Assembly (NCBI RefSeq): GCF_009914755.1
Contig: NC_060929.1
Length of the DNA stretch: 64,000 bases
Source of the DNA: the human T2T-CHM13v2.0 reference genome, Homo sapiens
Strand: one strand, 5' to 3'
Of this stretch, positions 1 through 64,000 are shown piece by piece. Positions within the stretch are counted from its first letter, which is position 1. Each line of letters begins with the position of its first letter. The position numbers and the translations under genes were made by a program. The notes under the pieces are model-generated. The model was not told the DNA's origin. It saw only the letters and a program-made list of their open reading frames with translations, and did not search any database.

Positions 1-2798
1 CGTGATCATCAGCTGTGCCCCGCCCCCCAACCCTCCATTGCCCGATTCTGTAGTAAAGTCTTTTGGGACTGGCCTTGGACTTGGACTTTTGCTTCTTTTG
101 TGTCTTTACTGACTATCAGTGCAGGCCTGGATAAAGTTCTTGTTGCAGAACTTGCTACTGCACAAACTTTTGTTCCAGGGTTAGATCAGGAAGGATAGTA
201 AGGAAAACAGAGCTGTCTCCAAAAGGTGGGATAGAAAGCTGTCCTTTAGAAGTTAAATTATAAATCAAGCCAATCAGAGCAAAGATACAAAATGTCTCCA
301 TAAAGAAAAATAAGGGCTGCGAGACCTTACTGAGTAATGTTACTCAGTAACGCCTTGCTCTATCTAAAAATGTCCATCTGAGGAGAGGCGGCCTGGGTAC
401 CATAATACAGAGAGCCTCATCGACACAAACAGATGGTGTCCACCAGGCCCCATCTAGGGAGAAGGGCTGGCCAGGCCAGCAGGGATGAGTGAACAGTACT
501 TCCTATAGGTTTTGACCTGTGTTGTGGAAAGAGACATCCCACATTGCCCGAGCCTGATATCATCAAACATTTAAGTCAGACAATTCACTCTTCCGATTCT
601 GATTTTAGGCTCACTAAGCCACCTTCTGACTATGGGGCTCCAAACTGCATGGCTACAAGAAGAGAATGTGTTCATCAGGTGGCCTCGAGTCCAGTGTTCC
701 TGACAGTCTTGCTTCTAACAGGAATGGATAAGCTTCAGGTTTTGGGGTCAGATGGCCTTGATTCAAACCCTGCCACTAACATACATAGTAACTATGTGAC
801 CTTGGGATTTCCTTCATCTTTTTTTCTCCCAAATGAAAAATAAATAGATTATAATATACCACATGATAGTAGGGAGAAATAATGAGGTAATAATGCATGT
901 AATGCATTTAGCATAGCACTTCTCTAGCAAATAGTGAATGAAATCAGTCAGTTGTCATTCTGACTTTATGCAACAGTGCTAATTGACTCTGGTACACTGG
1001 AAGTCAGATGAGATTTTTGGCCCCACAAAGTCAAGGACCAAACCTGGACCTTGGGAAGTTGCCAAGATGAAAAACATCAGGCCGGCCTTGACCTCCTGAT
1101 GCTCTCTGTTCACATGTGTGATGTCTATAAAAGGTAACCAGGATTTGGCTTATCTGCTTACATCTCTTCCTGTCTTTTCCTGATCTTCATCTTCCCAAAC
1201 ATAGTTTTTATGCAGAAGCAGATTTAACTCTACTTTGCTATCTTGGAGTCAAGAATTGTCCTATAAGGAGGAAGAGGCTCCAAGGCTTGCCTTTTTTGTT
1301 TTTTCTTTTTCCTTCATACTACAGACTAAAAGTAGCATCTTCTGGACAGAGAAACAGGCTGTTGTTTTTCTAAGGTCATCATTTGGCCTGCCCCACTTTC
1401 CCACCTGCTCTTGAGGGAACTATTGCAAGGACACATACAAGCCCCTACATCAGTCACAGACCAGGGCCTCCATCTTGCAGGGAATGTGCCCAAATTACAA
1501 ACAGGTAAACCAAAGTGACTCTGGGCAGATTTAATAGCTCATTTTGGTTTCTTGTTCCAGTTATAACAGACTGCTCTGTGTTTGCTCTATGGCAAAAACT
1601 TTTATGTTTGCTTTGCAACAAACGTACAGACAGGGCAAACTGTGTTTGGAGTATGGTGTCTTACCAATATTTTCTAAAAGCAAGTGAATAGAAATGCTTG
1701 CAAAAGTATTTTCAGACCTCAGTGGCCAGCGCTGAACACCGCTGTAGGAATGTCCATCAAACGTTGTGGCCATGCTCCACTCTAACAAAAACCTGGTTCC
1801 GTGGCATAATTGTGGGGGCTAATTGTCAGGCTAAGTTTCAGACACCTTCCAAAAAAAATTGCAGGGCTTCCTCAGTCTTTAAACTCCAGATAATATTGTC
1901 CAAACTTTGACAACTAACCTGTTATCATGGAGATAGCTCCAAGTTGATGGACTGGCCATTAGAGAATGTCTATCAAGCATCCAGGTAAATGACTTGGTTG
2001 CTGCCCTCAAGGAACCCACTTAGAGGCTGTCAGAAAATTTTAAGTATTTTCTTCCTTCTATTGTTCATTCCTAAAATTCTGGCAGTAGGTATGATTATTA
2101 TTATTCCCATCCCACAGGGGAAGTAATTAAGTCTAACTACTTGAATATTTTGCCCCAAATCACTGACAGTAAGAGACGGCCAGACACTGAAACCTGGAAT
2201 CTCTAAATGTTTAGATATTGATGGGCACCGCTTAGACCAGGGAGTCCAAACCATAGGCTTGCTGTTCCAGTTTCTCTTATCGGATGAAGGGACCCCCATT
2301 TCACCGACGTCATTGACTTTTGGGTTCTCCGCTGACCCCAGATGAGATGCCTGGTACCTCATGGTCAAGTCCCCTCCAACGGGGACTCCTCAGAGGCTTG
2401 GTCCCAGTTGCTCAGGCTGCCATCTGCCTCCTCAGGCCAGAGCCCGAGGCGCCGCCAGCGGTCAGGTCCCGGGCCGGCTGCCAGCCACAGGCCCAAGTAA
2501 ACGCTGAATGAAGGGCAGATGGAGGAACCTGTCCCGGTCGGCCGAAGCGCCGCGGGCGCCTTTCCACTTACGGCGGGCCTGCCCAGCCTCCCGCCCAGCC
2601 CGGGCCCGGGTCCCGCCGAGGCAGGTGTGCGTGGCGGACTAGCTCTCGGGCACTCGGCTGGCCCAGCTCCACCCCGAACGCCACCGGGCCAGGCCACGCG
2701 CAGACCCGAGCCCGGGGCCCCCGCCTCTGGCTGCCGGCCCGCGCCCGCCGCGCGCCCCGCGTTCACTGCGCGCTCGGCCCCGGTCCCGCCTCCCGGAG

Positions 2799-2845
2799 GG
2801 TTTCGCTTTCGCTTTCCTGCCGATGTCGTTGAGGAAAATGAAAGC
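2799..2845. promoter_or_regulatory. Tandem IRF-E/ISRE elements at the presumed TSS
   Basis: GGTTTCGCTTTCGCTTTCC at 2799-2817 reads GGAAAGCGAAAGCGAAACC on the minus strand (three GAAA cores with 2-nt spacers). GGAAAATGAAAGC at 2833-2845 is on the plus strand. Both fit the GAAANNGAAA IRF consensus. Confidence 0.75.
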
Positions 2846-2952
2846 GGTCGTGGCCAGGACTGGCGCAGCTGCCGTTTCAGGCGAGGGGCGCAGAATGCAG
2901 CGGCCGCCAGCCTGGAGCGCGGGCCCTGGGGCCGCAGCCCGCGCCGGGCGAG
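2800..2952 (+). ncRNA. CARINH: Exon 1 (start approximate)
   Basis: Donor GAG|gtaagc at 2952/2953 inside the CpG island. Confidence 0.7.
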
Positions 2953-4180
2953 GTAAGCACAGCCCCTTCGCGGCCGCCTCGCGGGCTCCTCCTTGCGGAC
3001 CCGGCGGGCCCGACGCCAGGCGTTTGACCCGGGCAGGGTCGGGGGTTCTGCCGTGGGGGCGGGGAGGGCCTGAGAAGCGGCACCCTTGGGTTTCGTGGCT
3101 TTGAGCCTCCAGGCCAGGCTGGAAGACCTGGGAGGCCTCAGACAAGCGTGCCAAGGGGCTAGCAGCCCGGGGTCGAGCTGGAACCGTGGCAAGTCGGGCC
3201 ACCTGAGCACGCCTTTCCCTTTTGTAGAGCACCGACCTCCCTGGGTGTTGGTAAAAATCAAAAGTGGGAGGGTGTACGTAAAATGCTGAACAGAATGCCT
3301 AACCTGAGCTCATAATCTACTCCCTCTGACCTGTCAGACTCATTTTTCCCACTGGGCCCCACCCCATACCTCATGTAGTTTGCTTACGTTTCCTAGATCT
3401 GGTGCACCTGGGGGCACTTGGAGTGCCTTCCAAGTGTTCCTTGACCGAGCAAGCTGGCAGCTCATCTCCCTTGATCACGGGCATGGAGAGCAACTAGGCC
3501 AGGATGTGGCCCCCTTGCCCTGGCCCTGTCCATGTGAAGTCAGGGCCTTACTCTGCTGGGGCCCCCATCCCGGGGCTAGCATAGATGTCAGGGATAGGTG
3601 CACTCACAGACCGAGTCCTTCCCAGACCAGGAAATTTCCAGTCCACTGCATCTGCCAGCAGAAGCATGAAAGATGCGTGCCACCTTGTCTTTGCCCTTCG
3701 TCAAGTATAGCCAACTCATTCTTGGTATGCAGGAAGGGGGTTCCACCCCAGGGCTGTGGAAACAGCCCCTGCCCTTAGGGCGTTCCCATCCCCTGAGGAG
3801 AGAAAATATGTATTCAAGTTACCCATCAGGCAGGTTGTGTAGAACAAGGACAGGTGAGTGAAAGAGCTAAGAGCTGAGAGTAAAGTGACTAAATCATCAG
3901 AAACTTTACATTTAAGTTATGACAGGTTTTGCAGGCCAATACCAAGAATCCCCTTTAACTCAATTTTTGTCTCAATAATAATGAATTCAGCCTAATCACA
4001 CAGATCTGATCATACGGCCCATTACTGAAACAAAACTTGAATGATCTTTACTTTGAGAAAACCATCTGAATTTGACAAAAGATGGTCTAAGTTCCTAAGT
4101 TTCAAAACATGGAGTCCGCCGCTGCCCTACCTCAGCAGGATGGTGTTGAGTACTGATTGCTTTTAGAAAATGCTGCTCTT

Positions 4181-4652
<472 letters not shown>

Positions 4653-4659
4653 CTAGTAA

Positions 4660-6215
<1,556 letters not shown>

Positions 6216-7341
6216 TAAGTATGTTTTCTCACGTCTCTTTTTCCTTACCTTTTCCCCACAGGCACATATACACATAGGTATCTGCCTGGGAATTATTAAA
6301 ATAACCTGAACAATTCCAATTGTTATTAATTCTTCTTGCTTCAAAATACAATTTCCTTTTTCTATGTTAGAAATATTAACAATTGCATTAATCTACAATC
6401 TAACCTATTTGTACAATTGCATATTATACCAGGATAGGAAAGTTTAAACATGTATTTCTTTTAGACTTTTCATTGAATTGCTGAAAATTCATAGTGAATT
6501 GTATCTTGAGTAATGCTTCTCTGAGTCTCTTATTTCCCAAAAGTATACTTTGGAATCCATGCAATTCTGATCGTTGTTTGACCTTTGCTGGCACAAAGGC
6601 ATTCTGAAATATTTGCAAATGCTAAAGTCACTTCCTCATCTTTTACAGAGTTTACTTCAGCTTGGTGAAACCAAGTGCAGTATCAGTTTGTTGTAAGCTT
6701 ACCACTAATTAAAGGTTCATAAAATAGCCCTGCCCTAGGGTCAGGGACTAGCTAGAAGAGCATGAAAATAGCCTTTGAAGATTCAGCTGCTGGATATTTT
6801 ACATCAAAAAGCTGAAACGTTTTAACTATTTTAATATTTTGTTTATAGTACTTAATATTTGTGAACGTGAAGTAAAATGGACACAGTCATAGTAAAACTG
6901 TGGTAAAACTAACTTGGATGGTGTTTGGGCTGTGGTTATCAGAAGCTGCTTAAAGTGTCCATGCCTTTTATCCCAGTTCTACTTCCAGGAATATGTCCTA
7001 AGGCATGTTTTCATATGAGGTTATTTCAGGTGGCGCAGGGTAATTCTAGTTGGGACACATTTGCCACATTGTCTAACACTGACTCACAGTGAGAAAGTTA
7101 TTCCCATGCTCAATTCCTTTTCAGTCTTCTGATCAACGGAAGGTGAAAAACTTTAGCTTGGTGCTAGCATACCTTTAACACCTCTCTAAGCCTCTCTAAT
7201 CTCCCATTTTATATAAAAGAATGGGCAAAGGGGTAGCAGTATTTTGACTATATTTTAACCACAGTGTTTTTTTATTCCAATAAAACCTATTATGATTGCC
7301 TTCATTTATGGCATATGATGTTGGTTTTCCACTTAAATAAG

Positions 7342-7652
7342 TTTTGTTTGTTTGTTTGTTTGTTTTTTGAGACAGAGTCTTGTCCTGTTGTCCAGGCTAG
7401 AGTGCAGTGGCATGATCTTGGCTCACTGCAACTTCTGCTTCATAGGTTCAAGCGATTCTTGTGCCTCAGCCTCTTGAGTAGCTGGGACTACAGGCACGCA
7501 CCACCACACCCGGCTGATTTTTTGTATTTTTAGTACAGACGGGGTTTCGCCATGTTGCCCAGGCTGGTCTTGAACTCTTGAGCTCAGGCAATCCGCCTGC
7601 CTTGTTCTCCCAAAGTGCTAGGATTACAGGTGTGAGCCACTACACCGAGTCA
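7342..7652 (-). mobile_element. Alu
   Basis: (TTTG)n tail and reverse Alu consensus. Confidence 0.93.
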
Positions 7653-8057
7653 GGTTTGCTTTTAAAATACATTTGTTTAAGGACAGAAATGAGTTGATGT
7701 AAAGAGAAATGTTAAGTACATTACAGATGGTAATTAATTATAGCAAAATAGTAATGGCAATGCATGGATGTAGGAAATAGGACCCTAAGGAAATAATCAG
7801 AGCTATAGACATAGATTTATATCTAGGGATATTCCCGTAGATGAGGAGGTTCCTCCCAATGACTTATGTTACCATAAAGTTAGAAACTACTCAGTTGTTC
7901 AGCAATTAGGGATTGGTTAAGTGATTTTCCTACTTTCATATGATGGAATACTAGCATTATGAAAAACTGTATTTAATACATGGAGGATTATATACTGTTA
8001 TATAAAACTGGTTATAAAAGTATATACAGTATTGTAATTTTGTTAAAAATGAAGTAT

Positions 8058-8058
8058 G

Positions 8059-8108
<50 letters not shown>

Positions 8109-8109
8109 C
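8058..8109. repeat. (TG)n microsatellite followed by (CG)4
   Basis: Read directly. Confidence 0.97.
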
Positions 8110-9260
8110 CTGTGCCGAAATCAATGGGGAAAAAAGACTGGAAGAAAATATTTCCAAATGGGTTATCTCTGGATCATTGGACTACAGGAGTTGTTTGTGT
8201 TTTCCAGTAATAGACATGTCACTTTTGTCACCAGAAAAATATATCTATTTTTAAATTAACATGCTCCTACACTGACAGGACTACCTGGTATTTTGTCATC
8301 TGCAGGCATTCCTGGGTCCTTTCATGTTCTTACAATTCAGTTAGGTCCCTGTGGCCTGCTGCAACATCATGGGGAAATAGTACGGTTAAGACGTCATTGT
8401 CATCTCTCAGTACAGTCCAAGGTACTTGGTTTTGGAGTGTGCATATTTATATTTTTGGAGTAGAATGGGAGAATGTTTCTAAAATTCTCTCGAATAATTT
8501 TTATTGCTTTTTCTTCTTGACAGCTCCATTAAACAGGACCAAATTAGGATCCCATTTTTTAAGTAGGTCTGGATTATTAACCAAGAATAGAGTAGACGCT
8601 GAGTCTCCTAGTTTCTTGTTTAGTCTTTCTTTAATTTCTGCATTTTCTACTGACCATGAAGTTTTTAGATGTTAGATTTAATCATGGTTCTGTATCACCT
8701 GTGTTGGAGATGTGTATATTTAAATCTGGACACCTCTCTTCCAGAATTACAAAATCTCTGTTCACGGAAAAAAAAAAAAAAAGTTCGCTGCAAGGCTTAA
8801 TGCTTGGCAGAAATAATTGCTACCTTTTGCCTAGTAAAAATTCCCCACGTGTTCTTTCTTAGGGCTTGTTCCTGGAGACTCTTGAACTTTTTTGTGGGAA
8901 TGGGGTTGGCAGGTTAAGTGAGTAAATGGTGCATCTGCCTGGGAGTGGTCTACAGCCCTGGTGTGAGCTTCCTCCTTCTGTAAAGCTGCTGGGCTGTAGC
9001 CAGGGTGAGCCAGCCAGGGCCTGAGCCTGAAAGAGGCCTGTTGTGGCATTCCAGTAACATCTGCCAGATTGCAGCGAGACCTTTGACTGGTCAGCTCTTC
9101 CCCTGCTGGGGTCCTTCAACTGCACCACTCCTCTCCATCCCCACGGCCACCACTGTGGTGCAAGCTCTCACACCTCTTGCCTGGACCACAGCAGTGACCT
9201 CTAGCTGGTCCCTGCCTCGCCTCGCCCTTACGTCCAGTCTGGTTTTTTACAGGAGCTAGT

Positions 9261-9705
9261 ATGTCCTATTCTCCTATTGCTGCTGTAACAAATTACCACA
9301 AAATCAGTGCCTTAAAACAACACAAATTTACTCTTTTAGAAGTCCTGAAATTAAGGCTTTGGCAGGGCTGTGTTCCTTCTGGAGGCTCTAGAGGAGAATC
9401 GTTTTGTTGCTTTTTCCAGCTTCTAGAGGCCACTGCATTCCCTGGCTCAGGGCCCCTTCCTCCTCTTCGAAGCCAAGTCTTTCTCGTGCCACATCATTCT
9501 GAGGCTCCTCATCTGAAGTCAGATCTCCCCCTGCCTCCCTCTTATAAGGACACTTGTGATTATGTTGGGCCCACCTGGATAATCTCCAGTTCTCAGGACC
9601 CTTAACTCGATCACATTTGCAATGTCCCTTATGCCATATAGGGGAACATACAACCTCCAGGGATTCACACATAGACATCTTTGGCAGGGCCATTACTCAG
9701 CCTAC
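9261..9705 (-). mobile_element. MLT1-family MaLR LTR
   Basis: ATTGCTGCTGTAACAAATTACCAC...CTTAAAACAACACAAATTT is the reverse of an MLT1 3' end. Confidence 0.8.
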
Positions 9706-9931
9706 ATAGATAATCTTTTAAAAGTACACATCTAAATGCATTAATCCTCTGCCTAAGACCCTTGTGTGGTGCTCCAGTTCTCCAGGGTTAAGGCTCGAAC
9801 TCCTCTTGTGGCTGGGAGTGTCATGCAAGGGTCACCTACACTGCTTCTCCAGCTTCACCCTGCCTCCTGTCCCTGCCAACTACCCATGATCCAGCCTGTG
9901 CACAGGGTGTGCTTTTGACAGGGACACTGCT

Positions 9932-10657
<726 letters not shown>

Positions 10658-11632
10658 TTGCTCCTCCCCACACTCCATTTCAGGCCTCCCCTTAGACAAG
10701 GTCAGGCCTCCTTGAGATGCTCTCACAAGGACTACATGCAATTCTGCTATCACACCTATCACAGATTAACATCTTTGCATTTATTTAGGTGATTATTTGA
10801 CTAATAATAGATGTTCCTCTTATGTAAGTACTCCATACAGGCAGAGACCATGTCTATTTCTTACCCACAATTTTATCTGGCATAGTGCCTGGCATGCAGC
10901 TGTGGGCAAGAAATGACATGGTTAGTAAGTCCTTGGAAATAAGTGAATAAATGAATGGGTATTAACAGCATTGTCATTGTGCTCTATCTCTTTTTCCCTG
11001 CTTTTTCTTCTGCATGGCATTTGTCTCCTTTTCTACTGTTGCCTCCCCGCACTGGAACAGAAGCTTCGTGAGAACAGGGACTTTGTCTTGTGTGTTCGCT
11101 CCTCTCTTCCCAGGTCCTAGAACAGTGTCTCGTCCATAACAAACACTCAATGAATATTTAGGGAATGAATGTCTGCAAGATGCTGAGAATCTCTCATAGA
11201 GTTTTCATATGTGACCCCTCTTTGAAATTGGGTATTATCAAGTTATTCATTTTAATGATTCAACCTAATTCAGTAATCAGGCAATGGCAGAGACCTAAAA
11301 TATTTACCCGTTGTTGTGAGGATGAAATAAGTAAACAAGTGTAAGTTATTTAGAGCAGTGTCTGGTAACCACAGCCCTGTGTAAGAGTTTGCTGCTGTTG
11401 TTAAGAAATGCTTGACTTCTTGATATCTTAGAGTTTTTGCTGACTCTGCTGCCTGTGTTGGGATCCCAAGCAGAAACTGTTTGTGGCCCAGCAGGTGTTG
11501 GCACTGGGTGAGTGCTTCTGGCTCTTGTCCCACGACGGGCATCCAGGTCTTCCAGCGGCCTGAGGATATAGGAGGGGCTTCAGGCGGATGATTGGGGCCG
11601 TTGCTTATGTTTTTTCCTTGTTTGGCCTGCAG

Positions 11633-11750
11633 GTGGCAGCACACCCTGGGCCCCCCACTCCCCGCCGCAAGTCCTGAGGATGGCCAGCAGAGAAACAAGA
11701 AAATGGACTCCCTGGCTGCTGGAGAGTTGAATGCCAGCCACCAGCCATGG
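11633..11750 (+). ncRNA. CARINH: Exon 2 (118 nt)
   Basis: Acceptor tttttccttgtttggcctgcag|GTG and donor TGG|gtgagt. Confidence 0.85.
11703..11750 (+). CDS. C5orf56: Putative 126-aa ORF, segment 1 (MDSLAAGELNASHQPW); coding status doubtful
   Basis: ATG at 11703 in context AAAATGG, then 48 nt to the donor (phase 0). Confidence 0.45.
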
Positions 11751-13660
11751 GTGAGTGGAGAGCCTGACCGGAGTTTTTCTCTAATTTGTTCTGCATTATT
11801 TGTGTTTTGATATATGAATTGGTGTAAATCACATGTGTTCAATTTTGAGGCCATTTGTTGATTTTTGCGGTTTATTTACAAAAACAACAAACAATAGCAG
11901 TGAAACCAGAATTATTCCTGCAATGTTTCAGAGAGTATGAGGGACAAGGGCGCATCCTCTGCATTGTAAGTGTGACTTCCCTTCCCTTCTGCATCTTGGG
12001 CCTGTCTCCTTTGCCATCCAGGTAGGAGGTATCCACCCAGAATAGTTCAACAAGTGTGTGGCAAGCTGGGAGTGTGAGGTGTTCTTCACGGGGACCCTGC
12101 AGTCCTTCTTCCAGTCACTCCCAGGGTGGACTATTCTGCACTGTCATGCCTGGCCCCTAAGAACCCAGGGTTTCCATCTGCCTGCACAGGCCTTTCAGCC
12201 CCTTGGTGGACTTCTCCCGCTGACCCTCCCCTCTTCTCACCCCTATTAATTTCACAGCTCTATCTTATTTATCCCAAGATCCTATTTGTGCTGCATTCTG
12301 AGCACTTGAATGAGGATTGTTTATTTTCTGTTTTGATCACATTTGTTAGCTTTGTGCTTAGAATAAAATAATTTCAGTTTCATAAATGGGAATAAGCCCT
12401 TATGTCAAGGGCCACTACATCACTTCTTGGCATTCCAGTGAGGGGTCTAGTGAAGAGCTTCCCTGAATTTCAGTACCTTTCAAGGCCTCTCTTGAAAGAA
12501 TGTGGAATTAATTTGGGTGGAGGCTTGTGCATGGACTTTTTTCTGAGTGTATTTGGCCAGTGGGCCAATGGGGAAGCAGAGGCATGGACAGAGAGAGGAA
12601 TGCGGCAGAAGGAGAAGCTGGGGCTGCAGGATGCCATTTGCTGTTTGTATGGCTTCCCATGGCCCACTGTAGTGGCTAGAGGGCACTGCCAGGAATCCTT
12701 CATGTGGCTGTTGCTTGCTGTTGGGGAACATGATTCAGAGCTGTGTAGCTCCATGTCCAGTTCCACTCTGCATCTCACTCACAAAGCTCTAGCGTTGGGC
12801 TGCTGGGTTTTGGTGAAAGCAGGTGCTATGAATATATTGAAGGACAAATCAGTCCCTAAGGGACTTCGATAGACGCAGTCCTAAAAACATTTCCGGCCTG
12901 GTTTCTTTTTTTTAAACACCAGTTAACCGTTTTCAGTTTAACTGTGTTTTCCTTCCTGAAACCTTTAAGTGAGACTAATTGGTATGATTTTTTTTTGTAT
13001 GCTTTGTTTTTAGGGAGTTTCTCAACTTGTCAAGTCTGCGTTGCAGACAGAGATGAAATGATTTTTTTTTCCCACACAGACCAAGCATGCAGAAATGGGA
13101 ATGATTTAAGTTTGTCTTTAATTTAATTTCTATATCTTTCTTTTCCTTTCCTTGGGAAATAGAGGAAATACTTGGGGGCATTTTCACCAAATTGTAACTT
13201 GTAACTTCACAAGAGCCCATCAGCAGGAATTTCTATGCGTGTTTTAATGCCTGGTTGGGGGAGACATGAAATGACAACAGACAGTTGCCCTCAAGGATCC
13301 TTTGTTCTGTTTGGGGAATCAAAACTGTGTTCCTCCCTGTAACACCAAATACTAGAGCCCCAGGGGCAGGTCCCATCATGAATGCCCAGTAGTCAGTGCC
13401 AAAAAAACCCAAGTCAGGGAAGACTATGAGACCTGCCTCTGGGGCTCTAGTAAATTCAGATGAGAGAAAAGAAGGTGGGTGGTGTTTCCAGGCACACAGG
13501 TGTGAGAAGGACTAGGGAGCACTTAGGTCCAACTTGAACATTATTTGGAGGAGTGCAGAGAGATTGTATTGGACAGGTTGGTTAACCAGATTTCAGTGGT
13601 GGTGAGAGTTTGACTATCAAGCCAAGGAGTTTGAATTTGATACCATAAGGAATAGGAAGT

Positions 13661-14347
<687 letters not shown>

Positions 14348-16264
14348 CTACGTCACTTTTTATAAGGAATTTGAGCATCGTGGCTTTTGGTATCTGAGGA
14401 GCTGTCCTGGAACCAATTCCTCGAAGATGCTGAGGGACAACTGTAATAGGCTTCTGAATGGGGGACAACTGACTGTTTTAAATAGGAACTTTTATTTCCA
14501 TTTTACATCTGCTTTTCAAATAATGTCTTTTCAAATAATTCTCCAAGGTCACAGGTTGGTGGGTGGGGCTTAGATCTGCCAGACTCCAGAGTCCATGTAC
14601 ACGCTAACCCCTGCACTGGCTTGCATTATCTCCAGACACAGGTTGGCCTGCATGTGACCAAGGCTCCACCCAGCCCTGACCTTGGATGACTCTGAGTCTA
14701 TACATAGCTGCATTTGCGTGTCAGCCTCACTCCCTGGGCTGAACTGTTTATAGGGTGAAAGGGGACTTTGGGTAAGTCACTTCCCTGTCTTTCTGAGACT
14801 CTAGGAAATCAGGGGCAGGAACTCAGCTACGCATCCATGGTCTGCACAGCAGCAGCCCAGATAAGTTCCAAGAGCTGCAGAGGCTGTCAGAGAAGCTTCA
14901 GAGCTGTAGGTCCCTGGGCAAGTCTCCTCCAAAGTGGGAGCTGCAGGGCTGATGCGGATCCAGGCAAGGTGACAGCACAGCACAAGTTGACTCCTGTTAC
15001 TGCCCTAATCGTCCAGCATAGGCAGGAGGAGTTGGGGATTTGAAGTTTGAAGTTCGAGGAGTTGAACTTTGAAGTTCTTTATGCATTCCTTTGTCATTCC
15101 TTCATAGAATATTCAGCAAATAACTTAGCACCTAATTGTTCCAGGTCTGGCCCTGGGCCCTGGGCTTACAGCAAGGAACAAAACAACCCAAGTCCCTGCC
15201 CTGGTGCCACTTACATTCCAGTTGGGGAGACAGACAATGTATAACACAATGTTAAGGAGCAGTGAAGTAGAAGAGGAAAGCAGGGAGAGGGGATAGAGTA
15301 CTAGGGCCAGAGACCTAGAGGTCCAGGAAGGCCTCTCTAAGGAGGAGCATTTGTGCAGAAACCTGGCATTTGAGCTAGCCAGGGAGCTAGCAATGTGAAT
15401 GTCTAGGTTGCAGGCAGAGGGAATGGCAAGTTCATAGACCTGAGGTGGGATTGCCTGGGAAGCAGCGAGTAGGGCAACGCATTAGGGAGAGAGGAGAGTG
15501 GGAAGAGCCCAGGCTGCATGGGGCCAGACCTTGCCACCTTGCCAGCTATTGAAGAAAGGTAGGGTTTTGTTCTTTCTCCAGCTCTAAGGTATGTTTCAGG
15601 CATCGTTCCTGGCTGACTGGCTCTAAATCTGCAGCCCTCCCAGAGAGCCTTTGATCAACCCAGTATCCTCCTATATCATCCCTTTTCTGGCTGAACTAAC
15701 CACTGTTCATTCTGTTGTCTACAACTATGAACCCTGCCTAATACAGAGCTTTGGAGGAGGAGGAGAGTGCCAACCAGCTTTATAAGGAAATTAAATATGT
15801 TTTTAAGGTTGGAAAAGATGCACTTGGATATTATACTAAAACGTTTAAACTTTGGTAGAAAGGGCTCCACCTTGGCCATGCAAAGGGGCCTTTGTCATCA
15901 CTGTTTCCTCCCCTAGGAGCCAGGAGGCTGGGGTCAGTCTCCTCCTTACCTGCCAGCCAGGGGCCTAAGCTGGTCACCCTTGCTTGACCTTCGTGGTCTC
16001 ACCTGTATAATTCAGTTAGTTATATTATTCCTGCCTGAAGGGAAAGAGGAATGACTTATTGAGGGTCATTTCTATGTTGGAGGTCTCTGATGTTGCGAAT
16101 AAGTTCCACAGAAGGTTCTTGGGGGTTAGGACTCTTCCCTGAATTATGTCTGGGCGGGGCAGGGGGTGATTTATGTTTATTTTATGCATCCTCCCCACTT
16201 TTTTTTTTTTGCTTTCAAAACACTTTTACCTCTGTCCTTGATCTCTGTAAAAGGGCTCTGTATG

Positions 16265-16490
16265 TTACAGTGGTTAAGAGCATGGAAAAACAGATGTGGT
16301 ACTGAGTGCCAGGTCCACCTTTGCTAAGTTTGTCACTTTGGGCATGTCCCCTAACCAGCCTGTTCCACAGTTTCCTCATCTGAGAATGGGTATGAAAATA
16401 GTAGCTACTGCAAAGGGTGCTGTGAGAATAAATATGATAATGCACCCAACACAATTCCTGACCCAGAGTACAGCCTCCCTGAAGGTCAGC
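16265..16490 (+). mobile_element. MIR (other MIR-like segments near 735-930, 11250-11400, 17325-17540, 36960-37070, 57880-58000, 59200-59520, 63480-63580)
   Basis: GTGGTTAAGAGCATGG...CAGTTTCCTCATCTGAGAATGGG MIR core. Confidence 0.7.
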
Positions 16491-19400
16491 TGTAATGATT
16501 GTGATATGTAATGATTCCCACCCAACAGGCAGGAGAGCCTAGACCATGGAGGCTAGGTGACTTGCCTATGGTCACCTGATAAAGCCAGAGATAGAAGCCA
16601 GGGCTCATGGAGTCCCAGGCCAGTGGTCTTTCCCCAGGATTCCTGTTGTTTTTTAGGAGGAAATGTTAATATAGACAGTTCTGTCTGTGTCTAACCCCTT
16701 AGTAGCTGGTTCTGGCTTTTGTAGGGGATTGGGGGACAGGACTTCCTCAGCACACAAGACCCTCAATCCTAGGCATTAGCCCCTCTGGGTGGGGCATTTG
16801 TGGGAGCAGGGGACATGGCATGACTCCCTCTTTGTTCTGTGAGAGGCAGAGGGGGTTAGGAGTGCTGTGCTCCCAGGACTCTCCTCCTCCCACCGCCACC
16901 TGCTGCCTGCCAGATCCTGTAGTCCTTCCTGGGGAATCATCACAGAGGCCTCCAGGAACCTGGAGTGGGGAGGGAGCAGGACAGGCAGGTCCTCCCTCCT
17001 GTGGCAGGACTCTGTGGCTCAGGCCTGGGAACTGAGTGTGGGAGGAGGTATGGTCTCCCTAAATAGTTGCTCCCAGCGGGCCATTTGGAAAGAGAAACAG
17101 ACTTTTGCGCTAGGGGGCAGGGGCATAGATACCCTCTGCAGCTGCCCTGGTCACCTTGTTGCCTGAAGACTGTTCCCAGTGGTCTTAGATACAGAGTGGT
17201 GGCCCTTGCTCCTGTCAGAGTAGGTTTAAAGACCACACAGGTAGATTTCTCCCAGAAACAACACCACTTAGAATTTTCCTTCAGGGAGCATAGCACAGGG
17301 GAGATGTCCACACACAGTCATACCTGTGTTTGAATCCCAGCTCTGCCTTTTTGCTTGTGGGTGGTCGAGTTGGGAGTGTGCTTGAGAAATTATTCAGCCT
17401 CTTCAACTCTCAGTTTCTACCTCTATAAAACGGGAACAAGAATACTTACCTCAAAGATTTGTGGTATGAATTAAACAAAATAACCTGTTTGAACTGCTTA
17501 ACATGTGTGTGCACGTGGTAGCCCGTGGTAGCTATTTTTATCATCATCATCATCGTTAAGCATGTCAGTGGCCTCTACCAGTCTGTGGGTGGAAGCAGCT
17601 TTCATGTGTGGCTCAGCCTCATGGAGGCTGTGCATTTGCTGTGACTCAGGATTCTAGAATGACTGAGCCAAAGATCTCAAACTTCTCTTTGCTATATTGT
17701 TATTTGCAGTCACACTCACACACTCAGTTATCCAGGGTGAATAATTAAGTTTCTGTTGATGTAGGTTGCCATGCTGTTTATTTCCCTGTTTCTCTTCTGT
17801 TTAGTTCAGCGTCCTTCAAAGAAGACAATAGTTAAGTAGCTAAACTATATTGAGGGCTTAGTATACTAAAAGTGTTACATAAATTAGCCCCTTTCATTCA
17901 CATAACCAGATTTAGAAACAGAGTTTCAATAATGCCTAAGACTACACTGCTACCGTGCAGCAGACCCAGCAGACCCGGGCTTCACATGTCTCATTCCAGA
18001 GCCCACACTGGCCTCTGTACTACCCGCTTTTAAACAGGACAGTGGTTGAATTTGGTGACCTTGAGAGATCAGGTAGTCTGGTCTTTCTTACCTCCTTTCC
18101 AGGCTGAGCTGAACATCACAGAGGGGAATATCTGTGATTTTCTTGAGAAACTTTACAGCGAAAGCTGCTGGCTCTGCCCTTGGTAGCCATTTTTATGGTC
18201 TGGAGGGACAGTGGCTTCTTCCTAGAGCCACTTTGCAGTGTTCCCTTGAGGCCAGCTGTCCATCCTCGAGAGCAGTTAGGAGGTCCATGTTGAGAGTGTG
18301 CTCAGTCCTTAGTTGGAAACCTGGAAACGCAGACCATGAGGGTGGTGTCCCACTGGCACATGGCAGGTGGGACCTTCTGCCACCCTGGCTGTGTGTGTGG
18401 CGTCCAGTGCGAGTGGTAGCCAGACATCATGCCCACCTGCCCTCGAGCTGCTTGCCTGCAGCTGGCTCCTTACTCACAGATCTGCATCCATCCGGCGCTG
18501 GGGAGCAGAGGAAGTGGTCTGTGGGCCAGCTGAATTGCCCAAGGAGCTGAGTCACTGGCTGATTTCGGCCTGCCCTGCAGTCCCTGGGGTGACTATGGTG
18601 ATAGGGGAGAGAAATCTGCTTATCTAGGGGCCTTGAAGCCTGAGAACTCAGACACTCCAGGAGGGTCCTTCATGCCACAGCATTTACTGAGCACCTACTG
18701 TGTGCCTAGAGAGGTCATGCGAGAGACCTCAGCATGGGAGTGTGTGTTGGGCTGCCTGGAGCCCAGGTGGCTGGTGGCCACCAGGGAGCTCCACTGCCTT
18801 AGAAGGATCTGAGGCTGGCAGAGGGGCCAGGTTGGTGTGCTGCTGTTTATCTGAGCAGATTCCATGACAACCAGGAGATAAATGCCTGAGGTCAAGCAAA
18901 CCCTGAAACAAGATTAGGTGTCTGGGTAGGGTGGGACCTATACTGTGATTTGGAGACCCTTAAGTGACCAGTATCTTCTGGGTGACTATTTAGCATGCTT
19001 AATTAATTTGTTAATTAACTAATGCCCCATCCTACTCCAGAAAGGATTGAAAGTGACTCAATTCAGCAGGTCTTTTAGAGGGAGGAAGGCATCCTGAGTT
19101 TGCTGTGAGTGAAAAGCTAGGGTTTATTCAGGCCCCGAGAGGGTCATTTACCAGCTGCCAGCCCAGCTCCACACTCCTAGGGCTGGCTCCCATGAAAGCA
19201 CAGCCTTTGCTGCCAAAGCTGGTTTGCAGCGTTGCTGGGATCGCCTCCTGGTCTCTTTGCAACAAGTGGCCCCGACACCTTCCTGCTTTGACGCAAATCA
19301 TGTGACTTAAGAGAAGCAACCTGACCTCAATTACCAGGTGCAAACATCAGTCACTGAGAGTAAGCAGGAGGCCTCCAGTGTCCCTGGTTGTTTTAGCCTC

Positions 19401-21819
19401 CAGCATTAAATATTAAGAGTGAACTGTTCAGGGTGTGATAAAGGCTGTGTCTCACAGTTTATGATTTCCAGTAAACCAGAGGGCTTAAAGGAAGGGCCAG
19501 GGACAGGTGAGAGATTCCAGACCTGGCCCTCTGCTGAGCTGGTAGAGCAATTTCTGCAGGAATGGGAGGGGCAGGGAGTGAGTCCACAGCTAGTAAAGAT
19601 TTGCCCTGTTCTGTGGCACAGCTAGAGAGCTGCATTGTCTGCCCAGCAGGCCCCAGAAAGTGAGGCCAGTTTCTGCTCCCAGCCAGGCAGCTGCATGCAC
19701 TCTCAGCATAGGGATATGGGAAAAAGAAGAAGTGTGATGTGTCCTCACCGTGCTGGCCACTGTGCCTGCCTCCTGCTGGGTGCCAGGCCAGCCAGGAGCC
19801 CTGGGCACATTCCTCTATCAGTGTAGGCAATGGGCAGCTCCAACTGCTCTCACAGAAAGCTAGAGGAACATTTCGGTATTCAGAGCCTTCAGACACATGG
19901 GCTGGGGTTGCTCAGCATCTGGCCTCCATGGGGAAGTCCAGGCCACAAGGAAGCTGCAAGCAGGCAGCATATCCCACTTAGGCCTAGGAAGGGAACTGAG
20001 GTCCCCCTCCCACCCTGCAATGTCATAAGGAGACTCAGCCCTTTCTGAGTTTCTCTAGAGCACCTAATCTGATAGCAGTGATAGAAGCCATACATCAAAT
20101 TAACTCAGCATGCAGTAACAGTGGCATGCATTCATTTAACAAGTATTTAATGAACACTTGACTCTCTGCCACACACTGTACTAGATGCTGGGCATACAGT
20201 AGTGAACAGACAAGGTCCCTGCTCAAATGGAGCTACAGCATAATGGTGGAGATAGAAAGAAAACACAGAAATAAAACATTGGTGCTAGCAGTAAGTGCTC
20301 TCTAACAAATTAAAATAGACTGAAGTGTAATCAAGTGACTGAGTGACTGCTTTGGATTGGGTAGTCAAGGATAGCCTCTGAGGAAGTGGCATTTCAGGGG
20401 ATACCTGAAAGAAAAGACTAGAAAAGAGCAGGTGAAAGAGCAGACTCTGTCCTGTCTGCTGTAGGCGCAGGAGAGCCAGAGTGACAGGAGGAGAGGAAGA
20501 ATGTTCTAGAACATATAGCTTGGTTAACTTGCTTTGGTGTTTGTGACACTTTCTTGCTTATTTTCTGAATTACGCGCTAAACCTTCATTCAGTAAAGTTT
20601 TATTGCATGCCCTCTGAGTGCCAGGAATTTTGCCGGATGGCATTAAAATCAAGATGAATATGTCAAGTCTCTTCTCAAGGGGTGTCCAGTGTGTTGGGAG
20701 AGATGAGCCAGGAAACCAAGACAGTGTGGAAGTGCTGTGAGTGAGAGAATCAAAGAGGGCTAACAGGAGCATACAGAAGGGCTTCCCAACTCCCCGTGGG
20801 CAGTCCAGCAGGGCTCCCAGAGGAGAGGACACCTGAGAGGTCCTGGAGGCTGCGGAAGGTTAGCCAGAAGGAGAATGTATGTCCCAGGCACAGAGAGTGG
20901 CCTGTGCAAAGGCCTGGAGGGTAGGGTAAGCAAATGAGAGAAGGATGCTGGAGGGTCTTGGAGATGGAACAGGTGGCCAGGAATCACAGAAAGCCTGGAA
21001 TGCTCTGCTCTAGAGCCTGAACCAGACACTGGAGAATAGCTTGCGGAATGAAGACAGATTCCTAAGGGGCCAAGTCAGCAGCTGGTAAAGGCTGGAGGAA
21101 AGGACACTGAGTTTATGAGTCACTGTTCAGACCACTCTCTGGGGCTCCCTTCCTACCTGGGAGCTATCCCAGGCGACGACCAACACACTCTAGCCATTTC
21201 CCAAATCAGAATAGAACATTCACCTGACCCAGGCACCCAGGCAGGAACATGCAGGTATTTAAACATCCAGGTTAACACATTTGACTACTTGGTTTTGGGG
21301 GAGCAGGCATGATGGGTTAAGACCTATTAATCTGGAAGTAAGCACTAGGTTTTCCTTTAGGGCAGGAAGACCTTCCTTGCAAAATCCCTTTCTGGCAAGT
21401 CTCACTGGGCTGTAAAATTGCAAACGCACTGTTATCACATCCCAATAAGTGCATGATTTGATTTTAAAGTAAGATAATCTTGCGTTCATTCCAGCCTCAT
21501 AGGGAACATACAGTTTTCTCCATCCTTTTCTCTTACTTACTCCCCTTCCTCTGTTTCCCTCTGTCATCTCTAATCCCCAGAGTATCTGGTTATCTTTTTT
21601 ATACACTCATTACTCCTTCAAAACACTCCAATATAGATAACAATACTTGATTATTTGGAAGTTATCTCAACTATACATGAGCTGATGAAAACCAGGAAGT
21701 AAGCAATAAGCAAAACAGGCAGACAGAGAGTCCAAAGTCCAAAATAAATTAACATTTGTTGAGGACTTGTGGACTTACTATGTTCCAGGCATTATGCTAA
21801 CCTCATCACAGTCTCTATT

Positions 21820-22305
21820 TTGATTAATCTTCTGTTTGCTCCTGCAGATCCACTCTCCGTCCTCTCTACCTGCTCTGGGTTGGGAGGCTGACCTGAATGG
21901 GCCACATCACTCATCTATCTTGCCTCTGGATTCTAGTTAGATTTGGTCCATGGGGAGCATTAGCAAGAGATGGAAGGACTCAGGAAGATGAGGTCAGGAG
22001 TTCCCCGAGGAGGGCAAGTGGTTAAGTTATTCCCCCGGGTCCCTATCAGGTCGCTTTAGGCCAACTGCATCCTCCACTGGAGCCCACAGCTCCTGCCAGA
22101 CACCCTTCCAATAGCTGCCTCCTTTGGGTCCCCTTACCCATTTATTCCCTTCCTTCATACCTTCAGGTTACAAGTGGTAACAGCTCCCCATTGTTGCTAG
22201 CCCCCATATGCTTCACTGTCTCATCTTGATTTCCCTGAGCCCTCCCCACACCTTTGTAAACAGTCCCAGTCCAAGTTCACCATCTGTTTCCTACCCAACT
22301 TGATG
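21820..22305. mobile_element. Old ERVL LTR (LTR33-like)
   Basis: GGGAGGCTGACCT...TTGCCTCTGGATTCTAGTTAGATTTGGTCCATGGGGAGCA resembles LTR33. A similar element lies at about 47530-47985. Confidence 0.55.
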
Positions 22306-23946
22306 ATACAACGAGGTAAGCACTGTATTAGCCCATCTTAAGACAAGGAACCTGAGCCCCAGAGAAGTTTAATAACTTGTCCCAGAACACACAGCTGGTA
22401 AACCACAGAGCTAGGTCTCAAATCCAGGTGTTTCTGATTCCAAAGCATGGGCACGTTTCGTCATTATATCATATTGCTTCCCATGCCCTAAAGATCGTCT
22501 CCCCCAGACTTCATGAAACATCAGTTTACTCTGGTATTTTTCCCAATCAGCAACCATTTAAAAAGAGCAAACACTAGAAGTAAATGCTTTCAAATAAATC
22601 GTGAGAGGTAACTGATGCTGGTCTGGATTGAGAAAGGCACAATAACTATTCAAAATAGGCCTATGAACTTCAGAAGCCTGTGGAATCCACACTTGCCGTG
22701 TCCTCTGCACTTTCCTTCTCTGTGCCTTCTGAAGGGTGGTGGCATTGACATCACCATCTGTGGGAGCTCACATAAAGTCCTGAATCTGCCAAAAGACATA
22801 ACTTGAGGTTGCCTAACATCACCCCCATGTAGTATCCAAACACTGGTCCTTATTTTAGTGGCTGGTTTTCATGTTTAATTTGTGATACCCCAAGAATACG
22901 ACAGAGGTTCTTTTTTTTTTTTTAAGTTCTGAAACTGCTGATTCAGTTTGCATGAGGATATTACTTTTTTAAAGGAACTTTCAAAAACACCTAAAATTTA
23001 ATTTTAGCCATAGTTTAGTTAGAGAATCCCTGGGTACAGAATTTTTCTCTACTTCCCAGCATTTACAGAATCTGATGTCACTTGGGAGTTGGAGGGAGAC
23101 TTTGGGGGAACAGCCAGGAAGTGGCCCTTGGGTCCTTGAGCCATCTAGTTGGGGAGAAAGGGCCATTTTTACCCTGAAACTCTGTTCTGTTCATGTGCAT
23201 TGTCCCAAGGTTCTTATGAAGACAGTCGGTCCTTATGAAGACAGTCAGTTCTTGACTGTCTTCGTGACTTGTCTGGCCAGCTCTTCAATACCTTAGCCAG
23301 ACAAGACCATAAAAGGCCACCTGCTTTACTTATATTTGACTGTTGGTAAGGTTGACCCTGAAATCTTTTACATTTGTATTTCTTTTGATAATTTTGTTCA
23401 CATGTATGTTAGAAACTGCTCATTGCTCTACAGTATCCATTCCCTCTTTCTTAGTAACAAAACCAATTTTTTGCTGATCCCTTTTCCACCCAGCTGAAAA
23501 CTACGTTCCCCTGGCAATTTTGCAGCAAAGTGTGATCATGTGGCTGGGTTCCGGACAATGGATGCAAGTGGGTGTCATATGGGACTTCGAAGCCAGCTCC
23601 TTAACAGGAGGGGGTGTGCCCTTTATTCACCCTCCTTTCTCCATCCTACTTTCTTAAATGAGGATGTGGTGACTATCACTCTAGCAACTACCACAAGACA
23701 TGAGAATGAGAGCTGCACTTTAGGAATAGGGGCAGGATGAGCCAGAAGAAGCGTAGGTCCCTGGTGACACCTGAAGTCACCAAACCAGCCCTGAACTGAT
23801 CATTTCTAGACCTTTTTTTTCAGTGAGAGAAAGAAAGAAAATCCCATCTTGCTTAAGCCACTATTGTTTTCTGTTTTATGTAACTGAACAAAATTCTAAC
23901 CAATACAAAATAATGTTTATAATACACAATACCATAATCAATGCTG

Positions 23947-24651
<705 letters not shown>

Positions 24652-25522
24652 TGAAGGACATGTCCTTTCTGTCAGTGTTGCTGTAAATATAATTCCTTGT
24701 TTTTGCTTGTCTTTTGATTTTGTTTATGAGTTCTGTTTTTAAAGTCTTGGTGTTTGTTTTTAATATGGCTAAAATTTCTTTAAAATGCTGTTTGCTCTTT
24801 TATCCAAAATTCTTCCCCCCTTAGATAAGTATTCACCAATATTTTTCTGGTTTTTCAATGACTTCACTGTTTACAATTAGCGTTTTAGTCCATTGGTGAG
24901 TACTGTTGGTAAGTTTTTAATCTTTTGTAGGTCATAAGTGTTTAGGCCTAAATACTCTCCTGAGTTCTAAAGCAGGAGCCAGCGTCACCTCTTGTTTATA
25001 CACCCTGTCCTGGCCTGAGCCTCCTGAAGGCTGGCACATTCAGCACAGACCCCTCTCACTCCTACTTCCCACCCACCGCCCTTCTGTGGGTCACCTGCCC
25101 ACTACTCAAGATAGCACTCTTGGCTTCTTCTGGAACTTCTGTCTTCACCACCCTGTGTTCGGCTCTATTCCAACTCATCTCTAATTTCTCTTTACCGAGA
25201 CCAGGCCGCTGACAGCCCTCTCAACGATTCTAGGAGATTTTTGTTATTTCTTCTCTGGAAATACAATATAAAGAATTTTTATATGGTTTTCCAAGTAGAT
25301 ATGAAGCTTTTTAAATTAAAATTTTGTGTTCTGATAAGAGAAATGAACCATCTTCATCATTTTAAGAAGTAGAAAATATATTATAGAAAAGCACCAAAGA
25401 AAATAAAAACAACATAGAAAGTAAAAAGTGAAAGCCCTACCACCTTCAAGAGGTGACCTCTGTCAACAGTTGATATATCTCTTTTCAGACTTATTTATAC
25501 AAACAAATGTGGATCTTTATAA

Positions 25523-25969
<447 letters not shown>

Positions 25970-26409
25970 TAAAGGCTGCTTGGTATGTATTCCACCACGT
26001 AGATGTACTGCTAGTTCATCTCCTCCCCTACAGATGACCACAAAGTTTTTCAATGTCCTGATAATATTTATAGGCCACTACATCCTCATTTTTATACTTT
26101 TATGCATTTGTGCTAGTGTTTCTATAAAATAGATTTCTACAATTGAGACTGTTGAGTTAAAGGGTATATACATAGTAAGTTGTATATACTTCCAGTTGCC
26201 CCTTGTTGAAACCTTGTACCAATCAGTGCAGTGTCCTTTTAAATGGTCTTTTCATTGCCTGTTGCTTCCCTGTCTCCCCACCCCCCGGCTCTTCACCCTA
26301 GTGCTAGAATTGCTTTTATGAAACTCAGATCTGACCATGGCTTGCCCTGTTTAAAATACCTCAGTGGCTCCTCACTGTCAGCAAAACCCAAACATTCATC
26401 TAAGCTCCT

Positions 26410-26835
26410 TCTCAGTTGGAGTCCTCTGGGAAGCAGACACCAAAACAGAATGAAAAGTGCAGAAGATTTATTGGGGGTAAGAAGAGCTAATGCCTATGAA
26501 AGATAAAGGAGAAAGGAGCAGAAGTACGGAGAGAAAAGACAGCTTTCAGACTGCAGTCCAGATCTAACTCTGGGACGCAAGAGAGGGAAGGATAATTCTG
26601 TTGAAAGAGCATCAGACTGTGATGCGGCTGTAAGAGTGTCTCAACGAGCCCAGTGGGGAGTTCCAGCCAAAGATTGCCCAGGAGAAGAGTCGCACTTTGG
26701 GCAGAAATGGACAGGCCCGAGCAACCCTGCCATGTTCTGTCATTGGCTGGGGGCCACCCAGGAGGCAACATGGTCTGACTTGAATGGTGTGGATCCGAGG
26801 CTGCAGCCTGTCAGCTGTCTGCACTCCATGCAACA
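26410..26835. mobile_element. Old ERVL LTR (LTR16-like)
   Basis: TGGGAAGCAGACAC...AGATTTATTGGGG...CTGTCATTGGCTGGGGGCCACCC. Confidence 0.55.
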
Positions 26836-29800
26836 GGTCCTTTGAATGGCATGTGTTCGTGGCTGCCATAAACTGCAGCCTGCCTTTTAGCCTTACCTCC
26901 TTTGCTCTTGCTCTCTGACCCCGTGTTCTGGCAACACTGGCCTGACTACACGCCGTATCACATACAACCAACTGCCCATACCAACCCCAACCCTGACCTT
27001 TGCTCACTCAGTTCTTTCTGCCTGGAATGCCACTCCTTCCCAGTTATACCCAGCAAAATCCTAATGTGCTTTCAAGGCCCAACTTAAAAATCATCTTCTC
27101 TGGTTGACCTCACCATGTAGAATTAATTGTTCCTTGCTCCTATGGTGCTATGTGTATATTAGTACTTCCCAGATTGGAGTATTCTTAGCTGTTTTTTTCT
27201 CAGATTTTTGCCTCCTCTAAACCTAGCAAAACGTCAGCACACAGTAAATGTTGACTGAGCTGTTTCCCTGCTCCTCGCAAAGCACCTTGAGGTTGCAGAA
27301 TTCCAACTCCCGGAATGGTTGGAAGCACACAGTACATGGTCAATAAGTGTTTGTTGACTTGTCTGGGACCTAGTATTGGTGGGGTGAGGTGGGCAGAAGG
27401 CTGCTGAGGGTGGGTATTTACTGTTGTTGGGGCTCACCAGTCTGGGGCCACATTGGAGTTTTAAGACTAGAGCATGTCTTCCCCTGTTTTTATTTTTCTC
27501 CATGATTTGGAAAGACCCCAGAGGTGGGTTTTTTTTTTTTTAAGTAATCACTTTATTGTCTCTGGTCAACAAATGAGAACTTTTATGGGTCTTCCCTTTT
27601 TCAACCACATTTTCATGAGTTGGGATTTTGCATTTCTTCATTACCCATTCTCCTTATGGGTAAAAGAAGAGCCATTATGATACCTAGGATGAGAGCTCCA
27701 GGTCAGATGGGTAATCATTTTCAGACTGGAGGCTCATGGGATACAGGGAATTGGGAAGGTAGAAATGATATTTTTCCTCTTCCTCTTTCCCACATCCACC
27801 AATTAAAGAACTTCCCTGGGAGTGGACCTGTGGGAAGTGGCTAAGGGTTTCCGGGGTGGGTACAGCAGGGAGTGACATCAGGGCGTGGTGGGGATGAGGT
27901 GGGTGGAGAGGACAAAGAGGGACTCTCCACCTTCCTTTGGATCTATGAGGATGTTCCTTGGCCACTGTCCCTCAGCAGAAGGAGGCTAGAGCTGAGGTGG
28001 CCACACCCTCCACTCATTTTCAACCCCTTCAATCTGTCAGGCCCTCAGAGGAAACCCTAGGGTTTCCCCACCAAGATGTAAGGGCTGTGTGCCTCTGCCT
28101 TCTCTCTTAGGGTGGTCAGCACAGGTGGAAGCAGGGAGGTACTGGGCTGAGGCTTCGGTTGTCAGTGCTAGCTTGACAGCAGTTAAGAATTTTTTTTGTT
28201 TTGTTTTTTAAAATTTATTTTTCTGTAATTTTTAATGTAGTTAAAATTTATACATAATTCACACCACTTCAATTTATACATATTGAAACATCACTATGTA
28301 TCCCATAAACGTATAATTATTATGTATTATCATTGTCTGGGACCTCATATTGTGTGTTATAATGATTATACATATTTACAAGGTACATAATGATGTTTCA
28401 ATACATATTATGTATAGTGATCACATCAGGGTAATTAGCATATCCACCATCTCAAATGTTTGTCATCTCTTTGTGTTGGGAACAGTCACTATCCTCCTCC
28501 TAGCTATTAGCAGTGGTTAGGGATTTTGGAAGTTGTGTAGTGTGAAGAAGCCTGTGGGCCAGAGGTTCTTATCACAGACTCTTTCTTCTTCAGGAGCTAT
28601 GAACCATCCTTCCCCAAAGTGTTATCAAACTGTGCCTTTGGTGGAGGCATAGCTCTCGTCGGATTCTTTTTTGCCAGAAAGATCTGTGAACGAAACTGCT
28701 ACTATGTTAACTCAGAGAACAGCCTCCCTAATAAAGAAGAGGATGTGTTCCTACAAGAGCCAGGTTTTAGTTGGATTGTTAGTGTGAGTGATGAAGACCT
28801 CAGAATGGCTCTAGAAAGAAGCCCAGATCTCAGCTTTGCACTGTGATTGTCCCCCAGCAACTTTGCATTCCCCCTGTATGGGAATAGGGACCTGTGGATT
28901 CTGTTGCCATAGATCCAGAGATTGGACCTAGGAAAGTGAGACCAGGTGGTCTGACACCTACCTCCAGAGCGGACAACCCAGAGACAGAGCAGGCCCCTGC
29001 AGGTGTAGGGGCTGGCGGCGAGAAGACAGCTATGTTTACCCTTGTAGACTAGGAATATCAGTATGAATAGACTAGTCCTAGGCTTTGAAATGAATTTTAG
29101 TGTTCATTATTATTTGGTCATTCTAAAAACCCCTATTTTGAACCTCCACTTCAGAGAAATAGTTCTGATGTTCTCAGAAAATGTCAGGAGTGTATGGTGC
29201 ACAGCAGTGGACAACAAAGGAAGAGAAAACCAGAAAAGGAGAAAAGTGAATAAAAAGAAACTTCTCAAATTAGAGCAAAATACTGAATTCAGTTATGCAA
29301 GCATACAACTGTAACGTGACAACCTCTCTGATTTTGACAGTCCCCCTCCACTTGTATTTTTAAAGTCCTGGCCACAGTTATAAATAGGGAACCATATCTG
29401 TTGAGACTTCCCAAGGGTTACATAAACAGTTTGGATGGTTACATCTTTTTAAACAACAGTTTCTACAAACACTGAAAAAATCCCACTTATTTAACAGTCT
29501 GATGCCTTGAGCCAGTCCTGGGAGTCCCTGGGAGGCCTTGCAGAATCACTTCCTTCTGACTGTGAGTGGGGGCAGGGGCCTGGCTTCTTGAGAGAGAGCA
29601 GGGGAGGAAGAACCCAGTGTGTATGGGGGCGGGCAGGGAGGAGTGGGGTGGGGCAGAGGGAGGGAGGAGGAGGCCCCAGACTGCTACTCATACAGGCAGC
29701 TGTATCTTGTCTCCAGGAGAGAGCAGGGACCCAGGATGGAGCAGACATAGGTCTTCTGGGGACTCAGCCCTTTCGGGAGGGAGTGTGTGCTCTAGGCACA

Positions 29801-30094
29801 CCCTTCCCATTTGACAATCTGATATGAGGTGGAAACAGGGTCCTTGGGCCCCTAAGTCATGTTGGGAATGTTTCCTTCTCTCAAGCCGGAAGAGCTGAGG
29901 TTTATCTGAGAAATGCCTATGTCTCTTTTGACACATCGTAGTCACTAACCCCTTGTTCCTGCTCCAGGAGCCTCTAAAAAGCCATCTAGACCAGAAAAAT
30001 TGGTCTTTTTTAGTGATGGGAGTGGCTTTAATGTCATTCTCCCCTATTTAGTTATGAGCTGTACCTCAGTTTTGTCATTAGAAATATAATTTTA

Positions 30095-30405
<311 letters not shown>

Positions 30406-30515
30406 TTAGTTAAGCGTTCTCCCTTCCCAGATGTCTTTTTAGAAGTGCAGTTAGCTAAAGATACATAGCTCATTACTATAAATTAATTTTATCAAACTGA
30501 TCCATGCACTTCCAT

Positions 30516-31250
30516 TTAAAGAGGACTCGGTCCAGTGGGTCTTAACCTTTTTTTGAGGTCACACACCCCTTCCAGAATCTAATGGCACACATAGACCCTT
30601 TCCCCAGGAAAATTCACAAACATCCAGAATTTCATATGCCACTAGGGGATTTAAAAGACCCCTTTGACTCCACCCTGGGCTTCTGAGTTCTTATGAGAGG
30701 GTGGCACATGGAAAAAGTGGTGGTGAGGGGCAAGGAACAGGGACAAAAAAGGAACCTGGGTCCTTAAGAGATCACTTAGTTGTTTTACCCAAGACTTGGC
30801 ATACAAAAATATCAGAAATGAGTGTCTGCTGCCAAGTGGGGTCACTGCACGTCCTAGAAAAAAAGTATGCCTTCATCTGCAGTGACACACAGCCATGGTG
30901 TTGGGACTGGCACACTGCATCTCTAAGCCGCCAAGAGCTTGACCCTGGATGGGAAGAAAACTGCCCCAGAGATGCTGGAGCTGGCTTTATGAACTGGCTT
31001 TATGCTGGGGAGGTGGATGGCAGATCGCATCCATCTGGTAGGTTGAGGTCCTCTTGGCAAGCCTACTACCATCACCTCCCAGCAGAAGAGGACTGCAAAC
31101 TATCCTTAAAGGGGACTCGGTCCAGTGAGTCTTACCTTTTTTTGAGGTCATACACCCCTTCCGGAATCTGATGGCACACATAGACCCTTTCCCCAGGAAA
31201 ATTCACAAACATCCAGAGTTTCATATGCCACTAGGGGATTTAAAAGACCC
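30516..31250 (+). repeat. Direct repeat of about 145 bp (30516-30661 and 31106-31250)
   Basis: By eye, 6 substitutions and one 1-nt indel between the copies. Confidence 0.95.
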
Positions 31251-31959
31251 TGCAAAGGACACTGCAAACTCATAACCTTGAGTCCAAGATCTCTTTTTTT
31301 TTTTTTTTTTTTAGGGAAGTCAATTGTATGATGTAGCTTGTGACTCCCAGGGTATTGTTCTACTCAAACTGGGGAAAACATGGGGAAAGTTTCTGGATCT
31401 AGACTTCATACACAAGCATCACAGGGGATTTTGAAAGTGATGCAGCATCGTGAAATGAGCATAGGGATCGTTTGGAGTCGAGCGCTTGTTATTTGAAGCT
31501 CCTCCTGTCTATGTGGTGACTCAAGGAGGGGAGAATTTCCCCTTTGTGAGCCAGCTGGACAAGTGTCAGCACTGCTGTCTTTGCAGGCTCTGGCACAGAG
31601 GCGCAGGGCCTGGACTAAAGGGAGTCTCCAGGGTTTGGGGGTCAGACCCAGCTTAACACACATGAAAAGGAGTGATCTTTCTCTTAAGCCATTGAGCCAG
31701 GGTCCCCCTACAGCCCACAGAGCCCTTTCCACCACCTGGCGCAGCATCTGAACCAAACAGAGGGCATGTTTGTTGCACTGCCTGGGGGTTCAGCTCCCAT
31801 CCATACCACAACACAGGACAAGGCCCGGGCTTTGCACAGCACAGTCAAGTGAGCACACTCTCACGATCTGATGCAGTCCTTCTCCCACACCCACCATCCA
31901 ATTTTTTCCTTCACTTCTTTGTCTTTTTTAATATTAGTAATTTTTGTTATTTCTGTTAA

Positions 31960-33440
<1,481 letters not shown>

Positions 33441-33661
33441 TCCCAACAGGGAGGGGCATGAGGGGGCCCCCTGTGGTTGGAAGCATTCTGTCTCAGTGCT
33501 ACTCAAAGTATTGCAATTGCCAGCCACCTTGCCATTCACCCCACTGGCTCCTGGATGATAAGTATAAGGGTGCACCTTTGTCTGAACCCCAGTGCCTAGC
33601 ACAGCCCCCGCCATGTAGAGCAGATCCTCAGTGGACATTTATTCAAAGAATGAGCAAATTG

Positions 33662-34033
<372 letters not shown>

Positions 34034-34297
34034 TTAACAACTGCTCAAAGTTTACTATAAAACAAAGCAGAAAATACATGCTGCAAAGAGAAGCAGAAAT
34101 GAAGGTCTTTCACTAGAATGGGGGATGGGGTGACAAAGAAGCTGTCGGTTCAAGGAAGAGGCCTTCACAAGTACTTGGGGGACTACGGGGGCTTCCCAAA
34201 AGAGATGGTATTGAGCTGAACTTTGAAAGGTGGTTGAGATTATAATAGGCAGAAAATGGCTGAGAAAGGCAACCTGGGCTCAGGGAATGGCTCACCC

Positions 34298-34452
34298 AGT
34301 GGTTCTCAAACTTTAGTGCAACCAAAATCACCTAGAAGACTCATTAAAACAGTTTGCTGAGTCTCATCCCACAGGTTCCAATTCAGGAGGTCTAACAAGT
34401 CCCAGGTGATGCTGATGCTGCTGGTCTGGGGACTATTCTTTAAGAACCCCTA
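34298..34452. mobile_element. MER5A-like hAT-Charlie MITE
   Basis: CAGTGGTTCTCAAACTT...TCTAACAAGTCCCAGGTGATGCTGATGCTGCTGGTC. Confidence 0.75.
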
Positions 34453-35016
34453 GCTTAAGCCAAAGCCAGCCTGTCCAGGCAACTGCATCTCCCTTTGGGC
34501 ACTGTGTTAAGTGAGTGAAGGGCAAGATGAGAAGGAGGTGTGGATGGACAGGTGGAGTGGGCCAGAGCCTGAGACCTTTGGCTACTGTCTGCAGAGTTTA
34601 GGCCTAATTCTGTAGACTTAATTTAGGGCCTCAATAGATGGACATAGTGTAATGACCTGTTCTCTAGGGAAGTCCTACTCCAGGGTTTATAACACCCTCT
34701 ACCTGAAGCTTAAAGCTGTACACACAGGCAGGTGATAAGTTCATACTGAGTTTGGTCCTACAGAGACAAGCCCTGCACTGTCCCCCACAGCATACCTGCC
34801 AGGGGAGACACAGTTTACACTGATAGACTGAAGCAATTGAAGCAAGGCACTATTTTAAATGTGCAACATCAGGATTATTTGTAGCCATGCATGCAGTGGG
34901 GATGGCAAGTGGAAGAGGAATCAGTCAATCTGACCATTCAGGCAAAAGCAGCAGTTTTGGTCTCAATAAAGAGATAATTGGTCTGTTTGTTTGTTTGTTT
35001 GTTTTTTCTCATATCA

Positions 35017-35595
<579 letters not shown>

Positions 35596-36335
35596 TCATC
35601 CTGCCTACTGGCTTTTGGTTACACCTTCAATAAGCTGTACTTACTGAGTATCAACTCTCTGTAAAGTAATCTGCTGGTTGTAGTAGAGACACAAGGATGG
35701 ATCAGCCATGGACCCATCCTCCAGAAACATACAACATAATAAGAGGTAGGTGACATTAAAACACCTACTACCTGATGCCTGTTCCCTCCCTCTGCATCCC
35801 TGGCTTGAGTCTAGCTGCTTCTTCTCCCTAATGCCCTGATGCTGGAGGCTGGGAGCTCTCACTCATTCAGCCTTCACCTCAGCAGGTATCACAGGGGTCC
35901 TGGGCTCACAGGGTGAGTACATCAAGATGTGTGTGGTCTGGTAGGGAGCCTTCCCGCCCCATAGCTGGAGATAGGCCAACTCCTGAGCAGGTGCTCTACA
36001 GCCATCATCCTGCTGCTGGGGCCACAACAATCAACTCTGGGCCGCCGATCCCCAGTCCCCTTGCCGGCTGGGCTCCACACCAGTAGAGGGAACCTGGGGG
36101 CCCCCTTTGCCTCAGCTTATGCTGAACTAGAGGCCTCTGGGGGTCACAGCTGCTGCATGCACGATGATCCACGGGGAGTCAGGATGGGGCTGAGGCAAGT
36201 GCAGTGTCCTGCTGCCTCCCCAAGCACCTCCTTCCTCTCGAAGCTCTGCCTGCCTTTTTCTCAGGGACATGAGAATTGGCTCACTTCCTTCTCACCTCCA
36301 ACTCCCTTTTGCAAGAGAATCATCTAGAATAGAGT

Positions 36336-36930
36336 TGTCGGTCAAACTGTAAAATATTTGAAGACATCTATTCTGAGCCAAATATAAGTAACCAATGGCC
36401 TGTGAGACAGCCCTCAGGAGATCCTGAGAACATGTACCCAAAGTGGTCAGGCCACAATTTGGTTTTATACATTTTAGGGAGACATAGCCATCAATCAATG
36501 CATATAAGATGTACATTGGTTCTGTCCAAAAAGGCAGGACAACTAGGTTGGGGAGTGGGGGTGGTTTCAAGTCATAGATGGATTCAAAAATTTTTCTGAT
36601 TGACAATTGGTTGAAAGAGTTATTATCAATAGAAAGCAACAGAAAGGAATGTCTGGGTTACGATAAGGGGCTATGGGGACCAAGGTTTTATTATGCAGAT
36701 GAGGCCTCCAGGTAGCAGGCTTCAGAGAGAATGGACTGTAAATATCTCTTATCAGTCTTAAAGAGTCAGTAATTCCAAAAGGGAAGAGGGTATAACGAGG
36801 CATGTCTGGCTCCCCCTTCCCATCATGGCCTAAACTAGTTTTTCAGGTTAACTTTGGAATGCCCTTGGCCGAGAGGAGGGGTCTATTCAGACAGCTGGGG
36901 GGTGCCTTGGAATTTTCTTTTTGGTTTACA
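36336..36930 (-). mobile_element. MER4A-type ERV1 solo LTR
   Basis: Minus strand begins TGTAAACCAAAAAGAAAATTCC...CTCGGCCAAGGGCATTCCAAAGTTAACCTGAAAAACTAGTT, matching the MER4A consensus as I recall it. Confidence 0.8.
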
Positions 36931-39289
36931 GAACACAGGCCCAGAAATGAGAACCAGGTTTAGGTCTTGCTCTCCTACTCTCCACTGTGTGACTTGGGCA
37001 AGGCATCTAATCTTTCTAAGCCTCAGTTTTCTCATTTGTAGAATGGAAATAATGCCCTTGCTTACTTCATAGTGTCATTCAGAGGCACAGACGATAGAGA
37101 GGCAAAATTCTTGTCTTTAACTGCCCTGAAGCTTCATGGAGGAGTTGGACAAGTACACACACAATGTGCTGCATACTACACCAGAGGTATGTCTAGGGTG
37201 TGGTAGTAGCAGTGTGGAGGTAAACTAGTTCTGCCAAAAAGAGGAGACTACAAAGCATGGGGCGTGGTGGAAGTAGCCCTCCAGGGCTTTGGACTCTAAT
37301 GTTTCTCAAACAGTAGAGTGTTAACTGTATTAAGTTGTATTTAGTCCCTACAACAAACCTGTGAGATAGGTGTCATCCATTTCACATATGAGCAGCTGAG
37401 GCTCAGAAAGGATCATGCATTGGCCTGGCCTGGTATTTATAGAGCCCCTGTTGAATGCTAAGGGGCGCAAATCTAAGTTCCTTCCTCGTAGCTCACATTC
37501 CACAGGTGAAGTCACTTGCCCAAGACGAGGCTGGAATGTCAGAGCCTGGATTCAAACCCTCATCTGGTGGCCTCCCACCTTACCCTAGAACTCACTAGCC
37601 CTCAGGACATCCTCTTACGGGGAGCATAGACTGTCCCTGCCAGCCCCTGTGGGGAATTTGAGGATTTAGGGAAAAGGCTGGGTCAGGGATAGGACAGGCC
37701 CTGCTATTCCTATGGAACCTTCTGTTTCCTGAGCATTCCCTGGCAGCCCCTCCCCAAAGAGAGATTGAAGGCCTGACCGTGCCAATGTTTTCCCCAGGGA
37801 GGGAGGGCAGGAGAAGCTTCCCCAGGGGATTTCAAGGGAGGATGGAGGTGGTCTCTATTCTGGGGTCAGAGAGTGACACCCTCTTCCTGCTGAGGTGGGG
37901 AATCCCCTTGGATTTCTCTGGGTTTATGGGAGAGGCCTATTGTTTTCGTACTGATCAGGCCCTCAGGGGAGGAAAACTCAAGACCTGGCATGTCATAGGA
38001 CTAAATCAGCCTCTGGCATCTGAGTGGCTCCTTAGGCTTGGGGCTCATTCCTGCCCTCCCATGCCCTCAGCCTCAGGCTGCCATGAGACCCATGGCACTG
38101 CCACTGGGCAGTGACATTTTGTTTTAACCCAAGGAAATAAGAGATTGGCAAACCCCCTTCTCCAAGGAAAAATATACAGGATTGTTTATTAGAGCATTTG
38201 CTGGTAGTAACAATCATAGGAAACAATGTAAATGGCCAATGTTTAGGAATTAAATAAAATATGGTAAAAATCTACATATAATGAAATACTTTTAATGCAG
38301 CCATTTAAACTCATTATGTAGAAGAAAATTAATTTCATGAGAAGAGTGCTTTATAACAGATTTAGTCAAAATTCAGATCATAAAACACAATGTACATGAT
38401 CTCATTTTTAACCCAAGGAAATAAGAAAAAAAATACCTATATATATGCATAGAAGAATGTCTAGAAGGATGCATCCAAAGTTAATTGTAGTTATTTCTGG
38501 GTAGTAGAATGACACGTTTTCTCCTGTTTTCAATATTTCCAAGTTTCCTTCAGTGAAAATGCACGTATTTTGTAATCATGGAGAAAAAGTTCCCATGGTG
38601 TGTATTGGCGAGAGAAGAGGATTGTTTCCTTTTGGCTTTGCACTTAGATGGCCCAAGGCCTTGGCCTTGTTCCCAGAGTGCAGATATTGTAGAAGCCACG
38701 GGGAAGGCTGGGAGCAGCAGAGGAGAGGCCAGCTTGAGGAGAATAAGCTGGGCATCGCTGTCTAGGTGTCATCCTAAATGTCACCTCCCAGAGAGGCACC
38801 TGACCACACAGCCTGGCGAAAGGAGGTCGCTCCCACACTTACTCTGTGTGTTTCACCCCAGCTTACTGTCTTCATAGCACCCATCTGCATCTGAAGTTAC
38901 CTGCCTGCATATCCATTTCCTTGGTGATTATTTATCTCCTGCACAGAAGGCAAGCTATCCAAGAGCAGAGTCCCTTGCTCACTCTGACTTCCCATTAGGA
39001 GAAAGGACCCAAGCCAGATCTTGGTCAACAAGCAACTGAGGACTTGCTCAGCAGCCCCAAGCTATGGGCATTTATCCTAAGGCTACACACAGCAGTGAGA
39101 AAAAGGAAATAACTTCATAGGAATCTAGAAACAGGTGGAGAGCTAGCTTATAGGACCAGACCTGGGTGGTGCTCAGCAAGCTGGAGGACCTGGCCCAGTG
39201 TTAGTAACAACAGCGGCCACGTACAGGTGTTGAGGAAGTACCAGCTTTGTGTTTTCTCTTAAGGTGGAACCAATGTAGGTTAGATCCCT

Positions 39290-41158
<1,869 letters not shown>

Positions 41159-41460
41159 GGACAACTTATTTTTTATACAAGGCCTTGAGACAAAGTGGGA
41201 AGGGCACTGAGGTTTCTGCCAGTATAGGAGCATTAACAGGCCAAATGAGAAAGAAACCCTCTGAGTGGAGAATGCCGCTGGGTGGAAGCTTGTGCCCGTG
41301 TCTGCCCTGGGCCAGCATCCTACCAACTCACACCTCAGCAGCTTTCAAAGAACTCACCACAGATGGGCTCTCATCTTTCAACTTCCATCCAGGCTTGCGT
41401 TGTTCAAAGGCCCACCTTCAGTGCCCTGCTTCAATCATTTACTTTCCTTGTTTTTTGCAG

Positions 41461-41500
41461 GTGCCAGAGTTTGTAGCCTATTGGAGGAAAACACACCAAG
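41461..41500 (+). CDS. C5orf56: Exon 3 (40 nt); putative 126-aa ORF segment 2 (VPEFVAYWRKTHQ-G)
   Basis: Acceptor ctttccttgttttttgcag|GTG and donor AAG|gtaaga; in frame with segment 1. The exon is well supported, its coding status less so. Confidence 0.5.
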
Positions 41501-41515
41501 GTAAGACAACAATAA

Positions 41516-42184
<669 letters not shown>

Positions 42185-44837
42185 TTTTTTTTTTTTTTTT
42201 CTAAAGTAAGACTGGTTTAGTTCAAGAGGTATATACTAAGATCTTTCCAGCATAGGGCTTCTCTGATTCTGTGTTTAATCTCAGTCCAAATTTTGTGAAG
42301 ATCCTCAGCAAATAAATGGATGTGGGAAATGTGTGATTGGGAAAGAGGCAGCTTTTAAAAATGTGTCTGGCCTTTGACCACGCAATTTCACTTTCCAGTA
42401 TTTATTCTAGGAAAATACTCATACTATTGCAAAGTTTATATATAAAGATAGTTATAACTGCATTGTTTATCATTTACAAAAAGAAAACATCTGAAAGCCC
42501 AACAAGACGGAACTGGTTATTCCACATTGGCACATTCATACAAGGGAATGTCATTAGGAAGAATGATGAAGATAAATATTTATTGATGAGAAAGATATTT
42601 GAACATACCATTTTTTTAAAAAAGAAATGGAAAAATCTTACAAACCATTCAAGGAAAGTAGCTTTGGATTCAGCCTGAAGGGTTGAGATCTAGCTTAGTC
42701 TCTTAACCAACTTGGGAACTCAGGCAATTAATGTGATCTCCCTGAACTTGTTTCCTGCCTGTAAACGGGGCACAATAACACCTATCTTGTGAAGTTGGAA
42801 GGATTAAGAGAGATTAACACATCTAAAGGCCTCAGCACAGCCCAGTAGGTGATGATTGCTCAGTAGCTGGGTGCTTAGATGAGACATGGACTGTGATAGT
42901 ATTTTTACCCGTTTATAAGCCTGGAAACATTCTGGAAATTCATACACCAGCAGTGGAGTTTTCTGACTGATAGAATCATGGGTGATTATTAATATTTTCT
43001 TATTTTTCTACAAGGAATATCTCCTGCTTATCTAAGGATGGTATAGTTTAAAAAAAAGTGACAATTTAAAAGGTTAAAAAAAAAAACAGTGCATTTCAGC
43101 AGGTAAGTTTGCTAAGTAGTCCCTGCACAGAGCTCTGGAGAACTGAGAGAGAGGTGGGAAAGAAAGGGAATAGGGAGAACAATGGGTGAAGGAAAAGAGA
43201 AGGGGAGGTCAGACCCCAGGGCTAGTGGCCAAGGAGATGCACCTCGGCGGTAACGCTGGAGCCCCACCAAGCATGTGTTTGTCCTCCCATCCCCTATGAT
43301 TGGCACCTCCCGGGAGAGCTCCAGGTAGGAGATCTTGTAACCCAAGGCTCATCTGTCCCAGCTTCTGATGACAACAAATGTGTGTAGCCTCTTTTAGCTG
43401 CCGAGACAGCCTGACTATGGCACGTCCAGGGAGAGGCCCCGTGGCTCTAGTCCTGGGCCTGACTCATCCACCTTTGGTAAACCCAGCATTTTTTTCCATG
43501 TCCAGAGTAGGAGAGGCAGGGCATCCTGGTGAATTCCCAGAAGTCATCCTAAAAGGATTAGCACCTCTCTTCTTTAGCAGCCCAATAGGATCTATACCCA
43601 AGAGATAGGTCTCCCAAGCAAATACAGGCTGCCAGGAGAGGGAAATGGTGACCACCTAAGGGCTGCCATGCCTGGCTCTCATCCCCACCCTCACCCCACC
43701 AACTGCCTTAGTGGCCAGTGACATCAGGAGGAACCCTTCCATGCTGATGGTGCTTGTGCCCACCTATGCCAGTTCATTGAGCATTCTTAGAGAGGCATGA
43801 CTCTTCTACATAAGCGAATTTTCCAAATTATTAAATTTGATCCCATCACATTGCAGTTTTAAAATTGTACCCTTTTAAATTAATTTCTATTCTATCAAAT
43901 TTATCAAAATAATGCACAAATTCAAAATAGCTGGAAGAGATGATTTTGAATGTTGTCACCACAAAGAAATGACAAGTGTTTAAGGTGATAGATATGCTAA
44001 TTACCCTGATTTGATCATGTCATGCTATATGTATGTCTGGAAACATCACACTGCACTGCATAAATATCTACAATTATTATGTATCCATTAAAAACAAAAT
44101 AAAAAATAATGCATGCATATGGTTTAAATATCAGTTGTACTGAGAAGCCCATAATAAAAATCCCTTCCCCGCCTTTCTCACTCCCCCTCTCTATAGGCTG
44201 CCTCTTTCAACCATTTACTAGTTTCCATTTCTGTTTATACTATTTTTTGATCTACCGATTTTAGGCATTTGTTGACTTCTTGTGATAGATGAGGATTGAA
44301 CTTTCCTACAGAACCATCCCCACTTTTCCTCTCTCCATCCTTCCAATAGGAACATAACACAATCTGTGGTTAACTCAATAGTGAATGTGGACATATTCGT
44401 CACTGCTGAGTTATGTAGCATCTTTGAGTCCTGGAAGATTTTCTTGTATTATTTCTTTAATAATTTTCTTCCCTGTATTTTATCTGTTGGATCATCTGGA
44501 TTAATGTTTTAGTTTCCTTATATTTTCTCTCCTACTTTTCATCTCTTTGCCTTTTTGGTCTACTTTCTTGGGAAACCTTCATTGACTTCATACTCCAACC
44601 CTTCTGTTGATTTTTTTTTTTAATTTTGGCTTTCTTTTTCTAATATCCTAGTACTCATTCTTGTTCTTCCTGTTCTTTTTCAAAAATACCACATTCTTTT
44701 TTATGCATATACTATCTCCATCCTATTCTTCTTGAGGCACTATTTATTTTTCATTTGTCCATTTGTCTTAATAGTCTTCTAGTCTCTATTTTGTTTTTGT
44801 TTCTACCTGGAGGTGGCAGCGGCGGTGGTGGCTGCTT

Positions 44838-44878
44838 CTTGTTGTTGTTGTTGTTGTCGTTGTCGTCATCCTTCTTCT

Positions 44879-44909
<31 letters not shown>

Positions 44910-44945
44910 GTTCTTCTTCTTCCCTCTTCTTTAATCCTTCTTCCT
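44838..44945. repeat. Compound (TGT)n/(TCT)n/(TCC)n trinucleotide repeat
   Basis: Read directly. Confidence 0.92.
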
Positions 44946-45174
44946 TTTTCCTTCTGCTTTCTTTTTCTTCTCCCTCTCTCTGTCTCTCCATCTCTCCTTG
45001 TTGGAGGCTTTCCTTAAATGCCAAATATCTCAGCTATCTGTTGGTATTTATTAATGGAGCAATAAAAGGCTGAACTAAACTCTGCTTGGGGAGAATTTAT
45101 CAACTGGGGTTTCACTACAGGAAGCAAGACAGTCTTTTAGTTAACAAGCCTCCAATGAGCACCTTTTCTCTAGA

Positions 45175-45392
45175 GCTAGGTTTCTTAACCTTGGTACTAG
45201 TGACATGTTGGGCCAAAGAATTCCTTGTTGTCAGAGGCTGTCTCATGCATTGTAGAATGTTTAGCAGCACCAGTGACTTCTGCCTACTAAATGCCAGTAG
45301 TAACCCCCCTCCCAGAGTTGTGATAACCAAAATGTCTGTAAACATTGCCAAATGTCCCCTGGGGGACAAAATCACCCTGTTGAGAACCACCA
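45175..45392. mobile_element. MER20 hAT-Charlie MITE
   Basis: TGCATTGTAGAATGTTTAGCAGCA...CCAAAATGTCTGTAAACATTGCCAAATGTCCCCTGGGGGACAAAATCACCC.GTTGAGAACCAC. Confidence 0.88.
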
Positions 45393-45439
45393 CCCTGAAG
45401 CCATTCAGCTCCTCAATAGAAGCATTCTAACTCCTAGTT

Positions 45440-45945
45440 CTAGTTATTGAACGCTACATAACAAACCACCTCAAAACTTAGTAGCATAAAACAACAACCA
45501 TTTTTTGGGCCACTGTCAAGGAGTCAGAAGGGCAATTCTCTGCTCTACGACGGCTAGGATGACTGGAATGACTCGAGGTGACTGGAATAACTGGGAGTTG
45601 GAACAGCTGGGGCTGAAGGGTCCACTTGTAAGATGGTTGTTCACTTGGCAAAGAGAGCTGGAAGGCTGGGCTCAGTTGGGACTGTTGACCAGAGAGACTA
45701 CACATGATGTCTCCAGCACCATGGCCTGGTCATTGGACCTCTTACGAGGCACCTCAAGTCTCTGGTGTGAGTGTTCTGGCCAGCAAGACAGAAGCTGCAT
45801 GGCTGTGTATGTCCCAGCCTTGGAAGTCACATAGCTCATTTCCACTGTAGTCAGAAATCCACATAGGTTCAAGGAAGGAGACACAGACCCACCTCTCCAT
45901 TGGAGAAATGTCAAAGAATTTGCAACCATCTTTTAAATTCACCAT
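45440..45945 (-). mobile_element. Old MLT1-family LTR
   Basis: TAACAAACCACCTCAAAACTTAGTAGCATAAAACAACAACC...CCTTGGAAGTCACATAGC; boundaries approximate. Confidence 0.7.
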
Positions 45946-46374
45946 ACCCTCATCCAGAGTGATATATACCTGGGGTGGGGCGGGGCAAGGTAAGTGGGTG
46001 GGACATTGAGTCCCACGCTTCATTCTTCAGACTTTTCCCTCACCTCCCTGTTTTCATCCCTGTATTCATCTGCCCTCCCTCCTGCCTGTCTCTCTCCTGT
46101 TCAGTGTCTTTGTCTCCAGCTGTGTGGGGCAGGGTGTGGAGGTGAGACCTGGGGAGGATTTCAACCAGTTTCCTCCATTCATTACCCCCACTGGCTGCTG
46201 TACCTCAGCCCCACCAGCCACAACACCTGGACTCCCCAAGTCTGAGCTCCTCCTGCAGGGTTCCAGGGGTAAAGTGGCTTGCCTCCTGTCAGTGTGCCCC
46301 TCTGCAAGCCCTTCAGAGCCTAGCTTCCTCCATGTCAGTCATTATTCCTCCACCTGCCTCCCAGCTTCCTGTAG

Positions 46375-47063
<689 letters not shown>

Positions 47064-49792
47064 TAGTGGTGCTTCAGGAGAGAAAGGAAACTAGGAGTGT
47101 AAATAACTGATGTGTTGAACTGGAAACCCTGTTGTACCTCTCTTGTATGGATCTATCTCTACATTGTGTTATAGTCTTCCCTGCCCTGTAACAGCTCTGT
47201 GAAGCAGTACAGTGACATTTAACCTTCTGTTGATCATTCAGAGTCCTCCTTATGAAAATACTTGTTTACCTTGGAATTATTAAGCTATTAAGCTATTACC
47301 TTGGAATTATTAAGTAAAGCTATTTGTTCTTCCATAATGAGGACCCCAGTCATTTTGCTGGGATTCTTTAAACCTTTCTTCGTGGCCGCCTCTGTCCCTG
47401 GCTGCCTTTCATCCTATGTATTTGTGGTGAGAGTGCCACATTACAGCACGTTAGCTTCTGATGTACTCTTTTCAAATGGCCAGCCCTGGTGACTCTGCCG
47501 GGCATTGTTTGTTTGCCACCCCCCCACACATCCCTGCTCCAGTTGATTTTCTGCTCTTTCCCACTCCTCCCAGGATTTGACCTTTGTGGATTCCATCAGC
47601 CAGGCTCCAGGTCCCCAAGCTTCCAGTTGGGTTTGGCCAATTGAAGACCCCTCCCCTGACCAGAGGTTGGAGGCTGGGAGGGGAAATGGGAGGTGCTTTA
47701 TCCCCCCAGCTCCCTCCCTTGCCAGGTCTCAGGTCAATAGTGCCTGTGTTTTTCACCCTAAAACCACAGCTCCTGCCGGCAGTCCCCTCCTACAGGTCTC
47801 TCTGGGTTCCAGGAGCCCTCCCACCTCCTCCCTGGGGATTGGTGGTCACAGCTCCCACTGTTGCTGACTGCAGGATGCTTCACCTTTCCTTGAGGGTTTC
47901 TCTTCATCTTGCTCACCCTTGGAAACGGTCCTTTCCTCAGTCTCTCCTGTTACCAGTGGAGTGTGCATTTGTTTCCTGCTGGGACTGTGATCAATACAGC
48001 AACCTTTTCTGATTTGCATCTAAAACAAGGATACTCAAGCAGAGAGGGTATCAACATTTAAAAAAATAAAACAAGAATAAATAGTCCCTGAGTGAGCCCT
48101 GAGAGACTCTCTTAGGCGAGAGTCTGGGTGTGAGCTTTGTGACTTCTCTAGGCTACGCAAGGGCTTTTGTTTGTTCATGTCGATGTTTTTAACTATAATG
48201 CAGATAATAGAGGGCAATAGATTAGTGACTTCTGTACTTACTGGAGTGATTTGAGAAGGAAAATAAGCATGTAAATCAAGGGAAGCCAGGATCACTCACT
48301 CTCCTGGTCCCAGTCAGCCCTCGTTTTTGTTTAATTTGTGTATTTCGAAGCACACATATCTCTAGGGAAGAAAATGAAATCAAGAACTCCTCCTGGCCAC
48401 CGGTTTCCTGAAGCATGAAAAGGAAGCATTTCATAAATGCTTTGTAAAGAAGACAACAGGAAGGGGTAGTGTCACTGGCTGGCAAGAGCTGCTGTTGTGG
48501 TATTTCACAGACAAGGGAGGTGACGTGGCACATGGGGGCTGAGGTCCCAGCCAGAGGCCACACAGGCACAGGCCTCAGAGCCCAGGCCTCCCTCTGGCCT
48601 GTAGACCCTCAGCCCTACTGGACAGGAGGAAAAGGCCTAGGGGACATTGCCCCCATTTCACAGAGAGGAGGCTGAAGCCAGTGAAGCAGAGAGTTGCAGC
48701 TTCAGTGGGGAGACACTGTTATGCCCCGCCTGTCTTATTCATGCTTCTTTTACCTGTAGGGATTTTTTTTTACATGGCTACCCTTGAGTGATAGAGCCTT
48801 CATCAGCTTAGCTTGTCCTCTTGCAGCCTACGCCACTCTGTGCCCTTTAGCCAAGGAAGCCCAGCTGAGGCCCCGCAGCGTCCCTGCCCAGCAGAGCTAC
48901 AGGAGGCCCGAGGCCCCTTCCTGTTCACTCTTGCTCTATAGACGCCACGCTGCAAAGCAGATGTGCAGGGACACCACCTGAAGACCCAGCCTGCAGCTCA
49001 GCCCTACACACTGTGGATGGTGGAGATCCCAGAGGGCCAAGAGAAGCTTATTGAGACTTCTCTGCACTGCCCCTCCCACAGCAGGAGGTTCATGGCCCAT
49101 GCATTTCTGGGAGGGTTGACAGGGCCCAGGTTGTGGAATACCTGTCTGTGAGCCCCATGTCCTGTCTTGTCCCAGCTGCCTGTAGTTTGACAGAGTATGC
49201 TAGAGGTCAGCCATTGCTAGGGAGGCTGCCACTAACCACACAGAGAGGAAGGAAAATTCTCAGCCACAGCACTTAGAGCTGAGCCTGACATGGTCCTCAG
49301 CAAGATGTTGCAAGTTCCTAATCTGAACACAGAGGCCAGGGAGTAAGCATCATCTGGAGCCCAGAGCTGACTGTCATTACCCACAAACATAAACACCCTG
49401 AGTCTGGCCTTCTCCCCACCCTGCCGAGGTTGTCAGAGCCTCAGCACTGGCTCTGCCCTGGGTGGCAGCCCCTGGGAAGCCCAGCTGCCACCTCTCTACA
49501 AATGGCCCTGTAGAAGCTGTGCTCAGTGATCCACTTCCTGGGGGGGGCTGGGCCCACCTTGTTGCCATTACACCCCATTACAAACTGATGCAACCAGCTT
49601 TCAACAGACACTGCCAAGGAAGATACACATTACAACAGCATGCTGCAATACCTCTGCCTGTGCAAGAGACTGACCCACATCCAAAAAATGGACATCTTCC
49701 CACCCCAGTGTCTCACTCCACTGAGCTGGAAGTGGCCTTTGTCAGGACCCTGTGAGGTCTTGAGTGGATCTGCTTTTCCCAAGATATTAAAC

Positions 49793-50770
49793 CAGTGACT
49801 TTAAATCCTGGCTGCATATTACCATCATCTGGGATATTAAAAAATACTGATGCCTGGATCTTGCTCCCACCCAAAGAGTCTGACTGAATTGATGGGGTTT
49901 TCAAACATTTTTTAAGTGTTTGTTGAAGGATGACATATATGCAAAAAAAAAAAAAAAGCACAAACCATAAGTGTAAAGCTCAGTGAATTTTCACAAAATG
50001 AATTTACCCCGAGTAACCAGCATCCAAATCATGAAACAGAACATCACCAGCAACCCCTGGTACCCCTTCCACTTACTACCTGGCTCCAAAGGCTAATGTC
50101 CATTCTGGCTTCTAATGGTGTACAGTCATTTCTCCTGTTTTCAAACTTTATATGATGTAAATGGAATCAGGCAGTATATATCCTCTTGTTGTGTTTGTGA
50201 GATGATTCATCCAAGTTGTTACTTAGAGCTGCAGTTTATTCACTCTTCTTGCTATAGAGTATTCCACTCTATGGATATTCCTCGATTTATCCATTCTACT
50301 GTGATGCATTTTTGGATATTCGAGTTGTTATTTATAATTCGGAACTATTCTGACTATTGCAATGACATGCTAGTGTGTATTTTTGGAGTACATGTATATC
50401 CATTGCTGGGGAAGCATGGATATGAGTATGTTCAGCTTTAGTACCTTATGCCAAATAATGTTCCCAGGTGGCTGTACCCATTTACACTCCCTCCAGCAAT
50501 GTATGAGAGTTCTGGTTGCTTCACATTTTTGCCAACCATAGATATTTTCTATCTTTTTCATGTTAGCCATTCTGGCAGGTATGTAGTGGTATCACAGTGT
50601 GGTTTGAATTTGCATTTCCCTGATGACTAATACAGCTGAGCAACCTTTCATATGTTTGTTAGCCATTTAGATCTTCTCTTTGCAAAGTGCCTGTTGGAAT
50701 ATTTGGACATGAGTATTTTTAAAAAGCTCCTTAGGTAACTCTACTGTGTAGCCAAGGTGGAAAACCACTG
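49793..50770. mobile_element. MER5B-like MITE split by a reverse L1M fragment (about 49905-50700)
   Basis: MER5-like halves on both sides; TTTGCATTTCCCTGATGACTAAT reverse L1 motif inside. Confidence 0.7.
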
Positions 50771-52378
50771 AACTAAAACCACAAATTAGTATCTGCGTCT
50801 CCCTTTCTTCATGATTTGCCTTTGAACTTAGAGCATTTTGGATCTGAGAGGACCTCGTGGAACTGGGAAAAGATTATATTCACTCCCTACTAAGATGAGC
50901 CTGTCAGGAAGAAGCAATTGGAGCTGGCAGTTAAGAATCTTTAGGAATGTGACCTCTACTTCAGAAGGGTCCAGGGAGGGCCTGTGGTGTCCACAGCTGC
51001 CACAGACATTTCCTAACCACAAAAATGGCCCCTTGGTGGTCTCCCCAGAGCTCCAGGCAGTCATGGGGAGGAAGCGGAGGGCCCCATGCCAGGTACTTCC
51101 CAGTTTCTAGGCCAACATGAATGGGACACAGCTCATATGGGGTTGTGGTTAGACTGGGGACAGTGGAGCATATGTTCTGGGGACCTGGGTGTGGCCAAGG
51201 GAGGCCTCCTGTCTGTGGCCTTTGTCCCAGATTGGAAATCAGCCAGTGGGGCTCTCCTACATGGGTCCAGGCCTGGCTAGCTCTTGAATTCTGTGCGTTT
51301 GCATGTGGGTCCTTATGCATGCGTCCTAGAGCAGGGTCCCAGGGGGCCACCCCCCGCCTCCTTGACCCCTTACTCCTCTAAGCTGGGAAACACGTGGCAT
51401 GAGAGAACACACTGTGGCTTCTAATGACATCGTGTCTTGATTGCATCCCCATTGCATCATCTGGGCTCATCTCATCCCCACCTCTGGACTGTAACATCAT
51501 CCCAGGGACTGCCGGACACTCATCTGTGCTCCCCCACAGAGAGTATAATGCCATTTGGTAATTCAGTACAGCCTCTTCCAACTTGAGAAAGAAGATGCAT
51601 TTCCTTCCCTCAGTCTTGAGCTGTGCAGGTGTCACGCTGAGCTGCCCTGTGTGGGCTCCATGTTGGCACACATCGGTTGCAAGGGGCTCTGTGTAGTGAG
51701 TCTGGAGTTGGACCACTGGCCGGGCGCTGGGATGCTAGTGCCTGGACTGAGTGTGCACAGAGGCCCCTCAGGCAGAGCCACAGTGGGTGCTGAACCTCCT
51801 GGTGAAGTTCACCGCAGTAACTAGAGCTCAGTGGGAGGGGCTGGCCTATCAGCACCTGTCCTGTGTGCTTTTTGAAAAGAGCAGGGTCTACCTTCTGTCA
51901 ACTGAAGTCCTGCCAGCTGCATGGCATGAGATGAGGGACAAAGTGGCACGTGAACAAAGTTGACATTTTGGAGGCTGTTAGGCTCAGAGCCAACCCTGGG
52001 CTCCATTTAGTGCCATGACTCATGGATTCAGGCCCATCTTGGAAATTGCTCTGGGCGTAGAGCTCTCATTTCTGATAGTCCAAGTGCAGATATTGGGGTT
52101 CCTCTAATTGGCCCAAATGGTGGCCTGCACCAACCAGCGACCAGAGTGCTGTCTGAATCTAGAATAGCAGGAAGAACACGCCTCCAGCAGTATAGGAGAG
52201 TTCCCCATGCAGTGTGCTTCCCATTCTTACCAGCAGTTGGTATCTTCTGTCTTTTTCACACTGGCCATCTGAGTCTCATAAGGAGACTCCTCTCCTTCCA
52301 CTGAGCCTGCATCCCAGCCTCTCCCCTTTCTTCAGGGACCTCTCCCCAGCAATTACGCCCTTCCATTCTCTCAACCAG

Positions 52379-52671
52379 GGAATCTTCAAACTCTTCTTCT
52401 CCACTGGCTCCTGCTGTGCTCCTGTCTCCATCACCTGTATAATGCTTCCTGCCATCCTGCCTTCCCCGTGGAGTACAGCCATGCTGTCTGCTGCTTACAG
52501 CCAAGATTCTGGAAAGAAATGTCTCCTTTTTCCTCGTCATCAACCACTCATTTATTCAGCAAGTGTTTCTTTTACACTTGCCTGTGCTGGGCATGGCAGC
52601 AATGCAGCAGTGAACAAAACCACCAGCCCTGCTCTCATGCAGCTTATAATCAAGTAGAGAGACAGACATAA
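52379..52671 (+). CDS. C5orf56: Exon 4, 5' part; putative 126-aa ORF segment 3 (NLQTLLLHW...VERQT*)
   Basis: Acceptor ttccattctctcaaccag|GG; open to TAA ending at 52671. 48+40+293 = 381 nt = 126 aa plus stop. The C-terminal part lies in L2-derived sequence. A candidate AATAAA is at 53268-53273. Confidence 0.45.
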
Positions 52672-53319
52672 ATGATTAATAGATGCTCCTGTAATGGCGG
52701 TTGTGAGGTGTGCTGCCACAGCCCAGCCACACATGCCAGTTCCCTTCTCTGCACATGTACATGTCTGCTCATCCTTCCCACCTGAACTCATGTGCCACCT
52801 CACTTATGCCCCTTCCCAATGCCGCACCCACACAACAGGGTGTCCCTCTGTGCCCACAGCAGCCCTTGGGTATAACTGTTCCCCACAGAGGCTGAACCCC
52901 AAGGGCAGAGTCCAGGCCACACTCACCTCGGAGCCCCCTGCCTGGCACAGAGCCCAGCCCAGCAGAGATGCTCAGAAGATGAATGAAAGTCCCTGCTGAG
53001 ATTGATCCAATCTGTTTGTGAACATCTCTGGGGTCCAAGAATTCACGGCTTTCTTTTTCTTTAGAGAGCCTTTTGTTTCTTTTTGCCATTATATACTATA
53101 TTTGGGTTAGGGCACAACAATGTGAATATACTTAATACTGAACTCTACACTTGAAAATGGTTAAGATGGTAAAGTTTTAAGTTATATGTATTTTGCCACA
53201 ATTTTTTAAAATGCAGAGCATAGGTACAAAGAAGGAAAAAAAGGGGGCAAGGTCCATTTTATTGAGAAATAAAGAACAAAGGGTTCAATTCAGAGAGGAT
53301 TGGATTTTAAAACGTAATT

Positions 53320-54090
53320 TAGATTAGGGAAATGCAAATGAAAACCATAATAAGTAAGATACCACTTCACATCTGTTAGGATGGCTATTTTAAAACAACA
53401 AAAACAACCTGAAAATAAGTGTTGGCAAGGATGTGAAGAAATAGATACCCTTGTGCATTGCTATTGGGAACGTAAAATCATGCAGCCTTTGTTGAAAACA
53501 ATGTGGTGGTTCCTCAAAAACTTAGTTATCATATGATCCCGCAGTTCCACTTCTAGGAATATACCCAAAAGAATTGAAAGCAGGGACTCAAAGTGATATT
53601 TGTACACCAGTGTTTGTAGCAGTATTATTCACAATAGCCAAAAGGTGGAAACAACCCAGATGTCCATGACAGGAGGAGTGGATAAACAAAATATGGTGAA
53701 TACGTACAATGGAACATAATTCAGCTTTAAAAAGGAATGAAATTCTGGTACATGTTATAACATAGATGAACCTTAAAAACATTATGCTAAGTGAAATAAG
53801 CCAGACACAGAAGGAAAAATACCAGATGATCCCACTTATATGAGGTACCTAGAATAGTGAAATTCATAGAGACAGAAAGTAGAAGGATGGTTGCCAGGGG
53901 CTGGAAGGAGGAAGAACAGGGAGATACTGCTTAGTGGATGCAGAGTTTATGTTGAGGGTGATGAAAAAGTTCTGGAGATGGATGGTGGTGATGGCTGCAC
54001 AACAGTGAGAATGTACTTCATACTATGGAACTCTGCACTTAAAAATGGTTAAAATGGATGTAGACATTTTATGTCTATTTTGCCATAACA
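53320..54090 (+). mobile_element. L1MB-like 3' end
   Basis: GGGAAATGCAAATGAAAACCA...GATGAACCTTAAAAACATTATGCTAAGTGAAATAAGCCAGACACA...ATGGATGGTGGTGATGGCTGCACAACA. Confidence 0.9.
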
Positions 54091-54241
54091 AGAAAGTAAT
54101 TTGGGTGTATTTTAGAGATTTTAGAAAATACTGTAAGCACAAGAGGAAAAAAATTAAAATCATTCGCAATCACCAGGTAGAGACAACGACTGTTGAAAGA
54201 TCAGTGTGTATCTTTTCATTCTCGTTCTCTCTCTCAAAAAA

Positions 54242-54267
54242 GTGTGTGTGTGTGTGTGTGTGTGTGT
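54242..54267. repeat. (TG)n microsatellite
   Basis: Read directly. Confidence 0.95.
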
Positions 54268-56210
54268 CTTCAGATGTCACACTGGACTTTCAGGAAAGGT
54301 TCCCCTCTCTGCTGCTTCCCTGCTGGAGCCATGGAGAGCAAGTCTATCCCTGTTCCATAGGTCAATCCTTTGAATGATTTCTCATGGCTGAGTTCACTCC
54401 CCTGCACCTCCAGGGTTGCACTTCTCTGAAAATACTCATTTATTTTATGTGTCTACTAAAAACATGGCACCCACGACCCAATAATATGTTGGAAGGGGTT
54501 GGAGAGAGAAACGCGAGTACCTCTCACACCTTCTCACACACTACACATCTTAGCGATGGCCGAGTGAGCATGTTGGCTCTCTGGACTCCTCAGTCTGTTG
54601 GTCTGGGCTGCGCTAGGCTCAGGCTCCCTGCCTCCCCCCCAACCTTGATCCCCTTGCTTCTTGAACCTGATGCTGGGCCTCACATTCTCCGTTGATTCTA
54701 GCTCTTAAATCCTGCTTCTCCAGCTTGTCAGGAGGCTGTGCCCTCACACCCCAAAGAGCAGATCTGCCCTCTCCACTGAGAGGGAAGGAGTGAAGGTCCC
54801 ACAGCCTCTGACCCCTGCTGGGCCCAAGAGAGGAACAGCTGCTTGCTTTATTTCTCGTGGGAGAAATGTGTCTCCTCTTTGTCTCAGGCACCCCTCTGCC
54901 CTGTACAGCAGCAAGTCAGCAGGAATGAGCTGAGCCGCCCAAGTAGTGGCTCCCTCCACTATGGGGGCTCTGTGGTCCTGGGGGCTGTCCTGCCTCCACT
55001 GCCATAGGCCTGGCCCCAGAGCATGCTGCAGTGGTCACAACCTGTGGAGGTGCCCCCAGACCCCCATATTTGGGCCCAACTACAGCCTCCTTCCCCAGCT
55101 TTGCCACCTGGCTTGGGAGCCAGGGCACCACCAGCTTCGTTGGCAGGGAGAGATGAAGAAAGAGGCCATAGCCACGCAAGTGACTGAAGTTCATGTTCGT
55201 GCACACCAATTAGAGAGGGACAGCACGTTCATTTACCTCCAAATCCAGCCACAGACACATCGCCCTTTTCTCTTGGCTCTGAGGCCTCCACAGAAGGGTT
55301 TTTTAAGGTTGCAGCCAGGACCTTTATAGCCTAGTCCTGAGAAGATTATCTTTTTATTGCAACTTTGATTAATGATTGATCAAAAACTGATACTAGAAAC
55401 ACTGAAGAACAAATTTGCTGTAGACATTAGGAAAGGTCTACATCTGGCAGGCCTGGAGACCTGCCCACCCTCTCCCCCCACGGTCAAACCAGGGCAAAGG
55501 TACATTGGAAGACCCAACCCCTACACACTCTTACACGTGCACTCGCACACACACACTGAGGGGAAAGAAATATTTAATTGTCCTTAAATCCTCTTGGATT
55601 AGGCTATAAATTGCAAATAAATGGAGCAACAGACAGAGCAAAAGCACATAAGGTCCTTTAATAGAATTTCTCTATCTTATTCTGTTTCTATGAATGCCTG
55701 TTACAAATTAGCAGCTTAAAGGGAAACCTGGAGTGTGGGAAAGAGCGACCCTTGTGTGAAGTCCACAGCCGGGGTTTCCTACAGACCTCAGGTCCCAGAG
55801 AACATCTAAGATGCCTCCAACACCAGATGGAGGAGGGCAGGAGATGCTGCACAGAGAAGCAGCACTTCCCGAGCATCTGTGGCAGGAAGTGACTTGGAGA
55901 GGATGAGGCCGTGCCTCAGGTGTGCTCTAGCTGTTCTGATGGTCTCTGAGGCCACGACTGCCATGGTGAGGTCCACAGCCTGCATCAGAATCACCAAAGG
56001 GCCCAAACGTACGGCCTCAGAGCCTGGAGAGCCAGGAATCGGCATTGCAACAACTCCCTGCTCAGTGGGTTCTACCAGTCCAGTACCCGCCCTCTGAGGG
56101 TGCCCAGGGAGCAGGGTGCTTGCTGGCTGGAACACTTTTTCCTGCCCCTCAGCTCCTCTGTGATGCCCTGAGGCACGGGCACTGGAAAGCTGGCAGAGCT
56201 GCTTCTAAAT

Positions 56211-56259
56211 TGAAACTGGAAAATGAAACTGGAAATCACAGTTTCATTTTCCAGTTTCA
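56211..56259. promoter_or_regulatory. Palindromic double ISRE (21-bp perfect inverted repeat, 7-nt spacer)
   Basis: TGAAACTGGAAAATGAAACTG-gaaatca-CAGTTTCATTTTCCAGTTTCA. Each arm contains GAAANNGAAACT or its complement AGTTTCNNTTTC. Confidence 0.75.
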
Positions 56260-57396
56260 CTCGCTCCCCCTACTGTTGGGGTTTCTTTTCCACAAGGAGA
56301 GTCCCCCAGGGAGAAAGAAGCAGGAGTGGGAGTGGGGGAGCATGTTGGGGGAAGGCAGTGAGGGTGTCCTGTCTGCAGCAGGGCATGGAGGGGCCCCAGC
56401 GCTGCACTTGCTTCCTTTAAGCCTGGCCTGCTTGCTGTCAGCCCCGGGGGTGGTTTCCTCTCTAGGAAAAGCTAATGTCATGCTTATGCTGAAAAACTCT
56501 TTTCAGAGGTACTTTAGGAGGGGCCTGGCTCTCGATTAATCTGGGCCATTTCATACCGGCTGTGCTCACCCAGGCACAAACACTGAAAGCAACAGCTGGC
56601 AAAGCCATCGCTTGGTAGCAGCTTGGAAGACACCACCAAAGAAGCTCTCATGGAAGCGGCAGATTTCCTGAAGCGACTGGAATGCGGGGAAGGAGGGCAG
56701 TCGGGGAGAGCCGAGAACCAGCCCCCCTGCCAACTCCACCCCATTCCTCTCCTCACCTGAAATGTCTCATCCTTAGAACAGCTGCCCTAACCCCCTAATC
56801 CCACACACTCCTTTGTAGGTTAAGACCCCTGAAGTTGCACCCTCTCGTAGGAGCTATGTTTTTCAGAGATCCATGTGATTATTTGCCTAATGTCTGCCTC
56901 CCTCAGGGAAGTAAAGTCTGTGACGCGTGGACCTGGTCTGTGTTGTTCACTGTGCATCCACAGTGCCTGGGTAGTGCCTGGCATGCAGGAAGTACACACA
57001 AAAAATATGTGTTCATGAGTGAGGGCAGGCTTGAAGAGCCCAAGAGAAGGACAGTGCTCCAGGGAGGCGTCTGCATCAGGCTCCCCAGTGTCTGGACTGC
57101 ATCCCAGCCCCTCCGAGCAACTTCAGGGGAGGATTCTGTGAACAGATGCCCCAGCTCTTCCGCCCACAGCTCCTACCCCCAGCCTGAGGAATGCTTTGAC
57201 TGTCCCCAGTGTGTGCAGGCAGTGGGGAGGTGATAGGGGGAGGTGTCCCACATGGCACACTCTCCCTAGCCCTTGCTTTGCCTCCGTTACCTACATAGAT
57301 GGGCTTCACAGCCTCTTCCAGATAGGCAGGGCACTGAGCTCTGTGGGCCACACCTAAAAAGAAAGGGAGACAAGCTGGCGGTGGGGGCATGACAGT

Positions 57397-57789
<393 letters not shown>

Positions 57790-59965
57790 TGACCTCAGGC
57801 CCCACACCACCCTTTCACCTCAGCCTCACTTTCTCATCAGTAAATGGAACTCGTTCTTGTGTATGTGCCATGGAGGCAATGTAGCAGAAGAGAATAGGGC
57901 AGACTTTGGAACTCAGCCATCTGGGAGAAAATCCTAGTTATGTGATGACCTTGAGCCAATGACTGAATTTCTCTGTCTCATTTTCTCTTCTGTAAAATGG
58001 GGACAATTACAGTGAATTCTGTGAATTCATTCATGTCCCTGACACATGGTGTGAGCTCAGTCATTACCTTTGCCAGGGTTGCAAGGATGTAATGAGATGG
58101 CAGATGTGAGCACAGCTCCCAGACCCGAAGGTGCTGTATGAATGGGAGGGAGCAGTGAGTGTTATTTGGGAAATATTGAAGACACAACTTCCCTCCCACA
58201 TTTGTCTGGGGTGGAGCAACAGTTTTACTTATTTAATGATAAGCTGGAAGATGCACCAAAGGGAGGTGAAAAACTGAAACCGCCAACCGTTTGAGCTCCA
58301 GGCTGCACCGAAGCGGTGTGGCTGGTGCAGATGGTGAGAGCCCCAGTGCCGGCCCACTTCCTCCATGAGTGCCACACGCCTTTCTCAAGCTAGCCGGCTT
58401 CCCAAGGCTGCAGGAAGTGGGGCCAGGAACAGGCCCTCCGGCTGTGTTGGGGGAGGCCTGGGCAGGGGTTGGCAGCTGCTGGGTGTGAACGGAAGTCTTG
58501 GAGGTCCTTGAAGGTCCTGGGGCCGCCTGCACAGCAGCCCCTGCCCTCTCCCTGTCCAGGCCTGCCCAGGACTAGCTTGTAGCAGACTCTTCTTGTAGCC
58601 TAGGCTCTTGCCTCTTGCAGTAGTGAGCCATTGTACAAAAGACATCCAGCGGAGGGAGGCAGGCTGGAGAGGAGGACAGCCGAATCTTTTCTCAAAGGAA
58701 ATGCAGTTGTGGTTTTGAGATGTTCATATTTCACATCTGTGGTTGGCGTTTCCCAGGGTTCTCAGAGGTGAATGCAGGGTCAGCCCTGTGTCACCAAATA
58801 AGGCTCACAGTGACCTTAGCAACAAGCTTTGCTGCCCATTGGCTGTCACTGCTGCCGCCTGCCAATGCGGCCTCCTGAAGGCCAGCACTGATGCTGAGCT
58901 GAAACTTCTGCATGTGCCAAGGTCCAGCTGCCTCTGTCAGAAATCACCGTCCTTGGAAGCAGCCACAGATAGGTAGAGAGCTCCGGACAAAGGTGGACAA
59001 GGTCAGTGGGAGGACTGTCCAGGTGTCCATGTTTCAGAGTCCACCTGGCCAGCATTCCATTCTCACATAGCACCAAACCAGCACCTTGGTGGCCTGGTCC
59101 CAGCTTGCCAGGACAACCCCCCATTCCACCCTGTCAACCTTGAACTCTATAATGGTCATCATTTCATAGCTCTGCTCATTTTAGTTCCACTGGGTTCTCC
59201 CTTGTGCTTGGCACTTGACTAAGCTCCTTCTACACATTACATCTTTTACCTCTCTCAACAACCCTGTGAGCCAATTAGCCCCATTTTACAGGTGCAGAAA
59301 CTGACACCAAAGGAAGTCAGTAATGGCCCAGGTGACTGCACCACTAGTAAGTGGGGAAGTCAGAATTTAAACCCAATTTAAACAGACCTAGATCCCATGC
59401 TATTAACCATTGCACTGTATTGACAGACACTCAATGTCCGTGCAGCTCAGTGTCTTCATTCTGTGACATGGGGATGACAGTACCGTACCTCACAGGGTTG
59501 GGGTGAGCATTGTGTGGAGTGACTTATGTCCAGAAGCACACCTTTGCACCAGTGGCCTTGGCACCCCCAAGGCATGCTCCACAAACAGCTTGCACATTCC
59601 TTTCTCACAGCGTGTGCTGCTGAAACATTGAGGTTTGTGGACCGGACTTCTCTGTAGCCCTTGTATTTGGTTTTCACTTCCTCTTTCTTGACCTCCTCCC
59701 ACCCCCCACCCAACTGCAAGGTAGGGAGGCTACTGAGGGGCCAGCCTGTGGATTCCAGAGGGCACAGGGCTATCTGGGATGGAGGGGACAGGGTTCTGAA
59801 GACAGAAGGTGGGAAGGTCACACTGTAAGGGCAGACATACCCCATTTCTTCTACCTAAACAACTGGGTGTAATACCACTGTTTCCCTGAGAAACACTTTC
59901 AGGATTAAAAAGTATATAAGTAAAGAAAATAAAGCATATAAGTGATCTGGTAAAGATGAAAACAT

Positions 59966-60383
<418 letters not shown>

Positions 60384-60896
60384 GACTAGTCTTTAAAAAA
60401 ATGAATAATATAAATTTTTTTAAAAGATGAAAACATATATATACCCTGTAACCCAAGAGTCCCACTCCTCAGAATCTTCTCAAACCACACTCTTACCCAT
60501 GTGCACCAGAATACCCACACAGCACCAGAAAATGTCCAAATGACCATCAAAAGTGGAGAGTACAAATAAATTGTGCAGTGTTCCTGGAGTGAAATGAACT
60601 ACAGCGACTTGCAATAACTGTAATATTGTCATATTGGATAATAATACTGTAATAACAAATGACTCATCAATGAATAAAACCTACAAAAGAATGCATACAG
60701 TATAATTCCTTTTAGCAAAAATTTAACAGCTGGCAAAACTGTATTGTTAAGGATACATGCAGAGGAGGTCAAACTACAAAAAGCACAGAATTATTACAAA
60801 TGTCTACTTATGCAGAAGGGAGGGTTGGGGTTGTGATTAGTAGGGGAACACGTAGGTGCTTTGGGGGTGCTAGTATTGTTTTCTCTCTTTAAGTTT

Positions 60897-61300
60897 GGGA
60901 GATTACCCTGGATTATTGGGTAGAAACTGGGGTGGGTGAGCCCAATGTAATCACAAGCATTCTTAAATGGAGAAGAGAGAGGCAGAAGGGTCAGAAGCAG
61001 AAGCAGAAGCAGAGAGATTGCAATATATGAAAGACCTGGCCAGCCAGTGCTGGCTTTGAAGGTGGAGGAAGGGGCCGCAGGCCAAGGAATGCAGGCAGCC
61101 TCTAAAAGCTGGAAAGGGGAAGAAAGGAAAGAGATTCTCTACTAGAGCCCCCAGGAAGGAATGCAGCCCTGCTGACACCTTCAGTTTAGCCCAGTGAGAC
61201 CTGTTTTGGACTTCTGACCTACGGAACTATAAGAAAAGAAATTTGTGTTGTTTTAAGCCCCTAAGTTTATGTTAGTTTATTAGAGCAGCAACAGGAAGCT
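60897..61300 (+). mobile_element. MLT1C/D-like MaLR LTR
   Basis: CCCAATGTAATCACAAG...GCCAAGGAATGCAGGCAGCCTCTA...TTTGTGTTGTTTTAAGCC...AGCAGCAACAGGAA. Confidence 0.85.
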
Positions 61301-61526
61301 GATCCACTGGGAAACCATCTGGGATATGCAGCTGCCCAAAATCCCTGCTCGTGGTTAGATTCAGCCTTACGAGGCTCCACAGCCCCTCTGCGAAAGACTC
61401 CATTCCCTCTTGGAGAAGCTCAGACTCTAGAGCCCTGGGCAAGGAATGGGCCTTCATGGCATGGGGGCAATCAAGAAGGATGCCCCCCAGGACAGTGACT
61501 CTGCTGGACTTCTCTACAGAAAACAG

Positions 61527-63773
61527 TATATCCCTCAGTGGCATGAGAAGATCCAATAGGGTCACCACACTCCACAACTGCAGGGGACACTGTTCACATT
61601 TTAGTCTATGCAGCCTCTGGTGGCCAAAGATTAAATGAGAACACCTTTGCTGTGTGACCTGAAGTTCATGGTCAGTAAATTGTAGCTATTGTTATGCACG
61701 ACTTAGGGGGAAGCAGGGGTCACTGCAGAGCAGCAGTGGTTTTATAGAGATTTGCTTTATGATTATTTGTTAAACTGAACATATATTCTATGTATTTTTC
61801 TGCATAATTATTGTTTCACAATTTTTAAAAAGCATATACACACATGAATCTTCTCTAGCCCCGAACAGCACAGTGAATGGATAGGGCAGCAGATGAGCTC
61901 TGCCCCACGCCGGCCCTGTTTCAGAACAGCACTCCAGAGTGCCGCACTGCTTGCTGAACCACAGCTGTTACTGCAGATTGAGGAGCCTCAGAGGGAACAG
62001 AAGATAAAGATCATTATGGAATTTAGGATTGCAGGACATTCTTTGACATTTCATAACAGCCAGGGGAGATCAACTGTGGTCAGGGGACAGGGGCAGGAAG
62101 AAACCATGGCCAAGGCCTGTCTGGCAGGACTTGAAGGGGCAGAGGGACCCTTGCAAATGACCCTGCCTGGAACCCACCCCCAGTTGGCCCCTGTATAGCA
62201 CTGATCCAGCTGGGGCTTTTATCCCAGGATACCCTCTTCAGGGATGCCTGTATTTGTTGATTATCTGCCATATGCCTGGTCACTGCAGAATACAAGGAAG
62301 AAAATAGCCTTCAGCAGAAGCTGAGACAGGAGCCTAGAGGATGGACAGTAAGGAGTCGAAGGCTCAGGATGAGGCTTTCCTGACTTTCTCCCCTAGGGGA
62401 CTGATGTTCTCTACTGGTACAGACCTTGTTTTATTCATCCTTATGTCCCTAACCTGGAATGGGCCCAGGGTGACAGTTATAATAAGTGTTTGTCAAGTGA
62501 GCAAGTGTGTGGAGTGTGCATTGTAGAGAGTAAGGTCTCTACAGGATCCTGCTGGAGAGGCAGCCCACTGGGCTCACCACTTCTCCAGAGGAGGGACTGG
62601 TCCCTTGCCAGACAGCCCTGCCAGCTGGAGCAGGCTTCCTCAGGGGTGCCTGGAGCTGTTGACCATGGCTGTTGCCCTCTGGCCCCTCTTGGGAAGAGCA
62701 ACCTGTCAGGTGTTAAAGACGGTCTTCATTTCTCTTCTCCAAGTAAACATGACTAGTTTCCATCTCACCATCTTCTGGCCCTCAGCAGACTGGTTATCCA
62801 GTCTGGAGAGGCAACAGTAGTATCCAGATGTGATCCGAACAGACAGAACGATGGATGCAGACGGAAAATTCAGGTTTGTGTGCTTCGGCAGTCAGTATAT
62901 GCAAGTTGTAATGGGGACAGTGGCTGGCATGGCCTTTAGCACTGTGGGAAGGATCAGGGTGTCTGCCCATCATTTTTCTCTCTTTGATAGACACTGTTTA
63001 CGTAGACACTGTTTTGGTGTAAAACCCTACGTTGTAGCTCTTGTCAACAGTGTTATGTTTCTCCTCAACTGTCCTGGAAACTCCCTGAGGTGGCTGGCTT
63101 GTAGGCACTCCATACCTGTTAGCTAGTATTATTTATTTATTGTTTTATTATTTGAATGGACAATCAATTCATGTCATTTAATGAACATGGGCTATGTGCC
63201 AGAAACCACCAGGTGCCAGAATACAACACTGAACTACAGTAGGCCTGTCCCTGGGCCCCAGAGCTCCCAGACACACTAGGAAGACTTGTTGATTTAATGA
63301 TAAACCTTGATTGAGCTCATGATTAACATCTTCACCACCAGACATCATTGAGTGCTCTCTGTGTGTTCAACTCAGAACATACCCTTCCTGCCTTCAGAGG
63401 CTGGAATGTGAGAGTCATTAAGGGAGACACCATTGTGGGAGTGAGAAAATCCTGGACTTGGAGGGAACTGACTAGGGATCACCTCCCAGCTCTGCCATGG
63501 ACCCACTGTGTGACCATGGGCAAGTTACTTGACCTCTCTGAGCCTCAGTTATCTTATCAGTGAAACTGGGTTAATAATATATCTCTCAGTGGCACAGGAG
63601 GATCACATAGGGTCACCACACTCCACAACTCCAGGAGATGCTGTTAACATTTTAGTCTATGGATCCTCTGGTGGCCTAAGATTTAAATGAGAGCACTTTT
63701 GCTATGTGACCTGAAGTTAATGTCAATAAGTTATAGCTATTGTTATGTACGATGTAAGCAGGGGTCACTGCAG
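61527..63773 (+). repeat. Diverged direct repeat of about 200 bp (61527-61728 and 63578-63773)
   Basis: Shared blocks ATAGGGTCACCACACTCCACAACT, ACATTTTAGTCTATG, CCTCTGGTGGCC, TGTGACCTGAAGTT, TAGCTATTGTTATG and AAGCAGGGGTCACTGCAG. Confidence 0.92.
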
Positions 63774-64000
63774 GCCAGAAGGCTGACACAATTTGGCCAG
63801 GCTTTGTTCTTCAAGGAAGGGCAGGGCTCTGAGAAGTGCAGACCGTGATGCAGGTGAAGGCCAGGAGGCAGGGACTCCCAGGGCAGGTCTGGAAGGAGCG
63901 AGGCTGGTGACGGAAGTGGTCAGCAACCTCAAGGCATGAGTAAGGCGCTTGCCCTTCTCTCCAGGCACAGAGGAGTCACTGGAAGCTGGGCAAAGAGCTG

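What the first reader, a model, noticed from the sequence alone, without database searches (positions are those of the whole stretch)
56211..56259. Perfect 21-bp inverted repeat whose arms are consensus ISREs
Seen: TGAAACTGGAAAATGAAACTG (56211-56231), spacer GAAATCA, then its exact reverse complement (56239-56259). Each arm has a full ISRE (GAAAATGAAACT at 56219-56230; AGTTTCATTTTC at 56240-56251) plus an extra GAAACT half-site. The left side is also a tandem repeat of TGAAACTGGAAA. It sits in unique sequence with ETS-like GGAAGT motifs about 330 bp upstream. Known: ISREs bind ISGF3 and IRFs. Inference: a symmetric, high-avidity interferon enhancer between the lncRNA 3' exon and IRF1, built by tandem and then inverted duplication. 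It could also extrude as a cruciform or form a 21-bp RNA hairpin in read-through or enhancer RNA. A perfect 21-bp inverted repeat is very unlikely by chance in 64 kb, and GGAAAATGAAA also recurs in the promoter element at 2833.
Basis: partly seen in the sequence, partly recalled or inferred. Interest (0 to 1): 0.8.

Follow-up and report, generated by a model that had tools for sequence, protein, structure and literature searches.

The report
Palindromic double interferon-response element near IRF1
A perfect 49-base palindrome in an intron of the CARINH RNA gene, 17 kb beyond IRF1, carries two textbook interferon-response motifs and probably docks interferon-activated factors, but no binding data could be checked here.

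Summary
Arms 56211-56231 and 56239-56259 are 21 nt, 100% complementary, with a 7-nt spacer. It is the only perfect inverted repeat of 12 nt or more in the window. It is longer than any in 60 shuffles (9-16 nt) or in 200 kb of other genome (longest 15).

Each arm holds a perfect ISRE core (3 in the window against 0.19 expected). That 12-mer also forms the repeated ISRE about 4 kb upstream of the chr1 Ifi-6-16 gene. The site is single-copy, so not a MITE, and matches no Rfam family at threshold.

It lies inside CARINH's last intron, 3.4 kb from the published rs17622517 IRF1 enhancer. A SNP 123 bp away carries promoter, enhancer and DNase marks in a published table. Common SNP rs2706339 maps to the first spacer base.

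Best reading: an IRF/ISGF3-docking ISRE cluster in an active regulatory element, with the symmetry a by-product of duplication. Binding, interferon response, conservation and cruciform formation were not testable. Convergent ISRE pairs are no commoner genome-wide than a control pattern.

The parts
56211..56231 (+). Left arm of the perfect inverted repeat (21 nt). It holds three GAAA cores.
   Evidence: (I1)
56232..56238 (.). 7-nt spacer GAAATCA, the loop of the hairpin. It holds a fourth GAAA core. Its first base (56232, G) is the inferred site of common SNP rs2706339.
   Evidence: SNP placed by offset
56239..56259 (-). Right arm, the exact reverse complement of the left arm. It holds three TTTC cores.
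56219..56230 (+). Perfect ISRE core GAAAATGAAACT (matches GAAANNGAAACT).
   Evidence: the same 12-mer is repeated upstream of the chr1 Ifi-6-16 gene
56240..56251 (-). Second perfect ISRE core, convergent with the first. The two centres are 21 bp apart.
56211..56236 (+). Two tandem 13-nt units (TGAAACTGGAAAA / TGAAACTGGAAAT). The inverted copy spans the junction of the two units, so the tandem duplication came first.
   Evidence: (D5, 92% in a register shifted by 4)
56282..56291 (-). ETS-IRF composite-like motif (GGAAAAGAAA on the minus strand), 23 nt beyond the right arm.
   Evidence: 5 matches to GGAANNGAAA in the whole window
56296..56305 (-). NF-kB-like site (GGGACTCTCC on the minus strand), 37 nt beyond the right arm.
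   Evidence: 12 matches to GGGRNWYYCC in the whole window

Best explanation
The 49-bp palindrome is a compact cluster of IRF/ISGF3 binding sites: two perfect, convergent ISREs plus extra GAAA half-sites. It sits in an active regulatory element in the last intron of CARINH, within the enhancer belt downstream of IRF1.

It most likely works as a docking platform. After interferon or TLR signalling, ISGF3 (STAT1-STAT2-IRF9) and IRF proteins such as IRF1, IRF2, IRF4 and IRF8 occupy the two ISREs. With the adjacent ETS-IRF-like and kB-like sites, they raise transcription of IRF1 and/or CARINH. That would give the locus an ISRE-type, possibly self-reinforcing, input that the GAS-driven IRF1 promoter lacks.

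The perfect symmetry is most likely a by-product of origin, not a functional requirement. A 13-nt unit was duplicated in tandem, and then 21 nt spanning the unit junction were copied in inverted orientation, for example by a replication template switch.

Shown: the anatomy, its rarity, single-copy status, motif identity, and position relative to a validated enhancer. Inferred: binding, target gene, direction of effect, and mutational mechanism.
For: Motif quality:
- There are 3 perfect GAAANNGAAACT cores in 64 kb against 0.19 expected, and two of them are the arms.
- The 12-mer GAAAATGAAACT is the same one repeated at G000 C1:27513557-27513631. That is about 3.9 kb upstream, on the same strand, of the only chr1 match to Pfam Ifi-6-16. 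That this gene is IFI6, with its classical ISRE, is recalled.
- Other tandem perfect ISRE pairs lie at coordinates that I recall as the IFIT and IFITM clusters.
- The palindrome has 7 GAAA/TTTC cores in 49 nt, the maximum in the window.

Context:
- The guide RNA of the CRISPRi/CRISPR-tested IRF1 enhancer at rs17622517 (PMC8345867, methods sections read) maps to 59648-59667, 3.4 kb away.
- rs2706336 maps to 56088, 123 bp from the left arm. In the HaploReg-type supplementary table of PMC8263739 it has entries that I read as promoter marks in 20 tissues, enhancer marks in 13, DNase in 7, and EBF1 bound. The meaning of those columns is recalled.
- The main text of that paper lists rs2706336 and rs72797306 (mapped to 56877) among SNPs with H3K4me1/H3K27ac or active enhancer/promoter states (passages).
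- PMC8602369 (passages) reports that two or more high-confidence ISREs mark interferon-induced elements with enhancer activity (55% against 10-11%). It also reports that the OAS3 element needs both of its ISREs and has a RELA site beside one of them.
- The host gene's promoter carries the same GGAAAATGAAA word next to a TTTCGCTTTCGCTTTCC element.

Origin: template switching that creates perfect hairpins is described in PMC5453318 and PMC8794818 (search listing and abstract openings only).
Against: - No ChIP, ATAC or reporter data for this site could be seen.
- A motif alone predicts binding poorly. Preprint 10.1101/2020.09.08.287581 (passages) counts 2-3 million unbound ISRE-like motifs against 1,548 bound ones in human cells.
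- Convergent perfect ISRE pairs (3 loci) are no commoner than the reversed control (3). The other two lie in an L1/Alu context and in AT-rich sequence. Tandem pairs (24 matches) are also no commoner than their control (28).
- rs2706339, mapped into the spacer, shows only a nominal IRF1 eQTL in LPS-treated monocytes (beta -0.147, p 0.032), identical to its linkage block. The lead signals lie elsewhere.
- None of the papers read on the locus mentions this element (passages, plus some methods sections and supplements). The literal-sequence search gave 5 irrelevant hits.
- The chromatin evidence comes from SNPs 123 and 618 bp away, not from the palindrome itself.
Confidence: 0.5

Rival explanations
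1. It is a neutral mutational product. A GAAAC-rich 13-mer was duplicated in tandem and then copied in inverted orientation by a replication template switch. The ISRE matches follow from the unit's composition. The site is not occupied and has no regulatory effect.
For: - The arms are perfect while the flanks do not pair, as expected for a single recent copying event.
- Convergent and tandem ISRE pairs are not enriched over control patterns genome-wide.
- Most ISRE-like motifs are unbound.
- No paper read or searched describes the site.
- The SNP mapped into the spacer has only a nominal, linkage-shared eQTL.
Against: - Both cores match the strict 12-nt consensus, identical to the one repeated upstream of the chr1 Ifi-6-16 gene.
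- Flanking SNPs carry promoter, enhancer and DNase annotations.
- The site lies in an interferon-inducible locus, 3.4 kb from a validated IRF1 enhancer.
- kB-like and ETS-IRF-like sites lie within 50 nt.
Confidence: 0.3
2. It is the core of an unannotated interferon-inducible internal promoter, or a bidirectional enhancer-RNA start site, rather than a classical distal enhancer. The symmetric ISRE pair would drive divergent transcription inside the CARINH intron.
For: - In the HaploReg-type table, rs2706336 (mapped to 56088) and rs72797306 (mapped to 56877) have the highest promoter-mark counts of the CARINH SNPs listed: 20 and 14 tissues. Most other rows are blank in that column (column meaning recalled).
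- GC content is 56% around the site.
- Classical ISG promoters carry paired ISREs (identities partly recalled).
Against: - No transcript start is annotated here in the RefSeq table supplied.
- The published ISR8/CARINH promoter reagents map to about 2865-2900, not here (primers compared by eye with the sequence).
- No CAGE or PRO-seq data were seen.
Confidence: 0.12
3. The structure itself is the function. The DNA extrudes a cruciform under transcription-driven negative supercoiling, hiding or exposing the ISREs. Alternatively, the 21-bp RNA hairpin in CARINH pre-RNA or enhancer RNA is recognised by a double-stranded-RNA-binding or processing factor.
For: - Each strand folds into a 21-bp hairpin: DNA -22.1 kcal/mol, z -10.25.
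- The stem persists within 149 nt of RNA context.
- The nearest-neighbour cost of duplex to two hairpins is about +16 kcal/mol (-59.2 against -21.8 and -21.4). I recall this as being within the range reported for cruciform extrusion.
- The arms are 33% GC.
- The site lies in the sense strand of an interferon-induced transcript.
Against: - A 7-nt spacer raises the kinetic barrier to extrusion (established knowledge, recalled).
- The stem is far shorter than a Drosha substrate. The best Rfam hit is mir-761 at 29.8 bits against a gathering score of 82.
- Nothing shows that symmetry is maintained by selection; no cross-species data were available.
- The arrangement is not recurrent in the genome.
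Confidence: 0.05
4. It is a remnant of a transposable element: the terminal inverted repeats of a MITE, or an internal palindrome of a repeat family.
For: Short perfect inverted repeats are typical of DNA transposon ends.
Against: - The 35-nt centre occurs once in 3.1 Gb.
- The 21-mer with up to 1 mismatch gives 8 matches, 2 of them the arms themselves, against 2 for the control. The one other exact copy has no inverted partner.
- A BLAST of 601 bp finds only itself.
- The arms are 7 nt apart with no internal element.
- The hub lists no masked stretch of 100 nt or more here.
- Very old, diverged repeats would escape these searches.
Confidence: 0.02

Closest known systems
Classical promoter ISREs in tandem, such as the repeated GGGAAAATGAAACT element upstream of the chr1 Ifi-6-16 family gene (IFI6, name recalled)
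   Same: The 12-nt ISRE core GAAAATGAAACT is identical, and the 13-mer GGAAAATGAAACT is shared. There are two or more perfect cores within a few tens of bases.
   Different: There the copies are direct repeats in a promoter. Here the two cores are convergent, part of a perfect palindrome, and lie in an intron 26 kb from the IRF1 start and 53 kb from the CARINH start.
Homotypic ISRE clusters in interferon-induced enhancer-promoters (OAS3 Epromoter, PMC8602369) and ISRE arrays in enhancers (a mouse Rhoh array cited in preprint 10.1101/2020.09.08.287581)
   Same: Several high-quality ISREs are packed together, with an NF-kB-type site nearby in the OAS3 case. Arrays made by local duplication can be bound by ISGF3.
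   Different: Those elements have ChIP-seq and reporter evidence; this one has none that I could see. Their ISREs are not described as a perfect inverted repeat.
The rs17622517 enhancer of IRF1 in the same CARINH intron (PMC8345867)
   Same: It lies in the same intron and the same presumed target gene, 3.4 kb away. It is stimulus-dependent.
   Different: That element is described (passages read) as lying close to IRF4 and RELA motifs, and it was tested by CRISPRi and editing. 'ISRE' and 'palindrom' have 0 occurrences in that paper's text. It is a separate site.
Palindromic GAS elements such as the inverted-repeat element of the IRF1 promoter (recalled)
   Same: Both are interferon-responsive palindromic DNA at the IRF1 locus.
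   Different: A GAS is a 9-11-bp TTCNNNGAA dyad bound by one STAT dimer. No TTCNNNGAA occurs in 55700-56800. Here the palindrome is 49 bp long and made of two complete ISREs.
Template-switch mutations that create perfect hairpins (PMC5453318, PMC8794818, PMC7954356; listing and abstract openings only)
   Same: A perfect inverted copy of adjacent sequence lies in otherwise unique DNA.
   Different: That origin is defined by comparison with an outgroup or ancestor, which could not be done here.

Membership tests
ISRE (ISGF3/IRF response element) | Match to the consensus core GAAANNGAAACT | tested here: met
   Two perfect cores at 56219-56230 (+) and 56240-56251 (-). The window has 3 against 0.19 expected. 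The 12-mer is identical to the repeated element upstream of the chr1 Ifi-6-16 gene.
ISRE (ISGF3/IRF response element) | Occupancy by ISGF3 or IRF proteins after stimulation | not testable with these tools
   No ChIP-seq data were accessible. No paper read mentions the site.
ISRE (ISGF3/IRF response element) | Interferon-inducible transcriptional activity | not testable with these tools
   This needs a reporter or deletion experiment.
Active enhancer or promoter element | Open chromatin and active histone marks at the site | tested here: inconclusive
   The evidence is indirect. SNPs mapped 123 bp upstream and 618 bp downstream carry promoter, enhancer and DNase entries in a published HaploReg-type table (column meaning recalled). 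There is no data at the palindrome itself.
MITE / DNA-transposon terminal inverted repeats | Multiple related copies in the genome | tested here: not met
   The centre is unique. The arm has 1 other exact copy, without an inverted partner. A 601-bp BLAST finds only itself.
microRNA precursor | Match to a known family at its gathering score, or a stem of about three helical turns | tested here: not met
   The best Rfam hit is mir-761 at 29.8 bits against 82. The stem is 21 bp and the flanks do not extend it.
GAS (STAT dimer palindrome) | TTCNNNGAA dyad | tested here: not met
   There are no matches in 55700-56800.
Cruciform-forming inverted repeat | Perfect arms with a short spacer and stable hairpins | tested here: met
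   Arms are 21 nt with a 7-nt spacer. Hairpins are -21.4 to -22.1 kcal/mol; the duplex is -59.2 kcal/mol.
Cruciform-forming inverted repeat | Extrusion under supercoiling | not testable with these tools
   This needs nuclease or chemical probing.
Template-switch mutation product | An ancestral or outgroup sequence lacking the inverted copy | not testable with these tools
   No other vertebrate genome is held. Only the within-sequence order of events could be inferred: tandem first, then inverted.

The most novel reading that the evidence does not exclude
The perfect symmetry is functional and maintained. Transcription through CARINH, or nearby enhancer firing, drives negative supercoiling that extrudes the 49-bp palindrome as a cruciform. 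That switches the two ISREs between a duplex form that ISGF3/IRF can bind and a hairpin form. The result would be a topology-gated interferon enhancer, or a timer, for the IRF1-CARINH feed-forward loop at an autoimmune risk locus.
Probability: 0.04. Interest if true: 0.8.

Novelty: new member of a known kind. Interest (0 to 1): 0.4.

Why it matters
IRF1 is a master regulator of interferon responses. The CARINH/IRF1 interval carries association signals for inflammatory bowel disease, asthma, juvenile arthritis and breast cancer (papers). From recalled knowledge, the IRF1 promoter is driven by GAS and kB sites, not by an ISRE.

A working double ISRE 17 kb downstream would give the locus a direct ISGF3 input and an IRF self-amplifying input. 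It would also be a compact, easily edited target for testing how site number, orientation and spacing affect interferon enhancers.

Common SNP rs2706339 maps to the first spacer base, inside a fourth GAAA core. That offers a natural allele to test. If the site proves unbound, it is simply a tidy example of a duplication-made palindrome.

Tried and rejected
- A literal-sequence literature search gave 5 irrelevant papers. A search for rs2706339 gave 0 papers.
- Phrase searches for palindromic, inverted or dual ISRE gave nothing describing such an element (listing only, apart from two papers read in passages). Phrases for CARINH intron or downstream of IRF1 led to four papers with nothing on this site.
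- The second convergent ISRE pair, on chr7, looked at first like a possible ISG promoter. By eye it is the end of an L1-like sequence next to an Alu, so I rejected it.
- I asked whether the published 'ISR8 promoter' might be this site. Its cloning primer and guide match about 2865-2900, the RefSeq CARINH promoter (one search compared by eye), so I rejected that.
- The Rfam scan at a permissive E-value gave only generic sub-threshold miRNA-model hits on the hairpin.
- A wider empirical background for palindromes was cut short.
- The supplement of PMC12422192, which may list variants and elements downstream of IRF1, was too large to read.
- Cross-species conservation could not be examined, because no other vertebrate genome is held.
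- The hub's list of RefSeq functional elements is truncated ('11 more' enhancers). I could not see whether one covers this site.

Full report
**What is there.** Arms 56211-56231 and 56239-56259 are 21 nt long and 100% complementary, separated by the 7-nt spacer GAAATCA.

- The left side is a tandem repeat. The exact 12-mer TGAAACTGGAAA occurs at 56211-56222 and again at 56224-56235, with period 13 (family D5, finds the same repeat in a shifted register).
- The second 13-nt unit runs into the spacer. The inverted copy equals unit 1 plus the first 8 nt of unit 2.
- So the tandem duplication must have come before the inverted duplication. That ordering is an inference from the anatomy.
- Beyond the arms the flanks do not pair.

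**More than chance.**

- In the whole 64-kb window the only perfect inverted repeats with arms of 12 nt or more and a spacer of 30 or less are this one and its own slipped 12-nt register.
- In 60 dinucleotide-preserving shuffles of the window the longest such repeat was 9 to 16 nt. The most frequent lengths were 10 (24 shuffles) and 11 (20 shuffles); the observed value is 21.
- As a real-sequence background I took twenty arbitrary 10-kb stretches of the same genome. In those 200,000 bases there were 11 perfect repeats of 12 nt or more, several of them registers of one (AT)n run. The longest was 15 nt.

**Not a repeat family.**

- The 35-nt centre occurs once in the 3.1-Gb assembly.
- The 21-nt arm with up to one mismatch gives 8 matches against 2 for the reversed control. 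Three are exact: two are the arms, and the third (chr5:66.0 Mb) has no inverted partner.
- A BLAST of 601 bp around the site finds only itself, plus the palindrome's self-match on the other strand.
Very old, diverged repeats would escape these searches.

**Motif content.**

- The strict ISRE core GAAANNGAAACT occurs 3 times in the window against 0.19 expected. None of 100 shuffles reached 3. Two of the three are the arms, at 56219-56230 (+) and 56240-56251 (-).
- The two cores face each other, and their centres are 21 bp apart, about two helical turns.
- Counting GAAA/TTTC cores, the palindrome has 7 in 49 nt, the highest density anywhere in the window.
- The 12-mer GAAAATGAAACT is the same one found three times in tandem at chr1:27,513,557-27,513,631 on the minus strand. 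That is about 3.9 kb upstream of the only chr1 match to the Pfam Ifi-6-16 domain, on the same strand. I recall this as the IFI6 (6-16) promoter with its classical ISRE.
- Just beyond the right arm lie an ETS-IRF composite-like motif (56282-56291, minus strand) and a kB-like site, GGGACTCTCC on the minus strand (56296-56305). No GAS, AP-1 or CTCF consensus occurs within 55700-56800.
The 11-mer GGAAAATGAAA does recur at 2833-2843, at the CARINH start.

**Is the arrangement a recurrent grammar?** It is not.

- Genome-wide there are 3 loci with two perfect ISRE cores facing each other within 30 nt, the same number as for the reversed control pattern. One is this site. One lies at the end of an L1-like sequence beside an Alu (by eye). 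One lies in AT-rich sequence.
- Divergent pairs: 1 locus against 0 for the control.
- Tandem pairs: 24 matches against 28 for the control. Several of these fall at what I recall as classical ISG promoters (IFI6, checked; the IFIT and IFITM clusters by recalled coordinates only).
- So paired perfect ISREs are rare and sometimes mark the strongest interferon promoters. The convergent, palindromic form has no precedent that I could find.

**Where it lies.** By the hub's annotation the site is inside the last intron of CARINH (exon 41461-41500 before it, last exon beyond the window). It is 17.1 kb past the 3' end of IRF1 and 26.3 kb from the IRF1 start.

The guide RNA used to silence and edit the rs17622517 enhancer of IRF1 (PMC8345867, methods sections read) maps uniquely to 59648-59667. 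That places the SNP at about 59664, 3.4 kb on the IRF1 side of the palindrome.

I then placed neighbouring SNPs by offset, using the distances in that paper's S2 table. The mapping is supported in three ways:

- 4 of 14 mapped SNPs fall on CpG positions.
- rs2522057 (C/G) falls on a C.
- rs2706336 (T/C, hg38 132,464,269) falls on a CpG C at 56088.

On this mapping rs2706339 falls at 56232, the first base of the spacer and the G of the fourth GAAA core. I did not see its alleles, and no paper in the library mentions it. Its IRF1 eQTL in LPS-treated monocytes is nominal (beta -0.147, p 0.032) and identical to that of its linkage block.

**Chromatin context, from print only.**

- PMC8263739 (passages) lists rs2706336 and rs72797306, which I map to 56088 and 56877 on either side of the palindrome, among SNPs overlapping H3K4me1/H3K27ac peaks or active enhancer/promoter states.
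- In its HaploReg-type supplementary table, rs2706336 has entries that I read as promoter marks in 20 tissues, enhancer marks in 13, DNase in 7, and EBF1 bound. rs72797306 (name cut short in the table) has 14, 20 and 7. The meaning of the columns is recalled from the HaploReg format.
- This is indirect: the SNPs are 123 and 618 bp from the palindrome.
- None of the papers I read in passages on this locus mentions an intronic ISRE palindrome.

**Structure.**

- Either DNA strand folds into the 21-bp hairpin: -22.1 kcal/mol in a 69-nt context, z -10.25, with 0 of 200 shuffles as stable.
- The bare 49-mers give -21.8 and -21.4 kcal/mol, against -59.2 for the duplex. The nearest-neighbour cost of a cruciform is therefore about +16 kcal/mol before any junction penalty.
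- The RNA stem persists in a 149-nt context.
- A permissive Rfam scan gives only generic sub-threshold miRNA-model hits, the best being mir-761 at 29.8 bits against a gathering score of 82.
- Structure formation is therefore possible but unproven, and a canonical miRNA is unlikely.

**Best reading (confidence 0.5).** This is a homotypic IRF/ISGF3 binding cluster within an active regulatory element of the IRF1-CARINH domain. It probably acts with the neighbouring ETS-IRF-like and kB-like sites as an interferon- and TLR-responsive enhancer, or possibly an internal promoter.

- The closest described analogues are multi-ISRE elements such as the OAS3 Epromoter. In PMC8602369 (passages), two or more high-confidence ISREs distinguish elements with enhancer activity, and both OAS3 ISREs are required.
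- The palindromic perfection is most simply a by-product of a tandem duplication followed by an inverted duplication. One possible mechanism is replication template switching, which is reported to create perfect hairpins (PMC5453318, PMC8794818; listing and abstract openings only).
- Against this reading: motif presence predicts binding poorly (2-3 million unbound ISRE-like motifs against 1,548 bound in human cells, preprint passages). I saw no binding or perturbation data for this site, and the arrangement is not enriched genome-wide.

**Rivals.**

- Neutral mutational product: 0.3.
- Unannotated inducible promoter or enhancer-RNA start: 0.12.
- Structure-dependent function: 0.05.
- Transposon remnant: 0.02.

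**Verdict.** I file it as a probable new member of a known kind, a multi-ISRE regulatory element, with an unusual perfect inverted architecture whose relevance is open. The decisive data exist publicly but were out of reach here: ChIP-seq and ATAC with and without interferon at the site, and primate alignments to date the arms.

Noticed in passing
window 56232: Common SNP rs2706339 maps by offset arithmetic to the first base of the spacer, the G of a fourth GAAA core. It is 144 bp from rs2706336 in the S2 table of PMC8345867. Its IRF1 eQTL is nominal (p 0.032) and shared with its linkage block. I did not see its alleles, and no paper in the library mentions it.
   Followed up: partly
window 55863-55891: A second small palindrome of transcription-factor words: CACTTCC and GGAAGTG (ETS cores) form a 7-nt inverted repeat with a 15-nt spacer, about 330 nt upstream of the ISRE palindrome.
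   Followed up: no
window 55909-55920 and 56167-56178: A perfect 12-nt inverted repeat, CCGTGCCTCAGG / CCTGAGGCACGG, with arms 246 nt apart (I2). The words CCTCAG/CTGAGG recur five times between 55914 and 56174. By recall these resemble AP-2-type GCCNNNGGC sites.
   Followed up: no
window 2800-2845: The CARINH promoter has TTTCGCTTTCGCTTTCC (an IRF/ISRE-type element on the minus strand) followed 14 nt later by GGAAAATGAAAGC on the plus strand. That is a divergent pair of IRF-type sites straddling the annotated start at 2840. The published ISR8 guide and cloning primer match about 2865-2900.
   Followed up: partly
window 44220-44231 (-): The third perfect ISRE core in the window, GAAATGGAAACT, is also in the last CARINH intron. 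I did not examine it further.
   Followed up: no
window 59648-59670: The published enhancer guide for rs17622517 maps here with a TGG PAM. Just downstream lies TTTCACTTCC (59672-59681), an IRF/ETS-like word. This fits the paper's remark that IRF4 motifs lie near the SNP.
   Followed up: no
G000 C5:5450866-5451025: A tandem array on chr5p has units of about 37 nt, each carrying GAAAATGAAACT, giving four overlapping tandem-pair matches. I do not know whether it is an ISRE array or a minisatellite.
   Followed up: no
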